64,000 bases of DNA from an uncultured delta proteobacterium (GTDB lineage Bacteria > Myxococcota_A > Polyangia > Polyangiales > Polyangiaceae): assembly GCA_963841435.1 (NCBI GenBank), contig CAWJCS010000001.1, positions 192,001 to 256,000 of the forward strand. The letters run 5' to 3'. Below are positions 1-64,000 of this stretch, piece by piece. The notes under the pieces were generated by a model. It saw only the letters and a list, made by a program, of their open reading frames with translations, was not told the origin of the DNA and did not search any database. The position numbers and the translations under genes are program-made. The first letter of the stretch is position 1. Each line of letters begins with the position of its first letter.

Positions 1-60
1 CCGATGGCGCAGATCCAGATCCTCGCGGGTTGCAAGCCGCGCATCACCGTTCCGAAGTGA
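1..60 (+). CDS. 3' end of a gene running in from the left edge
   Basis: Frame 1 reads PMAQIQILAGCKPRITVPK* with GC-rich third positions; TGA at 58-60. Confidence 0.5.
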   Translation, partial: PMAQIQILAGCKPRITVPK

Positions 61-173
61 CGCGAGCCTTCGTCGGCGCGCGGGTCTAGCCGCGCGGTGC
101 CGGACGCCCTGCCGGGTCAGCGGGGCCGCCGACGCTTGCCTGCCCGTCGCCGGGGCGACGCCCGGCGCTCGGC

Positions 174-1535
174 TCACAGTCGCGTTCGCGCGATGATTTC
201 TGGGACGGTGAGCTCGGCGCCCACGGGGACGCCCTCGGCCGTGACGTCGGCGGGACAGCGGCCTTCTACGACGAGCTTTGCGAGCGGCTCGAGCAGGACA
301 CGCTCGCTCTCGCCGGCGGCGTTCCAACGCGCACGCCGCTCGAGCCCGCCGAGCGCCATGTCGAGCAGCCGCTCGGCGAGCTCGCGCGCGCTCCGGCCGC
401 CGATGCTCGCCGAGAGCGCGTCGCGGACGAGCGCCGGGCGCGCGGCTTCGACGGTGTCGAGCTCGAACGTCGCGGCGAGCGCTTCTGCTTCCGCAAGGGC
501 GCGGGCGTCGTAGAGCAGGCCCGTGAAGAGCGCCAGCACGGCTAGTGAAAGCTTGCGCGACTGCGCGTCGCAGGCACGCACCTCAATGGTGTTCTTGAGG
601 CGCGCCTCGGGAAACAGCGTGTTCAGGTGGAGCCGAAAGTCCGACAGCGTCGCGCGCTCGCCCTGGAAGCCGTTCTCGAGAAAATCGCGAAAGGTCTGCC
701 CCGTGTTGTGGAGCACGCGTCCCTCGCGCTTGACGAGGAACATGCCGGCGTCGAGCGCCCACTCGACGTAGTCGCGGTAGCCCAGGCGGCCGCGCTTCCA
801 CAGCGGCGGGATCAGGCCGGAGCGGCTCGGGTCCATGTGCCGCCACACCTCGCCGCGCCGGCTCGCGAACGGCGAGCGGCGCCGTTCCTCGAACGGCGAA
901 TTAGCGGTCATGGCCTGGATCAACGGGCTCAGGCGTAGCGCTACGGTGAGCTTGAGAAGCGCGTCCTCCTCATTTTCGTAGTCGAAGTTCGCCTGCACGG
1001 TAGCCGTGCGGCGCATCATGTCGTGGGCGGCGTGGCCGCGCGTGGGCAAGTACTCGCGCATGATGGCGTAGCGCTCTTTTGGTACCCACCCGAGATCCAC
1101 CTGGCGCGCGATGGGCTGGAAACCGACGCTCAGCCAGGTGATGCCGAGTGCTCGTGACGGCGCGACGAGCTCCTCGAGGTGGCGATCGATGTCGAGCGCG
1201 ACGGCGTGGAGGTCGGGGAGCGCTGCGCCGCTCAGCTCGAGCTGCGAGCCGGGCTCGAGTGTCACCGATTCGGCCTCGCGGCGCAGAGCGATGATGGGCC
1301 CCTTTTCGCTCTCGCGCTCCGGCCTCCAACCTGCCGTCTCGAGCTCGGAGAAGATGCGGGTGACGTCGTGCTCGTAGTCGATGGCGCTGCCGGACTCGGT
1401 GTGCACGCCGAATTTTTCGGCCTCGGCGCCGATGCGAAAGTCGGCCGGCGCCTTTTCTGCGCCGACGAACAAGCATTCGAGGTCGCCGGGGGCGGCGATG
1501 GGACGAAGCTCGTCCTCGCGTGAGGTGCTGGACAT
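174..1535 (-). CDS. gshA: Glutamate--cysteine ligase (plant/alphaproteobacterial GCS2 type)
   Basis: Motifs IGAEAEKF, TLEPGSQLELSG, VPKERYAIMREY, MMRRTATVQANFD, HLNTLFPEARLKNTIEVRACD. Start reassigned to ATG 1535 (MSSTSRED). Confidence 0.9.
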   Translation of the reverse strand: MSSTSREDELRPIAAPGDLECLFVGAEKAPADFRIGAEAEKFGVHTESGSAIDYEHDVTRIFSELETAGWRPERESEKGPIIALRREAESVTLEPGSQLELSGAALPDLHAVALDIDRHLEELVAPSRALGITWLSVGFQPIARQVDLGWVPKERYAIMREYLPTRGHAAHDMMRRTATVQANFDYENEEDALLKLTVALRLSPLIQAMTANSPFEERRRSPFASRRGEVWRHMDPSRSGLIPPLWKRGRLGYRDYVEWALDAGMFLVKREGRVLHNTGQTFRDFLENGFQGERATLSDFRLHLNTLFPEARLKNTIEVRACDAQSRKLSLAVLALFTGLLYDARALAEAEALAATFELDTVEAARPALVRDALSASIGGRSARELAERLLDMALGGLERRARWNAAGESERVLLEPLAKLVVEGRCPADVTAEGVPVGAELTVPEIIARTRL

Positions 1536-1542
1536 GGAGGCT

Positions 1543-2484
1543 TCAGGAATCGGTCGGCGTGTGCCGCGGCTCCGGGTCGATCTCGGTATCCGAGTGGTGC
1601 GCCGGGAGCGAAGGATGGAGCGAGCCGAGAGCGCTCGCCAGCGCGCGCAGGTGTGCTTCCGTCGTCCCGGCCCCGCCGCCGATGACCCGGGCGCCCGCCA
1701 GGTCGAGGTCGAGGGCGTGATCCGCCCACGTGTCCGGCGACCCCGCCTCGTCGGGAAAGCCGGGCAGGGCGGTCTCGCTCGCCGCGAGCAGCACGCCGGC
1801 GGAGAGCCCCAGCGCCTCGAGCGCGTCACGCGCCGCCTCGAGCTCCGCGAGACCGTGCACGACGCTCGACACCTCGAACAACACCGCGCTCGCTCCTGCG
1901 TCACTGAGCGCGTGGAAGAGCTCGGCGTCGGTTGCACCGGGCCCGGTGAGGGTCCGTTCGAGCACGGCCCAGGTGATGAGCTCGGTGCGAGCCGCCGCGA
2001 CGACGCCTGCCATCAGGCTCAGGCGCGAACCCTGCCCGCGCACGATGAGCAGCTCACAGCCCGCCGCCGCGACGCGCGCCGAATGTTCGGCAAGCTCTTC
2101 GTGCAGCCGCGCCGCCGCCACGGGGCCCAGCATGTCCGATCCCAGGACACCGGCCACCGCGATGGGCTTCGGGCTGTCCTCGACGGCGTTCAAGGCGAGC
2201 TCGACGGCGAGTGAGGTGAGCTGCGCGGACCGGTGCTCCATGCCGACCTCCGCGAGCGCCCTCGGCGTCGTGTCGCCGGTGAGAGCGGCCAGCACGTCGG
2301 CGCGGCACTCGACCTCGACCCGATAGTGCGCGAGCGCGTCGAGCGGCCGCTCGCGCAGCAGCGACCCCAGGGCGCCCGGCACATCGAGGGTGACGCCGCG
2401 CGCCCGCAGGCTCGCGCTGCTGTCGGCCGCCACCACCAGGGGCCGGCCGCTTTGGAGACGCTTTACGACGTGCTCGAGGCTCAT
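1543..2484 (-). CDS. Homocysteine S-methyltransferase-fold protein, degenerate (Zn-binding Cys absent)
   Basis: HMT-like spacing (SLRARG, AHYRV..ADVL..T, VAGVLG, GARVIGGGAGTTEAHLRAL). Canonical GGCCG reads GGGAG. Confidence 0.75.
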   Translation of the reverse strand: MSLEHVVKRLQSGRPLVVAADSSASLRARGVTLDVPGALGSLLRERPLDALAHYRVEVECRADVLAALTGDTTPRALAEVGMEHRSAQLTSLAVELALNAVEDSPKPIAVAGVLGSDMLGPVAAARLHEELAEHSARVAAAGCELLIVRGQGSRLSLMAGVVAAARTELITWAVLERTLTGPGATDAELFHALSDAGASAVLFEVSSVVHGLAELEAARDALEALGLSAGVLLAASETALPGFPDEAGSPDTWADHALDLDLAGARVIGGGAGTTEAHLRALASALGSLHPSLPAHHSDTEIDPEPRHTPTDS

Positions 2485-2508
2485 GGGCGGGTCACGCCGT
2501 CTAGCGGC

Positions 2509-3210
2509 CTATTTTTCGTAGGCCTGAGCCACGACCAGTCCACTACCGGAGGTCACGCGCACGATGACCTTGGCTGGTGCGGGGATCACGCCGAACATCC
2601 ACTTGTAGCAGTTCGGCTTTCGGCCGAGCACGGCGGTCGCTCCGCTGTCCTGGTCGACGGCAAGCACCGGCGCCATGCCCGGGACCACCGTGGTGAGCTG
2701 GAGCTCGAGCGCGACTTCGGCAACGGGCGGCACCCCGACCGCGATCACCGAGTAACACTTGTTCGGCTGTAGCTGGATGGGCAGCTCGAGGCTCGTGTTC
2801 GGGCCGAAGTTGCCGACGAGCGTTTCGCCGATCGGTTTCGAGCCCGGCTGAATGTCCTTCTTCGCGAGGTCTGCCAGCGCCGGCTGGAGCACCGCGCCCG
2901 CACCCGGGTCGAGCTTCTGGGGCAGCGGACCGCTCGCCATGCCGGAAGCCCCCGCTGCCTGCATGGCCGTGGCGGTTGCGCCGCCCTGCGCCGCACCAGC
3001 GGCCGCGGGTACCATGCCGGCAGCGCCGCCCTGACCCATCGCGGGCGCTCCACCCGCGCCCGCGCCACCCGGGCCGACTTGACCCTGAACGTAGCCGCCA
3101 GCGGGCGCTTCGCCGTCGTTCTTCTTGCAGGCCAGCAGGGCGAGCGCCGCGACGAAGAGGGCGCCGGGGCGCCGGATGAAGGGATGCGGGTACGGACCAA
3201 TCCTCGGCAT
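2509..3210 (-). CDS. Hypothetical lipoprotein, Gly/Ala-rich linker plus beta-sandwich domain
   Basis: Lipobox ALALLAC; C-terminal LQPNKCYSVIAVG...NCYKW domain; start estimated at ATG 3210. Confidence 0.7.
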   Translation of the reverse strand: MPRIGPYPHPFIRRPGALFVAALALLACKKNDGEAPAGGYVQGQVGPGGAGAGGAPAMGQGGAAGMVPAAAGAAQGGATATAMQAAGASGMASGPLPQKLDPGAGAVLQPALADLAKKDIQPGSKPIGETLVGNFGPNTSLELPIQLQPNKCYSVIAVGVPPVAEVALELQLTTVVPGMAPVLAVDQDSGATAVLGRKPNCYKWMFGVIPAPAKVIVRVTSGSGLVVAQAYEK

Positions 3211-3263
3211 GCTGGGGTCTCCTCGGCGGGCTGAGCCGCGCGGAGCGTACACCGCGGCCCCGG

Positions 3264-4412
3264 CTACGGGAAGCAGCCGATCTTCGCGGTGCCGACCGCA
3301 AGATCGTCGTACCAGAGCTCGGTATCCGGGCCGGCGTACTTCTCGTAGCCGAAGCGAAGCGCGTCGTACGTTTCCTGCTGCCAGTCGGTGCGGTGGAGGT
3401 CGGGCACCTCGACGCCGTCCACCCAGAAGTCGACCGTGCTCGCCGGGGTATCGAAGTACGACTCGACGCACGCCCATGTGGCGGGGGCGATCACGACGCC
3501 AGGCAGCTGATCGTTGTAGAAGTTCTGATTGGAGAGGAAGCCGCGGTCGCCGTCCGGTTGGTTGATCATCAACATGCCGTTCATGACACCGACGCGCGTT
3601 TCGAACGGCGCGTCGCTGCTCGCGTCGAGGCCCGCCTCGAAGTACGTGTTGTGCCCGCCGGTCATCGGCTCGGAGAGCCGCACGTAGACGCGCACGTAGA
3701 GCTTCCCGCTCGGCGCCGGGAAGACGGGCGCGCCCGTGAGCTTGAAGAACGTCTGGTAGCCCGTGGCGTACACATGCACACTCTTCATGCCACTGTGCGC
3801 TGGTGTGGTTGCGTCAACGGTGACCGTGCCGTTGCCGTTCAGGTGAGTGCCGAGACCCATCCCGCTCGGGGGCATGTCGGTCGTCTGATCCTCGAAGTCG
3901 CTGCAGAACGTGAGGCCGCTCGCGCTGCAGGGCCCAAAGACGGCGCCGCCGTTGCCGGCATTTCCCGCCTCGCCGCTGCCAGCCGCGCCCGCAGCGCTCG
4001 CGCCACCGTCGCCGCTCGTTCCGGCACTCCCGGCGCCACCGCTGCCCGAAGCACCAGCGCCGCCGCCGCTGGCGCCTCCACCCGTGCCCGCACCGCCACC
4101 GCTCGTGCCGCCGAGGCCCCCGCCGGCGCTCCCGCTCGCACCGGACGTGCCGGCAGAGGCTCCGTCGCCTGCGCTTCCCGACGCGCCAGCGCTCGCCATC
4201 GCACCGGCTCCGCCCGCACCCGCCGCCAGCCCCGCAGTGCCGGAAGTGCCCGCAGCACCCGCACCGCCCGCTTTCCCGCCAACCCCCGTGCCACCAGCCC
4301 CGCTGCTACCCGAACCGCCCGCGCCACCGGTGCTGCACGCGGTCGCGAACGCGAGCAACAGCATGGACTGCCTGTTTGCAAAACCGCTCGGTACCAACCG
4401 TCGGAGCGCCAA
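3264..4412 (-). CDS. Gly-rich lipoprotein with Cip1-like / polysaccharide-lyase-like beta-sandwich
   Basis: Lipobox FATAC, long G/A/S linker, then FCSDFE..AHSGMKSVHV..LYVRVYVRL..WACVE..WVDG..LWYDDLAVG..IGC. Start may be 4364. Confidence 0.7.
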   Translation of the reverse strand: MALRRLVPSGFANRQSMLLLAFATACSTGGAGGSGSSGAGGTGVGGKAGGAGAAGTSGTAGLAAGAGGAGAMASAGASGSAGDGASAGTSGASGSAGGGLGGTSGGGAGTGGGASGGGAGASGSGGAGSAGTSGDGGASAAGAAGSGEAGNAGNGGAVFGPCSASGLTFCSDFEDQTTDMPPSGMGLGTHLNGNGTVTVDATTPAHSGMKSVHVYATGYQTFFKLTGAPVFPAPSGKLYVRVYVRLSEPMTGGHNTYFEAGLDASSDAPFETRVGVMNGMLMINQPDGDRGFLSNQNFYNDQLPGVVIAPATWACVESYFDTPASTVDFWVDGVEVPDLHRTDWQQETYDALRFGYEKYAGPDTELWYDDLAVGTAKIGCFP

Positions 4413-4559
4413 TATTAGAAGATAACCCGCGCGCGCTCCGGCGTCGATTCACCGGCACGACCGTCATCCGTGGGGGTAGGCGAGTTCCGCTGTCCCTTCA
4501 TTCCGCGGCCGTGAGCCGATTCCGCGCGTCGGTGCACACTGCCGTTTCGATCGCACTAG

Positions 4560-5171
4560 ATGGTTACTCCGCTGAAATTCGTCGGCGATGATTCGGCGCT
4601 GCTCCGAGCGCTGAAGGAACGCCATCCGGGCGCCGTCGCGGCGCTCTACGATCGCCACGCGGCGCACGTGCAACGCACGCTCCGCTCGGCGCTCGGCCCC
4701 GACGCCGATCTGCCCGACCTGCTCCAAGAGGTCTTCATTCGGGCGATGAGCGCCGTGCACGAGCTCGAGAACTTCGACCGCGTGCGAAGCTGGCTCACCA
4801 CGATTGCCGTCTTCACGGTGCGCGCGCACATCCGCCGGCGCTCCCGCCGCAAGTGGCTCAGCGTGTTTTCGCCGCAGCGCACGAGCCCCACGCAGGCCGA
4901 GCCTGCGGCGATGGAAGCGCGTTCCGCGCTACGGCAAACTTACCGGCTGCTCGACGAGCTTTCCGCCAACGAGCGGTTGGCCTTCGCACTGCGCTTCGTT
5001 CAAGGCATGACGCTGCCGGAGGCAGCGGAGGTCTGTCAGGTTTCGCTCGCGACGTACAAGCGGCGGCTGTCCCGCGCCGAGCGGTCATTTCTCGAGGGTG
5101 CACGGCGATACCCCGAGCTCTTCCCCTGGTTGGAGAATGGGATGCGATGGAATCTCGAGAAGTTGGGCTGA
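4560..5171 (+). CDS. ECF RNA polymerase sigma factor
   Basis: Region 2 (DLLQEVFIRA..SWLTTIA) and region 4 (LRFVQGMTLPEAAEVCQVSLATYKRRLSRA). Confidence 0.92.
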   Translation: MVTPLKFVGDDSALLRALKERHPGAVAALYDRHAAHVQRTLRSALGPDADLPDLLQEVFIRAMSAVHELENFDRVRSWLTTIAVFTVRAHIRRRSRRKWLSVFSPQRTSPTQAEPAAMEARSALRQTYRLLDELSANERLAFALRFVQGMTLPEAAEVCQVSLATYKRRLSRAERSFLEGARRYPELFPWLENGMRWNLEKLG

Positions 5172-6442
5172 CGGAGCTCGGCAAGGAGCTTGACCGCGCG
5201 CTCGACGAGCTGACGCGGCCAGAGGAGCAAATTCGCTTCGTTCGTACGAGGCTCCTCGAACGTGCGACGTTGAGCGCCGACGGCAAGCTAGGGCTGCTTT
5301 GGGCGATGGCGTGGGGGCGACACCGCACCGCGGTCGTCGGCGCGCTGTGTGGACTATCGATCGCGCTGTTCGCGCTCGGAGTCTGGATGCGCATTCCGAT
5401 CTCGTTCGAGATCGGCGGAACCGGCGTTGTGGCCGGCACGGACGTGCCCATCGTCGCCGACTCGAGTCAATCGGTATCGCTGCAGTTCTCCGAGGGTAGC
5501 TCGGTGGTCGTCGGCCCGACGGGTCGCGTGCGGGTGCTCGCCACGACTCCGAACGGCGCCCACGTGCTCCTCGAGGACGGCGCCGTTGACGTCGCGATCA
5601 CCCATCGCCAGCGCTGGGCGACGGCGTGGCGGTTCGACGCCGGCCCGGTCTCGGTGCAAGTGACCGGCACGCGCTTCCGGCTGGCGTGGAATCAGCGCGC
5701 GCAGACCTTCACGATCGCGGTGAGCGAGGGGTCCGTCGTCGTCGCCGGAAGCTGTTTGCCGAACGGCAAGACGGTCGCGACGGGTGGTCACCTCGACCTC
5801 GATTGCAGTGGGATTGGGGACGAGCAAGCTCCGTCGCGGGCCGGCCCTTCCGCGGACGTGCCCTCTGCCGACGAGGGGTCCCAACCGCCGACGCCCGGCG
5901 TAGCGCCGACGCCCGAGTCGAGCGCGGTGGGCGCGGTGACATCCACCGCAGGCCCGTCGCCGACCGAGCCGGGCGAGAAGACTTGGCGTGAGCTTCTGGC
6001 GGAGGGCGACCTTCCCCGGGCGCTCGCGGCGGCGGAGCGGGCGGGCTTCGCCCAGGCCTGCGCCACGGCCAAGCCGGGTGAGCTCCTCGGGCTGTCGGAC
6101 GCCGCGCGCCTGGCCGCCAACGTGGGGGAGGCGACGCTCGCGGCGCAGACCCTCAGGCGGCGCTTCCCGGGGACGGATTCGGCGGCCGCGGCCGCCTTTC
6201 GTCTGGGGCGCATCGCCTTCGAGCGGCGTGGCGCCTATGCTGACGCGGTGAAGTGGTTCTCCACCTGCCTCGCCGAGGCGCCGAACGGTCCGTTCATGGG
6301 TGACGCCGTGGGGCGCCTGATGGAAGCGCGACAGCGCAGCGGCGATCACTCGGGAGCGCGCGCCGATGCCGAGCGTTACCTCGAACGTTTCCCGAGGGGC
6401 CCGTACGCGAATCTGGCAAGGCGACTGCTGACGGCGCCATGA
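5147..6442 (+). CDS. FecR-domain anti-sigma factor with C-terminal TPR
   Basis: Overlaps the sigma stop; one TM helix; FecR motif VQVTGTRF..VSEGSV; TPR-like end (AAFRLGRI..YLERFPRGPYA). Confidence 0.85.
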   Translation: MESREVGLTELGKELDRALDELTRPEEQIRFVRTRLLERATLSADGKLGLLWAMAWGRHRTAVVGALCGLSIALFALGVWMRIPISFEIGGTGVVAGTDVPIVADSSQSVSLQFSEGSSVVVGPTGRVRVLATTPNGAHVLLEDGAVDVAITHRQRWATAWRFDAGPVSVQVTGTRFRLAWNQRAQTFTIAVSEGSVVVAGSCLPNGKTVATGGHLDLDCSGIGDEQAPSRAGPSADVPSADEGSQPPTPGVAPTPESSAVGAVTSTAGPSPTEPGEKTWRELLAEGDLPRALAAAERAGFAQACATAKPGELLGLSDAARLAANVGEATLAAQTLRRRFPGTDSAAAAAFRLGRIAFERRGAYADAVKWFSTCLAEAPNGPFMGDAVGRLMEARQRSGDHSGARADAERYLERFPRGPYANLARRLLTAP

Positions 6443-7509
6443 GCCCCGCGCCGGGCCCGCTCACCGGCCTCGCTCGGACGGTCACGGGCGTGCTGGTGCT
6501 CGCGGTGCTCGCGCTGTCCTTCGTGTGCTCCCGCACCGCGTTCGCGGCGCCCGAGCGGGTGGGCGGACGGCTGCGCGTGCTGCTCATCGTCGACGATCCG
6601 AGAGACCCGCTCGTGAAGCGGCTCGAAGCAGAGCTCGGTGGTCTCGACATCTCGCTCATCGAGCGACCGAGTGCCGACCGGCTCGACACCGCCGCTCGCG
6701 AGACGAGCGCCGTGGCGGCGATCCGCGTGCTCCCCGCGCGCAACGGCGTCGAGGTATGGATGGCTGACGCCACGTCGGGGCGGTCGCTCTTGCGCCAGGT
6801 GATCGTCGACGAGTCGCCCGGCGGTCCGAACTACGGCGTCGTGGCGTTGCAAACGGCGGAGCTCATCCGAACGAGCCTGCTCTACGACGAGGGGCAGCCG
6901 CCGCCCGAGCCCGCCGCCGCAGCGCCGCCTGCCGCGACACCCAGCGATGAGCGGCCCGCGCGCGAAAATGAGCGCTCCGCGTCCGAGTCCGGTCAGGCTG
7001 GCGCCCAGGCGAGCCTCGGGGCGCTCTTCAGCCCCGGCGGCGTCGGCCCGGGTCTGCAGCTCTGGTTGTCGGCGCACTATCCCCTCGGCCGCCGGCTCAG
7101 CGTTGCCGTCGACCTCAGCGCGCCGCTCGAGCGCGGCAACATCGATGGACCCGAGGGCTCCGCTCGGGTGGGCGCGTACTTCTTGGGCGCGTTGATCGGC
7201 GCGCGCTGGTCCGAGCTCGCAGGCCCGTGGTTCGCCGGCGTCGGCCTAGGTGGCGGCGTCCTGCGCGCCACGGCCGAGGGCACGACCGCGCCTCCGCTCG
7301 GCGCTGTTTCGGCGCACACGTACGGCGGCGTCGTTTACGCGCGCGCGGACGGCGGATTGCGCCTCGCCTCGTGGCTTCGTGTGGGCGCTCGGACGGTCGT
7401 GGGCTTCACCGTTCCGACCATCGACGTCCATTTCGCCGGCAACCGGGCAGGCTCCTGGGGCTCGCCGCTAGTGGGCGTGTTCGGATTGCTCGAAGTTCCC
7501 TGGGGTTGA
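6439..7509 (+). CDS. Secreted protein with probable C-terminal outer-membrane beta-barrel
   Basis: ATGA overlap with the FecR gene; signal peptide; alternating beta-strand pattern ending LLEVPWG. Confidence 0.65.
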   Translation: MSPAPGPLTGLARTVTGVLVLAVLALSFVCSRTAFAAPERVGGRLRVLLIVDDPRDPLVKRLEAELGGLDISLIERPSADRLDTAARETSAVAAIRVLPARNGVEVWMADATSGRSLLRQVIVDESPGGPNYGVVALQTAELIRTSLLYDEGQPPPEPAAAAPPAATPSDERPARENERSASESGQAGAQASLGALFSPGGVGPGLQLWLSAHYPLGRRLSVAVDLSAPLERGNIDGPEGSARVGAYFLGALIGARWSELAGPWFAGVGLGGGVLRATAEGTTAPPLGAVSAHTYGGVVYARADGGLRLASWLRVGARTVVGFTVPTIDVHFAGNRAGSWGSPLVGVFGLLEVPWG

Positions 7510-7523
7510 GCGAAGAGGGGACA

Positions 7524-8252
7524 CTAGGGCTCGAAGCGAACGTCGTCGATCCACAGATCGAATCCGTGCGTCGGCCAGATGATGAAGCCGACGAGTTGGT
7601 CGGGGCGAAGGGGCGTCAGCGGATCGCCGTCCCCCTTCTGCGCGAGCGTGTCGAACGGAACGACGATGCGCTGCCAGCTCGGTGAGAGCGCGACGGTCGT
7701 CCGGTAGTAGTCCATGCAGACGTTGCAGTTGCCGCTGTTCCACGCATTGTCGACGGTGGTAAGCCCCACGGGCACCTCGAGGGGCGCCTCGGCGCCGGGT
7801 CCAACCGCGGCCCAGAACGAGATCGCGTGGTAGCTGCTCGCGTCGTACCCGACGGCCACGCCGGGCGTGCTCTTGAAGACCGCCGTCCAGTTTGCGCCCC
7901 AATCGGTGAACCCACTGCCGGCAAAGTGTCCCGCGTTTCGACCGCGCGCGGCGCAGCGCGACGAGTTTTCCGCGACCGGGACGCGGGTGGTGTCCCAGCC
8001 CAAGATCCACCCGCCGTCGCGACCCTGGACCGCGGCGAGCTTGACGTCGCCGTCTTCGAAGTCGTCGATCAGGCGCTCACCCGGTGTGTTCTCCCAGGAA
8101 AGGGGGCCACGGATCGGCTGATCGGGACACCCCTCGCCCACCTGGATGGGCTCTAGCGAGGCGCTGCAGCCGAGCGGGGCGAGCGCCACCGCCGCCATAG
8201 CGAGCGCGTTGCCGCTTCGACGGACCCTTGTTCGGCAGGCGAGCCCTCGCAC
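7524..8252 (-). CDS. Carbohydrate-binding (CBM11/CIA30-like) lipoprotein
   Basis: Lipobox APLGC; LIDDFEDGD..GGW, YDASSYHAISFWA, WQRIVVPF, FDLWIDDVRF. Confidence 0.75.
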   Translation of the reverse strand: MRGLACRTRVRRSGNALAMAAVALAPLGCSASLEPIQVGEGCPDQPIRGPLSWENTPGERLIDDFEDGDVKLAAVQGRDGGWILGWDTTRVPVAENSSRCAARGRNAGHFAGSGFTDWGANWTAVFKSTPGVAVGYDASSYHAISFWAAVGPGAEAPLEVPVGLTTVDNAWNSGNCNVCMDYYRTTVALSPSWQRIVVPFDTLAQKGDGDPLTPLRPDQLVGFIIWPTHGFDLWIDDVRFEP

Positions 8253-8563
8253 CGCGATGGCTTATCACGAGCGTCCGAGACGGGCTCCCTGAGCCGATTC
8301 CGGCGCTCCGCGGGCACTTGCACGGGCGAGACGGTCGAGCTTGCGACCTTGGCTCGCGTTCCCCGGTTGAACGATGTTTCCCCAGCATTTTTGGTTCTGG
8401 CCCGCCTCGGCCAGTCGAGAGCCGCGCCAGGGGGCGCGGGCGGGGGGCCAGCCGAGCGCTCGGTGGGCTGCGAGGCGGGGCGGCAATTCGATCCGACCGG
8501 CCGCTGGATGGCCGGTGCGGAGGACCTGGTCCCGTTTAGGGGGCACTGAAAGGCAGGACGGCG

Positions 8564-9502
8564 TTGGCTAGCTCGTCGTTGCGTCAATCGATCGATTGGG
8601 AAGTCATTCTAGGTGATCGGGCACTGCAGCCGACGCCCTTGGCGGGCGGCTTTGCGGGTGAGCTCGCCGCTCTCGTCGCGGCCTTCGACGCCCTGCGCGC
8701 GACGGACCGAGTCGACGACGCCTGTCGTCGTGCCGTCGAGCTCGCAAGGTCGCAGGTCGGGCTCCGAGCGGTCAGCCTGTTCCTGCTCGACGACGAGGCG
8801 CGGCGGCTGCGCGGTACTTGGGGCACCAATCCCGCCGGTGAGCTGGTCGAGGAGCACGACCTCGTCGTCGACGTCGATACGCGGTCGTACGAGGCGTTCC
8901 ACGGCGCCGAGCACGGGCGCCCGTTCATGGTGCTCGAGAACAGCCCGCTCGCCGCGCAGCGCGAGCCGTCGAGTCGCGTGCGTGGAGCGGACCTCGTCGC
9001 CTGCACCCCGATCCGCTGGGGGCGGGAGCGCCTCGGCATGCTGGTGAACGACGCGGGTTGGGGCGACACTCCGGTGGACGAGCCCAAGCAGGCGCTGGCC
9101 GCGATTCTCTGCCGACTACTGGCCGGCACCATCGTGGTCGCGAGATCTCGCGCCGAGGGCCCCCCTCCGAGCCAGCGTCCGCCCCGAGCCAGTCACCCGG
9201 CAGTGCGCAAGGCTTTGGGCATGCTCGCTCGCGACCCCGCGCTCGTGGGAAAAGAGATGGCGGCCCCGCTCGGCATCAGTGCCAGCCGGCTCGCACGCCT
9301 GTTCAAGGCGGAAGTCGGCATGTCGCTGGTCGAGTATCGCAACCGCGCCCGCATCGAGCGCGCTCGTGAGCTCGTCGAGGGCGGCGAGCACCGGCTCCTC
9401 GAGGTGGCGCGCGTCGCGGGTTTCGGGAGCTACGCGCAGTTTCACCGCGTGTTCCGCGCGACCCACGGGACGTCGCCGCGCGAGTACCTGCGCGCGCGCT
9501 GA
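8564..9502 (+). CDS. AraC-family transcriptional regulator with N-terminal GAF-like domain
   Basis: C-terminal ISASRLARLFK..GMS..YRNRARIERA..AGFGSYAQFHRVF..GTSPREY; GAF-like N-terminus. Start uncertain. Confidence 0.85.
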   Translation: MASSSLRQSIDWEVILGDRALQPTPLAGGFAGELAALVAAFDALRATDRVDDACRRAVELARSQVGLRAVSLFLLDDEARRLRGTWGTNPAGELVEEHDLVVDVDTRSYEAFHGAEHGRPFMVLENSPLAAQREPSSRVRGADLVACTPIRWGRERLGMLVNDAGWGDTPVDEPKQALAAILCRLLAGTIVVARSRAEGPPPSQRPPRASHPAVRKALGMLARDPALVGKEMAAPLGISASRLARLFKAEVGMSLVEYRNRARIERARELVEGGEHRLLEVARVAGFGSYAQFHRVFRATHGTSPREYLRAR

Positions 9503-9508
9503 GTGCGA

Positions 9509-10508
9509 TCATCCGCGTTGTCGCTCGGGTTCGCGAACGCCCGCGCGGCCGCGGGCCCAGGTGGCGCCCCCGGCGAGAAGCAACGCGAGAGCGAGGGCGC
9601 GCACCGCCCACACCTCGACCGACGGCGAGCGCAGCACGTTCAACCGCGAGCCGAAGCAGCCCGTAGCCCCCGAGCGCGACGAGCGCAGTCGTGCCGGCGC
9701 GCAGTTGGCGCGCCCGAGCTCCGAGCGCGGCCAGGGCGAGGACGGCACCGCCGGCTGCTTCGTAGAGCTGGGCCGGGTGCACGGGCAACGCTTGTGCCGC
9801 TCCGGGTGCGATCGCGCCGGAGAGCACCTGCGTGACCCAGGCGTGCGATAGCGAGGGGAACGTTCCGAGGCGCGCGACGAGCGACGGCGCACTCGGGTCG
9901 AGGGCTCTGCCGAAGTCACAGCCCTCGAGCCAGCAGCCGAGCCGCGTGAGGCATACGCCGACGCCCAGCGCGGGACCAGCGGCGTCGAGCAGGGCCGCCC
10001 CCGACGCGCTTCGTGCTCGCGAGAGCCACCATGCCATCGCGCTCCCCGAAAGCAGACCGACGGGAGCGAACAGCCCGCCGTCGTGAAACGCGAGGAGCGA
10101 CGCGGGCGTGCCGAGCTCCCCGGGGTGCAGCATGGCGTAGCCGAGCCGGGCTCCGACGATGCCCGCGGCGACACCCCCCGCGACCGATGCCACGGCGGCG
10201 TCGTGCCCGATGCCGGCGCTCTCGGCCGAGCGCAGGGTGACGAGCGCCCCGATCGCGAGCGAGCCCGCGAGCAGCGCGCCGAACGCCGGGACCGCGATCG
10301 CGCCGGGGACGAGCACCTGTTCGCGCAGCCCGAGCGCCGCGAGGCCGAGAGCAGCGGCGGCGGCCCCAAAGGCCGCGGTGGCGCGGCTGGACCGGCGCGA
10401 CCGACCGGCCCAGGCGCCGAGAGCGACGGCGAGCGCCACCCCCAAGAAGGTCTCGCCCAGCGGCAGGCGCCAGGGCGGCAGCGGGATCCTGAATAGGAGG
10501 GGGTGCAT
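9509..10508 (-). pseudogene. lgt: Prolipoprotein diacylglyceryl transferase with apparent +1 frameshift near 9640
   Basis: MHPLLF start, GARLGY, RLGCWLEGCDFG, HPAQLYE. The last TM helix continues in another frame ending at TGA 9509-9511. Confidence 0.7.
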
Positions 10509-10614
10509 CTGAGGCCGCCGGCAGGACGAAAGCCGACCTCCGTGGCCGACGGCGGACGGACGGGCGCACGGCTGAGGGCCGGATGCGTGGCGAGCCGCAA
10601 CGCCCGGCATTAGC

Positions 10615-11400
10615 ATGGCACAGGTGTTCCGGATGCCGCTTGCGCTCCTGCTGCTCGGCGTAGGGTGCCTCCCCGCCGATCCACCAGGCTTCGAGCGCGA
10701 CGGAGGGGCCGCGCCGCACGCTGAGCGCCCTGAAAAGGGGCGGCCCGCCAAGCTCTTGCCCGCGAGCACCGAGCGAGGTCCCGAACCATCCTCCGGGGTC
10801 GACGCAGGCGGGCTCCTGACCGACCCCTTTCGAGACGACTTCGAGCGCGAGGCGCTCGGACCCGATTGGAACCCGACCTCGAAGGTCTGGCACATCGAGG
10901 AGGGCAGGCTCTGCGGGCGCGGCGCCAAGAACCACCCGGTGTGGCTCCTCAGGCGCTTGCCGGTCAACGCGCGCATCGAGCTCGACGTGACGAGTGGATC
11001 GCCGGACGGCGACATCAAGGTCGAGGTTTGGGGCGACGGCCGCAGTGCCGCGAGCTCGACGACCTACGACGATGCCACGAGCTACCTCGCCATTCTCGGC
11101 GGATGGAAGAACCGCTTGAACGTTCTCGCCCGCCTGAACGAGCATGGCGCGACGCGCAAGGAGGTGCGTCTGCTGGCCGATTCCGAGGATCCGCGGACGC
11201 AGCGGGTCGTCGAGGGCCGGAGCTACCACGTCAAACTGGAGCGAGCCGATGGCCGCACCGTGAGCTTTTCCGTGGACGACACGTTGATCCACGAATTCGT
11301 CGATCCCGCACCACTCACTGGCCCTGGACACGAGCACCTGGGGTTCAACGATTGGGACGTACCTCTCTGTTTCGATGACCTGTCGGTGACCCCGCTCTAG
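10615..11400 (+). CDS. Hypothetical lipoprotein, concanavalin A-like beta-sandwich
   Basis: Lipobox LLGVGC; FRDDFER..LGPDW, LGFNDW..FDDLSV. Confidence 0.7.
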   Translation: MAQVFRMPLALLLLGVGCLPADPPGFERDGGAAPHAERPEKGRPAKLLPASTERGPEPSSGVDAGGLLTDPFRDDFEREALGPDWNPTSKVWHIEEGRLCGRGAKNHPVWLLRRLPVNARIELDVTSGSPDGDIKVEVWGDGRSAASSTTYDDATSYLAILGGWKNRLNVLARLNEHGATRKEVRLLADSEDPRTQRVVEGRSYHVKLERADGRTVSFSVDDTLIHEFVDPAPLTGPGHEHLGFNDWDVPLCFDDLSVTPL

Positions 11401-11412
11401 ACCCTGTACGCG

Positions 11413-12447
11413 ATGAGCCCCGAAGAGCTCGACCAAGCACTGGAAGACCTGGAGGTACGCCTCGAGCGGCTACGAGCCCTTTACGAGCAGTACTTTCTCG
11501 GCTTCGAGAAGATCGAGCCCGCCGTGGCGCGAAAAGAGGTCGATCGCCGCATCTACGTGATGCGCCGCGAAAAGATCCGCAACACGGGCAAGCGTTTCAA
11601 GCTCCAGACCCTGATCCAGCGTTACAACACGTTCCAGCAATACTGGCAGCGCATCTGCCGCGAGATCGAGAACGGAACGTACAAGCGCCATCTGTTGCGC
11701 GCCGAGCGTCAGCTCTCGCCCGAGCAGCAGCTCACCATCGCGGCGCGCCGGCGGTTCGGCAGGACCGGCAGCATTCCGCCGCCTGCCGCAGTCGTGGCCG
11801 CCGCCGCGGCGGACGCGCGCTCGTCGCGTCCGGCCGCGCCCGAGCCCGCCGCCGCGGGCGCCACGGTGAATGTCCCCCCCCCGGCACCTCTACCCGGCGC
11901 CACGCAGCTGTCGGCAGCCCGTGGGCCGACCCCCGTGCCGCCCGAACGGCGCGCTGCCGCACCCGCCCCGACGCGGCCGCCCAAATACGAGTCCCTCGAG
12001 CTCGATATGGGGTTTCTCGGCAGCTGGGTCCCGCCGGCGGCGACCCCGCCGCGTCCGGTCGCGAGCCCCCCGCAGCCCGTTTCGCCCAGGCCCGCCGAGC
12101 GGCCGCCCATCGAGCGACCCGCGAAGCAGAAGAGCTCCCCCACGGCGGCGCACCCGCCTGCGGCGCGCGCGGTGCCCGTCGCTCGCATCCAGCCGCCGCC
12201 CAAGCCGGCGCGCCCCGCTGCCGCTGCGGGCGGCGGCATGACCGACGATCGCGTCAAGGAGCTCCACCAGAAGCTCAATCGGATGAAGAAGGACAATCGC
12301 GAGGCCGGCCAGGTTTCGTTCGAGAGCCTCGCAAAGACGATCCGCGCGACCGAGAATCAGCTCAAGGCTCAGTACAAGAACCGCAAGATCGACTTCGACG
12401 TCGTGCTCAAGGACGGCAAGGCCATCGTCAAGCCCAAGGTTCGCTGA
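11413..12447 (+). CDS. MXAN_5187 C-terminal-domain-like protein
   Basis: N-terminal LRALYEQYFLGFEKIEP..YWQRICREIENG; Pro-rich linker; C-terminal IDFDVVLKDGKAIVKPK. Confidence 0.75.
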   Translation: MSPEELDQALEDLEVRLERLRALYEQYFLGFEKIEPAVARKEVDRRIYVMRREKIRNTGKRFKLQTLIQRYNTFQQYWQRICREIENGTYKRHLLRAERQLSPEQQLTIAARRRFGRTGSIPPPAAVVAAAAADARSSRPAAPEPAAAGATVNVPPPAPLPGATQLSAARGPTPVPPERRAAAPAPTRPPKYESLELDMGFLGSWVPPAATPPRPVASPPQPVSPRPAERPPIERPAKQKSSPTAAHPPAARAVPVARIQPPPKPARPAAAAGGGMTDDRVKELHQKLNRMKKDNREAGQVSFESLAKTIRATENQLKAQYKNRKIDFDVVLKDGKAIVKPKVR

Positions 12448-12459
12448 GCGGAGCGCGCC

Positions 12460-14898
12460 TCAAAGCCGCGCCCGCTTCAACCTCAGAGCGTTGCCGATCA
12501 CGGACACCGAGCTGAAGCTCATCGCGGCTGCGGCGAGGACCGGGCTCAGGAGCACGCCGAACGCGGGGTACAAGACGCCCGCTGCAATGGGAATGCCCGC
12601 AGCATTGTAGGCGAACGCGAAGAACAGGTTTTGTCGGATGTTCGCCATCGTCAGGCGCGAGAGCTGCCGCGCGCGCACGATCCCCACGAGGTCTCCCTTC
12701 ACGAGCGTCACCCCCGCGCTCTCCATCGCGATGTCGGTACCCGTGCCCATGGCGATGCCGACCTCGGCGCGCGCGAGCGCCGGGGCGTCGTTGATGCCGT
12801 CGCCCGCCATGGCGACGATGCGCCCCTCGCGCTGGAGCTCCTCGATGCGCTGCGCTTTCTGCTCGGGCAGCACCTCGGCCAGGACCTCGTCGATCCCGAG
12901 CTTGCGAGCGACCGCCTGCGCCGTGGTTCGGCTGTCTCCCGTCAGCATCACGATGCGGAGCCCTTCGTCGTGCAGCTTGCGGATGGCGTCGGGTGTCGTC
13001 GGCTTGATCGGATCGGCGACGCTCAGGAGCCCGCGCAGCGAGCTGCCGATCGCCACGAACATGACGGTCCCCCCGTCGGCGCGGAGCTCCTCGGCGCGTT
13101 CGAGCCAGGGCGACGCGTCGACGCCCAGGCTCTCCATGAGGGCGCGATTGCCGACGGCCACGCGCTCTCCCGCGACGCGACCGGTGACGCCCTTGCCCGG
13201 TACGGCGGAAAACTCCTCGGCGGCGCCGAGCGCAATGCCGCGCGCCGTGGCCCCCTCGAGGATCGCGGCAGCGAGCGGGTGCTCGCTGCCGCGTTCGAGC
13301 GACGCGGCGGCGCCCAGCAGGCTCTCTTCGCCGGTGGGTGTCTCGCAGAGCACGCGGAGGAGCTTGGGCCGGCCTTCGGTGAGCGTGCCGGTCTTGTCGA
13401 CGACGAGCGTGTCCACTTGGCGCAGCACCTCGATGGCCTCGGCGTTCTTGAAGAGCACGCCCTGGGTCGCTCCCCTTCCCATCGCCACCATGATCGACAT
13501 CGGTGTCGCGAGGCCAAGCGCGCACGGGCAGGCGATGATCAGCACCGCCACGGCATTGATCAGCGCGTGGGCGAGCCTCGGCTCGGGCCCGGCCACCGCC
13601 CAGACGACGAACGTCGCGAGCGCGCTCACGACGACCGCGGGCACGAAATAGGCGGCCACGACGTCGGCGAGCTTCTGGATCTTCGCGCGGCTGCGCTGTG
13701 CCTCGGCGACGAGCGCGACGATGCGTGCGAGCAGCGTGTCGGCGCCGACCTTCTCGGCGCGTAGCACCAGGCTGCCCGTCCCGTTGATCGTCGCACCGAT
13801 GACGCGGTCGCCCGGGCCCTTTCGCACCGGGAGCGCCTCGCCCGTCACCATCGACTCGTCGATGTTGCCGTGCCCGTCGAGCACCACGCCGTCGACCGGG
13901 ACCTTCTCTCCCGGCCGCACGCGGAGCTCGTCACCCACGGCCACGGCGTCGAGGGGCACGTCTTCCTCGCTGCCGTCGGCGCGCAGCCGGCGTGCCTGGT
14001 GCGGCGCCAGTCCGAGCAGCGCCTCGAGGGCCTTGCTCGTCTGGCTGCGCGCGCGAAGCTCGAGAACCTGCCCCAGCAACACGAGCGTGACGATGCCGGC
14101 CGAGGCCTCGAAGTACACCGCCACCTCGCCGTCGGGGCCGCGGAACGACGCTGGAAACACGCCGGGCATCAGCGCTGCGACGAGCGAGTAGACGAACGCG
14201 ACGCTGACGCCGAGCCCAATCAACGTGAACATGTTCGGGCTCGCGTGTCGCACGGACGCGACGGCGCGCTCGTAGAACGGCCACGCCGCCCACGTACAAA
14301 CAGGCGTCGCGACCGCGAGCTCGATGAGCGCCGTCGCTCGCATCGAGAGCACGCCGGAGAGCGGGTGGCCGAGGAACATGTCGCCCATGACGAAGACGAG
14401 GAGCGGTGCCGTCAGCGCGGCTGCAAGCCAGAACCGTCGCTTCATGTCGCTGAGCTCGGCACCGTCTTCTTCGGATCCGACCGAGGGAGCGAGCGGCTCG
14501 AGCGCCATGCCGCACAGGGGGCAGGCACCGGGAGCGTCGCGCACGATCTCGGGATGCATGGGACACGTCCACTGTCTCGCCGCCGGCGCGGGCGCCGTTC
14601 GTTCGAGCGCCATGCCGCACTTCGGGCAGGCGCCCGGCTTTTCTTGTCGGACCTCCGGGTGCATGGGACAGGTGTGGGTGGGCGACCCTGCTGCGCCGGC
14701 GGCGGCCGTTGGTGGCGCACCGGCCGAGCCGTGCCCGTGCGACGCGTGGTCGTGCGCGTGCGGCGGGTCGTCGTGTCCATGTGACCGCGACGTTTCGTGC
14801 CCTTCCCCATCAGGGGAGTGCCCGCAGCAAGAGTCCTGCTCGGCGGGGAGCGCTGGCCCGTGCCCGTGCGGCGCGGGATCGGGTGGTGGACGGTGCAT
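12460..14898 (-). CDS. copA: Copper-translocating P1B-type ATPase
   Basis: His-rich N-terminus, two CPMHP..CPxCGM domains, [34 protein letters not shown]. Confidence 0.95.
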
Positions 14899-15047
14899 CT
14901 AAGGTCCTCCTAGTGGCAGACGCGGGGCCCCGCCAATCATTACGGTCCCGAGGCTGCCCCGGCCGGCGCGCAGCGGTTTGCGGATTGCCCCCCGTGGCCC
15001 AAAACGCTTCAGGGGGCTCCCTGAGCGATACACCCGTGGGGGCCGCG

Positions 15048-17552
15048 ATGATCGGGGTGCCGCTCGCACCGGCCGATTTGAAGTCTGCCAGGCGCCAGGG
15101 TACGGGCTCGCCCGCAGTGTGGGAAGGACTCCTAGCGTTCGCTCGGTGGCGCCGGCGACCGAGCCTTCGGGACGGTGCGGCGGCGCTCGCCCTTTTGGCG
15201 AGCCTCGCCGTCTTCGTCGCCGTCATCGAGCTCAACTACCCCGTCGAGTCGTGGTTGCTGCCGCGTTACGTCGTGGCGTGGTTCTGGACCCTGGTGTTCG
15301 CGCTCGCCGCGCTGTGCGCGGGTTGCCGCCTGTTCGAGTGGCTCGGCGTGCGCGGGCTCTGGCTCGGCGAGTCGCTGTTGCTCTCGTTCGCGCTCGGTGT
15401 CGTGCTCTTCGCGCTCGGCGTGTTCGCCGCGGGGATCGCCGGCGTGCTCGGCGGCGTGTTCTTCGTGGCGTGGCCCGTGGCGCTCGTGGCGCTCGGCTAT
15501 GGAGCGGGAAGGCGGCGTTTTCGCGCGCTGCGCCGTCACGGCTTCGGCACGCGAAGCCTGCGGCTTTTCGTGCCGCGCTCGCTCATCGAATGGCTCTCGG
15601 CCGCGCTGCTCGCGCTCTCTCTACTGGCGCTCTACATCCAGGTGGTCGCACCCGACAATGCGGGGTTCGACGCCCTCTGGTACCACCTGCCCCTCGCGAG
15701 TGAGTACGCACTCACGGGCGCCATTCGGCCTCGCCCGGACGGCTGGTATCTCGCGGCCTATCCACAGCTCGCGACCCTGCTCTACACGTTCGCGTTCCTC
15801 GAGCCGCTCGGCGGTCTATACGGGCACGTCACGCTCGCAGGGCACATCGAGTACGCAATCTTCCTCGCGACGCTGCCCGGCATCGCGCTCCTTTCGCGAC
15901 GCGTGGCGCCTGGCGTGAACCGGCGCTTCGCTTCCGCGGCGCTCTTCCTGTTTCCTGGCATCCTGCTTTACGATTCGGGCCTCGTTGTCGGTGCGGATCA
16001 CGTGCTGGCGTTCTTCGCGGCGCCCGTCGCGCTCGCGACGGCCGCTGCGGTTCGCGTGCCGAGCACGCGGCGCTTCGTGCTCGTGGGCGCGCTCGTCGCG
16101 GGGGCCGCGCTCACGCGCTATCAGGCGCTCTACTTCATCGCGCCCGCCGGCCTGTTGCTCGCCTTCCACGCCGTCCGCAAGAGGGCGTTCTTGCCGGCGC
16201 TCGCGGGCTTCTTCACGGCACTCGTCGTTTCGACGCCGCACTGGCTGAAGAACCTCGCATTTTACGGCGACCCGTTCTACCCGCTGCTTGCCGAGCGGCT
16301 CGGTGCCAAACCGTTCCATGCGGGCGCCGCAGATCTGGTGCGCAGCGTGTTTCAGGTTCCGGAATTCACGCCCCAGGGCCCGCTCGCCGATCGCTTGCTC
16401 GAGACACTCGGCGCCGTCGTCACGTTCTCCTTCGTGCCGCGCGATATCTGGGGCTTCCACTACGACATGCCGGTGTTCGGCTCGTTGTTCACGCTGCTCG
16501 TCGTTCCGACGCTCTTCGCGAAGAGGACCCGAAAGCTCTGGCTGCTCGTGCTGGGCTCCCATCTGGGCGTTTTCCTCTGGTATTTCACCAATCATCAGGA
16601 GCGCTTCCTGCAGGGCCTCTTGCCGTGGCTCGCCGCAGCGACGGCGGGCATGCTGGCGCGGCTCTGGCCGCTCGGACCGCTCGCCCGCGTGGGCGTCGGG
16701 GCCCTGGTTTCGTTCCAGCTCGCGTGGAGCGGCGGGTTTTGGTTCCTGAAGACGCACCGCTCGGCGGGTGGCTCGGCGCTCACGTCGCTCATGGATCAAG
16801 TGACGGCGGGCTTCGACGGCCAGCGCGGCGACCGCTTCAAGCGCTACGGCGCGCTACACGACGTCGCGCGCAAGCTGGGTCAGAACGCCGTCGTCATGTG
16901 TCACGACCAATACGAGCTGTTGGGCGTGCAGCGCCGCACGTTGTGGGACGTCGCGGGCTTCCAGGGAGCGACCGACTACCTGCTCTATCCGACCCCACGC
17001 GCGGCATACCAGCACCTGCGAAGTCTCGGGGTCACCCATCTGCTCATCAACCACTCTCCGCCCGACCCCATGACCGTACCGCGCCTCGTGCGCGAGGTGC
17101 GCTTCTATCGAACGGCGCTCTCTTTCAGCCGAGGGAGCGGTCGCTGGGGTAGCCTCGAGCTCAGGCGGTTCGCGAGAAAGAAGCAAGAGCTGCCTCCGGC
17201 TCCCGGTCGTCGCGTGCTCGTGCTCGGCTGCGACGCCAAGCTGCCACGGGGGATCTACGACCTTTCCAGGTTGCCGCGCGTCTCGCCGCGCCACTCATGG
17301 TCGCGTTCGAAGGTCCCACGAAACTGGGACGACGTTCCCGAGGACGTCGTGGGCGTGTTCGTCCAGGGTGACTGCCGCGCCAACCGGCGCTTCAGCAAGC
17401 GCGGCGAGGGGTTCAGGCAGGCGGCGCGCTTCGAGAACGGTGAGCTCTTCGTGCGCGACCCCGAAGGCGCGTCTCGAGACAAGCACGACACGGACCGGGA
17501 TCGTGACGACCGCGAAGGGAAGCAGCGTAAGCGCCCGCTTCGCCGGCCGTGA
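15048..17552 (+). CDS. Large polytopic membrane protein, GT-C (glycosyltransferase 39-like) fold
   Basis: Many TM helices; FDALWYHLPLA loop; GDPFYP; QERF; soluble C-terminal domain. Start uncertain. Confidence 0.65.
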   Translation: MIGVPLAPADLKSARRQGTGSPAVWEGLLAFARWRRRPSLRDGAAALALLASLAVFVAVIELNYPVESWLLPRYVVAWFWTLVFALAALCAGCRLFEWLGVRGLWLGESLLLSFALGVVLFALGVFAAGIAGVLGGVFFVAWPVALVALGYGAGRRRFRALRRHGFGTRSLRLFVPRSLIEWLSAALLALSLLALYIQVVAPDNAGFDALWYHLPLASEYALTGAIRPRPDGWYLAAYPQLATLLYTFAFLEPLGGLYGHVTLAGHIEYAIFLATLPGIALLSRRVAPGVNRRFASAALFLFPGILLYDSGLVVGADHVLAFFAAPVALATAAAVRVPSTRRFVLVGALVAGAALTRYQALYFIAPAGLLLAFHAVRKRAFLPALAGFFTALVVSTPHWLKNLAFYGDPFYPLLAERLGAKPFHAGAADLVRSVFQVPEFTPQGPLADRLLETLGAVVTFSFVPRDIWGFHYDMPVFGSLFTLLVVPTLFAKRTRKLWLLVLGSHLGVFLWYFTNHQERFLQGLLPWLAAATAGMLARLWPLGPLARVGVGALVSFQLAWSGGFWFLKTHRSAGGSALTSLMDQVTAGFDGQRGDRFKRYGALHDVARKLGQNAVVMCHDQYELLGVQRRTLWDVAGFQGATDYLLYPTPRAAYQHLRSLGVTHLLINHSPPDPMTVPRLVREVRFYRTALSFSRGSGRWGSLELRRFARKKQELPPAPGRRVLVLGCDAKLPRGIYDLSRLPRVSPRHSWSRSKVPRNWDDVPEDVVGVFVQGDCRANRRFSKRGEGFRQAARFENGELFVRDPEGASRDKHDTDRDRDDREGKQRKRPLRRP

Positions 17553-17585
17553 CGCCGGGCCGCGGTCCAGCGGGAGGGTTTCGCG

Positions 17586-18002
17586 CTACCCCACCTGGAT
17601 CCGGAGTGTCAACACGGCGACGGCAAGGCAGGCGTCCATCACGACGACGAGGCCGCCCGCTCGCGCGCGCCGAGCCGCTTCGTCATTGACGATGCCGAGC
17701 TGGAGCCAGAGCACCTTGGCGTGCGCGCGAACCGCGGCGTCAGCGAGGCTCGGCGTCTCCTCGGCGCGGCGGAAAACGTCGACGATGTCGATCGGCTCGG
17801 GCACGTCGGCGAGCGCCGGATAGGCCTTCTCCCCGTGCACGGTCGCCTCGAAAGGGTTCACCGGGATCACGCGATAGCCGGCGCGCACGAGACGCGCGAA
17901 CACCCCGTGCGACGGCCGCTGCGGCTTCGACGACGCGCCGACCATCGCGATGGTCCGCGCCGCGAGTAGCATCTCTTTGAGCTCGCTATCCGATGGGTTC
18001 AT
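17586..18002 (-). CDS. CoA-binding protein (YccU-like)
   Basis: TIAMVGASSKPQRPS, IPVNP, IDIVDVFR, LWLQLGI, VVMDAC. Confidence 0.9.
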   Translation of the reverse strand: MNPSDSELKEMLLAARTIAMVGASSKPQRPSHGVFARLVRAGYRVIPVNPFEATVHGEKAYPALADVPEPIDIVDVFRRAEETPSLADAAVRAHAKVLWLQLGIVNDEAARRARAGGLVVVMDACLAVAVLTLRIQVG

Positions 18003-18176
18003 GGCGCGTCGTTCGAGCGGAGCCGCGCGCTCCTGCTTCGCTCCGCAGCGTACCACGCTGCCCGAGCGCACCTTGCGGGGGGCTTTGGGGGAAAGGGCAC
18101 TCGCGAGCGCCAGGACCGGGTGCACGTGGCTGTTGCTTGACTGCCTGAATTTCGCCCCGTACCACGGCATGCGGCC

Positions 18177-19793
18177 ATGGCGCTGACTCGAGCCCGACGG
18201 ACCGGAAGGATCACTCTGCAGCTCGCCGAGTGGTTCGAGCGGGAGCCCGTGGTTCTCGGCGTGCTCCTGGTGCTCGCGATCGTCACGCGCTTCTACGGTC
18301 TCGGGCTCGAGTCCTTGTGGCTCGACGAGGCGACGACCTACCACCGGTCGCTCTTGCCCTTCGACGAGCTCGTCGCCGACGCCAAGGTCAACCACCACAA
18401 CCCCGCCTATTTCCTGCTGATGAGCCTGTGGGTGCGACTCGGAGACAGTGAGGCCATGTTGCGTGCCCCGTCGGCCTTCTTCGGGGTGCTGAAGGTGCTT
18501 GCCGTGTACGCGATGGGACGCGTCGTGGGCGGGCGCTGGCTCGCCGCGGCCTCGGCGCTCGTCATCCTGCTCAACCCGACCTCGCTCGCCTACGACCAGG
18601 AAGCGCGGATGTACGCGGCGTACGCGCTCGGCGCGAGCGTGGCCATGGCCGGCGTGCTGTGGCTCGTCGCCCACGAGGACGCGGCGGCGATGCCACTCTG
18701 GCAGCTCGGCAAGGGCGCCGACGGATTCCGACGACACGCACTCGTCGCCTGGCTCGCCTTCTGGCTCGGCACGACGCTCGCCTTGTACATGCAAAGCACC
18801 GCCACGGTGTTCATGGCGGTGTGCTCGCTCGTCGCGCTTGCCTTCATCATCGCTCGCCCGGCGCAACGCTCGGCCTTCGTCGTCAACTGGGTGCTCGCCA
18901 ATCTCGCCGTGGTCGTCGCCTATGCGCCGTGGCTCGTGCAGCTCGTCGAGCAGGCACAGGGCGTCGCCAACGGCGAGTTCTGGCTGGGCTTCCCGACGCG
19001 CTACACGATCGCCCGCTCGCTCCGCCTCGTTTATCTGTTCGGCAAGGTGCCCGGCTTCTGGCTGCTGATCCCCCTTTTTTGCGCGCTCGGGTCGTACTCA
19101 CTTCGTACGCGACCTCTCTTGCTCGTCTCGCTCTGGCTCTTCACTCTGCTCGGGCCCGCGCTGCTCTTGCTCTTGAGCCTGCGTGAAGCGATCTTCATGC
19201 ACCGCCAGTTCTTGTGGTGTGCTTCGCCGCTCGCCGTCGTCGCGGGCGCGGGGCTCGTGGCACGCTCGCCCGACAGGCGCCGCGCGGCCGCGCTTGCGAC
19301 GTTCCTCGTGCTCGGTGCGATCGGCTTGAGGAAGCTCTACTATGGCCGTTCGCAGAAGCCTCGCTGGCGCGAGGCGCTCGGCATCATGACCGCCAACGTC
19401 GATCCGAGGGACGAGGTCCTCACGCTGGGCGGCCGCGAAGAGCCCCTTCTCGAGTATTACTTCGGACGAAGCTCGCGGCGGTACCCGCGTTTTGTCTATC
19501 GCGAGCTCCCGCGCCACTTTCAATCCAAGCTCGGTTCGCTCCTCGGGGGTGCGCGAGCCGTCTGGACGATCGAAGGGCGTCCGACGCCCGGCGCGAGCAG
19601 CGTCGCAAAGGCGCTCGCGGCACGCGCACCGCGCGACTATCACCGCACCTTCATGGCGGGTCTCACGGTCGAGCGCTACGCGCTCACGCCCGGAGTCGAA
19701 AAGGTGATCGAGAAGCCGGTCAAGGCCACGGCGCGGGGGTCTGCTTCCCCCCCTTTGCCGCGAGTGGTTCCGGCCAGGCCTTCCTCGGACTAG
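18177..19793 (+). CDS. Glycosyltransferase family 39 (PMT-like) membrane protein
   Basis: SLWLDEA, HNPAYFLL, LRAPSA, QEARMYA motifs; multiple TM helices. Confidence 0.85.
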   Translation: MALTRARRTGRITLQLAEWFEREPVVLGVLLVLAIVTRFYGLGLESLWLDEATTYHRSLLPFDELVADAKVNHHNPAYFLLMSLWVRLGDSEAMLRAPSAFFGVLKVLAVYAMGRVVGGRWLAAASALVILLNPTSLAYDQEARMYAAYALGASVAMAGVLWLVAHEDAAAMPLWQLGKGADGFRRHALVAWLAFWLGTTLALYMQSTATVFMAVCSLVALAFIIARPAQRSAFVVNWVLANLAVVVAYAPWLVQLVEQAQGVANGEFWLGFPTRYTIARSLRLVYLFGKVPGFWLLIPLFCALGSYSLRTRPLLLVSLWLFTLLGPALLLLLSLREAIFMHRQFLWCASPLAVVAGAGLVARSPDRRRAAALATFLVLGAIGLRKLYYGRSQKPRWREALGIMTANVDPRDEVLTLGGREEPLLEYYFGRSSRRYPRFVYRELPRHFQSKLGSLLGGARAVWTIEGRPTPGASSVAKALAARAPRDYHRTFMAGLTVERYALTPGVEKVIEKPVKATARGSASPPLPRVVPARPSSD

Positions 19794-20000
19794 CCTCCCT
19801 ATCCTCGACGCAGTCGAGCCGGGCAAGATGGCGGTGCCCCTCGCACTCGCGGCAGGTTGAGTGAGCTTGGTCGCGGTGGAGCGACCGGCTCTCCGCTTCT
19901 CGGCGCGTCTCTTCGCGCGGCCGAGGTCACGCGGCTCGAGCTGAGCGCAGGGTATGCCCGGGTTTTTGGGGGGAGGCCCCCGTTTCTCGCGAACAGGCCG

Positions 20001-20288
20001 CTAGGCGGAGTGCCCGCCCTCGACGAGGCGAGGAGCCGCGGGGGAGGCGGCTTCCTCCTCCACGAACACATCACTCTCGCAGAAAACGATGGTGCAAGAG
20101 GTCCGGCCCATCTCCCGCATGCGGGAGCAGAGCTCGGAGAACTCCGCGTCGGAGTCGACCACGTCGCCCTCGAGGGGCTGGCGGGTGACCTGGTCGTAGC
20201 GGCAGTTGTCGATCGCGACCCAGAGACCCTTGTAGCGGCCGGAGCGGCAAAGCTCCCGCCAGGTCATTCTCGAGAACATGGTGGCCAT
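20001..20288 (-). CDS. Small hypothetical protein, DUF5678-like
   Basis: RYKGLWVAID..VVDSD..ELC pattern; lies after a long, less GC-rich upstream region. Confidence 0.6.
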   Translation of the reverse strand: MATMFSRMTWRELCRSGRYKGLWVAIDNCRYDQVTRQPLEGDVVDSDAEFSELCSRMREMGRTSCTIVFCESDVFVEEEAASPAAPRLVEGGHSA

Positions 20289-20563
20289 GCTTTAGCTTTG
20301 GCAGCGCGGGCGACCCCCGCTTCCGGAGAGCCAGTGGGGAGTCTCTGCCGCGGTCGCCAATGTTGATTTGTCCGGATGTAGCGCCATCGACAAGGGCCAG
20401 TCAAGCGAACGACAAGGGTATTGGGCCGACTGGCCGACCTCGATCGCCTAATAGTGCGGAGCGAAAAAGATAAATCGCTAAAGTGCCGTCACTGTAACAT
20501 GGCAGTGAAAGCAGATTTTACGGGTGGACGCCAACAAACCGCTGCGCGCGCGGGGGAGATCGC

Positions 20564-22306
20564 TCAATCGCAGCTCGTACCTTTGAGCGCCCCGGCGAGC
20601 TTCGGCGAGCCGGCGCCCATCGCCTGGGCGGCGCTGATGATGGCCTTCGCTTGAGAGCAATTTCCGTTGAGCGCGGCCGCCTTGGCGGCCGCGACCGCGC
20701 CGGCCTTCGCCGCGGAGATACAGCGGCCCTTCTCGTCAGCGCTGCAGCTCCCGATCGCGGCCGCGGCCCCGGAAATGTTGCCGGTCCGGGCGGCAGCCAC
20801 GCAGGCGTCGCAGCCACCGCCGCCTCCTGAGGGCTTGGTGGACGTAGGCGCCGCCGACGCCGAAGGAGCCGAGGTCGCCTTGCCCGTGCTCGGGGTGCTT
20901 GGCGACTTGCCCGTGGGATGAGTCGCGGGGGGCGTCGTTGCCGTGGGAGTTGCGGCGGCCGTGGGGGTGGTGTCGACCGGGGTGGTCGCGAGGGGCGCGA
21001 ACGCCGTGGGGCTCGGGGACGCCGCAGCGGGCGTCGTGGTCGGGATCGTCAGCACCTCCGGACCGTTGTCGGATTTCATCGAGCGCGCGGCCACGACGGC
21101 CATCGCCGCGAGCAAGAGCACTCCCATGACCCCGAGCCCCACGACGAGCCCCTTGCCGCCGCCCCGGTTGCGCGTGACGACCGGCGCGGGCGGGACGGCG
21201 ACGACGCCGGGCGGCGTCATTGGAACGTGGGGGGACATCGGGCCCGGCTTCGACGGAAACACCGGTGGCGGTCCGCTGAAGTCCGGGGCCTGAGCCATGG
21301 CCGCCGTGTCCGAGTGCTTGACGCCCTCGGGCGGGTCCCCCGTGACGGTCATGCGCGCGCCACCGGAGAGCTCCGCGAAGAACTCGCGCGCGCTCGCCTG
21401 GCGTTGCTCACGGTCCTTGGCGAGGGCGCGCAGGATGGCCTGGCGCATGGCCGGAGGGAGGTGGAGCGCCGGTGCCGACACCTCGAGCGGGATCGGCTGC
21501 GCCGTCATGTGCTGCGTGGCCCACTGCCACGGTGTGTCCGCCTCGAACGGCAGCTTGCCGGACAGCATCTCGTAGGCCATCACGCCGAGCGAATAGACGT
21601 CGCTGCGGGCGTCGAGCGCTTTGCCCGTGAATTGCTCGGGGCTCATGTAGGGCGGCGTGCCGAGCACCATGCCCTGCTGCGTGAGCTTCTGCTCCTTGTT
21701 CGCGTCGGCTGACTCCTGTCGCGCGGCAATACCGAAGTCCAGGACCTTCACGAAGTCGGTCTCGCCCGCACGATCGGTGAGCACGATGTTGTCGGGCTTG
21801 AGATCCCGGTGGATGATGCCCTGAAGGTGCGCTTCGTCCAGAGCGCCGCAGGTCTGCCGCATGATCTTGGTGACGCGCTCCGGTGAGAGCGGACCCTCTA
21901 GGATCACGTCGCTCAGCGGCTTGCCGGCGACGAACTCCATGGCGATGTAGAGCGTGCCGTCCTGGGTCGAGCCAAAGTCGTAGAACTTGATCGTGTTCGG
22001 GTGCTCGAGCTGCGCGACCGTGCCGCACTCGCGGTGGAAACGTGCCAGCACCGAGGGATCTTTGGAGAGGTGGCTGTGGAGTGTCTTGATCGCCACCTTG
22101 CGGACGGTGGTGCCCATCTGCTGCTCGCCGACGTACACCTTGCCCATGCCGCCTTCGCCGAGCACGCCCGTGACGCGGTAGCGTGCGCCGATCAGCTGGC
22201 CGATGAGCGGATCGGGCCCGTCTTGCGGGGTAGCCAGGATGGAACCGCAGCTCGCGCAGAAGCGAGCACCGTCAACGTTGTCGTGCCCACAGGCCTCGCA
22301 CTTCAT
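20564..22306 (-). CDS. Membrane Ser/Thr protein kinase with N-terminal zinc ribbon
   Basis: CEACG..FCASCG; LGEGGMGKVY, VAIK, HRDLKPDN, DFG, GTPPYMSPEQ; TM helix; Cys-containing extracellular end. Confidence 0.95.
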   Translation of the reverse strand: MKCEACGHDNVDGARFCASCGSILATPQDGPDPLIGQLIGARYRVTGVLGEGGMGKVYVGEQQMGTTVRKVAIKTLHSHLSKDPSVLARFHRECGTVAQLEHPNTIKFYDFGSTQDGTLYIAMEFVAGKPLSDVILEGPLSPERVTKIMRQTCGALDEAHLQGIIHRDLKPDNIVLTDRAGETDFVKVLDFGIAARQESADANKEQKLTQQGMVLGTPPYMSPEQFTGKALDARSDVYSLGVMAYEMLSGKLPFEADTPWQWATQHMTAQPIPLEVSAPALHLPPAMRQAILRALAKDREQRQASAREFFAELSGGARMTVTGDPPEGVKHSDTAAMAQAPDFSGPPPVFPSKPGPMSPHVPMTPPGVVAVPPAPVVTRNRGGGKGLVVGLGVMGVLLLAAMAVVAARSMKSDNGPEVLTIPTTTPAAASPSPTAFAPLATTPVDTTPTAAATPTATTPPATHPTGKSPSTPSTGKATSAPSASAAPTSTKPSGGGGGCDACVAAARTGNISGAAAAIGSCSADEKGRCISAAKAGAVAAAKAAALNGNCSQAKAIISAAQAMGAGSPKLAGALKGTSCD

Positions 22307-22415
22307 CGCAGCTCGGAGCGTTACACGAATCGCCTCGGGCCCGCTAGCCCCGCTCGTGCCCCGAGGCCCCAATCCGGACGCGGCCGCCGCGCCGTGGCCG
22401 TGCTAGCTCCGGTGC

Positions 22416-22847
22416 ATGCGGCGCGACGAGCTCGTCGGGTTCCTCCGGCGCCACCGGCTCGCCGTCGTGGCGAGCACCGGCCCGAGCGGCGCGCCCCAGG
22501 CCGCGGTCGTCGGCTTCGCGGTCACGGACGCGCTCGAGATCGTGTTCGACACGCTCGAGTCAACGCGCAAGTTCCAGAACCTCGCGGCCGATCCGCGCAT
22601 CGCCGTCGTGATCGGCTGGGATCACGAGGCAACCCTCCAGCTCGAGGGCCGCGTTGATTTTCCGGTCGGCGCCGAGCGCGATCGCATCCGAGATTGCTAC
22701 TTCGTCGCTTACCCCGACGGGCGCGAGCGCCTCGCATGGCCGGGCATCACCCACGCTCGCGTCACGCCGAGCTGGATTCGCTTCAGCGACTTCACCATCG
22801 ATCCGCCTCGTATCGTCGAGCTTTCACCCGCGGAGCTCGAGCCGTGA
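22416..22847 (+). CDS. Pyridoxamine 5'-phosphate oxidase-family (split barrel) protein
   Basis: FLRRHRLAVVAS..PQAAVV..RKFQNLAADPRIAVV..LQLEG. Confidence 0.85.
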   Translation: MRRDELVGFLRRHRLAVVASTGPSGAPQAAVVGFAVTDALEIVFDTLESTRKFQNLAADPRIAVVIGWDHEATLQLEGRVDFPVGAERDRIRDCYFVAYPDGRERLAWPGITHARVTPSWIRFSDFTIDPPRIVELSPAELEP

Positions 22848-24370
22848 GCGACGCCGGCGCACCGAGCGAGACACCCTCGGGGCCGCGCACCGTCGCGGCG
22901 GTCGATCTCGGCTCGAACAGCTTTCACATGGTGGTTGCGCGCGTCGAGGGGGCCGAGCCCAAGGTCGTCGATCGACTGCGCGAGCGCGTGCGGCTCGCCG
23001 AGGGTCTCGACGCGTCTCAGGAGCTAACGCCCGAGGCGATCGAGCGCGCCCTTTCGTGCCTTTCGCGCTTCGGCGAGCGCCTCCGCTCGCTGCCGCAAGG
23101 CGCCGTGCGCGCCGCCGGGACGAACACGCTCCGCCGTGCGCGCAATGCCGCCGGATTTCTGGAACGAGCACAGCGCGCGCTCGGTCACCCGATCGAGGTG
23201 ATCGCGGGCCGCGAGGAGGCTCGCCTCATCTACCTCGGCGTCTCGCACAGCGTCGCGCACGAGCCGGGCCGGCGGCTCGTCATCGACATCGGTGGCGGCA
23301 GCACCGAGTGCATCCTGGGGGAAGGCTTCGACCCCATGGCGACCGAGAGCTTGTTCATGGGCTGTGTGAGCTGGTCGCGCCAGTTCTTCCCGGGCGGCGT
23401 GATCAGGCGCGAAGATTTCCGGCGCGCCGAGCTGATGGCCATGCTCGAGCTGCGTTCGATCGAGCGGCGCTATCGCGACGTCGGGTGGGAGTCCTGTTAC
23501 GGCTCCTCGGGTACGGTGCTCGCCATCGCGCAGCTGCTCGCTGACAATGGCTTTTCCGAGGGCGGCATCACGCGCAAGGGGCTCAAGCGCCTGCGCTCGG
23601 TGCTGTGTGACGCGGGGCGCGCGAGCGCCGTCAAGCTCCAGGGCCTCGACCCCGAGCGCGTCAACGTGCTGCCGGGCGGTCTGGCGATCCTGATGGCCGC
23701 TTTCAAGCGCCTCGAAATCGACCTGATGCGGCCGGCGTCGGGGGCGCTCAGGGAAGGGCTGCTCTACGATTTGCTCGGCCGCATCCGTCACGAGGACGTG
23801 CGCGAGCGGACGATCCGCCAGTTCGAGGAGCGCTACCGAGTCGACCGGCTGCACGCGGCTCGCGTCGAGCGCACGGCGGTCGCGTGCCTCGAGCAGGTCG
23901 CCACGGCATGGGGCCTGAGGCTCGAGGACGCGCGCCACGCGCTCTCGTGGGCTGCGCGGTTGCACGAAATCGGGCTCGACATTTCGCACACGGGCTACCA
24001 TCGTCACGGCGCGTACGTGCTCGAGAACGCCGACATGCCCGGCTTCTCGAAGGACGAGCAGCGGCTCCTCGCCGTGCTCGTGCGAGCGCACCGTCGCAAG
24101 CTCTCGAACGAGGATTTCATGCTCCTCGCGGCTTCGGAGCGCGAGGAGGCCCTGCGCCTCGTCGTGCTCTTGCGCGTCGCCTTCTGCCTCAATCGCAGCC
24201 AGAGCGCCGAGCCACAGGCGAGCCCGTTGTGTCAGGCCGGGCGTTCCAAGCTTCTGCTGGCGTTTCCGGCCGCGTTTCTCGAGGAGTCGCCGCTCGTGCG
24301 CGCGGAGCTCGAGGAGGAGCGAGCTCGGCTCGCCGCAGTGAGCTTCGACCTCGAGGTGGTGACGCACTAG
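22844..24370 (+). CDS. ppx: Exopolyphosphatase / pppGpp phosphatase
   Basis: AAVDLGSNSFHM, GREEARLIY, DIGGGSTE, ALREGLLY, HEIG HD-like domain; GTG start overlaps the previous stop. Confidence 0.93.
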   Translation: MSDAGAPSETPSGPRTVAAVDLGSNSFHMVVARVEGAEPKVVDRLRERVRLAEGLDASQELTPEAIERALSCLSRFGERLRSLPQGAVRAAGTNTLRRARNAAGFLERAQRALGHPIEVIAGREEARLIYLGVSHSVAHEPGRRLVIDIGGGSTECILGEGFDPMATESLFMGCVSWSRQFFPGGVIRREDFRRAELMAMLELRSIERRYRDVGWESCYGSSGTVLAIAQLLADNGFSEGGITRKGLKRLRSVLCDAGRASAVKLQGLDPERVNVLPGGLAILMAAFKRLEIDLMRPASGALREGLLYDLLGRIRHEDVRERTIRQFEERYRVDRLHAARVERTAVACLEQVATAWGLRLEDARHALSWAARLHEIGLDISHTGYHRHGAYVLENADMPGFSKDEQRLLAVLVRAHRRKLSNEDFMLLAASEREEALRLVVLLRVAFCLNRSQSAEPQASPLCQAGRSKLLLAFPAAFLEESPLVRAELEEERARLAAVSFDLEVVTH

Positions 24371-24415
24371 GTGGTGACGCACTAGGTGGTGACGCACTAG
24401 GTGGTGACGCACTAG
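24356..24415. repeat. Perfect tandem repeat, 15 bp x4 (GTGGTGACGCACTAG)
   Basis: Read directly; the first copy is the last four codons plus stop of ppx. Confidence 0.97.
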
Positions 24416-25120
24416 GACCCTCGGCCCGGAACGGCGAGCGACGCGAGTGCCCTGGGCGGTGGCCCCGGCGTGTACGCCGCGTGGCTCGTCGAGCGCGGTT
24501 ACAGCGTCCACCTCGTCAACGCCGTGCCGCGCCACGTCGAGCAGGCGCGCGCGGCGCTGTCGCGCTTCGACGCCGGTCGCTGGTCGGCCGAAGTCGGCGA
24601 CGCGCGAGCGCTCGAGGCGGAGGCGGAGTCGGCCGACGCGCTGCTCTTGTGCGGGCCGCTCTACCACCTCACCGATGCGGGCGATCGCGCGCTCGCTCTC
24701 GCCGAGGCGTTCCGGGTGCTGAGGCCCGGCGGCGTGCTGTTCGCGGCGGCCATTTCGCGCTTTGCTTCGGCGCTCGACGGGATCGCGCGCGGGCTGCTCG
24801 CCGACCCGCTTTTCCGCGACATCGTCGGCGCGGATCTCGAGAGCGGTCAGCACCGAAACCCCACCGACAATCCCAGCTACTTTGCGACCGCGTACTTTCA
24901 CCGGCCCGAGGAGCTCGACGCCGAGGTGGCGGGCGCGGGCTTCGGCGTTCTGGAGCTTTCGGGCCTCGAGGGGCCGACGTGGCTCCTGCCCGACATCGGC
25001 AAGCGCTGGAGCGACCCGGCCGAGCGCGCGCGCCTGTCCGAGCTCCTCGAGCGGCTCGGGCACGAGCCGACGCTCGTCGGTGCGAGCGCGCACCTGCTCG
25101 CGGTCGCACGCAGGCCCTGA
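24416..25120 (+). pseudogene. Class I SAM-dependent methyltransferase, 5'-truncated
   Basis: GGGPGVYAAWL..VGDARAL..DALLLCGPLYHL..RVLRPGG. The N-terminal region and the VLD of motif I are missing; an in-frame TAG lies just upstream at 24413-24415. Confidence 0.7.
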
Positions 25121-25187
25121 ACGTGAGCCCGATGGCGGCGTCTCGTCCTTGCCGCACTCACGCGTGGGTCGTCTTTCAGCGCGGCCT

Positions 25188-27182
25188 TCACGCGTAGCCC
25201 TCGGCTTGTAGTCGGTAGAGGCGGGCGTACGTGTCGCCCTTCGCGAGCAGGGCTTCGTGCGTCCCGTCCTCGATGATGTGCCCGTCCTTCAGCACGAGGA
25301 TCCGGTCGGCCATCCTCACCGTGGGGAACCGATGCGAGATGATGAGGGTGGTGCGGCCCGCCGCGAGCTGCCGGAAGCGCTCGAAAACCGCATGCTCCGC
25401 CTCGGCGTCGAGCGACGCCGTGGGCTCGTCGAGCACGAGGATATCGGCCTGCTCGCGCATGAAGCCGCGCGCGAGCGCGAGCTTTTGCCACTGGCCGCCC
25501 GAGAGCTCGGCGCCGTCCTGGAACCAGCGCCCGAGCGGCGCTTCGAGCCCGGCCGTGAGCCCCGACACGACGGCCTCGGCCCCACCGCGCTCCACGGCGC
25601 GCACGATGCGAGGCTCGTCGGCGAGGTGCTCGACGCTGCCCACGCCGACGTTTTCGCGCAGCTTGAGCTGGTACTGGTTGAAGTCCTGGAACACGACGCC
25701 GAACCGCTCGAGCAGCGCGCGCCCGTCCCATTCCTTGAGGTCCTTACCGTCGAGCAGGATGCGACCCTCGGTCGGGTCGTAGAGGCGCGTCACGAGCTTG
25801 ACGAGCGTCGTCTTGCCGGCGCCGTTCTGTCCGACGAGCGCCACGCTCTGGCCGCGCGGGATGAACAGGCTCACGTCGCGCAGCACCCAGTCGTCCTTGC
25901 CCGGATAGCGGAAGCCGACGTGCTCGAGCCGGATACCGAGCTCGCCGAGCGCCGCGGAGGGGCGCGGGACGAAAGCAGGTGCCTCGGTGGGGAGCGCCGC
26001 CTTTTCGGCTTCGAACGGCGGCGTTCCGCCGAGACGCGTGCTGTCCGCCGCGGCTTGGCGGGCGCCGTCGCCTTTTGCGTCGTCCGCCGCCGCTTGGCGC
26101 GTGCCGTCGATCCGCGCGCCGCTCGTCGCGTGCGCGGCGGACGCGCCGCTTGGCGCGTCGGTCGTCGCGTCGAGATACGAAAAGAGATTCGACATGTAGA
26201 GGTTGTGCTCGTAGATCGCTCCGATGCCGTTCAGGATGCCTTGAAACGCCTGCTGACCGCTCCGGAACGCGAGCACGTACATCGTCATGTTGCCGAGCGT
26301 GAGCTTGCCCACGGCGGCGAGCGCTGCCATCGCCGCGTACGCGCCGTAGAAGGCGAGCGTCGCGAGCAGCGAAAGCGCGTGCGTGACGAGTGAGCGGCGG
26401 GTCGCGAGGTCCGAGTCCTCGCGGTGGAAGCGCTCGGCAAGCTCGCGGTAGCGCCCGAGAAAGAGCGGGCCCAGGCCGAAGAGCTTCACCTCCTTGGCGT
26501 GCTCGTCGTTGGCGAGGACGTACTCGAGGTACATGAGACGGCGCGAGTCGGGAGAACGCCAGTTTCTCAGGCGAAATGCGGTCTTCGAGTAGCGCATCTC
26601 GGCGAGCGTGGCGGGCACCGTCGCCACGAGGAGCCCGAGCACGGCCCAGCCGCTGAAGCCGAGTAGGAGCGCGCCGTAACCGCCCAGCGTGAGCACGCTC
26701 TGCACGAGGGCGAAGCTCTCGGTCACGAGCGAGACCGGTCGCGACGAGGCCTCGCGGCGGGCGCGCGTGAGCTTGTCGTAAAAGTCGGGGTCTTCGAAAT
26801 GCCGGAGCTCGAGGTGCGTGGCGCGCTCGAGGATCGCGACGTTCACGTCGGTGCCGAGGCGCGAACCGAGCACGCTGCGCGCGAGGCCCAGTCCTCGCGC
26901 GAGCGTCGCCTGCACGACGACGAGCCCGAGCTCGATGCCCACCCAGGTGAGCGTGAGATGCTCGGTGCGAGCCACCACGGCATCGACGATCTGCTTGCCC
27001 GCGTACGCGATCGCCGGCGGTACGGCCGACGCGAAGAGCGTCATCACGGCGAGCGCGACCGTGAGGCCGGGCGACGAGGCCCACACGAGCGCGAGCGCGC
27101 GACGCGTGTACGAAGCGCTCTCGGCGAGCGCCTCGGCGAGCGGTTTTTTCAGCTCCGGCTTGGGTCTGAGAGGGGGGCTCAT
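25188..27182 (-). CDS. ABC transporter, fused permease/ATP-binding protein
   Basis: TM domain, GQNGAGKTT, LSGGQWQK, LVLDEPT, SHR. Confidence 0.93.
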   Translation of the reverse strand: MSPPLRPKPELKKPLAEALAESASYTRRALALVWASSPGLTVALAVMTLFASAVPPAIAYAGKQIVDAVVARTEHLTLTWVGIELGLVVVQATLARGLGLARSVLGSRLGTDVNVAILERATHLELRHFEDPDFYDKLTRARREASSRPVSLVTESFALVQSVLTLGGYGALLLGFSGWAVLGLLVATVPATLAEMRYSKTAFRLRNWRSPDSRRLMYLEYVLANDEHAKEVKLFGLGPLFLGRYRELAERFHREDSDLATRRSLVTHALSLLATLAFYGAYAAMAALAAVGKLTLGNMTMYVLAFRSGQQAFQGILNGIGAIYEHNLYMSNLFSYLDATTDAPSGASAAHATSGARIDGTRQAAADDAKGDGARQAAADSTRLGGTPPFEAEKAALPTEAPAFVPRPSAALGELGIRLEHVGFRYPGKDDWVLRDVSLFIPRGQSVALVGQNGAGKTTLVKLVTRLYDPTEGRILLDGKDLKEWDGRALLERFGVVFQDFNQYQLKLRENVGVGSVEHLADEPRIVRAVERGGAEAVVSGLTAGLEAPLGRWFQDGAELSGGQWQKLALARGFMREQADILVLDEPTASLDAEAEHAVFERFRQLAAGRTTLIISHRFPTVRMADRILVLKDGHIIEDGTHEALLAKGDTYARLYRLQAEGYA

Positions 27183-29287
27183 CGTGAGGTCGGAGCGTTT
27201 CGCGCGGCGCGCTCAGCGCCCGAGCTCCCGCCTGCGATGCCTCGGCCGAGCACTTCGCTGCCGAATGGGCCGAGCTCGAGCCGATCCGTGACGTCACGGC
27301 CGTCGAGCAGGCTTTCGAAAGCATGCTTGCCGAGGTCGATGGTCGCCGGGGCGTTCGTGAAATTGATGAGGAAGACGAACTCACGGTCACCCTTGATGCG
27401 GCGCTGCGCCGTCACGCCGAGCGGGAGCTTTACCGCGAGGTTCTTCTCGAGGCCGAGGCGGGCGATGAGAGCGTCGTAGAAAGCGGCGAGCGAGTGCTCG
27501 TCGAAGCGCGCCGCCAAGTAGTACGCGCGGCCCTTGCCGAAAGCGTTCACGGTGAGCGCAGGGCCGCGAGCGTAGTAGTCCTCGGCGTACTCGGCGAGCA
27601 CGGTGGCGCCGCGCCCGTGGATCACCTCGAGGGCCTCGCGCGCCTCGAGGCTTCCCGAGAGCCCGAGCGGATTGCCGGGCAAAACGCGCACGACGCGGGT
27701 TGCCCCGTCGGACAGAACGTCCCATTCCTCGTTCCAGATGCCGAGCACGGCACCGAGCCCCGCGCCCGGAAATCCGCCCAAAAAGGCACGATTGTGCTCG
27801 TCGCAGTAGCCCGTGTAGAGCGTCGCCACCCAGCTACCGCCCGCCTCGACGAACGCGCGCAGGCGATCGGCGACACCGGGCTTGAGCATCCAGAGCTGCG
27901 GCGTGACGACGAGGTCGTAGCCAGAAAAATCACGGGTGCTCGCGATGACGTCCACGGAAATGCCCGCTTGCCAGAACGGCCGATAGTGCTCGATGCACAC
28001 GCGGTCGTACGCGTGGTCGCGCTTGTCGGGGCCCTCCGAGCGCTCGAAGCCCCAGTGTGCCTCCCAGTCGTAGACGACGGCGACGCGCGCCTGGACCATG
28101 CTGCCGAGGATCGGGTCGAGCCGCTCGTAGAGGCGCCCGAGCTCGGCGACCGTCCGGAAAGCGCGCGTGTCCTCGTGCCCCGCGTGGTCAACGACCGCGC
28201 CGTGGAATTTCTCGGCGCCGCCCCGGCCCTTGCGCCACTGGAAATAGCAGGTGCCCTCGGCGCCGTGAGCGAGCGCCTGCAGCATCTCGGCGCGGTGCAC
28301 GCCGGGTCGTTTGGCGCGCATCGGCTGCTTCCACTGCGGCGCCTCCGGGCAGCTCTCCATGAGCATCCAGGGCCGGTCCGGCTTCATGGCTCGGTAGAGG
28401 TCGTCCTTGAAGCTCACGCCCACGGCCGCGCGCCACGCTTCGGGGTCGGTGCCGTCGTAGGCCGGGTACTGGTCGTCGGCGACGAGATCGAGCTCCTCGG
28501 CGACGCGCGCATAGTCGAATCCGCTGAAAAGCCCCATGAAATTCGTCGTGCAGGGCACGCCCGGCGTGAGCTCACGAAGCGGCGCCATCTCCCACCTCAA
28601 AAAGTCGATCACCTGGTCGGTGTTGAAGCGGCGGTAGTCGACGGCCAGCGTGTCGACGGCCCCGTCGCGCGGCTCCACGTCCTCCCAGTTGCGGTAGTCG
28701 TGGCTCCAGAAGCTCGCCCACCATGCGTCGTTGAGCGCCTCGAGCGTCCCGTAGCGTTCCTCGAGCCAGCGCCGGAACCAGCCGATGCAAAGCTCGCAGT
28801 AGCACTCCCCGCTAAATTCGTTCGAGATGTGCCACATGCCGAGCGCGGGATGACCGGCGTAGCGCTCGGCGAGCTTGTGATTGATGGTGCGGACCTTGTC
28901 GCGGTAGATGGGCGACGACCAGCAGTGGTTGTGGCGGCCGGAGTACGGCTCACGACGCCCGCTCCGATCGACACGGCGCGTTTCCGGGTAACGCCGCGCG
29001 AGCCAGGCCGGCTTCGCGCCGCTCGGCGTCGCGAGAATGAGCCTTTGCCCCGCTTTGGCCATGCGCTCGAAAGTCCGGTCGAGCCAGCCGAAATCGAAGA
29101 CGTTTTCCTCCGGCTCGTAGCTCGTCCACGCGAAGATGCCGACGGCGAAGGTATTGGTCCCCGAGAGCTTCATGAGCCGGTAGTCCTCGTCGAGGATGCC
29201 GGGCTCCCGTTGCCACTGGTCGGGGTTGTAGTCGCCGCCGTGGAGGATGCGATGAAAGTCGGGGATGAGCAGGGGGCGCTCGGACAT
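27179..29287 (-). CDS. Beta-galactosidase, GH42
   Basis: HGGDYNPDQW, LATPSGAKPAW, WHISNE, LMES, YFQWRK..EKFHGAV. Confidence 0.93.
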   Translation of the reverse strand: MSERPLLIPDFHRILHGGDYNPDQWQREPGILDEDYRLMKLSGTNTFAVGIFAWTSYEPEENVFDFGWLDRTFERMAKAGQRLILATPSGAKPAWLARRYPETRRVDRSGRREPYSGRHNHCWSSPIYRDKVRTINHKLAERYAGHPALGMWHISNEFSGECYCELCIGWFRRWLEERYGTLEALNDAWWASFWSHDYRNWEDVEPRDGAVDTLAVDYRRFNTDQVIDFLRWEMAPLRELTPGVPCTTNFMGLFSGFDYARVAEELDLVADDQYPAYDGTDPEAWRAAVGVSFKDDLYRAMKPDRPWMLMESCPEAPQWKQPMRAKRPGVHRAEMLQALAHGAEGTCYFQWRKGRGGAEKFHGAVVDHAGHEDTRAFRTVAELGRLYERLDPILGSMVQARVAVVYDWEAHWGFERSEGPDKRDHAYDRVCIEHYRPFWQAGISVDVIASTRDFSGYDLVVTPQLWMLKPGVADRLRAFVEAGGSWVATLYTGYCDEHNRAFLGGFPGAGLGAVLGIWNEEWDVLSDGATRVVRVLPGNPLGLSGSLEAREALEVIHGRGATVLAEYAEDYYARGPALTVNAFGKGRAYYLAARFDEHSLAAFYDALIARLGLEKNLAVKLPLGVTAQRRIKGDREFVFLINFTNAPATIDLGKHAFESLLDGRDVTDRLELGPFGSEVLGRGIAGGSSGAERAARNAPTSR

Positions 29288-29403
29288 GGGCGCCACCGAG
29301 GCTAGTATCGTTCGGGCGGTCGTGGCAGGTGGGATCGGGCGGTTCGGTGCCGCCCGGCGGGTGATGGCGCGGCCGCGATTGTGATACGAGGGAGCCCGAA
29401 AAC

Positions 29404-31041
29404 ATGCTTCGAACGTCCGAGCTGACGACGGCGTTTCTCTTGGGGCTCGCGCTCCTGTGTCTGGCTCCGAAACCGAAGGGCAAGGCCAAGGACGACGCCG
29501 ATCCGGTGAGCCCCTCGAAGGTGTGGTCGCCCGACAACGGCGACGGCACCTACAAGAACCCCGTCCTTTACGCCGACTATTCGGATCCCGACGTGATCCG
29601 CACAGGCAGCGACTTTTACTTGGTGGCGTCGAGCTTCAGCGCCGTCCCGGGGCTGCCCATCCTGCACTCGAAGGACCTCGTGAGCTGGCAGCTCGTCGGC
29701 CACGCTCTGCCTTCGCTCGAACCGGCGCGCCTTTTCGACACGCCGCAGCACGGCCAAGGCGTGTGGGCGCCGACGCTGCGCGAGCACGCCGGTACCTTCT
29801 ACATTTACTACTCGGATCCGGACGTCGGCATCATGATGACGAGCGCCAAGGACCCGCGCGGCCCCTGGGCCAAGCCCGTCGTCGTGAAGGCCGCGCGCGG
29901 GTGGATCGATCCGTGTCCGTTCTGGGACGACGATGGCAAGGCGTATCTCGTGAACGCCTTTGCGTCGAGTCGCGCGGGCCTGAAGAGCGTGCTCGTCGTG
30001 AGCCGCATGAGCCCCGACGGCACCACGTTGCTCGATGACGGCGTGCTCGCCTTCGACGGCCACGATCGCCACCCCACGATCGAAGGGCCGAAGCTCCACA
30101 AGCGAAACGGCTACTATTACATCTCGGCCCCGGCCGGCGGCGTGCCGTCGGGCTGGCAGGTCGTGCTGCGCTCGCGCACCGTCTACGGGCCCTACGAGGA
30201 CAAGGTAGTGCTCGCACAGGGCAAGAGCGCCGTGAACGGCCCGCACCAGGGCGGCTGGGTCGAGACGGCGAAGGGCCAGTTCTGGTTTTTGCATTTTCAG
30301 GATCGCGGCGCCTACGGCCGCGTCGTCCACCTCGAGCCGATGAAGTGGGTGGATGACTGGCCCGTGATCGGCGACGGCGGCGAGCCCGTGGTCAGCTACA
30401 AGAAGCCGGATGTCGGTCGTGTGTCGGTGCCGCCCACCAACCCGCTCGAGTCCGACGAGTTCAACGGCACGGCACTGGGGCTGCAGTGGCAGTGGGAATC
30501 CAACCCGCAGCCGGGTTGGTTCTTTCCGGTGCCGGGTGCCGGCGTCGCGCGGCTCGCGTGTGTGGCGTTGCCGCGCGCGGCGCGCAATCTCTGGGACGCC
30601 GGTAGCTTGCTGCTGCAGAAGTTTCCGGGGCCGGCCTTCACGGCGACGGCGCGTGTCACGTTCCACGCGCTCAACGAGGGCGACCGTACGGGCCTGGTCG
30701 TGATGGGAACGAGCTACGCCGTGCTCGCGCTCGAGCGCCGCAGTGGAAGCCTCGTCGTGACCGAGCGCGTGGCCGAGGGGGCGGCGACGGGCGGCGGCGA
30801 GCGCGAGCTTGCGTCGGCCACGCTGCGCGGTACGAGCGCGCTCTTGCGGGCGCGCGTGTCCGCGGGCGGTCGTACCGAGCTCTCGTATGGGACGGACAGC
30901 ACGCGCTTCACGCCGCTCGGCGAGCCGTTCGTCGCTCAGCCAGGTCGCTGGGTCGGCGCCAAGATCGGGCTGTTTGCGCAGCGGGGTGTCTCGGGACGTG
31001 AAGCCGGCTACGCGGACTACGATTGGTTTCGCGTCGAATAG
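29404..31041 (+). CDS. Secreted glycoside hydrolase family 43 (beta-xylosidase-like)
   Basis: Signal peptide; NPVLYADYSDPDV, WAP, IDP, IEGP, HQGG; C-terminal beta-sandwich. Confidence 0.93.
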   Translation: MLRTSELTTAFLLGLALLCLAPKPKGKAKDDADPVSPSKVWSPDNGDGTYKNPVLYADYSDPDVIRTGSDFYLVASSFSAVPGLPILHSKDLVSWQLVGHALPSLEPARLFDTPQHGQGVWAPTLREHAGTFYIYYSDPDVGIMMTSAKDPRGPWAKPVVVKAARGWIDPCPFWDDDGKAYLVNAFASSRAGLKSVLVVSRMSPDGTTLLDDGVLAFDGHDRHPTIEGPKLHKRNGYYYISAPAGGVPSGWQVVLRSRTVYGPYEDKVVLAQGKSAVNGPHQGGWVETAKGQFWFLHFQDRGAYGRVVHLEPMKWVDDWPVIGDGGEPVVSYKKPDVGRVSVPPTNPLESDEFNGTALGLQWQWESNPQPGWFFPVPGAGVARLACVALPRAARNLWDAGSLLLQKFPGPAFTATARVTFHALNEGDRTGLVVMGTSYAVLALERRSGSLVVTERVAEGAATGGGERELASATLRGTSALLRARVSAGGRTELSYGTDSTRFTPLGEPFVAQPGRWVGAKIGLFAQRGVSGREAGYADYDWFRVE

Positions 31042-31088
31042 CGCGCGCGAGCCCGTGAACGCGGGGGCTTCTGGGTCAGCACAGCTTG

Positions 31089-31105
31089 TCCCCACAGTGT
31101 GGGGA
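31089..31105. promoter_or_regulatory. Inverted repeat TCCCCAC-AGT-GTGGGGA, candidate operator or hairpin
   Basis: Perfect 7-bp arms between the GH43 and DUF4388 genes. Confidence 0.35.
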
Positions 31106-31275
31106 ACTCGCCTACAGCCGCGCCCAATCGTTGCAAAACGTCTCAGTGACGGTACCGAATCGGGCTCGGGAGCGCGTCGAGGCACTTACGTAAAGCTCGA
31201 CACGACGAGCCGCAAATCGCTCGAAACCTCGCCGAAGCTTGGACACTGCTGCCATAAAGCTCCGTGACCAGTGCC

Positions 31276-32061
31276 ATGAAAGATCCTCTCGGATCGGGGT
31301 CGGGTGCGCCGCTATCGCATGGCTTTCGCGCGAACCTCACCGCGAGCCTCGCCGATCTCGTGCAGATGGAGTGCCTCGCGCGCTCGACGCAGGTGATCCG
31401 CGTCATCTCGGGGGGCGATGTCGGGTACCTGTATTTCCAGGCCGGTCAGATCGTCCACGCCATGAGCTCGAGCTCCGTTGGCGAGGCCGCCGCGCTCGAG
31501 ATCCTGCGCTGGGAGCAGGGGTCGTTCGAGCCGTGCAGCGCCGGTTGGACGTCGGCCCCCACCATCTCCAGGTCCTGGCAGGCGCTGCTCATGCAAGCGG
31601 CTGCCGAAAGCGACGAGGCGCGTCGGGACAGCCAGCGCAACAACACCGTTGTGAACTTTCCGCGCGAGAAAGCCGTGGGTTCGACCATGCCTGAGAAGTC
31701 CCCGCCGACCCTGTCGAACCATCCGCGCACCACCGTGACGTCCTCGCAGAGCCCTCCGAGCGTCCAACCGTCCTCAACCCCGACCGGGCGCGGGATCGAT
31801 CGCGCGGTTCGCCTCGACGCCGAGGGCAAGGTGGTCTCCGCTCGTGGTGACGCCGAAGAGCTCGCCTCGGTGACGGCCTACGCGACGCGGCTCGCCGCGC
31901 TCGTCGGCGAGCGGCTCGGTATGGAGGAGCTTCGCGCCGTCGAGTGCCTGACAGCCACGACTCGGCGGCTGTTCTACGTCGAAAAGAGCGGCAACCTCAT
32001 CGGTCTCGAGGCGGCCATCAACGTCGACCTCGGCCCGCTGCGCGAGAAGCTAGGGCTCTGA
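31276..32061 (+). CDS. DUF4388-domain protein with C-terminal roadblock-like domain
   Basis: SLADLVQM..GYLYFQAGQIVHA..GEAAALEILRWEQGSF..ALLMQAA..DE. Confidence 0.85.
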   Translation: MKDPLGSGSGAPLSHGFRANLTASLADLVQMECLARSTQVIRVISGGDVGYLYFQAGQIVHAMSSSSVGEAAALEILRWEQGSFEPCSAGWTSAPTISRSWQALLMQAAAESDEARRDSQRNNTVVNFPREKAVGSTMPEKSPPTLSNHPRTTVTSSQSPPSVQPSSTPTGRGIDRAVRLDAEGKVVSARGDAEELASVTAYATRLAALVGERLGMEELRAVECLTATTRRLFYVEKSGNLIGLEAAINVDLGPLREKLGL

Positions 32062-32549
32062 TGATGACGGCCCCCGCGCTCGTCGGCCTGCGCGACGTGG
32101 ATGATGTGCACGGCAGCTTCCTGCTCGGCTGGGGTGGCGAGCTGCTCGGTCGCGACCTTCCCGCGGTCTTTCGTGACGAGCTGTTCTCCGACGTGGGTCC
32201 GCGCCTCGCGCGCCTCCGGGAGACGCTCGAGACGAACGGTCAGGTCGTGGGGACGCTGGTCTTGCGTTTTTCGGAGCACAAGCTCCACGTACGGGCCGTG
32301 GGCGAACGCTTGCTCTGTGTCATCACGGGAGCGAAGGTGAACGCTCCGGCGCTGCGCATGGCGATGAATCTCGTGGCGCGGCACGTGGAGTTGACGCCGC
32401 AGCCGCCGACCGTGCGGCCCGGACACTCGCGCGGGCCCGCAGCGCAGCGCCCGGGCGCCCCGGCGCCGGGGCCGACGTTGCCCTCCGCGTCACCGCCGGT
32501 GGTTGGCCACCGGCGCGAAGTGCTCTACCGCGGGCGCCGCCCCGGCTAG
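32061..32549 (+). CDS. Roadblock/LC7 (MglB-like) protein
   Basis: TGATG overlap; LRDVDDVHGSFLL..GELL..LP..; LRFSEHKL..LCVI..NAPALRMAMN. Confidence 0.7.
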   Translation: MMTAPALVGLRDVDDVHGSFLLGWGGELLGRDLPAVFRDELFSDVGPRLARLRETLETNGQVVGTLVLRFSEHKLHVRAVGERLLCVITGAKVNAPALRMAMNLVARHVELTPQPPTVRPGHSRGPAAQRPGAPAPGPTLPSASPPVVGHRREVLYRGRRPG

Positions 32550-32563
32550 AACGACGCCGCGGC

Positions 32564-34015
32564 TCAGCGCACGAGGCGCGGCGAGCCGTAGCCTGCGGCG
32601 ACGTGAGGCTCGTCGGCTGCCGGTAGCTCGGGCAGTCCCAGCATCTCGCGCGAGTAGCCCTCGATGCCCATCTCGGGCACGTCGAGGCCGCCGGGCTCGT
32701 CATCCGGGTGCACGCGGTTTCCGACCATGCGACCCACGATCGCGAGCGATGCGAGCGTGACGAGGCCGACGTACGTGAGGTTCGCGACGACCCCCACGCA
32801 TTCGGCCGCGAGCTGCTGCGCGTCGCCGTAGAAGAGCCCCCTCACCCCCCCCGCAACTCCGTTGAGCCCCTCGCCGTAGCTGCCGTTCGCGAACAGGCCG
32901 AGGGCCACAACGCCCCAGATCCCGTTTACGCCGTGGACGGCCACCGCGCCCACGGGGTCGTCGACCCCGAGGCGTTCCTCGACGAAGCGCGCGGCGAGCA
33001 CGACGAGCACGCCGGCGATGGCGCCGATGAGCACCGCAGCGGGGGCGCTCACGAACGCGCAGGGCGCCGTGATGGCGACCAGGCCCGCCAGCATGCCGTT
33101 GCACATCATCGTCACGTCGGGTGCGCCCCAGCTGCGCCAGACGTAGAGACAGGCGGCGGCCGCGCCCGCTCCCGACGCGAGCATCGTGTTCGTGGCGATG
33201 ACGGCGATGCGCGTGTCCATGCCGGCGAGCGACGAGCCGGCGTTGAAGCCGAACCAGCCGAACGCGAGGATGAACGTGCCGATGACGGCCATCGGAACGT
33301 TGTGCCCGGGGATGGCGCGTGGCGTTCCGTCGGGGGCGAACTTGCCGGCGCGCGGCCCGAGCACGCGGGCGCCCACGAGCGCCGCGACGCCGCCCGTCAG
33401 GTGCACGACCGAGCTGCCCGCGAAGTCAACGTGCCCGTGGCCGAGGCCGAACTCTTTGCCGAGCGTCGACAGCCAGCCGCCGCCCCACACCCAGTTCGCG
33501 TAGACCGGGTAGATGATGGTGCCCATCAGCAAGCTGAAGAGGCAAAACGAGGCGAATTTCCAGCGCTCGGCCATGGCCCCCGTCGGGATGGTCGCCGCGG
33601 TGTCCATGAACACCATCTGGAAGAGGAACAGCGCGGCGACGCCGGGCGTGTAGACGTTCGCCGTGAGGAAGAAGCCGTCGGTGCCGAAGAGTCCGAAGTC
33701 GTGCCCGCCGAGGCTAACCGTGTACTCGTGCGCGAGCGAGGCGTCGCCGCCCAGCGTGCCGAGCGCTCCCACGCCGCCCATCTGCAGCGCGAACCCCATC
33801 ACCCAAAACCCGAGCATGCCGAGCGAATAAACGAGGAAGTTCATGCCCATGGTGTGGGCGACGTTCTTCGCTCGCGTGAGGCCGGTCTCGACCAGGGCGA
33901 AACCTGCCTGCATCAGCATCACCAGAAAACCCGTCATCAGGGTCCAGACGATGTTGATGGCCGTTTCGGTGTCTGCGAGGCGCGCCGTGAGTGCGGCCGT
34001 GGCATCGGGGCTCAT
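32564..34015 (-). CDS. amt: Ammonium transporter
   Basis: MQAGFALVETG, GAMAER, DFAGSSVVH, FGWFGFNAGS, LAGLVAIT, DDPVGAVAVHG. Confidence 0.95.
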   Translation of the reverse strand: MSPDATAALTARLADTETAINIVWTLMTGFLVMLMQAGFALVETGLTRAKNVAHTMGMNFLVYSLGMLGFWVMGFALQMGGVGALGTLGGDASLAHEYTVSLGGHDFGLFGTDGFFLTANVYTPGVAALFLFQMVFMDTAATIPTGAMAERWKFASFCLFSLLMGTIIYPVYANWVWGGGWLSTLGKEFGLGHGHVDFAGSSVVHLTGGVAALVGARVLGPRAGKFAPDGTPRAIPGHNVPMAVIGTFILAFGWFGFNAGSSLAGMDTRIAVIATNTMLASGAGAAAACLYVWRSWGAPDVTMMCNGMLAGLVAITAPCAFVSAPAAVLIGAIAGVLVVLAARFVEERLGVDDPVGAVAVHGVNGIWGVVALGLFANGSYGEGLNGVAGGVRGLFYGDAQQLAAECVGVVANLTYVGLVTLASLAIVGRMVGNRVHPDDEPGGLDVPEMGIEGYSREMLGLPELPAADEPHVAAGYGSPRLVR

Positions 34016-34202
34016 CGACTTCGATCGTAGTTCCCGAGCACATTTCGTCCGGATGTCGGGCAAGCTTCGGCACCCTCGTCCGCGCGCGAGGGCACGCCCC
34101 GGACGCGGCAGCCGCGTGACGTGGCGGCGACGCCGGGGCACGGATTTCTGCGTGTGCACGGGCCCGGTGGTCGGCCGGAGCGCCCTCCGCTACGTTCTGG
34201 CC

Positions 34203-35330
34203 GTGACCAGCCATCGTCCGCCGCTTCGCGTGGCCGTGCTCTTCGGTGGGCGGTCCGCCGAGCACGAGATCTCGCTGCTCTCGGCTCGCTTCGTCCTCGA
34301 ATCGCTCGATAAGGAGCGCTACCTTCCCGTGCTCATCGGCATCGACAAAGCCGGCCGCTGGTCGCTCCAGGACTCGAGCGTGCTCCTTGCCGCGTCCAGC
34401 GATCCGCGCAGCGTTGGCCTCGCGGCGGAGCAGCCTGGCGTCCTCATGCCGCCTCATCCGGGCGCGGGGCTGGTCTCGAGCGGTCACGGCGGCGTCACGG
34501 GTAAGCTCGGCGCCGTCAACGTCGTGTTCCCCGTGCTGCACGGACCGTATGGTGAGGATGGCACCGTCCAGGGTCTGCTCGAGCTCGCGGGCGTACCCTA
34601 CGTCGGCTCCGGCGTGCTCGGCTCCGCCGTGGGCATGGACAAGGACGTGATGAAGCGCCTGCTCGCAGCGGCAGGTCTACCGATTCTACCGTACCGCACC
34701 GTGCGTCGCGCGCGCTGGATGCACGAGCGCGACGGCCTGCTCGAGGGGATGAAGGGCCTGGCGCTGCCCCTCTTCGTCAAGCCGGCGAACCTCGGCTCCT
34801 CCGTGGGCGTGAAGCGTGTCTCCGAGATCGGAGAGCTCGGGCCGGCCGTCGATCATGCTTTCCAGTTCGACGAGAAGGTGGTGATAGAGCAGGGGCTCGC
34901 ACGGCCGCGCGAGATCGAGTGTGCGGTGCTCGGCGGCGACCCGCCGTTCGCGTCCGTGCCGGGCGAGATCATCATCGAGCACGCGGACGGCTTCTATTCC
35001 TACGCGGCCAAGTACCTCGATGCCGGCGGCGCCATGACGCGCGTGCCGGCGCCTCTCAGCGACGCCCAGACGAAGGACGCGAACCAGCTCGCGCTCGCGG
35101 CGTTCGCCGCGCTCGAGGCGGAAGGGCTCGCCCGTGTCGATCTGTTCCTCGATGCCAAGGGCCGCTTCTTCATCAACGAGATCAACACGATGCCCGGGTT
35201 CACGGCGATCTCGATGTTCCCGAAGCTGATGGAAGCGAGCGGGATCGGTCCGCGCGAGCTCGTGACGCGCCTCATCGAGGAAGCGTTTGCGCGCGCCGAG
35301 CGGCGCCACGCCCTCAGAACCACCGTCTGA
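34203..35330 (+). CDS. ddl: D-alanine--D-alanine ligase
   Basis: FGGRSAEHEIS, LHGPYGEDGTVQG, KPANLGSSVG, YSYAAKY, EINTMPGFT. Confidence 0.95.
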   Translation: MTSHRPPLRVAVLFGGRSAEHEISLLSARFVLESLDKERYLPVLIGIDKAGRWSLQDSSVLLAASSDPRSVGLAAEQPGVLMPPHPGAGLVSSGHGGVTGKLGAVNVVFPVLHGPYGEDGTVQGLLELAGVPYVGSGVLGSAVGMDKDVMKRLLAAAGLPILPYRTVRRARWMHERDGLLEGMKGLALPLFVKPANLGSSVGVKRVSEIGELGPAVDHAFQFDEKVVIEQGLARPREIECAVLGGDPPFASVPGEIIIEHADGFYSYAAKYLDAGGAMTRVPAPLSDAQTKDANQLALAAFAALEAEGLARVDLFLDAKGRFFINEINTMPGFTAISMFPKLMEASGIGPRELVTRLIEEAFARAERRHALRTTV

Positions 35331-35377
35331 GTCAGGCCCCCGCTGGTCCGTTTGCCGGGCTCGAGACACTGACCAAC

Positions 35378-36259
35378 ATGAGACTTTTCACGGTCCCCGT
35401 GGCCGCCTCGGTCGGACTCTTGCTTTGCCTCTCCTGCGGTGACGATTCGACCGTGCTCGGGACGCGCTCCAGCGGGGGCAGCGCCGGGACCGGCGGAGCG
35501 GGCGGCACCGTCAGCGGCAGCGCGGGCACCGCTGGGGCGTCGGCGAGCAGCGGCAGCTCCGGCAAGGGAGGCAGCTCCGGCGGGAAGGCGGGTGGCGGCG
35601 GCTCGGGCGGCGCGGGTGCTTCGGGCGGTGCCGGGGGTTCGAGCGGCGCGGGCACGGGTGGCGCGTCAGCGTCGGGCGGCACGGCGGCATCGGGCGGCAC
35701 GGCGGCATCGGGCGGCGATGCGGGTGGCACCGCGGGCGGCTCGGCGAGCTCGGGTGCAGCCGGCGACACGGGTGGCGACGCTGGCGCGTCGGGGAATGCC
35801 TGCGGAGCGTCCGGGCAGTGCGATCTCGTGGCCACGAACTGCTGCGGCTACTGCCAGGAAACGCCCGTCTCCGGTTTCACGGCCGTCGCCAACGAGCACT
35901 ACGTCAACTACCTCACGACGAACTGCGCCAACCCAGCGTGCGCGCCGTGTCCCGTGATCGAGTTTCCGCACTATGCCGGCGTCTGTCGCATGGGTGACTG
36001 CACCGCCGTCAACGTGCGCGAGGACGAGCTCAGCGCCTGCGCGACCGACGACGACTGTCGGCTTCGCTGGGGCAGCGGATGCTGCGAGGCTTGCAGCGCG
36101 TCCGATCCGTCCGAACTCACGGCGTTCAGCACGAACGTGAACGTTGGGGCAGCGCTCTGCGGGACGCTTCTTCCCCCCTGCTGTGGGCCCTCTCCATATC
36201 CGTCGAGCGCGTCCGCCGTCTGCACGGACGGTCACTGCGCCGTCCAAATCGCTCCGTGA
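35378..36259 (+). CDS. Gly-rich, Cys-rich lipoprotein
   Basis: Lipobox LCLSC; GS-rich linker; two Cys-rich repeats (CCGYC, DCRLR..CCEAC). Confidence 0.75.
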   Translation: MRLFTVPVAASVGLLLCLSCGDDSTVLGTRSSGGSAGTGGAGGTVSGSAGTAGASASSGSSGKGGSSGGKAGGGGSGGAGASGGAGGSSGAGTGGASASGGTAASGGTAASGGDAGGTAGGSASSGAAGDTGGDAGASGNACGASGQCDLVATNCCGYCQETPVSGFTAVANEHYVNYLTTNCANPACAPCPVIEFPHYAGVCRMGDCTAVNVREDELSACATDDDCRLRWGSGCCEACSASDPSELTAFSTNVNVGAALCGTLLPPCCGPSPYPSSASAVCTDGHCAVQIAP

Positions 36260-36310
36260 GCGCCGGTGCCGGCGGGCCCCGTCGCTAGAGCGAGCAGGGC
36301 CGCACGGCGA

Positions 36311-37081
36311 TCATGGCGTCGCCGCGGTGGGAGGCCACGCGATCGGCGTCTCCCTGCCGGTTGCACGGTCGAGCAAAAGCGCGCGACGTACGCGGGGCGT
36401 GTCGGGCACGAGCACGGTCGTTTCGAGCTTCGTCTTCGCGAACGACGGTGGCTCGTGGATGGGACGGCGCTTGGGAGGGCTCGGCTCCTCGGCAGCGAGC
36501 AACGGAAAGTCGAAGCGCACGCGATCGATGAGCTCCTGGCCGACCCAGAGCTCGACGGCGAAGCGGCCCATCTTGCGCGCGGTCACGACCGGGTTCGGGA
36601 ACTCGACGGCGCGGGCCGAGGCAAGCCGCACGGCTTCGTTTTCCCAGACGAGCGACAGCTCGTACTGGCGCTTTGAGCGCAGGGGCACCGGATCGGGTGG
36701 CTCTCCGGCGCGGCTCTTCGACGCCGGCGCGGGGGCCGCCGCGGCGGCGCTCTGAGCGGGGGGTGTGTCCGGAGTGGGCGGTGTGCCCGGAGCCGGCGCT
36801 CCGCTCGCTGCCGCAGCGGTGCCGGATGCGGCGGCCGCGGGTGCAGGCGTCGCGTCGCCGCCCGCGGCAGCGGATGTCGCCGGAGCCCCCGGGACGTCGG
36901 CGGGAGCGCCGTCGCCGTGTCCCTCCGCGAAGTGCACGGGGAAGACGACGCCCGGGGTGGCTTCCGTCTGCAGCGGCGCGCGAGCGGGCTCGCAGCCCAT
37001 GGTCGCGACGACGAGGAGCACGCCGAGGCGGCGAGCGAGACCCGTGCTACTCCGCGGCTTCGCGCAGCGGGGCGCCGTCAC
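36311..37081 (-). CDS. Hypothetical lipoprotein
   Basis: LLVVATMGC lipobox-like; Ala/Pro linker; globular end RKMGRFAVELW..DRVRFDFPLL. Start uncertain. Confidence 0.6.
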   Translation of the reverse strand: MTAPRCAKPRSSTGLARRLGVLLVVATMGCEPARAPLQTEATPGVVFPVHFAEGHGDGAPADVPGAPATSAAAGGDATPAPAAAASGTAAAASGAPAPGTPPTPDTPPAQSAAAAAPAPASKSRAGEPPDPVPLRSKRQYELSLVWENEAVRLASARAVEFPNPVVTARKMGRFAVELWVGQELIDRVRFDFPLLAAEEPSPPKRRPIHEPPSFAKTKLETTVLVPDTPRVRRALLLDRATGRETPIAWPPTAATP

Positions 37082-37985
37082 CGCCGAGAGCCAGCCACGC
37101 GCTCTCGAAGTCGCGCGGCAGTGACGCGCGGACGCACACTGCCTCGGTGCCCAACGGGAGCTCGATTCTCTCTGCATGCAAGAAGACCCGCCCGAGGCCT
37201 AGCACGCGGCCGCCGTCGAGGCGGAGGCGCCGCGGGCCGCCGTAGGCCGGATCGCCGAGCAGCGGCACACCGGCGTGCGCCGCGTGTGCGCGGAGCTGAT
37301 GGGTCCGACCCGTCGTCGGGGTGAGCCGGACGAGCGCTGGTCGAGAGCGCTCGTCGGTGCGCCCGTCGAGCAGGGCTGGCGCGGCGCTGGCGAGCGTTTC
37401 GTAGGCCGTTTCGGCCGCGCGGGCGTCTCGCCCACCCACTTCGAAGCGACCCCGGGCGCCGCGACCGATCGGCGCCGACCAGCAGCCGACGCCCGGCTCC
37501 GGGGCACGGATCGTGAGCGCGAGGTAGCGCCGTCGGAAGCGGCCGGCGGCCCGTAGCTCGCCGATGCGCCGTCGCGCCGACTCGGTGGTCGCGAACGTGA
37601 CGACGCCGCTCACGCCAACGTCGAGCCGCGACAGCGCGTGGAGCGCCGAGATGGGCAGCCCGCGCGCCGCCGCCAGCCGGCCGAGGACACTCGCGCCGCT
37701 TCCCGCATGGTCGGGCTCGGTGGCGACGCCTGGCGGCTTGTCGATGAACACGAGGCCATCCCGCTCGAGCAAGATCGGCAGCGCCTCGGGCTCGACGCGT
37801 GCGGCGAAGATCTCGACGACGCTGCCGCTCTCGACCACGCGATCGACCTCGACGCGCTCGGCGTTGACGAACAGCCGCCCTTCGTCGAGGGCCGTGGTGG
37901 CACTGCCCCCGAAACGCGCGCAGAGCTCGGCGAGGGCGGCGGTCGAGCCCGCGGGGACGACGAAGCGCACGACGGGCTGCTTCAT
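37047..37985 (-). CDS. RluA-family pseudouridine synthase
   Basis: IDKPPG, SRLDVGVSGV (catalytic Asp), TGRTHQLRAH, LGDPAYG, FLHA. Confidence 0.9.
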   Translation of the reverse strand: MKQPVVRFVVPAGSTAALAELCARFGGSATTALDEGRLFVNAERVEVDRVVESGSVVEIFAARVEPEALPILLERDGLVFIDKPPGVATEPDHAGSGASVLGRLAAARGLPISALHALSRLDVGVSGVVTFATTESARRRIGELRAAGRFRRRYLALTIRAPEPGVGCWSAPIGRGARGRFEVGGRDARAAETAYETLASAAPALLDGRTDERSRPALVRLTPTTGRTHQLRAHAAHAGVPLLGDPAYGGPRRLRLDGGRVLGLGRVFLHAERIELPLGTEAVCVRASLPRDFESAWLALGGDGAPLREAAE

Positions 37986-38026
37986 CCGCGCGTCGCTTCA
38001 TCCGCGCGTCGCTTCATCCGCGCGTC
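37979..38026. repeat. Perfect tandem repeat, 16 bp x3 (GCTTCATCCGCGCGTC)
   Basis: Read directly; spans the junction between the upstream stop and the RluA-family start. Confidence 0.97.
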
Positions 38027-38357
38027 AAGTCGTGGCAGCTTCGGGGGTCTTTCCCGTCGCGCGGCGCACCAGCTCGACGAGCACCGGATCACTTGCGAGC
38101 TCGGCTTTGAGCGTCTCCTTCACGCTATCGAGCTGCTCGGCGCTCACACGCCCCGCAAGATGCGCGGTCGCTTCGCTGACGCGCGCGTCGAGGTACTGCT
38201 CGAGGCCGATCTCTCCGCGCTCGAGCCGATCGAGCGCGCCGCTCGGCTCCACCCCGGCCGTTTCGCCGACGCTAAAGCCGGTGTCGCCGCCGCCGCTCGG
38301 CGGCGTGCTCGAGGGCGGCACGCTGGGAGGCGCCTTGCCGATGCCGTCGATGCCCAT
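38025..38357 (-). CDS. Small hypothetical protein, disordered N-terminus plus helical bundle
   Basis: MGIDGIGK start, Pro/Ser/Gly tract, amphipathic helices; coding-like codon pattern. Confidence 0.75.
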   Translation of the reverse strand: MGIDGIGKAPPSVPPSSTPPSGGGDTGFSVGETAGVEPSGALDRLERGEIGLEQYLDARVSEATAHLAGRVSAEQLDSVKETLKAELASDPVLVELVRRATGKTPEAATT

Positions 38358-38424
38358 GACGAAATCCTACGCCGTTCGGGGGCGCGCTGCTACCCGGCCG
38401 AAAAAGGGGCGGGCTCTCGCGCGC

Positions 38425-38886
38425 TCAGCGGAAGTTCCCAATCGCGTTCTTCATCGTCTCGTGCCGGGCGCGGAGGATATTCGAGTACGCGGTGTACTGT
38501 CGGTTCTCGGCGCTGATGCGTTCCTGGAGCACGATGTAGTACATGTTCTTGTCGCTGTTCTGGTCGAGCATGCTCTCGACCTCGGGGCTCTGCGCGCCAC
38601 CGGGCGGGCTCGCGGTGGCGGGGTAGCCCTCGGGTGTCGTCGCGGGCGTGCCGCCGCCGAGCGCGCCGGCGCCGACGGCGGGCGTCGCGGTGGCGCGGAA
38701 GCCCGCCGCGAGAATCGGGCCGCCGGGCAGGCGCCGGACCACGGCCTCCGCGCTGCTCACGACCGCGCTCGCCCCCGCGCCGAGCACTGCCTGGAACGGG
38801 CGCGTGGGCTTTTCGGTCGTGCGGTTCGCGGTGGGGCCGGCCGCGATGAGCGGGCTCGGCCCCGTGACATCGATGCGAGTGGTCAT
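38425..38886 (-). CDS. Type III secretion needle/inner-rod-like small protein (putative)
   Basis: RBS GAAGGAG; C-terminus LQERISAENRQYTAYSNILRARHETMKNAIGNFR resembles the SctF/PrgI end. Confidence 0.6.
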   Translation of the reverse strand: MTTRIDVTGPSPLIAAGPTANRTTEKPTRPFQAVLGAGASAVVSSAEAVVRRLPGGPILAAGFRATATPAVGAGALGGGTPATTPEGYPATASPPGGAQSPEVESMLDQNSDKNMYYIVLQERISAENRQYTAYSNILRARHETMKNAIGNFR

Positions 38887-38979
38887 AGCGGGATCTCCTT
38901 CTCGGGGGGGGGGTCGGTCGCGCCCGATGCGAGTTGCGTGCGCCGCGGCCCGTGGAGGGTCGGATGGCGCGAACGGGCC

Positions 38980-39798
38980 TCAGAACTGACCGCTCACCGA
39001 GACCGCCCAGGGCCGCCTGTCGCCGGGGGGGATGAAGGTCACCTGGACGTTCTCGAGGTCCGACCGAATGAGCTCCTGCCGCGTGCTCGCGAGCCCTGCG
39101 ACCGTCACGAGCGCACCGGCGAGCTGACCGATGCCGTCCACCGCCAAGAAGGTGACGATCTGCACCTCCTTGACCGCGTTGCTCACGCATTTCTTCGCGA
39201 GCTCCACCGTGCTCGTCTTGCAGGTTTCGTAGGTGCGGCTGCCGATCGCACCCCAGGGGCCGACGACGGGCGCGGCGAGCCACGCCGTGCCGTTCTTGAA
39301 ACCCTCGACGGCGCCGAACGTGAGCGCACCCGCGTACGCGATGCCGAGACCCACCATCCCCGCGGTGACGAGGCCGCGTGCAGGTCGTTCGACGACCGTG
39401 TACCCGGGCGGCACGGGGAGCCCCTCGCGGTACGGCAGCACGGGCGCGCGCGGATCTCCGGGGATCGACGCTGCGGGCGCTTGTGGCGTGATGGGCGGCG
39501 GGGCCGCGGCGACGGGCGCGAGCGGCGGGGGTGCGGCGACGGGCGTCGGAGCGACCGCGGGGGCAGGCGCCTGTGGCTGTGCCGGCGCTTTCGGAGTCGT
39601 AGCGGGTGGGAGTGGCACGGCGCGGACGGGGGGTGACGGCGCGGGCCGTGCGGGCGCGGGCGCGGCCGCGGGGGCAGGCGCCGTTTGGCGGGGAGGCTCT
39701 TCCGGAAAGCTCGCCGTTGCTTGACCCAGGGCCGACGGCGCGACGGACGCGCAGCCGCCCGCGAGCCACCATCCCACCAGACGGTGATGCCTCCGCAT
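38980..39798 (-). CDS. Secreted/membrane Pro-rich hypothetical protein
   Basis: Signal-like N-terminus, Pro/Ala tract, PVPPGY motif, hydrophobic segments, terminal SVSGQF strand. Confidence 0.7.
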   Translation of the reverse strand: MRRHHRLVGWWLAGGCASVAPSALGQATASFPEEPPRQTAPAPAAAPAPARPAPSPPVRAVPLPPATTPKAPAQPQAPAPAVAPTPVAAPPPLAPVAAAPPPITPQAPAASIPGDPRAPVLPYREGLPVPPGYTVVERPARGLVTAGMVGLGIAYAGALTFGAVEGFKNGTAWLAAPVVGPWGAIGSRTYETCKTSTVELAKKCVSNAVKEVQIVTFLAVDGIGQLAGALVTVAGLASTRQELIRSDLENVQVTFIPPGDRRPWAVSVSGQF

Positions 39799-39854
39799 GA
39801 GCCTCGATCCTAGGACTCGATGGCCCGAAAGCCAAGGGGCGCCGGCTTTTGTGG

Positions 39855-40814
39855 CTACAGGCCGAACCAGGGCGCGGGGTCGACCGTGTCGCGTCCCACG
39901 CGGATCTCGAAGTAGAGCCGCGGGCCCTTGCCCGTGTCGCCCACGGTGCCGAGTCTCGCGCCCGCTGCGATTTCGTCACCGACCTCAACGTCAATCGCGT
40001 CGAGGTTGGCGCTCACCGTGTAGTGGCGGCGGCCGTGGTCCAAGATGATGGTCTTGCCGTAGTCGGCATAGGTGTCGGCGAAAGCGACGCGCCCCGCGGC
40101 GACGCTCCGCACGACCGTGCCGAGCGGTGCACGCAGCTCGAGGCCGGGGCCCTCCGAGCTTGCGCGACGCGCCGGCTGGACCTCGGTGCGACCGGCGAGG
40201 GGAAACGGCAGTCGACCGCGTAAGGCCGCGAAGCCGACCGCCGTGAGCGTCGGATCCGCGGGGCCGACGGCGCCGTAGACGGCGGTGTGGTTGTCGCTCT
40301 GAAACGCCTGAGCGAACGCCTGCTCGCGCTCTTCGGCGCTACGCAGCGCCTCGGCGGCGCGCGAGAGCACGGCGCGCTCGTCCTCGAGCGTCGCGGCGCG
40401 AGCTCGCACGGCGTCGAGCTTCTTGGCGATGGTGAGCCGCTCCGCGGCGAGGCGCTTGCCGAGCGCGAGGTCCTCTTCGAGCCCGTGGTGGAGACGTTCG
40501 AGGCGTGCGGCGTGCTCGAGCAGGGCGTCGAAGCCCGAGCCGACGGGCAAAAGGCCCACCCTGGCGAGCGCGACGTAGGCGCGCCCGCGCGCCGTCAGCC
40601 GAGCGTCGGCAAGCTGACTCTCCTTACCGATCTCGCGCAGACGCTTCTCGAGCCGCCGGCCCTCGTCGTCGGCCGAACGCTGCAGGCGCTCGACGTCGTT
40701 GGCCGTCGGGGGACGGCTCTCGCCGGGCTCGGCCGGCGCCGCGCGCGACGCCGTCTGCCCCGTGGCCGTGGCGAGCGCGAGGGCGCCGAGCACGAGAGCC
40801 CGTTTCGTCTTCAT
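39855..40814 (-). CDS. envC: EnvC-like murein hydrolase activator (coiled coil + M23 domain)
   Basis: Signal peptide, coiled coil, LPFPLAG..VAAGRVAFA..YGKTIILDHG..LYFEIR..DPAPW; Zn ligands look degenerate; follows ftsX. Confidence 0.8.
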   Translation of the reverse strand: MKTKRALVLGALALATATGQTASRAAPAEPGESRPPTANDVERLQRSADDEGRRLEKRLREIGKESQLADARLTARGRAYVALARVGLLPVGSGFDALLEHAARLERLHHGLEEDLALGKRLAAERLTIAKKLDAVRARAATLEDERAVLSRAAEALRSAEEREQAFAQAFQSDNHTAVYGAVGPADPTLTAVGFAALRGRLPFPLAGRTEVQPARRASSEGPGLELRAPLGTVVRSVAAGRVAFADTYADYGKTIILDHGRRHYTVSANLDAIDVEVGDEIAAGARLGTVGDTGKGPRLYFEIRVGRDTVDPAPWFGL

Positions 40815-41680
40815 GTGGCCACGAAGCGGCGCAGGCTCACGAAGGCGGCGACGGCACCGAGCAGCGCCCCCGCGGCGATCGTCCCGAGCACGAGCGACCA
40901 CGGCAAGAACGTCGGTGCGACGCCGAACAACGCGACGAGCTGCGCATCGACGTGGCTATCGACCACCAAGAACAGGATGCCGCAGAGCCCGAGCGCGAGC
41001 GTCGCGCCAATCGCGCCCTGGGCCGCGCCCTCGATGACGAACGGGTCGCGCACGTACGAGTCCGTGGCGCCGACGAGCTTCATGACCTCGACCTCGATGC
41101 GCCGGCGTTGCAAGGACAGGCGAATCGTCGAAGAAACGACGCTGATCACCGCGGCGAGCACGATGAGCGAGAGCAGCCCCGCGGCGGCGACGCCGCCGCC
41201 GAGCAGTGATTCGAGTCGCTCCGTCCAGCCACCGTAGGTCTCGACGCTCGCCACGGCGGGTAGCGCGCCGAGCTGGGCCGCGATCTGCGACAGCCGTTCG
41301 GAGCTCACGTCCTTCTTCACGGCGACCTCGAGCGACGCTGGGAAGGCGTCGGCGGGCAGCGCGTCGAGCACGGGATCCTTGCCGGCCTGGGCCACCTCGC
41401 GCCGCGCGTCCTCCGGCGTGACGTGTCGCACCGAGACGACCCCGTCGGAGGCGCGGAGCGCGCGCTCGATGCGAGCAATCTGCTCGGCGCTCGCTTCGCG
41501 CGTGAGATAGACCGACGCGCGGCCGAGGCTTGCCCAGCGCGCGCGCAGATGGTCGACGTTCACGACGGCGAGCAGCGTCGCCGACAGGCAGACGAACGCG
41601 ACGGCGACGGAGAAGATGCCGAGCGCGTGCAGCCGCAGATCGTTCTTAGCGCCGCGGAGGGCTCGCTGAATGGGTCTCAT
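40811..41680 (-). CDS. ftsX: Cell division permease FtsX
   Basis: SSTIRLSLQRRRIEVEVMKLVGATDSYVRDPFVIEG. Confidence 0.92.
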   Translation of the reverse strand: MRPIQRALRGAKNDLRLHALGIFSVAVAFVCLSATLLAVVNVDHLRARWASLGRASVYLTREASAEQIARIERALRASDGVVSVRHVTPEDARREVAQAGKDPVLDALPADAFPASLEVAVKKDVSSERLSQIAAQLGALPAVASVETYGGWTERLESLLGGGVAAAGLLSLIVLAAVISVVSSTIRLSLQRRRIEVEVMKLVGATDSYVRDPFVIEGAAQGAIGATLALGLCGILFLVVDSHVDAQLVALFGVAPTFLPWSLVLGTIAAGALLGAVAAFVSLRRFVAT

Positions 41681-42492
41681 GCCGCCGCGCCCCGCTTGTC
41701 GGACCCCGACGAGTCGAGCTCGGACAGGCCGGCCTCGCCGTCGAGCCCCTCTGGGGCGTCGTAGGCGCGACCTTCGTCGAGCACCACGACGCGGCGCGGG
41801 CGGACGTCGAGCAGGCTGCGGTCGTGGGTGGCGAACAGCACCGTCACGCCGGTGTCGTTGATGTCCTCGATGAGACCGAGGATGTCGAGGGCAAGCTGGG
41901 GGTCGAGATTGCCGGTCGGTTCGTCGGCGAGCAGGAGCGCGGGCTCGCTGACGATGGCGCGCGCGATGGCGACGCGCTGTTGCTCGCCCCCCGAGAGGTA
42001 GCCGGCGGGCTCGGCGCCGCGCCCTGCGAGACCGACGCGCTCGAGGGCGGCACCGACACGCTGGCGGATGGTGCGAGACGGCAGCCCCAGGACCTCGAGC
42101 GGCAGCGCGACGTTGTCGAGCACCGACCAGTTTTTCACCAGACGAAAGTCCTGGAACACGATGCCGATGTTGCGGCGCAAAAACGGGATCGAGCTCGGTG
42201 TGAGCCGGCCGATCTCCCGGCCAAGGAACAAGATGCGTCCCGAGTCCACCCACTCCTCGGCGAACAGGAGGCGAAGCAGCGTGCTCTTGCCGGCCCCCGA
42301 AGGCCCGGTGATGAACACGAACTCGCCCCGCCCGATCTCGAGCGAGAGGCCACGCAGCACGGGCGCATCCGCGCGGTAGGCCTTGTGGACCCCTTCGAAG
42401 ACCAGCACCGGCCGCCCCTGTGCCAGGGGGTCGAAGCGGGCTCCGGGCCTCAACGCCGGCCTGAAGGCGCGTCGCGCGCCGCTCGCATCCAT
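41677..42492 (-). CDS. ftsE: Cell division ATP-binding protein FtsE
   Basis: [44 protein letters not shown]. Start uncertain. Confidence 0.92.
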
Positions 42493-42551
42493 ACGGAAGC
42501 GAGTACCAAAGGCACCCATTTCGACCAAGTTTTCGGGGCCCGGGAGGGCGA

Positions 42552-42962
42552 CTAGGGCGCCCAGGGATCGACGATCGCGGGGTCGGTTCGGGCGGCAATG
42601 GGCCCCGGCGCCCAGGGATCGACGATGTCCGTCACTACGGTTGCCCAGCTGTCGCTCGAGACGGGAGCGCGAGCCGCCAGAGGCGCAGGCGGCCGCTCGG
42701 ACACGGCGAGGCGGGCCGGGCTCGTCCAGCGGTGGACGACGGGCAGCGGGCGCGCGGCTTTCCACGGGTCGAGGACGGGGCGCGCCGCAGGGCTCTCGCC
42801 GGTCTGCCGCGCCCAGGCGCGCTCATCGGCTCTCGGAGCCACGCCTTGGGCGACGGCCTCCACGGGGAGCTGCGCCGTGTCGGCGCTCTGATCGCCCCAG
42901 GGATCCACGATGAGCGCGGACTGTCCGAGCGCTACCCCGCCGATGCTGAGGGCACCGATCAC
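42552..42962 (-). CDS. Small secreted protein with repeated (I/V)(V/L)DPW motifs
   Basis: Hydrophobic N-terminus; IVDPW x3 and VLDPW x1. True start unclear. Confidence 0.55.
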   Translation of the reverse strand: MIGALSIGGVALGQSALIVDPWGDQSADTAQLPVEAVAQGVAPRADERAWARQTGESPAARPVLDPWKAARPLPVVHRWTSPARLAVSERPPAPLAARAPVSSDSWATVVTDIVDPWAPGPIAARTDPAIVDPWAP

Positions 42963-43165
42963 GAGTAGCAGCGACGAGGTAAAGGACAGACTCGAATCAT
43001 GACGCGCCGCTCGGCCCCCTTCAAGTCTCGCCCGCCTTCACGAACGATTTCGTGGATCACCCGCTGGCGGGGCGCGGCGGTGCGCAGCCCGGACGGAACG
43101 ACCGAAGCCGGACGGACGTCCGCGTGACGCCGGCGCTCACCACGAAGGAAGCCCCTCGGCGCACG

Positions 43166-43181
43166 TGGCACGAGAGCTGCA
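43166..43181 (+). promoter_or_regulatory. Sigma-54 promoter (-24/-12)
   Basis: TGGCACGAGAGCTGCA has GG-N10-GC spacing; followed by RBS AAAGGAG and ATG 43208. Confidence 0.75.
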
Positions 43182-43207
43182 GCGCACCGTCTCCGAAAGG
43201 AGACAGC

Positions 43208-43471
43208 ATGAGAAAGCAAACTTGGATGGCACCCGTCATCGTGTTCGGCGTCACGTCGTTCGCTGGTGCCGCGCTCGCGGACCCGGCGGCACCGACGCAA
43301 ACGTCGCCAGGCACCGATGCGGGACGCCACATCGCGGCGGCCTGCACGGAGATCGGCACGGCCTTCACGCCCAAGGGTGCGAAGGCGGGCCTCGCCAAGG
43401 CCGCGCAGCGCATCCGGCGCGGTTACCACGACTTCATGGCCGTGGCGCACGCTCCCACGCCGATGCGTTGA
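43208..43471 (+). CDS. Small secreted protein
   Basis: Strong RBS; signal peptide ending AALA-DP; sigma-54 promoter upstream. Confidence 0.7.
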   Translation: MRKQTWMAPVIVFGVTSFAGAALADPAAPTQTSPGTDAGRHIAAACTEIGTAFTPKGAKAGLAKAAQRIRRGYHDFMAVAHAPTPMR

Positions 43472-43558
43472 GCGTTTCGGGGCGGCACGGCCGGGCGACG
43501 AGCGTTCGGTCGTGCCGCCCCCGCGGCCATCGCTGCGGCGTGATACGCTCGCCGCCCG

Positions 43559-45391
43559 GTGACGACAGGCTCGCGCCGCCGCGCTCTCGCGTGCACGCTC
43601 CTCGCGCTGTCGGCCGCGGGCTGCGCCGAGCACCCCGCCACTCGTTCGGCGAGCACGGTGCCGGCGCGAGCCCACGTCGCGAGCAACGTCGAGCGCACCG
43701 ACTACGCCGGCTCGGCACGCTGTGCTCCCTGCCACGCCGAGGAAACGGAGGCGTGGCGTGCGTCTCCCATGCACCGCATGACGCGCGAGCTCGGCACCAC
43801 GAGCGTTCGGGCGCCGTTCGACGGGGAGGTGCACGCGTTCAAGGGCGACACGGCGATGCTCGAGGAGCGCGACGGCGCCCGCTTCATGCGTCTCGTCGCG
43901 GGCGGCGAACCCGAGCGGCTGTTCCGGGTCACCAAGGTGATCGGCGGCCGGCACCGCGAGGACTTCGCCGGCGTCGAGGTGCGCCCCGACGCGCCGCTCG
44001 GCGCGCCCCTCGACGAGGAGCGCGTGCTGCCCCTGTCTTACCTCGTCTTCTCGGGCGAGTTTCGCTACAAGGGTTACTCGGTGATGGTCGGGGAGCGAGC
44101 GGGGCTCGAGCCAGGCCTCGTGTGGAAGCAGACCTGCATCTTCTGCCACAACACCGTGCCCATGCTCGCGACGCTCTACGACGAGCTTCACGGCCCTGGG
44201 CCACACGCCCCGAGCTATCAGGGCTCGGCGAGCACCGAGCTCCCGCCCGACAAGGCGTTTCGCTACCGGGTCACGGACGACGCCGCGCTCTTCGGTGCGC
44301 TCGGTCGCGAGCTCGGTGCGCTCGGCGTCCAGGGGCGCCTGCCGAGCGACGCTGCCGCGGCGCTCGAGGTAGCGTCCGACGTGACGCGCGAGCGTTTCGG
44401 CGAGGAGCACCTCGTCGAGCTCGGGATCGGGTGCGAGGCGTGTCACGGCGGAGCCCGCGAGCACGCCGATCACCCGGGTGCCGCCGTGCCGACCTTCGAG
44501 CTCGTGAGCGACGCGTTCGACGTTGAGAGCCCGAGCGGCGCCGTGCCGACGCACGCCGAGGACGTGAATCGCACGTGTGAGAAGTGCCACACGGTGCTGT
44601 TTTCCCGCTACCCGTACACGTGGGAGGGACGCACGCGCAAAAGCCACCCCGGTGGCAGCACGACGAACTCGGGTGAAGCTCGCGATTTTCTGCTCGGCGG
44701 CTGCTCGAAGGCGCTCGCCTGCACGAGCTGCCACGATCCGCACACCGAGGACAAAAAGGCCGATCTCGATGCGCTCGCGGGGCCGCGCGGCGACCGCCTC
44801 TGTACGAGCTGCCACGAGACGTACCGCGGGCCCGACGCCATGGCCGCTCACTCGCATCACCCCGCGGGGCGTTCGGGGCCGTCTTGCATCGACTGCCACA
44901 TGCCCAAAAAGAACATGGGCCTCGAGTACGGCCTCGTGCGTTACCACCGCATCGGCTCGCCCACGGACGAGGAGCGCGTGACGGGCGATCGTCCGCTCGA
45001 GTGCGCGCTCTGTCACGCCGACCGCTCGGTCGACCAGATCGTCACGACGATGGAGCGGTTCTGGAAAAAGAAGTACGATCGCCGCGCGCTCCGCCGTCTG
45101 TACGGCGACGATTTGCGCGTCAAGCCCCTCGACGTGACCCTGCTCGGCGGGCGGCCTCACGAGCGCGCCGTGGCGGCAGCCGCCGCGGCAGCGCACGGCC
45201 GGGTGGATCTCTTGCCGCGCATCGTCGCCGTTCTCGACGACGACTACCCGCTCGTCCGCTACTACGCGCGGGCCGCCGCGGAGCAGCTGCTCGGCGAACG
45301 CCTGCCGCTCGACATGTCGGCGAGCGGAGCCGAGACGCGCGCCGCGGCCGAGCGCTTTCTCGCGGAACGACGCCCGTCGGCATCGCGCTGA
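43559..45391 (+). CDS. Multiheme c-type cytochrome lipoprotein (8 CxxCH) with HEAT-like tail
   Basis: Lipobox SAAGC; CAPCH, CIFCH, CEACH, CEKCH, CTSCH, CTSCH, CIDCH, CALCH. Confidence 0.88.
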   Translation: MTTGSRRRALACTLLALSAAGCAEHPATRSASTVPARAHVASNVERTDYAGSARCAPCHAEETEAWRASPMHRMTRELGTTSVRAPFDGEVHAFKGDTAMLEERDGARFMRLVAGGEPERLFRVTKVIGGRHREDFAGVEVRPDAPLGAPLDEERVLPLSYLVFSGEFRYKGYSVMVGERAGLEPGLVWKQTCIFCHNTVPMLATLYDELHGPGPHAPSYQGSASTELPPDKAFRYRVTDDAALFGALGRELGALGVQGRLPSDAAAALEVASDVTRERFGEEHLVELGIGCEACHGGAREHADHPGAAVPTFELVSDAFDVESPSGAVPTHAEDVNRTCEKCHTVLFSRYPYTWEGRTRKSHPGGSTTNSGEARDFLLGGCSKALACTSCHDPHTEDKKADLDALAGPRGDRLCTSCHETYRGPDAMAAHSHHPAGRSGPSCIDCHMPKKNMGLEYGLVRYHRIGSPTDEERVTGDRPLECALCHADRSVDQIVTTMERFWKKKYDRRALRRLYGDDLRVKPLDVTLLGGRPHERAVAAAAAAAHGRVDLLPRIVAVLDDDYPLVRYYARAAAEQLLGERLPLDMSASGAETRAAAERFLAERRPSASR

Positions 45392-45608
45392 GTCTGACGC
45401 ACCGAGCGCTCTGATTCAGAAGCAGGCGTCGATCGCCGCAGAGCGCGGCGGCCCCGCGTCGGGTCCGGTGACGGGGTGGGTGGCGCTGGGTCTCGATTTG
45501 CCTCGCGTGCCCTTGGCAAATCGTGAAAGGATCATTTGGATGCGCTCGGTGCTCGTGCTCCTCGTCGCCGCCACGGGCGACGGCGTGTGGACGAAGGCTG
45601 GCTGAGTC

Positions 45609-46556
45609 GTGGCGACGCCGCTTCGTCTGGCTTTCTTCGGCCTGCCGCTCGCGCCGTACCTCTTGTCTCTCGATGGTCATGACGTGCGACTCGCCGTGCT
45701 CTCCCCCGTTTCCGCTCCCGGGCGCCGGCGTCTGCGGCGCGTGATCGGTGAGGAGCGGGTGCTCGACGCGCTGTCGTACCGACCGTTCGAGAACGCCGTC
45801 GAGCGGGCGCTAGCCCAGGATCCGCCCGATCTCATCGTGAGCTGGTTCTGGACACGACGGCTCCCCGCCGCGTGGCTCTCGCGCGCGCGGCACGGCGCCA
45901 TCGGTGCCCATCCGTCACTGCTCCCGAGGCACCGCGGACCGAATCCGTATTTCTGGGCGATCGATGCTGGCGATACCGAGACGGGTGTGACCATTCACTG
46001 CCTGACCGAGCGCTACGACGACGGCGAGATCCTGGAACAACGCCTCCTGCCGATCGGCGAGCGCGACTCCTGGCAGCTCGCGCGCGCGCTCGACCGTCCC
46101 TCGCTCCGGCTGCTTCGCGACGTCGTGACGGAGTTCGCCGCCGGCCGGGCGCCGCCGGGGCGGGCACAGGACGACGCCCTTGCGACCTGGGCACCCGAGC
46201 CCGAGGGCGACGCGCTGCATCTCGACTTCGCGTGGCCTACCGAGCGCGTGCTCCGCCGCATTCGCGCGTTGTGTCCCACGCCCGGCGCCTTCATCGACGT
46301 GGAGGGCCTTCGGCTCGTGCTCTTCAGGGCTGCGCCGACGCTCGACTTCCCGCGGGCGCTCGAGCCGGGCGAGGCGGCGGTCACGGGGGAGGAGCCGCGC
46401 CTCGTGGTGCGCACGGCCACGGGCGCCCTGGCCGTGGAAGCCGCGGCGCTCGATACCGGCTCCGAAACCGGGGAGGTCCTCGACGGCGCGGCGGTGGCCC
46501 GAGCCGCACGAAACCACCTCGCCGCACGGCAGGCCGCGAAGGATCCGGGGTGGTGA
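45609..46556 (+). CDS. Methionyl-tRNA formyltransferase-family protein
   Basis: LRLAFFG, HPSLLPRHRGPNP, ETGVTIH, YDDGEIL, RIRALCPTPGA. Confidence 0.85.
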   Translation: MATPLRLAFFGLPLAPYLLSLDGHDVRLAVLSPVSAPGRRRLRRVIGEERVLDALSYRPFENAVERALAQDPPDLIVSWFWTRRLPAAWLSRARHGAIGAHPSLLPRHRGPNPYFWAIDAGDTETGVTIHCLTERYDDGEILEQRLLPIGERDSWQLARALDRPSLRLLRDVVTEFAAGRAPPGRAQDDALATWAPEPEGDALHLDFAWPTERVLRRIRALCPTPGAFIDVEGLRLVLFRAAPTLDFPRALEPGEAAVTGEEPRLVVRTATGALAVEAAALDTGSETGEVLDGAAVARAARNHLAARQAAKDPGW

Positions 46557-46616
46557 CGAGCGAGCCCCGACGGGTGTTAGACTGGTCGCCTACCAGCTTC
46601 GAAGGGACAGGAATCG

Positions 46617-47600
46617 ATGGACCAAGTCACCTTGGCGCGGACAGCGCGGGAAAGCCTGGCGAGGGGGTTGGGCGCCTTGCAGACTCCCGGGGTGCCGCCC
46701 GAGCTTCTCAGGGCGGCGGAGCCGCTTGCGAACGCGATGAGCGCCTTGCATCGCGTCGAGCAATCGCGCGGGGCCGCGAGCCCGGAGGCGGCGCCGTCCG
46801 CGCTCGCGGCGCTCCGCCAAGCGCTCGCCCAGCTTCAGAGCACCCAGATGAGGCACCCCGCCGTCGATCAGGCAACCGCCGCGATCGCGAGCGCCCTCGG
46901 TCAGGTGCACCAGCTCACGGCGCTCGTGGGGCAGGCCTCCGTCGCTCCGTCGCCGCCCACCAAGCCCTCGAGCCAGTACGACTACCAGGCGCATCACCCG
47001 CCGCAGGTCGCGGTCGTCGGGCAACCGGGGGGGCAAGCGCCGCCACCCCAGCCGGCGAGCGCCGTGGCGGCAACGCAGCTGGCGCCCCAGTGGGGACAGC
47101 CCGCTGCACCCCCGCCGCAGCAGGCGTGGCAACAGCCGCCGCCGGCCGCGCCGCAGCAGGCGTGGCAACAGCCGCCGCCGGCCGCGCCGCAGCAGGTGTG
47201 GCAACAGCCGCCGCCGGCCGCGCCGCAGCAGGCGTGGCAACAGCCGCCGCCGGCCGCGCCCGGCGGCGCCGTGCGCGTCGAAGCCGCGCTCGGTGCCCAT
47301 AGCACCACGAACTTTTACAAGGGACTGAGCGGCAACAACGTCATCGATTCGGGGGGCATTTTCATCGCCACGTACACGATTCCCGATGTGGGCCAACAGC
47401 TCGTGATCAAGGTGAGCATGCCCGGTGGCTACGAGTTCGAGGCCATGGGCGTCGTTCGCTGGACGCGCGACGCGCCCATGTCCGGCACGGATTCTCCGCC
47501 CGGCTTCGGTGCGCAGTTCACGCAGATCTCGCCCGAGGGCCGCCAGCTCGTCTATCGCTACGTCAGAAATCGCGAGCCGTTGTTCCACGACGACCTCTGA
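46617..47600 (+). CDS. Helical N-terminus + Gln/Pro repeats + TIGR02266-like PilZ domain
   Basis: C-terminal NFYKG..GGIFIAT..GVVRWTR..PGFGAQF..YVRNREPLFHDD. Confidence 0.8.
   Translation: MDQVTLARTARESLARGLGALQTPGVPPELLRAAEPLANAMSALHRVEQSRGAASPEAAPSALAALRQALAQLQSTQMRHPAVDQATAAIASALGQVHQLTALVGQASVAPSPPTKPSSQYDYQAHHPPQVAVVGQPGGQAPPPQPASAVAATQLAPQWGQPAAPPPQQAWQQPPPAAPQQAWQQPPPAAPQQVWQQPPPAAPQQAWQQPPPAAPGGAVRVEAALGAHSTTNFYKGLSGNNVIDSGGIFIATYTIPDVGQQLVIKVSMPGGYEFEAMGVVRWTRDAPMSGTDSPPGFGAQFTQISPEGRQLVYRYVRNREPLFHDDL
47115..47258 (+). repeat. Coding tandem repeat, 36 bp x4 (PQQAWQQPPPAA)
   Basis: Read directly; one substitution in the third copy (A to V). Confidence 0.95.
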
Positions 47601-47621
47601 GCGCGGCGCGCGTTCGATCCG

Positions 47622-50570
47622 ATGCGCGGTCCAGCGAGCCGACACTACGCGCTCGGCACGCTGATCGTCGCGCTCGCTCTGTTCGTGGCGCGCCCGTCGC
47701 GCGCCGGTGATCCGTACGTTCGCTGGTACACGCTCGCGTCGCCGCACTTCCGCGTTCACTTTCACGCGGGCATCGAGCCGGTCGCGCAGAAAGTCGCGAG
47801 CGTCGCCGAGTCCGCCTACGCCCGACTCACCCCCGAGCTCGGCTTCGTCCCGCGGCGCGTCACCGAGGTCGTGCTCACCGACCAGAGCGAGTTCGCGAAC
47901 GGTGTCGCTTCGCCGCTGCCTTACCCGGCCGTCTTGCTCTACGTGACCGCGCCCGACGACATGTCGAGCCTCGGCGATTACGACGACTGGGTCACCGAGC
48001 TCGTCACCCACGAATTCACGCACATCCTGCACCTTCAGAATACGTCGGGCCTTCCAGCCGTTTACAACACGATCTTCGGGCCCACGCTCGCGCCCAACCA
48101 GGAGCAGCCGCACTGGATCATCGAGGGGCTCGCCGTGGCGATGGAGACCGAGCACACGACCGCCGGTCGTCTGCGCGGCTCGCAGTTCGACATGTTCCTG
48201 CGAGCCGACGTGCTCGAAGGGCGCATCCGTCGGCTCGACGAAATCAGCAACCTCCCGCGCCGCTATCCGGGCGCGACGCTCTGGTACCTCTACGGCGCGA
48301 AGTTCGTCGGTTGGATCGTCAGCATCTACGGGTCCGACGTGTTCAGCGCCGTCGCCACCGATTACGGCGCGCAGGTCATCCCCTACGCCGTCAATCGTTC
48401 CATCCGCCGCGCGACGGGGCGCACCTACGAGGAGCTCTACCGGGGGTTTCTCGTCAACATGGAGCGGCGCTACCGCGCGCAGGTGGCCGAGGTCGCGCGG
48501 CGCGGGCTCCGTGAAGGTCGGCGGCTCACGGCACACGGCTACGGAGCGCTCGATCCGCGCTTCGTCCCGGCGGCGTGCGGCGGCGTGCGGCGCGTCACGT
48601 ACGTGCGCGAGGACGGTGACGGCCTGCCCGGCATCTACTCGGTGCCCCTCGACGGAAAGAGCGTCGAGGGGCGCGAGGAGCTCGTGGCGCGCACGGCCGG
48701 ACGCAGCCACGCCTACGCGCCCGACTGCTCGCTCGTGTTCGACTCGATTCTGCCCTCGCGAAGGCTCTACGGCTTCAGTGATCTCGTTCGGCTCCCGCCC
48801 GGCGAGCGCTCCCCCGCGGGCACCGAGAAGAACCGTGAGCGGCTCACGACGAGCCGCCGCGCCCACGACGTCAACGTGAGCCCCGACGGGCGCTTCGTCA
48901 CGTACGTCACCAACGACCGCGGCACGACCACGCTGCGCCTCGCCGAGCTCACGGCGGACCACCGTATCGTCAACGAGCGCGCGCTCGTGCCGAGCGGCCG
49001 CTTCGAGCAAGCGTACACACCGCGCTTTTCGCCGGACGGGCGCCGCATCGCCTACGCTACTTGGACGGACGGCGGCTATCGGGACGTCCGCATCGTCGAC
49101 ATCGACGGCCGGCACCTCGTCGAGCTCTTCCACGACCGCGCCATCGACCAGCAGCCCGTCTGGTCACCCGACGGTAAGACGCTCTTTTTCACGTCCGACC
49201 GCACGGGCATCGCGAACGTCTACGCCTACGAGCTTGCCACCGGACGGCTTCGCCAGGTCACCAACGTGCGCACGGGCGCGTACATGCCGGCACCGTCGCC
49301 CGACGGAAAGACGCTGGTTTACGTGGGCTACACGAGCGACGGCTTCGACCTCTACGAGATGCCGCTCGACGAGGCGGCGTTTCTCGACGCGCTGCCCGCC
49401 TCGACCGAGCGCGCCGCGAGCGTGCCGCCCGCCTCGGGACGCTACGCCGTGGAGCCCTACGCTGCGCTTCCGACCCTCTCCCCGCGCTCGTTCCGCATCT
49501 CGTACGGCACGGGCACCTTCGGTCCAGCGCTCGACCTCTCCACGTTCGGTCAAGACGCCATCGGCCGCCATGCCTTCAACCTCGCGCTCGGCATTCAGAC
49601 GAGAACGGGCGACCTGCTCGGCTCGCTCGACTACGCCTACTACCGGTTGCCCTTCGATTTTCACGCATCGCTCTTCCGCAGTGCGGCGTATCGCGAGGAC
49701 TATCGCGTCGGCGCGGAGGCCACGCGCGTCGTGGAGCATCAGATCGGCGCGACCACGGGCGTCGGCCTCGGCGTGCCCGGCGCCTTCGACGGCCAGGGCG
49801 TGGACCTTTCGTACACGCTTGCCTACTGGAACCACGAGCGTCCCATGCCAAGGCTGCTCGATCCGGCCAGCTCCGTGCCCGTCGAGCCGCCGACGGGGGT
49901 CATCGGTATCGTCAGGCTCGCCTACGCCTACGCGAGCGCGAGCGGCACGCCCCTCGGCATCAGCCTCGAGCGCGGCCTGCGCCTCGATCTCGCCGCCGAT
50001 CTCGCCGACCCCGCCTGGGGTAGCGAAGACACGCTCACCGCGTTCTCCGGCACGCTCCGCGGTTACGTCCCCATGCCCTGGCTTCGCCACCACGTGCTCG
50101 CGCTCGCGCTCTCGGGCGGCTCCGCCGTGGGCAGCTACACGCGCTACGGCCTCTACTCCACGGGCGGCTTCACCGCAGAATCGGCCGTCAACGCCTACAC
50201 GAGCGGCGTCCGCCAGAGCGCCTTCGTGCTGCGCGGCTACGACCCGGGGCAATTCACGGGCTCGAACTACAACCTCTTGAACGTCGAATACCGCTTCCCC
50301 ATCGCGTATCCCGATCGCGGCCTCAGCACCCTGCCGCTCTTCTTGAGCACGCTGAGTGGCGCGGCGTTCTTCGACTGGGGCGGTGCTTACGATGCGATGA
50401 ATTTCCGCCACCCCGGCGAAGTGCTGCACCCTGCCGTGGGCGCCGAGCTCTGGGTCAACTTCACCCTATTTTACTTCACGGGAGCGAACCTCAGGCTCGG
50501 TGTTGCGCGCGGGCTCGATGACGAAGCGAAAGGGACGCAGGGGTATTTCGTGGCGGCATCGGGGTTTTGA
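47622..50570 (+). CDS. Outer-membrane protein: zinc-peptidase-like + TolB/PD40 propeller + Omp85 barrel
   Basis: Signal peptide; HEFTH..EGLA; repeated SPDG blades; LRGY and EYRFP Omp85 motifs; terminal F. Confidence 0.85.
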   Translation: MRGPASRHYALGTLIVALALFVARPSRAGDPYVRWYTLASPHFRVHFHAGIEPVAQKVASVAESAYARLTPELGFVPRRVTEVVLTDQSEFANGVASPLPYPAVLLYVTAPDDMSSLGDYDDWVTELVTHEFTHILHLQNTSGLPAVYNTIFGPTLAPNQEQPHWIIEGLAVAMETEHTTAGRLRGSQFDMFLRADVLEGRIRRLDEISNLPRRYPGATLWYLYGAKFVGWIVSIYGSDVFSAVATDYGAQVIPYAVNRSIRRATGRTYEELYRGFLVNMERRYRAQVAEVARRGLREGRRLTAHGYGALDPRFVPAACGGVRRVTYVREDGDGLPGIYSVPLDGKSVEGREELVARTAGRSHAYAPDCSLVFDSILPSRRLYGFSDLVRLPPGERSPAGTEKNRERLTTSRRAHDVNVSPDGRFVTYVTNDRGTTTLRLAELTADHRIVNERALVPSGRFEQAYTPRFSPDGRRIAYATWTDGGYRDVRIVDIDGRHLVELFHDRAIDQQPVWSPDGKTLFFTSDRTGIANVYAYELATGRLRQVTNVRTGAYMPAPSPDGKTLVYVGYTSDGFDLYEMPLDEAAFLDALPASTERAASVPPASGRYAVEPYAALPTLSPRSFRISYGTGTFGPALDLSTFGQDAIGRHAFNLALGIQTRTGDLLGSLDYAYYRLPFDFHASLFRSAAYREDYRVGAEATRVVEHQIGATTGVGLGVPGAFDGQGVDLSYTLAYWNHERPMPRLLDPASSVPVEPPTGVIGIVRLAYAYASASGTPLGISLERGLRLDLAADLADPAWGSEDTLTAFSGTLRGYVPMPWLRHHVLALALSGGSAVGSYTRYGLYSTGGFTAESAVNAYTSGVRQSAFVLRGYDPGQFTGSNYNLLNVEYRFPIAYPDRGLSTLPLFLSTLSGAAFFDWGGAYDAMNFRHPGEVLHPAVGAELWVNFTLFYFTGANLRLGVARGLDDEAKGTQGYFVAASGF

Positions 50571-50729
50571 GACAAGCGAAGGTCCTCGGAGTATTTCCGT
50601 GCGTCGGATGCAGAAGTGGCGGCCGAAGTGACTCGGCAGCTCGTCGCGGTGCGGTGGAAGGGACGCCCTTGCGGAGCGGGGGCTTCTGAAGGACTATCAC
50701 CGCGGCTTTCTCTGACTAACGGGTGCACC

Positions 50730-52592
50730 ATGAGGGATTCCTTGCTTCGGTTTCGGGTACGTTTGTCTTCTGCGCTCGCCCTGTGCGGCGTCCTTGCAGC
50801 GACCGGCAGCGCCTTCGCGACGGCGCCCGCCGCGCCGCCTTTGGCGTGCGGCACGCCGGTCACGTCCACGATCGACGGGGAGACCGGGGCGATCGCCGAC
50901 TACGCGACGACGACCTACGACGTCGTGGTTTCGGGTCTGCCCACGCTGCTCTGGGACCTCGAGGCGACCACCTCGATCACGCACCCGTTCAATGCGGATC
51001 TCGAGATCGTGCTGACGTCGCCGTCGGGCACCGTCGTCGCGCTCAGCACCAACAACGGTGGCGGTGCGGACGACGTTTTCAACGGCACGTTGTGGGACGA
51101 CCAGGCGAACCCCGGGGGTCAGGTGCCCTACTCGTCGAATGCGGGGCTTGCTTCGGATCACCCCTACGTCGATGCCCAGGTGGCGACGCCACTCGCGCCC
51201 GAAGGTGCCATGGGCGCGTTCATCGGCGAAGATCCGAATGGGACGTGGACGCTCTCGATCTCCGACGACGAAGCAGCCGACACAGGCAACCTTTCGGCGT
51301 TCGCGCTGCATTTCGTGGCGCTCGATGACGAGATCGTCGCCACCGGGTCGAGCTTTCAGAGCTCCGCGGTCGTCGCGATCCCGACGTCGATCGCCACCGT
51401 CAGCTCGACGCTCGACGCTACGGGGCTGACGAACCCCATCTGTGATGTGAATGTGGTCACCCACATCACGCACACGTACGCGAGCGACCTCGACATCACC
51501 GTCACCTCCCCCACGGGCACGGTCGTGACGCTCACCACCGACAACGGCGCGGGGAACGACGACGTTTTCGACGGCACGCTGTGGGACGACAGCGCGACGG
51601 CGCACGTGCGAACCGCGACCTACGCGAACGGCGTGGCACAGGCCGCGCTCTCGCCCGAGGAAGGCCTCGCGGCGTTCATCGGCGAGGCCGGCAACGGAAC
51701 CTGGACGCTCACCATCAGCGACGACTCGGGGGGCGACGGCGGTGAGCTCGCAGGCTGGGAGCTCCAGCTCGACACCTGCGAGGGGATGGATACCGACTCC
51801 GACGGCGAGGGCGACCTCTGCGACAATTGCCCCACCGTGGCCAACGCAGGCCAGGAAGACACCGACTCCGACGGCGAGGGTGACGCCTGCGACTGCGGCG
51901 ACGGACAGGTCGTCGCGGGGGAAGCGTGCGACGACGGCAATCAGACGAGCTGCGACGGCTGCCGCGCGGATTGCTCGGCTGTCGAGACCGGCTGCGGTGA
52001 CGGCTTCGTCTGCGGCACCGAGACGTGCGACGACGGCAACGGCACGAGCGGTGACGGCTGCGATGCGAACTGCACGCCGACCGGCTGTGGTAACGGCATC
52101 GTCACCGCGGGGGAGGACTGCGACGACGGCAACACGACCGATGGCGACGGCTGCGACTCGAGCTGCATGATCGAGCTACCGACCGCGGCAGGCGGCGCGG
52201 GCGGCGAAGCCGGCGAGCCCGGCACTGGCGGCTCCAGTGCAACGAGCGGCAGCGGTGGTGGCACCGTCGTCGGCGAAAGCGGCGCGGCCGGCGAGGGTGG
52301 CGCGCCCGGAGCCGGCGGCACGTCCACGACGGGCGGCACGTCCACGACGGGCGGCACGTCCACGACGGGCGGCAGTGGTGGTCGCGGCGGCTCGGCTTCG
52401 GGCGGTGTCGCGGGCTCCGCGGGCACGGCGGGCTCCGCAGGCGCACGTCCCTCGGCGACGCCCAAGGACGAAGGTGGTTGCTCCTGTCGCGTGCCGGCTC
52501 ACTCGCAGAGCGAACGCGGGTGGCTCTTCGCGACCGCTCTGCTCGCGCTTGGCCTTTTAGGGCGGCGAAGGCGCGCGCCCCGCGCGCGCTGA
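50730..52592 (+). CDS. Surface protein: two proprotein-convertase P domains, TSP3-like and DUF4215-like Cys repeats, MYXO-CTERM-like tail
   Basis: ITH..DL...LTSP.GT..GTWTL.ISD twice; DSDGEGDLCDNCP; CGDG..E.CDDGN x3; GGCSCRV..TM..RRRR. Confidence 0.88.
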   Translation: MRDSLLRFRVRLSSALALCGVLAATGSAFATAPAAPPLACGTPVTSTIDGETGAIADYATTTYDVVVSGLPTLLWDLEATTSITHPFNADLEIVLTSPSGTVVALSTNNGGGADDVFNGTLWDDQANPGGQVPYSSNAGLASDHPYVDAQVATPLAPEGAMGAFIGEDPNGTWTLSISDDEAADTGNLSAFALHFVALDDEIVATGSSFQSSAVVAIPTSIATVSSTLDATGLTNPICDVNVVTHITHTYASDLDITVTSPTGTVVTLTTDNGAGNDDVFDGTLWDDSATAHVRTATYANGVAQAALSPEEGLAAFIGEAGNGTWTLTISDDSGGDGGELAGWELQLDTCEGMDTDSDGEGDLCDNCPTVANAGQEDTDSDGEGDACDCGDGQVVAGEACDDGNQTSCDGCRADCSAVETGCGDGFVCGTETCDDGNGTSGDGCDANCTPTGCGNGIVTAGEDCDDGNTTDGDGCDSSCMIELPTAAGGAGGEAGEPGTGGSSATSGSGGGTVVGESGAAGEGGAPGAGGTSTTGGTSTTGGTSTTGGSGGRGGSASGGVAGSAGTAGSAGARPSATPKDEGGCSCRVPAHSQSERGWLFATALLALGLLGRRRRAPRAR

Positions 52593-52607
52593 CTTCGCGC
52601 GAGAACA

Positions 52608-52816
52608 CGCTGCGGGCGCCGTCGCCCGCAGCGCCAAAAGAATCACCCATGGCATGCCTGGCTCGGCATGCGTAAGAAGGTCATGCCCGCAGGCGGACAC
52701 GAGAAGGGTGCGGTGCATCCCCTTTCCGTGACCGCCTGCGGACACCAACCGCGCGTTCGCTCGGGGGACGCGCGTTGGAAACCTGAAAGGGACCACGGCG
52801 GGGTCCGTCCCGCCGT
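52608..52816. other. Intergenic element with six consecutive hairpins; candidate structured RNA or repeat element
   Basis: Stems at 52608-52633, 52652-52671, 52687-52741, 52745-52778, 52782-52791, 52795-52816. Confidence 0.45.
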
Positions 52817-52826
52817 CGTCGGCGCT

Positions 52827-52858
52827 CCGTTCGCCCGTTCGCCCGTTCGCCCGTTCGC
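52827..52858. repeat. Perfect tandem repeat, 8 bp x4 (CCGTTCGC)
   Basis: Read directly; intergenic, upstream of the MarR gene. Confidence 0.95.
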
Positions 52859-52898
52859 CCGCTTGTCGCGGGGCGTCTCTGGTGCGGCGCTCGATATA

Positions 52899-52912
52899 GT
52901 TGCGAACGCAAC
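52899..52912. promoter_or_regulatory. Palindrome GTTGCG-AA-CGCAAC, probable MarR operator
   Basis: Perfect inverted repeat about 45 bp before the MarR start, next to a -10-like TACCAT. Confidence 0.65.
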
Positions 52913-52956
52913 CAAGTGGTACCATGCTGGGAGAGTCGCCCAGGGGGCGATGCACC

Positions 52957-53451
52957 ATGCCCAAAGCTCACGTTCGCCCGGTTCGTTCGGCCCATGACGC
53001 GCAGCGTCTGCGCGCCCTCGTTCAGACGTTCGTGCGGGGCTTCGGTCTGCTCGTCACGCGGGAGACACCCTGCGGGCACGCCGTGTCGCCGTCCTACGCA
53101 CACGGTCTGATGGTGCTGCTCGAGCGCACCGCGCGAAACCAGCGCACGTTGCAGTCGGACCTCGGTGGGGCGCTCGGAATCGACAAGAGCAACGTCACGC
53201 GTCTCTGCGCGCGGATGGAAGCCGCAGGCCACGCCGTGCAGGAGCGCTCACCGGTCGACGGTCGCGCGCGCCTCGTTCGCCTCACGAGCGCCGGCGCGCG
53301 CCTGGCCCGCCGCATCGAGCGTTCGAGCCTTCATCGTTTCGAGCACCTCGTCGGCGGCGTCGCGTCCCAGAGGCGGCGCGGGCTCTTCGCATCGCTCGAG
53401 CTCCTGAACGCCGCGCTCGAAACGCTCCCCCATCGAGACGACGCGTCATGA
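52957..53451 (+). CDS. MarR-family transcriptional regulator
   Basis: LGIDKSNVTRLCARME..DGRARLVRLTSAG. Confidence 0.92.
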   Translation: MPKAHVRPVRSAHDAQRLRALVQTFVRGFGLLVTRETPCGHAVSPSYAHGLMVLLERTARNQRTLQSDLGGALGIDKSNVTRLCARMEAAGHAVQERSPVDGRARLVRLTSAGARLARRIERSSLHRFEHLVGGVASQRRRGLFASLELLNAALETLPHRDDAS

Positions 53452-54077
53452 TGGGTCGCCTGACGCTGCTCGGCGCGGCAATCGCCGCTCTCCTTTCGGC
53501 CTGTCAGTCGCGCTCGGACGCGCCGCCCGCCGCGAGCGTCGCGCCATCGGCGCCCGACGCTCGCAGGGTGCCGTCGGTTCCGGCGCCGGCCTCCGCTGCG
53601 CGACCATCCGGCGTTTCGGCACACGCCGCGCTCGACGCGATGGACGAGCGCGTCGCCGTGCCCCTCTTGCCCATGATGGCGCACCACCAAAAACAAAACA
53701 TGCGCGACCATCTCCTCGCGGTGCAACAGATCGTCGAGGGGCTTTCCGCCAAGGACTATCCAGCCGTCGAAGCGGCGGCCCGGCGCATCGGCTTCTCGGA
53801 GCAGATGGGCCAGATGTGCACGCACATGGGCGCCGGCGCGCCGGGCTTCACCGAACGGGCGCTGGACTTTCACCATACGGCGGACGGTATCGCGGATGCC
53901 GCGAGGAGTCGGGATGCGGATGCCGTCCTCCGCGCCCTCACGAAAACGCTCGCGACCTGCACCGACTGCCACGCATCGTTCAAACAGCGCGTCGTCGACG
54001 AGGCGGCCTTCGCCGACGCCGTGCAGGCAGCTCGGCCCCCTGGGTCGTCCGCCGCTCCGCTCCCGCCGCACGGGTGA
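53448..54077 (+). CDS. Cytochrome c'-like lipoprotein (single C-terminal CxxCH)
   Basis: Lipobox LLSAC; four-helix pattern; CTDCH near the end; ATGA overlap with MarR. Confidence 0.8.
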   Translation: MMGRLTLLGAAIAALLSACQSRSDAPPAASVAPSAPDARRVPSVPAPASAARPSGVSAHAALDAMDERVAVPLLPMMAHHQKQNMRDHLLAVQQIVEGLSAKDYPAVEAAARRIGFSEQMGQMCTHMGAGAPGFTERALDFHHTADGIADAARSRDADAVLRALTKTLATCTDCHASFKQRVVDEAAFADAVQAARPPGSSAAPLPPHG

Positions 54078-54382
54078 TGCTCTGCCATCGCAGGCGCGGG
54101 CGCACGCACGCAGCCGCTCGGGTCGCCGTTCCAGTCGTCCGCGCGCTGGTCTTGTCCGTCCGCGGGATGGTTGGCCGGTTCGCAGGAGGCTTGGCCCATG
54201 GGCATTGTTCGGCTCGTGGCCGGACGACTACATGCGGCGGCTCGGGCTCGGTGCCGACGCTTCCCGCTACTACTACACGTGGGGCGTCACGATTGGCGGC
54301 TGGCATCCGCGCAACACCTACCCACCACCCGAGACACCTTAGTACGACTCTGCCGGTGCCGGCGTTCTCTTCGAGAGGCGCC

Positions 54383-55582
54383 TCACTGGCACAGGGGGCA
54401 ACCGATGGGGCAGGTGCCCGTGTCGCTCGGCGCGCTGCAGCTCGGGCCGCCGGTGGGGCCGGGGCCCGGCACGATGCAGCAGATCTCGCCCTGGGCGCAG
54501 CACTCGCTGCCGCAGCAGGAGGCCGAGGCGGTGCACATGTTGGTTATGTCGCACGGATTCGCCTTGCAGGTGCCAACGTCGCAGAAGGGGGTCGCACCCG
54601 AGCAGGCATGTCCGCACGCTCCGCAATTCCGAGGGTCGTTGATCGTGAGGACGCACGCGTCGCCGCAGCACGTGAGGCCCTGCTGTTGGCAATTTTCGGC
54701 GCATTTTGGTGCGGGTCGAACGCCGCAGTGACCGGTGCTCGTGCAATAGGCCTCGACCTCCGTCGGGTAGACGGGCGCGCACTCGGCGCACGCCTGATTC
54801 GAGTCGCACACGTAGCCGCTGTATTGGGCCTCCTGGTCTCCTGCGATGGCGATGAGGTCGGTCGGCGCCGTCGAGCCACCACACTCGCAACAGGCCGACA
54901 CGCGCAGGCGGCAGTCGCCGTCAACGCGGCACGCCGTCACCGGGTCGTCGCGCAGATCGAGCTCGGCGCACACGTTGCCCATGCACGTGGCGAGGAGGTT
55001 GGGATTGTTCGCCTGCACGCAGGCCGGGCAGGGGACCGGTTCGGGGCACAACTGCGTGCGGTAGTCGTCGAAGCTCGCTTGGTTGATGGGATCGACATCA
55101 TCGAGCGTCGGGGAGCCGCAGACGCCGCAGCACGTGTTGGCCGCGAGCATGCATTCCGAATTCTCCTCGCAGGACATCCAATTGCCGGTGCCGCCCATGC
55201 CCCCCATGCCGGCCGTCCCGGTGCCGCCGGAGTTGCCGCCGCCAGCGCTGCCGCCCGTCGCCGTGCCGCCCGTGCCGCCAGTTGCCGTACCACCGGTGCC
55301 CGTGCCACCGGTTGCCGTACCACCGGTGCCCGTGCCGCCCGTCGCCGTGCCGCCAGTGCTCGTGCCGCCCGTCGCCGTGCCGCCCGTGCTCGTGCCGCCC
55401 GTGCTCGTGCCGCCCGTGCCCGTGCCGCCAGCACCCTTTCCGCCGGAAGCGCTCGAGCCACCCGACGCGCTCGAGCCGCTCTCGCCCCCTTGGGCATCGC
55501 CCTCACCGAACCTGGAGTGCCCGCAGGCGAAGAGCACCGTCACCCCGACCACGGCGAGCGCGGTCAGGCGACGGAGGGTCAT
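54383..55582 (-). CDS. Gly/Thr-rich, Cys-rich lipoprotein
   Basis: Lipobox VLFAC; GGT(A/S/G)T repeats; Cys-rich repeats; DPRNCGACGHAC motif. Confidence 0.8.
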   Translation of the reverse strand: MTLRRLTALAVVGVTVLFACGHSRFGEGDAQGGESGSSASGGSSASGGKGAGGTGTGGTSTGGTSTGGTATGGTSTGGTATGGTGTGGTATGGTGTGGTATGGTGGTATGGSAGGGNSGGTGTAGMGGMGGTGNWMSCEENSECMLAANTCCGVCGSPTLDDVDPINQASFDDYRTQLCPEPVPCPACVQANNPNLLATCMGNVCAELDLRDDPVTACRVDGDCRLRVSACCECGGSTAPTDLIAIAGDQEAQYSGYVCDSNQACAECAPVYPTEVEAYCTSTGHCGVRPAPKCAENCQQQGLTCCGDACVLTINDPRNCGACGHACSGATPFCDVGTCKANPCDITNMCTASASCCGSECCAQGEICCIVPGPGPTGGPSCSAPSDTGTCPIGCPLCQ

Positions 55583-55677
55583 CCGTTCGTTCGAGCCGGT
55601 CACTTGATGCCCACCAACACCCATCTCCCCAGTTTTCACCAGGGAGCGGCGCCGCGCAAGCCGGCGTCAGCCAGGGC

Positions 55678-56652
55678 TCACGCCGCGTGGGCCTTTTTGA
55701 TCTCGGCTTCCGCGTAGGCTTCGAGCTTGCGGGCGTCGGCGTTGAAGATGCGGATGCCTTCCGAGAGCTTGTCGGACGCCATGGCGTCTTCGTTGTGGAG
55801 CCAGCGGAAGGTTTTCTCGTCGAGCGAAATGCGCTCCACGTCGCTTGCCTTGGCCTTTTCCACCGTGAGCCGCGGCGTCACCTCGCCCTCGGCCGTGCGG
55901 AGCTTCTCGAGCAGATCCGGGCTGATGGTCAAAAGGTCCGAGCCCGCGAGCTCGATCACCTGCTCGACCTTGCGGAAGCTCGCGCCCATCACCTGCGTCT
56001 TGTAGTCGAACTTCTTGTAGTAGGTGTAGATGCGTCGGACGCTCTCGACACCTGGGTCTTGTTCGATCGGAATGTCGCTGACGTTCTTCGACTTCTTGTA
56101 CCAGTCGTAGATGCGGCCCACGAAGGGCGAGATGAGCGTCACCTTCGCCTCGGCGCACGCCACGGCCTGCGCGAAGCTGAAGAGCAGCGTCAGGTTGCAG
56201 TGAATGCCCTCCTTCTCGAGCACCTCCGCCGCGCGGATGCCCTCCCACGTACTGCCGAGCTTGATCAGGATGCGCTCGCGCGACACGCCGCCCTTCTCGT
56301 AAAGGCCGATGAGCTCGCGTGCCTTCTGAATGCTGCCCTCGGTGTCGAAGCTGAGCGTCGCGTTGACCTCGGTCGAGACGCGGCCGGGGATGAGCTTCAG
56401 GATCTCGCTGCCGAAGTTCACGGCGAGCTTGTCCATGAAGGCGCTCGTGACCTTGGCCTTGCCGCCACCCTGCTTGCCGGCGTGGGCGAGCGCCTCGTCG
56501 ACGAGCGGCTTGTACTTCGGCATCTGCGCCGCCTTCGCGAGCAGTGACGGGTTCGTGGTCGCGTCCTGGGGCGCGTACTTGGCGAGCGCCTCGATGTCGC
56601 CGGTATCGGCGACGACGGTGGTGACTTTGCGCAACGATTCGAGCTGTGACAT
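55678..56652 (-). CDS. tal: Transaldolase
   Basis: [48 protein letters not shown]. Confidence 0.96.
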
Positions 56653-56716
56653 CGGGTTCGTCCCTTCGCTTCCGTGAGTTTTCCGATCCTGCTCCCGGTG
56701 CACGGCCGACGCAAGG

Positions 56717-57760
56717 TTACCCGGGCTCGGCCGCCCAGACCTTCCAGGGAGGCACGTAGCGCGTGCCGAGGTTCAAGATACGCTGGAGCAGCGGCGCGTA
56801 CGTGATGCCGGCCTTGTGGGCGGACTCGGCAAAATCCTCGCCGTAGGAAAGGTTCGGATTCGGGTTCGCTTCGAGCACGTAAACGCGGCCGTCCGCCGTC
56901 AGCCGAAGGTCGATGCGAGCGTAGCCGCTGAGCTCGAGGATGCGATACAGGCGCTTGCAGATGCGCGCGATGCGCTGGGCCGCGCCGTCCGGCAGGTTCG
57001 TCGCCGGTCCCGTGCGGATGCCGTGACGTTTTTGATAGCTCGGGCTCCATTTCACGCGTGCCGTGGCAATCGGCACGGCATCGGGAGCCATGTCCTGGAA
57101 GAACATCTCCCAGATGGGAAAGCTCTCGAGTCGCTCGTTGCCCATCACGCCGACGTAGAGCTCGCGCCCCTCGATGAATTCCTCGGCGATGGCATCGGTG
57201 CCGATACTTTCGTGAATGAAACCGACGCGCTCGGCGAGCTTTTCGTCGTTGTGCACGAGCGACGCCTGCGAGATCCCGAGCGAGCCCTCTTCGGTCACCG
57301 ACTTCACGATCAGCGGGAAGTCGAGGCGCCGTGGACGCTTCACCACCCGCTTCATGGGAAACACGGAGAAGTCGGGAACCTGGATGCGATGGTACGTCAG
57401 GATCTTCTTCGAGAGCGCCTTGTCGCGCGCGAGCATGAGGCCGCGCGGATTGCAGCCCGTGTACGCGCGCCTCAAGAGCTCGAGGTACGCGACGACGTGC
57501 TGGTCGTACGTCGCGACGCCGTGGAACTCCTCGAGCAGGTTGAAGGCGATGTCCGGCTTGAACTCCTCGACGGCGCGGCGCAAAACCGCGAGATCGTCGC
57601 TCAAACCGAGCGCGTGGGTCTCGTGCCCGAGCTCCTCGAGGCCGTCGAGCACGTCGAGCTCGCATTTGTAGGGCGGGGGCTCCTTCCAGGCACGCTTGCC
57701 GGCGTTTTCCGGTGGCACGAGGTCCACGTGCATGAGGGCGAGCACGCGCAGGCGTTTCAT
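56717..57760 (-). CDS. D-Ala-D-Ala-ligase-like ATP-grasp amidoligase
   Basis: [50 protein letters not shown]; lacks the Ddl GGxSxEH and HGxxGEDG motifs. Confidence 0.85.
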
Positions 57761-58806
57761 AGCGCCACCCGCGCGTGGCGCCCGCTCAGGTACTGCATGG
57801 TCTGCGCCGTGAGCATCAGCGCCGCGTCGACCGTGGTCTCGCGCTCGGACTGACCGAGGTGCAGATCGAGCTCGCGGCAGCGCTTGATCATCTCGCCGAG
57901 CACGAGGTCGACGGTGTACGTGTACTCGCCCGTCCACTCCGCCACGCGACGCCGGAGCTCGGTGCGGTGCGAGCGCAGGAACGCCGATGCCGACTGGCGG
58001 CTGCGGTGGCGCGGTGCATCCGAGAAGAGGCGACGCAGCGCCTGGTCGTACACCTCGGGATGGTCCGTCTCGTAGCGAGCGCGCTTCTTCTTGTAGTGCT
58101 GGGCGAGCGTCTGCGTGAGCGACGAGAGCGGCTCGTGCGCCTGGCGCGTCGTGACGAGCGGCTTTTTGGCGGCGATCTCCTGCATGAGCTCGTCCACGTA
58201 TTCGAGCTTTTTCAGCGCCGGCCAGCCCTGGTAGCGCGAGCGCCAGCGCGAGCCCGGCCGGAGCCACACCGCGAACGTCTCGGCGAAGTCCTCGCTCGGG
58301 TGGCTCTGCGCGTACCAGTAGTCGAGGTGGAGCACGAAGCGCTTGCTGTAGGCGCGTGGCGAATACTCGTCCGGGTAGCGCTGTGAGGCTCGACCGAACA
58401 GCTCGCGCCATCGCCCGCGGCGCGACAGCCGGTACGCCGTGTCGAGCGCGTGCCCGGCCTCGTGCCGCAGGATGCGCAGACACGTTTGGCTCGAGCCACC
58501 CTCGACGTCCAACATCTGCCGCTTTTCGAGCAGCATGAGGCGAGGATGGCAGAGATAGAACGGCACCGCGACCCCCGGAATGCCGTGCGGGCTGAACCAC
58601 TCCGTGGAAACCCAAAAGTGCGGGCGAAAAGCGATACCGCGACCCGCGAGCTCGTGGAGCAAGCGCTTGATGCCACGACGCAAGAACGCGCCGCCGAGAT
58701 CGACCTGCAGATCGCAGAGGCGAAGCTCGAGAAGCTCCTCGTCGGACCAACGCTCCCAGCGTGGGCGGCGACGTTGCCGCGAGCTCGAATCCTTCCGGGC
58801 AGTCAC
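57757..58806 (-). CDS. Putative zinc-binding metallopeptidase (Peptidase_Mx-like)
   Basis: ILRHEAGHA and YAQSHPSEDFAETFAVW; overlaps the ATP-grasp start. Start uncertain. Confidence 0.85.
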   Translation of the reverse strand: MTARKDSSSRQRRRPRWERWSDEELLELRLCDLQVDLGGAFLRRGIKRLLHELAGRGIAFRPHFWVSTEWFSPHGIPGVAVPFYLCHPRLMLLEKRQMLDVEGGSSQTCLRILRHEAGHALDTAYRLSRRGRWRELFGRASQRYPDEYSPRAYSKRFVLHLDYWYAQSHPSEDFAETFAVWLRPGSRWRSRYQGWPALKKLEYVDELMQEIAAKKPLVTTRQAHEPLSSLTQTLAQHYKKKRARYETDHPEVYDQALRRLFSDAPRHRSRQSASAFLRSHRTELRRRVAEWTGEYTYTVDLVLGEMIKRCRELDLHLGQSERETTVDAALMLTAQTMQYLSGRHARVAL

Positions 58807-59164
58807 GGCTCGACACGCTCTTTTGGCAGACCGGCGCGGCGGGCGCAAACCCAGCGCGGGCGTGAGCCGGGACCGGGCCGTTAGCCGATGCGCTCGAAGG
58901 CGACCAGGCAGGCCGGGTCGCCCCGGCGCATGCGCTCGAGCTCGTGGATCTCGAGCACCTCACCGAGCTGCTTTTCGAGACGGCGCCCTTATCCGGAGCG
59001 TGCTCGGGCTCGCCGCGCTCGGGGGGGCGCTCGCTCGCCATGCTTTTCGGGATTTCGCGCGCGTTTTGCTCGTTCGAGCAGGACCGGGCTGCTCGCCGCT
59101 CGGTTGCCGAGACGACGCAGGGTAGGCTGGGGTGGCCGGGCGCGCCGGCTTGCTTGAAGCACCA

Positions 59165-59989
59165 ATGATCGAACCGCTCCTCTTCACTGCCACCCAGGTC
59201 GTCACGTTCCACGGCCAGCAGCAGCTGACCAATGCCACGGGCTTCTTCTTCGAACGCGACGAACGCCTCTACCTCGTGACGAGCCGTCACGTCCTGCGTG
59301 ACGAGCCGACCGGGCACTTCCCCGATCGCATCGAGCTCGAACTCATCAGCAATCCGGAGAACGTCGCTGAGTCCACGAGCTGCTCGCTGCCGCTCTACGC
59401 CGACGGGCGTGGCTTGTGGGTGCAGGGCCTCGACGCCGCGGGCGGCGTCGACGTCGCGCTGTTGGAGCTCGACCGGCGGGCACTCCCACCGACGTTCGTG
59501 TACCGGGCGTTCACCCCCGAGCACCTGTTCCCGGGCTTCGATCACGTGGATGTCGGAACGCCGCTCCTCGTCATCGGCTTCCCGCTCGGCTTTCACGACA
59601 CGCTCCACCACGTCCCCGTCGCGCGCCAGGCCATCGTGGCGTCGTCGTTCGGGCTCAGGTTCCAGGGGCAAGGCTACTTCCTCACCGACGCCCGCACGCA
59701 CCGCGGCACGAGTGGCGCGCCCGTGGTGCTGCGCGCGCCCGCCATGGAGGGCCTCGGCGATCTTCCCTGGATCCTTCTCGGCGTGCACGCCTCGCGGGTC
59801 GACATCCCCACGCGCGATCAGCACCTCGACGAAGCGCTCGGTCTCAACTGCGCCTGGTATGCCGACATCTTGCTCACGCTCAGCGAACCCCCGGCCGCGG
59901 ACTCACCGGTTGCGGACTCCCCGGCCGCGGACTCCCCGCCCGCGGGCCCGCTCGCTGCGGAGCCGGAGGCCAAAGAACCCGCGTCGTGA
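59165..59989 (+). CDS. Trypsin-like serine protease without signal peptide
   Basis: ATGFF, VTSRHV (His), VDVALL (Asp), IGFP, RGTSGAPV (Ser), LLGVH. Confidence 0.85.
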   Translation: MIEPLLFTATQVVTFHGQQQLTNATGFFFERDERLYLVTSRHVLRDEPTGHFPDRIELELISNPENVAESTSCSLPLYADGRGLWVQGLDAAGGVDVALLELDRRALPPTFVYRAFTPEHLFPGFDHVDVGTPLLVIGFPLGFHDTLHHVPVARQAIVASSFGLRFQGQGYFLTDARTHRGTSGAPVVLRAPAMEGLGDLPWILLGVHASRVDIPTRDQHLDEALGLNCAWYADILLTLSEPPAADSPVADSPAADSPPAGPLAAEPEAKEPAS

Positions 59990-59995
59990 GCGGCC

Positions 59996-60958
59996 TCAGG
60001 CGAGTTCGGTGGGGCCGTGCGCCCGCAGCCACGCGAGAAGATCCCGAATGCTCGCGTGCGCCAGAGCGATCACGCTGTCGGCTGCGCCATAGTAGAGATT
60101 GAGCGTGTCACCGTCCGCCGCCACGGTGTAGCCGCAAGGAAAGACGACGTTCGGAACGTCACCTTCGCGCTCGTACGGGGCTTCGGGACCGAAGAGCCAG
60201 GGGCTGCCGCGCGCAATGCAGCGCTCGGGTTGGTCGAGCGCGAGCAGAGCCGCGCCGATCCGGTAGAGACTCCCCGACGCCGTGGTTCTGACCCCGTGAT
60301 AGAGCATGAGCCAGCCCTCTTTGGTCTCGATGAGCGGGGGCGAAAGGCCGACCTTGTTGGCGTCCCACCAGGAGCCCCGGCGCGCAGGGAGAACGAGCTT
60401 GTGCGTGCCCCAGTTGTGGAGATCGGGCGAGTACGAGATCCAAATGTGCGCCCCCGTGTCCGACATCGGCCGGTGAAGCAGGGCGAAGCTGCCGTCGATG
60501 CGCCGTGGCAGCAAGGCAGCGTCCTTGTCGTCGGGCTGCATGACGAGGCCGAAGCGCTCGAAGGTGCGAAAGTCCTGTGTGAGCGCGAGGGCCACGCCCG
60601 GCCCGCTGCGGCCGAACGCGGTGTAAGCGACGGCATACTTGCCGAGCTCCTCCATGTACGTGATGCGCGGATCCTCGATGCCCCAGAGCTCCTCGGGGAA
60701 CCCGTTCGGCGCGGGGCTGAGCGTCGGCTCCTCGTCGATCACGAAGCCATCGACGCCATTTTTGGAGCGAGCGGCGCTCAGATGAGAATGCCCGCGATGG
60801 TCCTCGACCCGGCAGAGCAAAAGGGTCGTGCCGTCGCGCAGCTTGGTGGCGGCGGCGTTGAACACGCTGTGGATGGGGTAGGGCCAGTCCGCGGCCGTGA
60901 GGATGGGGTTTGCCTCGTTCCGACGGAACAGGCCGGTTGGGCGGGGGGGACGCGTCAT
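59996..60958 (-). CDS. GH130-family glycosidase/mannoside phosphorylase
   Basis: NPIL, VFNAAA, GIEDPRI, DKDAAL, LHRP, WLMLYHGV, VPNVVFPCG, YYGAAD. Confidence 0.92.
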   Translation of the reverse strand: MTRPPRPTGLFRRNEANPILTAADWPYPIHSVFNAAATKLRDGTTLLLCRVEDHRGHSHLSAARSKNGVDGFVIDEEPTLSPAPNGFPEELWGIEDPRITYMEELGKYAVAYTAFGRSGPGVALALTQDFRTFERFGLVMQPDDKDAALLPRRIDGSFALLHRPMSDTGAHIWISYSPDLHNWGTHKLVLPARRGSWWDANKVGLSPPLIETKEGWLMLYHGVRTTASGSLYRIGAALLALDQPERCIARGSPWLFGPEAPYEREGDVPNVVFPCGYTVAADGDTLNLYYGAADSVIALAHASIRDLLAWLRAHGPTELA

Positions 60959-63234
60959 GAGCGGTCCCCTGCCCGGGCGATGCGCGCGTAGCCCGAGCTT
61001 TGCATCTCGGTGAGAGCGAGCAAAAACGAGAGTGTCGACTCCGCGCCCTGGTTCTCGTTGGGGCGATCCGCGTGCAGCCCGTCGCGGCAACCGCCGGTCG
61101 CGCCGTCGTAAAGCGGACGCTGGAGGTGATTTTTCCCGAGGAACCAGTCGAAGGCGCGGCAGGCGTTCTCCGCCCAGATCGGTTGCCTCGTTACGCGCAG
61201 GGCGTCGAGGCTCGCCGAAACCATGCTCGCCGCCTCGACGGGCTGCTGGTCGAACTCCGCCTTCGGGCCGCCGCGCGCATAAAAGCCGTTCGAGCCGATC
61301 GGCGAAAAGAGGTCGCGATCGCTCGTCTGCTGTTGCACGAGCCAGCTCAGGGAATCGAGTCCGATGCGCGTGACCGGTTCGGAGCCCATGGCGCTGCCCG
61401 AGATGATCAGCGCCTGTGGCAGCCGAGCGTTCGAGTACGTGACCACGCTCTCGAACCACGTCCAGTCGGGAGCACTGGCCTTGTTGAAGAGCTCGACGAG
61501 CCGGTCCACGAGATCCTTTCTAACGAGCTGAACGCCGCTATCGCCCTCGAATACGTGCAGATACTCGGCGACACCGAGCAGGCCGTACGCCCACGCGCGC
61601 GGGCTCGTGAGCTTGACGAGCTCGGGCAACGCCGCCTTGAACAGGTCACGCCCCAGGCTGCTGCGGCCGGGGTCCCCCGTGCGGCCGATGGTCGCCCCGA
61701 GCGCCCAGACGGCGTGGCCGTGGCTATCGTCTGAGCCGAGGTCCTCGGTGAAGTTTCGCTCGTAGGACATGAAATTGCGGAAGCGCCCGCGCCGTGCGTC
61801 GAACGCATAGGCGACGAACGCGAGGTAGCGCGTGGCAAGCTCGCGAATCAGCCGCGGGTTGATGGTGCCGGAGCCTTCGAGGAAAGCGGTCAACAGCAAG
61901 GCCCGAGCATTGTCGTCGAGGCAGTAGCCTTCGGCGTAGAGCGGCGTGGAATACGTTGCGTGCTGCAGCAGCCCGGTTTGGTCCGTGAGCCGCTGCAGGT
62001 GATCCAGGTTGAGCTCGGGTAGGTCCGGCGGCGGGATGGCGCCGGGCAAGAGCGAGTGTCGGGTACGGCGTTCCTGCTCGTACGCCTTCTCGAAGCTCTC
62101 GAGATAAAGGCCGGCCACGACGGGCCACGACATACTCTCGCCGAGCTCCGCGGCGCGGCGGCCCAGGGCATCGCGCTTCGCGTCGTCCGAAAACAGCGAG
62201 TTGACCGCGCTCGCCAGCGCCACGGCGTCGCGGGTGGGAACGAGGACCCCGCGCGAGTCGCCGAGCAGCTCACGCGCGTGCCAGTAGGGCGTCGAGACCA
62301 CGGCCTTGCCGGCGGCGATCGCTCGCGCGAGCGTGCCGGAGGTGCTCTGCTCCGGATTCAAATAGGGAGTGACGTACACATCGGCCGCGGCCAGATAGTC
62401 GGCGAGCTCGGTGTCGGTCACGAATCGATCGTGGAAGGAGACGTGTGCGCTGACGCCAAGCCTGCGCGCCTGCGCGGTGAGCGACGTGCGGTAGGCCTCG
62501 CCGTCGCGCTCGCGCACGTGCGGGTGGGTCGCGCCGAGCACGACGAACACGGCGTCCGGGTGCTGCGCGAGGATGGCCGGCATGGCGTCGATCACGTATT
62601 CGAGCCCCTTGTCGGGCGAGAGCAGGCCGAACGTGAGGAGCACGCGCTTGTCCGCGAAACCGAGGCGCTCCTTGTTGCCAGGCACGCTCGTCGTGCTCGG
62701 AATGCCGTGCGGAATGACGTCGATGACGTTGTCGAAAACCCCGTGAAGCTCGCGCAGCGTCTGCCGACCGTGACTACTCATCACGACGACGCGCTCCGAG
62801 AGCGCAATGACCTCTTCCAGGCACCCGCGCTGCTCGGGCGTGGGCGCGGTCAGGATGGTGTGGAGCGTCGTCACGACGGGCATCTTGAGCTCGCGCAGCA
62901 GCGTGATGACGTGGCTGCCCGCCTCCCCGCCGAAGATGCCGTACTCGTGCTGCAGCGAGACGATGTTGACGGAGCTCGCATTCAGAAACTGGCCCGCACG
63001 CCGATAGCCGGCCAGCTCGGCCTCGTCGATCTCGAAGCGCACGCGCTCGGGGTAGATGTGGGACTGGCCGATGTCGTTCATGGCGACGACCTGGCAGTCC
63101 GCCTTCGGCGCGACGCCGGCGACGGCCGCGCTCAAATCCGACGTGAACGTCGCGATGCCGCAGCGGCGCGGCAGATGATTGCCGACGAACGCGAGCTTCT
63201 GAAGCGATCGGCGCCCCGGAGCACGAGCGGTCAA
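60955..63234 (-). CDS. GT4 glycosyltransferase fused to a C-terminal alpha/alpha-barrel domain
   Basis: PRRCGIATF, QHEYGIFGG, TFGLLSPDKG, SGTL, STPYWHA; C-terminal GLLQHA..YCLDDNARAL..NQGAEST. Confidence 0.92.
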   Translation of the reverse strand: MTARAPGRRSLQKLAFVGNHLPRRCGIATFTSDLSAAVAGVAPKADCQVVAMNDIGQSHIYPERVRFEIDEAELAGYRRAGQFLNASSVNIVSLQHEYGIFGGEAGSHVITLLRELKMPVVTTLHTILTAPTPEQRGCLEEVIALSERVVVMSSHGRQTLRELHGVFDNVIDVIPHGIPSTTSVPGNKERLGFADKRVLLTFGLLSPDKGLEYVIDAMPAILAQHPDAVFVVLGATHPHVRERDGEAYRTSLTAQARRLGVSAHVSFHDRFVTDTELADYLAAADVYVTPYLNPEQSTSGTLARAIAAGKAVVSTPYWHARELLGDSRGVLVPTRDAVALASAVNSLFSDDAKRDALGRRAAELGESMSWPVVAGLYLESFEKAYEQERRTRHSLLPGAIPPPDLPELNLDHLQRLTDQTGLLQHATYSTPLYAEGYCLDDNARALLLTAFLEGSGTINPRLIRELATRYLAFVAYAFDARRGRFRNFMSYERNFTEDLGSDDSHGHAVWALGATIGRTGDPGRSSLGRDLFKAALPELVKLTSPRAWAYGLLGVAEYLHVFEGDSGVQLVRKDLVDRLVELFNKASAPDWTWFESVVTYSNARLPQALIISGSAMGSEPVTRIGLDSLSWLVQQQTSDRDLFSPIGSNGFYARGGPKAEFDQQPVEAASMVSASLDALRVTRQPIWAENACRAFDWFLGKNHLQRPLYDGATGGCRDGLHADRPNENQGAESTLSFLLALTEMQSSGYARIARAGDRS

Positions 63235-63488
63235 GAGCCCTTACCTGCAGGCTGTTCTTCGGCTGGCGGCGCCCCCGACGCGCCGGGTGACTTCAGCGCG
63301 TCGACGAAGCGGTCGAGCTGCAGCTCGGCGTGCTTCTTCTGGATGCCGTAGTGGCGCTCGAGCGCCTCGACGAGTAGCTCGCGCTTGCCGCTCGGTGACG
63401 CGAGGTCCTCGTCGGTGAGCTTGTTCCACTTGTCCTTCAGCGAAGTGCCTAGCTTCGGCCACGCGCCTGCAACTTCTTCCCAGTTCAT
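63231..63488 (-). CDS. CsbD-family stress protein
   Basis: MNWEEVAGAW..LKDKWNKLTDEDL..GKRE.LV..L..HYG. Confidence 0.85.
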   Translation of the reverse strand: MNWEEVAGAWPKLGTSLKDKWNKLTDEDLASPSGKRELLVEALERHYGIQKKHAELQLDRFVDALKSPGASGAPPAEEQPAGKGS

Positions 63489-63769
63489 TTCGGAATCTCC
63501 TGTGCGCGCCATCGCGGCTGCAAACGACGGCCGCCGCCGGCCGAAACCCGACCGAGCGCGGCACCCGAGGTCGGGCCCCATCGCCGAGTGGTGCTCGTTT
63601 TCGCCCGGAGCGCCTCGCGCTCGTCACGCGTGAAAAGCCGGGCCTGCGGATCCCGAAAACGAGAGGCGCGACCATAGCTCGCCACCCGGCCCCCGCACAC
63701 CCTTTCTTTTCGAGCGTCGCGACGCGACTCGACAATGGCGAGCAGTTCTCGTCTCTTGAGCCCGCGGCG

Positions 63770-64000
63770 CTAGCGCGCGCGCCACTCGTAGCGCACGAGC
63801 TGCGGCACGAAGCCCAGGCGGCGAAAAGCCGCCCGTGCGTCGCGATTGAACGACCACGAGGTGAGCTCCACGTCCGTCACTTGGGCGAGGCGCGCCTGCT
63901 CGAGCACCCTTCCGACGAGCGCGCGTCCCACGCCCCGGCGCCGGTGCGACGCGCAAACTCCCACCTGGTCGAGCTCCCACCAGACTCGCTCGGGGCAGAA
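63770..64000 (-). CDS. GNAT-family acetyltransferase, 3' part (runs off the window)
   Basis: V..SHRRRGVGRAL motif A; WSFNRDARAAFRRLGF. Confidence 0.8.
   Translation of the reverse strand, partial: FCPERVWWELDQVGVCASHRRRGVGRALVGRVLEQARLAQVTDVELTSWSFNRDARAAFRRLGFVPQLVRYEWRAR

Follow-up and report, generated by a model that had tools for sequence, protein, structure and literature searches.

A conserved gene pair in Polyangiaceae-type Myxococcota most likely encoding a needle-like type III secretion component together with a predicted anti-sigma factor

Introduction

The needle subunit SctF of type III secretion systems (T3SS) is represented by PrgI, MxiH and YscF (PF09392). It is a helix-turn-helix hairpin of ~70–90 aa, and its C-terminal end is the part that builds the filament. 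The inner rod is formed by SctI (YscI, PrgJ, MxiI; PF17001). In flagella, flgM and flagellin belong to the late genes, and sigma-28-type promoters combine a TAAA -35 element with the -10 element GCCGATAA about 15 nt after it. Outside flagella, BtrA/BspR of Bordetella is a T3SS-exported anti-sigma factor, and its sigma factor BtrS belongs to the ECF class.

In the passages of two papers that deal with it, the myxobacterial T3SS is described as needle-less and of unclear mechanism, and no SctF, secretin or translocon homologue is reported there for the Myxococcus xanthus T3SS* or the Myxo group of Abby and Rocha 2012 (PMC3459982, PMC10849154).

Here we describe two adjacent genes, coding for proteins of 153 and 110 aa, in a window of 64,000 nucleotides (the whole stretch of DNA that was analysed) from a Polyangiaceae-type genome. 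With a probability of roughly 0.55, we read the pair as a late operon that belongs to a dispersed T3SS of the non-flagellar kind and codes for a needle- or rod-like subunit plus its anti-sigma factor. Our literature search found no account of the 153-aa family, and none combining Myxococcota with SctF.

The locus and its genes

The features of the locus are the following:

38025..38357, minus strand: 110-aa ORF, the partner of the 153-aa gene (ORF list)
38425..38886, minus strand: 153-aa ORF (ORF list)
38895..38900, minus strand: ribosome-binding site AAGGAG, by direct reading of the sequence
38911..38941, minus strand: promoter-like motif GCAAC-N15-CCGA with a sigma-28/FliA-like -10 element, found by PWM, with its end 24 nt upstream of the 153-aa start codon
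38980..39798: unassigned 272-aa ORF between the EnvC-like and the 153-aa gene (ORF list)
39855..40901: M23 EnvC-like gene upstream of the 153-aa gene (EnvC model match below cut-off)

Two further ORFs, ftsX-like and ftsE-like as judged from their translations alone, lie farther upstream, beyond the EnvC-like gene. The ORF list bears out what a preliminary description of this DNA had read from it: the 153-aa ORF, on the minus strand, ends in LQERISAENRQYTAYSNILRARHETMKNAIGNFR, and the 110-aa ORF begins with MGIDGIGK followed by a Pro/Ser tract. The strong ribosome-binding site claimed there for the 153-aa ORF was confirmed as well, because AAGGAG stands 8 nt before its ATG. Between positions 37900 and 39100, no sigma-70-type promoter and no intrinsic terminator were detected.

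Both ORFs are real genes, beyond chance ORFs: each has hundreds of relatives. The 153-aa family comprises 570 relatives and, at 50% identity, 662 clusters; a profile search recovered 691 relatives of the 110-aa protein, all of them unnamed proteins.

Conservation and synteny of the pair

The 110-aa gene adjoins the 153-aa gene on its downstream side in 77/80 Myxococcota loci, and in the remaining three the sequence stops ≤150 nt past the 153-aa gene. A similar pair, judged by eye, is present in 5/7 loci of other families (L133, L135–L138). Three f19 loci have a TPR gene inserted between the 153-like and 110-like genes, directly after the former, as yscG follows yscF.

The surroundings of the pair are less constant. 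Most Polyangiaceae-type loci have an EnvC-like gene and a 272-aa gene upstream, an arrangement that favours the earlier proposal of a filament that stands alone and has a functional link to the cell-wall remodelling genes ftsE, ftsX and envC. However, other genes neighbour the 153-aa family gene in families f6, f11, f16, f19, f35 and f51, several loci carry unrelated insertions on the other side of the pair, and the promoter motif would mark a separate transcription start between the 272-aa and 153-aa genes. The ftsEX-envC link is local synteny only, confined to Polyangiaceae-type loci, and we regard a filament of this kind as highly improbable.

T3SS genes in the genome and across the phylum

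In the genome that holds the window (G000), sctV, sctR, sctU, sctJ, sctT, sctS and sctQ each gave a single match above cut-off, sctN was found by tblastn (55% identity), and an SctI-like gene was recovered as a weak match. Each core gene found is a scattered singleton at a separate place. The preliminary description had stated that the window holds no other T3SS gene, which is correct for the nine families searched, every match lying on another contig; its label of an orphan has to give way to the picture of a gene with a scattered, single-copy T3SS core set elsewhere in the genome. Unlike a flagellum, this system has hrcV/SctV as the best model for its SctV and an SctJ lipoprotein, G000 gave no FliF-class match, and the 153-aa family occurs independently of FliF. 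It shares with the M. xanthus T3SS* and the Myxo group the character of a non-flagellar T3SS in Myxococcota; those systems, however, are clustered loci in another suborder, Cystobacterineae, whereas here scattered singletons occur in a Polyangiaceae-type genome together with a needle-like candidate. By tblastn, a 60-kb sctV region of genome G033 (family f19) contained no other T3SS gene.

Physical linkage was found in one genome only, the deep-branching G023 (L133), which is the sole genome examined of its order and class. It carries a cluster of a 153-like gene, a 110-like gene, a FliA/WhiG sigma factor, SctI, SctJ, an ORF, SctL, SctN, SctO and SctQ. A metagenome scan for close relatives of this genome found none.

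The 153-aa family is present in 48/251 genomes of the phylum, and all 48 carriers possess SctV (FHIPEP), compared with 96 of the 203 non-carriers (144/251 genomes overall); the genomes behind these and the following counts are related to one another, and the counts lack independence. Of the 17 genomes of family f9, four have the 153-aa family, and the same four have FHIPEP. Among the 41 genomes (40 genera) of family f1, the 20 carriers are exactly the 20 genomes with an SctI-like gene. SctJ-class matches occurred in 19/20 carriers vs 6/21 non-carriers, and FliF-class matches in 10/20 vs 8/21. Presence of the 153-aa family thus tracks T3SS genes, and not flagellar FliF, in both f9 and f1. The preliminary description had proposed that the 153-aa protein serves a T3SS-like machine encoded elsewhere, and had suggested co-occurrence as a check: the distribution is tied to T3SS genes (48/48 for SctV, 20/20 for the SctI-like gene), and the proposal gains support from this co-occurrence, from the G023 cluster and from the common promoter motif.

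Architecture of the 153-aa protein and its resemblance to needle subunits

The 153-aa protein is tripartite, with a conserved N-terminal segment at roughly residues 27–63 (F31 nearly invariant in the family alignment A1), a variable Gly/Ala/Pro linker, and a conserved C-terminal helix of 52 residues. Conservation in the family is highest in this helix, where Q121, S135, N136 and N151 are invariant in A1. The AlphaFold model places helices at residues 31–52, 56–63 and 101–152, with a low-confidence linker of ~40 residues (about 61–100) rich in Gly, Ala and Pro. Of the disordered N-terminus described earlier, what stands is that residues 1–30 lack secondary structure; their pLDDT is nevertheless 73–87, conservation extends over residues 27–63, and low confidence falls on the linker at ~61–100.

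At E ≤ 1, the window protein itself matched no Pfam or NCBIfam family. Across 96 family members, the family matched most often was PF09392, with ten matches that were all sub-threshold (best E 0.0054, 17.3 bits) and none above the gathering threshold of 29.4 bits; a profile search with PF09392 gave nothing above cut-off in 21 genomes including G000. In all five matches shown in detail, the last ~50 residues aligned to model positions 13/22–71 in C-end register. Sub-threshold matches were to needle and pilus families, namely PF09392, HrpA pilin and HrpF. Comparing A1 with a 23-sequence SctF alignment (A3), hhalign returned P 0.0011 over 37 columns reaching both C-termini, with a probability of only 20.6%; the control, partner alignment A2 against A3, gave P 0.1, and A1 against MxiH alone gave P 0.015. 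The sole match of A1 in a PDB sequence-profile search, which returned no needle protein, was V-ATPase subunit D (E 0.28). A Foldseek comparison of the model with the PDB, another check suggested earlier, yielded 0 matches, and the ESM Atlas returned unnamed Myxococcota clusters only, with nothing among named clusters.

Judged from these alignments, the C-terminal helix resembles the SctF needle helix only weakly, though in the correct end-to-end register. The label of an SctF-like needle protein given in the preliminary description is thus kept in part: the T3SS link and the C-end register stand, whereas no model threshold was reached and neither PDB profiles nor Foldseek gave a match. Like SctF, the protein has a conserved C-terminal helix running to the last residue, a terminus of the hydrophobic-N-(I/F)-R type, no Sec signal and an association with T3SS core genes. 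It differs in size (about 150 vs about 80 aa), in its extra conserved N-terminal segment and in its long Gly/Ala/Pro linker in place of a short turn, so that by length, linker and the lack of Foldseek matches it departs from the SctF hairpin; in addition, most genomes have its gene apart from those of the machine, and a sigma-28-like promoter motif precedes it. With SctI it shares a similar size range, a terminal helix of the same class and a weak alignment to the F-x-x-V-L type N-terminal motif, the only part that aligned with the Polyangiaceae SctI-like alignment (hhalign, A1, P 0.02). Unlike SctI, it coexists with a separate SctI-like gene in the same genomes, which occupies the sctI position in G023; none of the 96 members matched PF17001 at E ≤ 1, and hhalign of A1 against MxiI gave no match (P 0.57).

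Two kinds of paralogue were also observed. Family f19 contains longer ones of 225–305 aa with the same C-terminus, and because of these the C-terminal helix can be said to behave as a module. A distant paralogue (L140) carries a Sec-like signal peptide.

The protein could belong to the T3SS regulon and yet not polymerise, acting as a secreted effector, a ruler/gatekeeper-type regulator, or a tip or adaptor protein with only the terminal helix in common with needles. The likeness to SctF is a weak one confined to a single helix, the protein has twice the length of a needle subunit and a long linker, the f19 paralogues use the helix as a module, and G023 already has a separate SctI beside sctJ, all of which suit a non-polymerising role. 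On the other hand, it is the C-terminal helix that is most conserved and that aligns to the filament-building end of needle proteins, and the strict one-to-one match in occurrence between the family and the SctI-like rod gene speaks more for a structural partner than for an effector. We consider a non-polymerising role unlikely, though still to be reckoned with.

Promoter motif and sigma factor

The strict form of the motif was found upstream of the 153-aa gene in 63/72 related loci, compared with 1.3% of random 160-nt windows, and a relaxed form preceded the SctI-like gene in 19/21 loci, compared with 7.2% of random windows. The two elements are always 15 or 16 nt apart. The -10 element reads (G)CCGA(y) in the 63/72 loci and GCCGATAA in distant lineages (L136, L138); the -35 element is GCAAC, in contrast to the TAAA of sigma-28-type promoters. 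With a PWM built without the window copy, the window site (G000:C1:230911-230941, minus strand) scored 19.0 bits and ranked 18th of 80 sites in the genome, and the site before the SctI-like gene ranked 16th of 80. In G000 the motif was not found before sctR, S, T, U, V, N, J and Q or before the sigma gene, which is a weak negative because some of the starts used were HMM-match starts.

The candidate sigma factor is encoded elsewhere in the genome:

G000:C5:614889-615677: FliA/WhiG-like sigma gene (NCBIfam)

Its best NCBIfam family is FliA/WhiG (TIGR02479), matched over the full length with E 1.4e-28 and 100.2 bits, below the cut-off of 189.6 bits; the G023 sigma factor scored 89.5 bits against the same model. 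The sigma gene directly borders the SctI-like gene in 16/20 genomes and is present in 38/41 family genomes (E ≤ 1e-20), including genomes without the 153-aa family.

In G000, further sites with high motif scores stand before genes that look lipoprotein-like or secreted, and the regulon may therefore be a general envelope regulon. The pair could then have nothing to do with secretion and simply represent one member of an envelope regulon under an alternative sigma factor, plus the anti-sigma factor, with the T3SS links a phylogenetic coincidence. The absence of the motif before core T3SS genes, a sigma factor distributed more widely than the 153-aa family and the non-independence of the co-occurrence counts would all agree with this. 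Coincidence accounts less well for G023, where the pair, the sigma gene and sctI-J-L-N-O-Q are strung together, for SctV in 48/48 carriers vs 96/203 non-carriers, and for presence in f9 and f1 that follows T3SS genes and not FliF; the families matched sub-threshold, moreover, are those of needles and pili, not an arbitrary set of helical proteins. We judge a secretion-unrelated regulon to be improbable.

The 110-aa partner as a candidate anti-sigma factor

In the AlphaFold model, the 110-aa protein has a disordered Pro/Gly-rich N-terminus (residues 1–38, pLDDT about 50) and a compact four-helix domain (39–101). It matched no Pfam or NCBIfam family. FlgM (PF04316) was matched at E ≤ 1 by 0/40 members of the 110-aa family and 0/8 distant partner-like proteins, with no match in NCBIfam; a PDB sequence-profile search with A2 returned only GGA1 (E 1.8), and Foldseek of the model against the PDB gave nothing at E ≤ 0.001.

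A three-chain complex model placed the 110-aa protein on the FliA/WhiG-like sigma factor with a score of 0.90, the best of three controls reaching 0.10. The mark applied to this score is reached by 58/80 solved complexes and 2/110 mismatched pairs, in a calibration set-up that differs from the custom alignments and three chains used here. Runs agreed in ≥90% of contacts, and the pLDDT of the partner was ≥71. The contacts listed join residues 35–107 of the 110-aa protein to residues 50–262 of the sigma chain only, in or beside Sigma70 region 2 (41–112) and region 4 (202–254) and between them. Complexes of sigma-28 with FlgM have already been solved, and because of this the pass may reflect likeness only. 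On the strength of this model, the 110-aa protein is predicted to be an anti-sigma factor for the FliA/WhiG-like sigma.

When the sigma chain was swapped in the presence of the 153-aa chain, the partner scored 0.00 with 0 contacts. A role of the 110-aa protein as a needle chaperone binding the 153-aa protein, also considered, received no support from this control, which is not evidence against such binding.

The preliminary description had taken the 110-aa protein for a second secretion substrate. The complex model makes an anti-sigma factor the better reading, one that may itself be exported; of its modelled features, only the disordered Pro/Gly-rich N-terminus would be compatible with export.

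Discussion

The reading of the pair as a late T3SS operon builds on computed features: the conservation of the pair, the common motif, the genomic and phyletic T3SS link, and the predicted sigma interface. We propose that the FliA/WhiG-like sigma factor would transcribe the operon from the sigma-28-type promoter GCAAC-N15/16-(G)CCGA. The 153-aa protein would be a helical subunit of the SctF/SctI class. By packing of its C-terminal helix it would form a polymer, rod-like or needle-like, atop the SctI-like rod and the SctRST export gate, and its conserved, unstructured N-terminal part would serve in export and docking. The helical domain of the 110-aa protein would wrap sigma regions 2, 3 and 4 and keep the sigma factor inactive. 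On the model of FlgM, the disordered N-terminus may allow the 110-aa protein to be exported by the finished machine, which would release the sigma factor. That the 153-aa protein polymerises, that it or its partner is exported, and which way the regulation runs are our inferences.

The closest regulatory parallel is the FliA/FlgM checkpoint, with which the locus shares a FliA/WhiG-like sigma factor, a GCCGA(TAA) -10 element, a candidate anti-sigma factor with a disordered N-terminus and predicted contacts to several sigma regions, and, in the proposed operon, co-transcription of the anti-sigma gene with that of a filament-class subunit. It differs in having GCAAC and not TAAA at -35, and in a partner that lacks detectable FlgM homology and has a folded four-helix domain. 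The Bordetella BtrS-BtrA/BspR system resembles it as an injectisome-linked sigma/anti-sigma pair in which export of the anti-sigma factor would couple secretion to transcription, although the sigma factor there is of the ECF class and here FliA/WhiG-like, and export here is presumed. Most likely, this soil myxobacterium encodes a needle-like T3SS component together with a timing switch protein, a pairing so far known mainly from flagella.

A bolder possibility, which we raise tentatively, is that a non-flagellar T3SS in Polyangia and several other Myxococcota lineages has kept the flagellar checkpoint. Export of the hitherto unrecognised 110-aa anti-sigma factor by the completed basal body would then release the FliA/WhiG-like sigma factor and switch on a late regulon, comprising the inner-rod gene and a hitherto unrecognised needle/rod subunit of double length. 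In the 153-aa family, a relative would have survived of the ancestral SctF whose loss from the Myxo systems was inferred by Abby and Rocha, and the entire machine would be encoded by at least ten unlinked single genes joined by regulation only.

Overall, the scattered layout described here would probably be missed by cluster-based T3SS detection, which may leave such systems under-counted among the Myxococcota of soil and sludge. The conserved needle/rod-like candidate provides a concrete, testable handle on what myxobacterial T3SS build, and the predicted sigma/anti-sigma pair indicates how at least ten unlinked genes might stay in step. If borne out, it would extend the flagellar logic of an anti-sigma factor exported once the base is complete to an injectisome-type system.

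The gene pair and its neighbourhood

Both ORFs are present as the preliminary description had it, and both lie on the minus strand (coordinates from the ORF listing):

38425..38886, minus strand, 153-aa ORF
38025..38357, minus strand, 110-aa ORF

Read from the sequence, an AAGGAG lies 8 nt 5' of the first ATG of the 153-aa ORF. The pair is preceded by a 272-aa ORF without assignment and an M23 EnvC-like gene, and is followed by an RluA-family pseudouridine synthase gene; the suggested tie to ftsEX-envC reduces to local synteny. Scans of both proteins against Pfam and NCBIfam gave no match at E ≤ 1. The stretch 37980-38027 holds three copies, head-to-tail, of a 16-nt unit (read from the sequence); they cover the 110-aa stop codon and the RluA-family start codon and duplicate the ATGAAG start region of rluA. 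In many related loci a ~857-aa gene that the window lacks stands between the 110-aa gene and rluA (L010 10875-13445; L017 10854-13433).

Relatives of the 153-aa protein number 570 in a 90%-clustered collection; at 50% identity there are 662 clusters (E ≤ 0.001), 108 of these at E ≤ 1e-10. Among the matches listed, a relative is encoded by 543 of the 599 candidate stretches from species-representative genomes, and the best 80 of at least 543 belong to MAGs whose titles name Polyangiaceae, Polyangia, Myxococcales, Sorangium, Labilithrix or the like. In 77 of these 80 loci the 110-aa gene directly follows the 153-aa gene; the remaining three stop no more than 150 nt past the latter.

An alignment of 96 diverse members revealed a conserved N-terminal segment (a nearly invariant F31, then a G-A-E...L-P-G-G-P...A-A-V-R type stretch), a variable Gly/Ala/Pro linker and a strongly conserved terminal helix with invariant Q121, S135, N136 and N151. 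The AlphaFold model (pLDDT 77.7) places helices at 31-52, 56-63 and 101-152, the last with pLDDT >90; in the linker, pLDDT is 54-56.

Similarity to needle proteins

The Pfam family matched by the largest number of alignment members was PF09392 (10/96, the best at E 0.0054 and all below threshold); four members matched HrpA pilin and one matched HrpF. In all five PF09392 matches viewed in detail, the last ~50 residues fell on model positions 13/22-71 of 71. MxiH, MxiI and YscF were drawn from annotated plasmids and combined with MxiH relatives into a 23-sequence SctF alignment. Against it, hhalign gave the 153-aa family P 0.0011 (probability 20.6%, 37 columns, both C-termini reached), whereas the 110-aa control gave P 0.1; MxiH alone gave P 0.015. 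For the proposed needle likeness this is a weak profile similarity to SctF; hhalign against MxiI returned nothing, a profile search of PDB sequences no needle protein, and Foldseek with the 153-aa model no match. The protein is also twice as long as SctF and has no short hairpin turn. The sequence evidence for a needle-like protein is weak but coherent, and taken together these searches do not establish SctF membership.

A needle- or EspA-like protein of another kind, 204 or 235 aa long, is encoded in G013 and G017, genomes from two further families of the window's order (the G013 protein matches PF09392 at E 5e-4). Its gene adjoins a small TPR-like ORF and a hydrophobic-hairpin protein resembling, by eye, a translocon subunit:

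L089 1492-2106, minus strand, needle- or EspA-like gene, with neighbours
L092 1492-2199, minus strand, needle- or EspA-like gene

Genomes of another family, f19, contain longer paralogues (225-305 aa, some in tandem) with the same C-terminal helix as the 153-aa family. They adjoin a ~700-aa lipoprotein-like gene and a ~720-aa gene, and one has GCAAC-N15-TTCGATAA upstream:

L131 9958-10830, longer paralogue
L141 10052-10969, minus strand, longer paralogue
L142 9065-9742 and 9945-10664, longer paralogues

A 209-aa protein of genome G173 (L140 7168-7797, minus strand) carries a Sec-like signal peptide at its start and matches this helix weakly (E 4.8e-5). Use of the helix module may extend beyond type III export.

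Association with type III secretion genes

G023, a genome from a different class within the phylum, has its genes in the order 153-like, 110-like (137 aa, by eye), FliA/WhiG-family sigma (TIGR02479, E 2.6e-25), SctI (PF17001, E 3.2e-4), SctJ, an ORF without assignment, SctL/FliH, SctN, YscO-like and SctQ. This linkage comes from one genome, the sole member of its class compared, and no relative of it turned up in a metagenome scan.

Co-occurrence with T3SS export genes was borne out across 251 genomes of the phylum, tallied from the family and FHIPEP tables. The 153-aa family was present in 48 and FHIPEP in 144, including 48/48 carriers versus 96/203 non-carriers. In family f9 (17 genomes) the four with the 153-aa family are the four with FHIPEP, in f19 all 24 have both, and f22 (0/20) and f30 (0/12) have neither.

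Within the window's own family (41 genomes, 40 genera), the 20 carriers are identical with the 20 genomes having an SctI-like gene. YscJ_FliF matches fall into two score classes, interpreted as SctJ-like (19/20 carriers versus 6/21 non-carriers) and FliF-like (10/20 versus 8/21). By this split and the SctI-like match, the 153-aa family tracks injectisome-type genes and not flagella. Because the genomes are related, all counts from this sample overstate independence.

The FliF-class matches in 18/41 of these genomes are strong (E ~1e-60, open frames of ~550 aa; for example G281:C19:28686-29201 and G291:C32:243335-243859), and some relatives have a second, canonical FHIPEP. Flagella may thus be encoded by many relatives, something one would not expect of myxobacteria; the genome holding the window (G000) has no FliF-class match.

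A dispersed gene set

Searching this genome (7.78 Mb, six contigs) with family models gave one match over the cut-off each, unless stated:

C6:1570330-1572315, sctV (FHIPEP); hrcV/SctV is the best model
C3:1004384-1005220, sctR (FliP)
C6:1049888-1051030, minus strand, sctU (Bac_export_2)
C6:1805923-1806762, sctJ (YscJ_FliF); lipoprotein-like ORF, ~279 aa
C4:379196-379834, sctT (Bac_export_1)
C6:1518708-1518923, sctS (Bac_export_3)
C5:1555685-1555888, sctQ (FliMN_C)
C3:1078366-1079655, minus strand, sctN; tblastn, 55% identity to the G023 ATPase
C4:664633-664953, minus strand, SctI-like P0391; weak (PF17001 E 0.23; tblastn E 1e-4)

The genome has a full T3SS core set as unlinked single genes, each at its own location on contigs C3-C6, beyond the window. 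The inspected neighbours of sctV, sctR, sctU and sctJ are unrelated genes (a FIST-domain gene precedes sctV); a complete f19 genome, too, has its sctV standing alone within 60 kb. None of the T3SS genes found adjoins the pair, which had been called orphan, but since every T3SS gene found here is equally isolated, this is the rule. Canonical SctF was not found in this genome or 20 relatives.

A sigma-28-like promoter motif and a putative anti-sigma factor

A motif, G[CA]AAC-N15/16-[CG]CGA, lies 18-50 nt before the start of the 153-aa gene in 63/72 loci, against a strict-motif background of 1.3% of random 160-nt windows of G000. Conservation of this 5' region is limited to the two motif blocks; in distant lineages (L136, L138) the -10 block is GCCGATAA. 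A relaxed motif precedes the SctI-like gene in 19/21 loci (versus 7.2% of random 280-nt windows). A PWM made without the window's copy found 80 sites in G000, with the SctI-like site ranking 16 and the window site 18. Other sites lie 5' of lipoprotein-like genes; a search 5' of the core sct genes found none. One copy (C3:1002525-1002556, minus strand, 19.0 bits) is 7 nt upstream of a gene for a 369-aa lipoprotein-like product ~2 kb from sctR, a possible further regulon member.

The genome encodes a sigma factor (C5:614889-615677) whose best match is FliA/WhiG (E 1.4e-28, below the family cut-off). Its orthologue abuts the SctI-like gene in 16/20 genomes, on the same strand in 14.

The 110-aa family (691 relatives, all unnamed; 40 sequences aligned) shows no FlgM homology by Pfam. 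In its AlphaFold model the N-terminal residues 1-38 are disordered, and residues 39-101 form four helices with pLDDT near 90. Three chains were folded jointly from the 153-aa, sigma and 110-aa alignments, the 110-aa protein being the partner that was scored. It reached 0.90, versus 0.10 for the best of three controls; the mark is attained by 58/80 solved complexes and 2/110 mismatched pairs, in a calibration set-up that differed from our own alignments and three chains. Contacts agree between runs to at least 90%, and partner pLDDT is ≥71. The listed contacts join 110-aa residues 35-107 to sigma residues 50-262, which fall within or next to region 2 (41-112) and region 4 (202-254) and in the stretch separating the two. 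Structures of sigma-28/FlgM complexes have been solved, so the pass possibly reflects mere likeness to them. In f19, a TPR gene sits between the 153-like and 110-like genes, recalling yscF-yscG.

Interpretation

Overall, the pair is best read as a late operon belonging to a dispersed, non-flagellar T3SS and encoding a needle-/rod-class subunit and an anti-sigma factor. The FliA/WhiG-like sigma would transcribe the operon, and the 110-aa protein would be the anti-sigma factor of that sigma; we infer polymerisation and export. No paper joining Myxococcota and SctF was found, and two papers describe the myxobacterial T3SS as without needle homologues (PMC3459982; PMC10849154). Dispersed systems such as this one would probably be missed by locus-based detectors.
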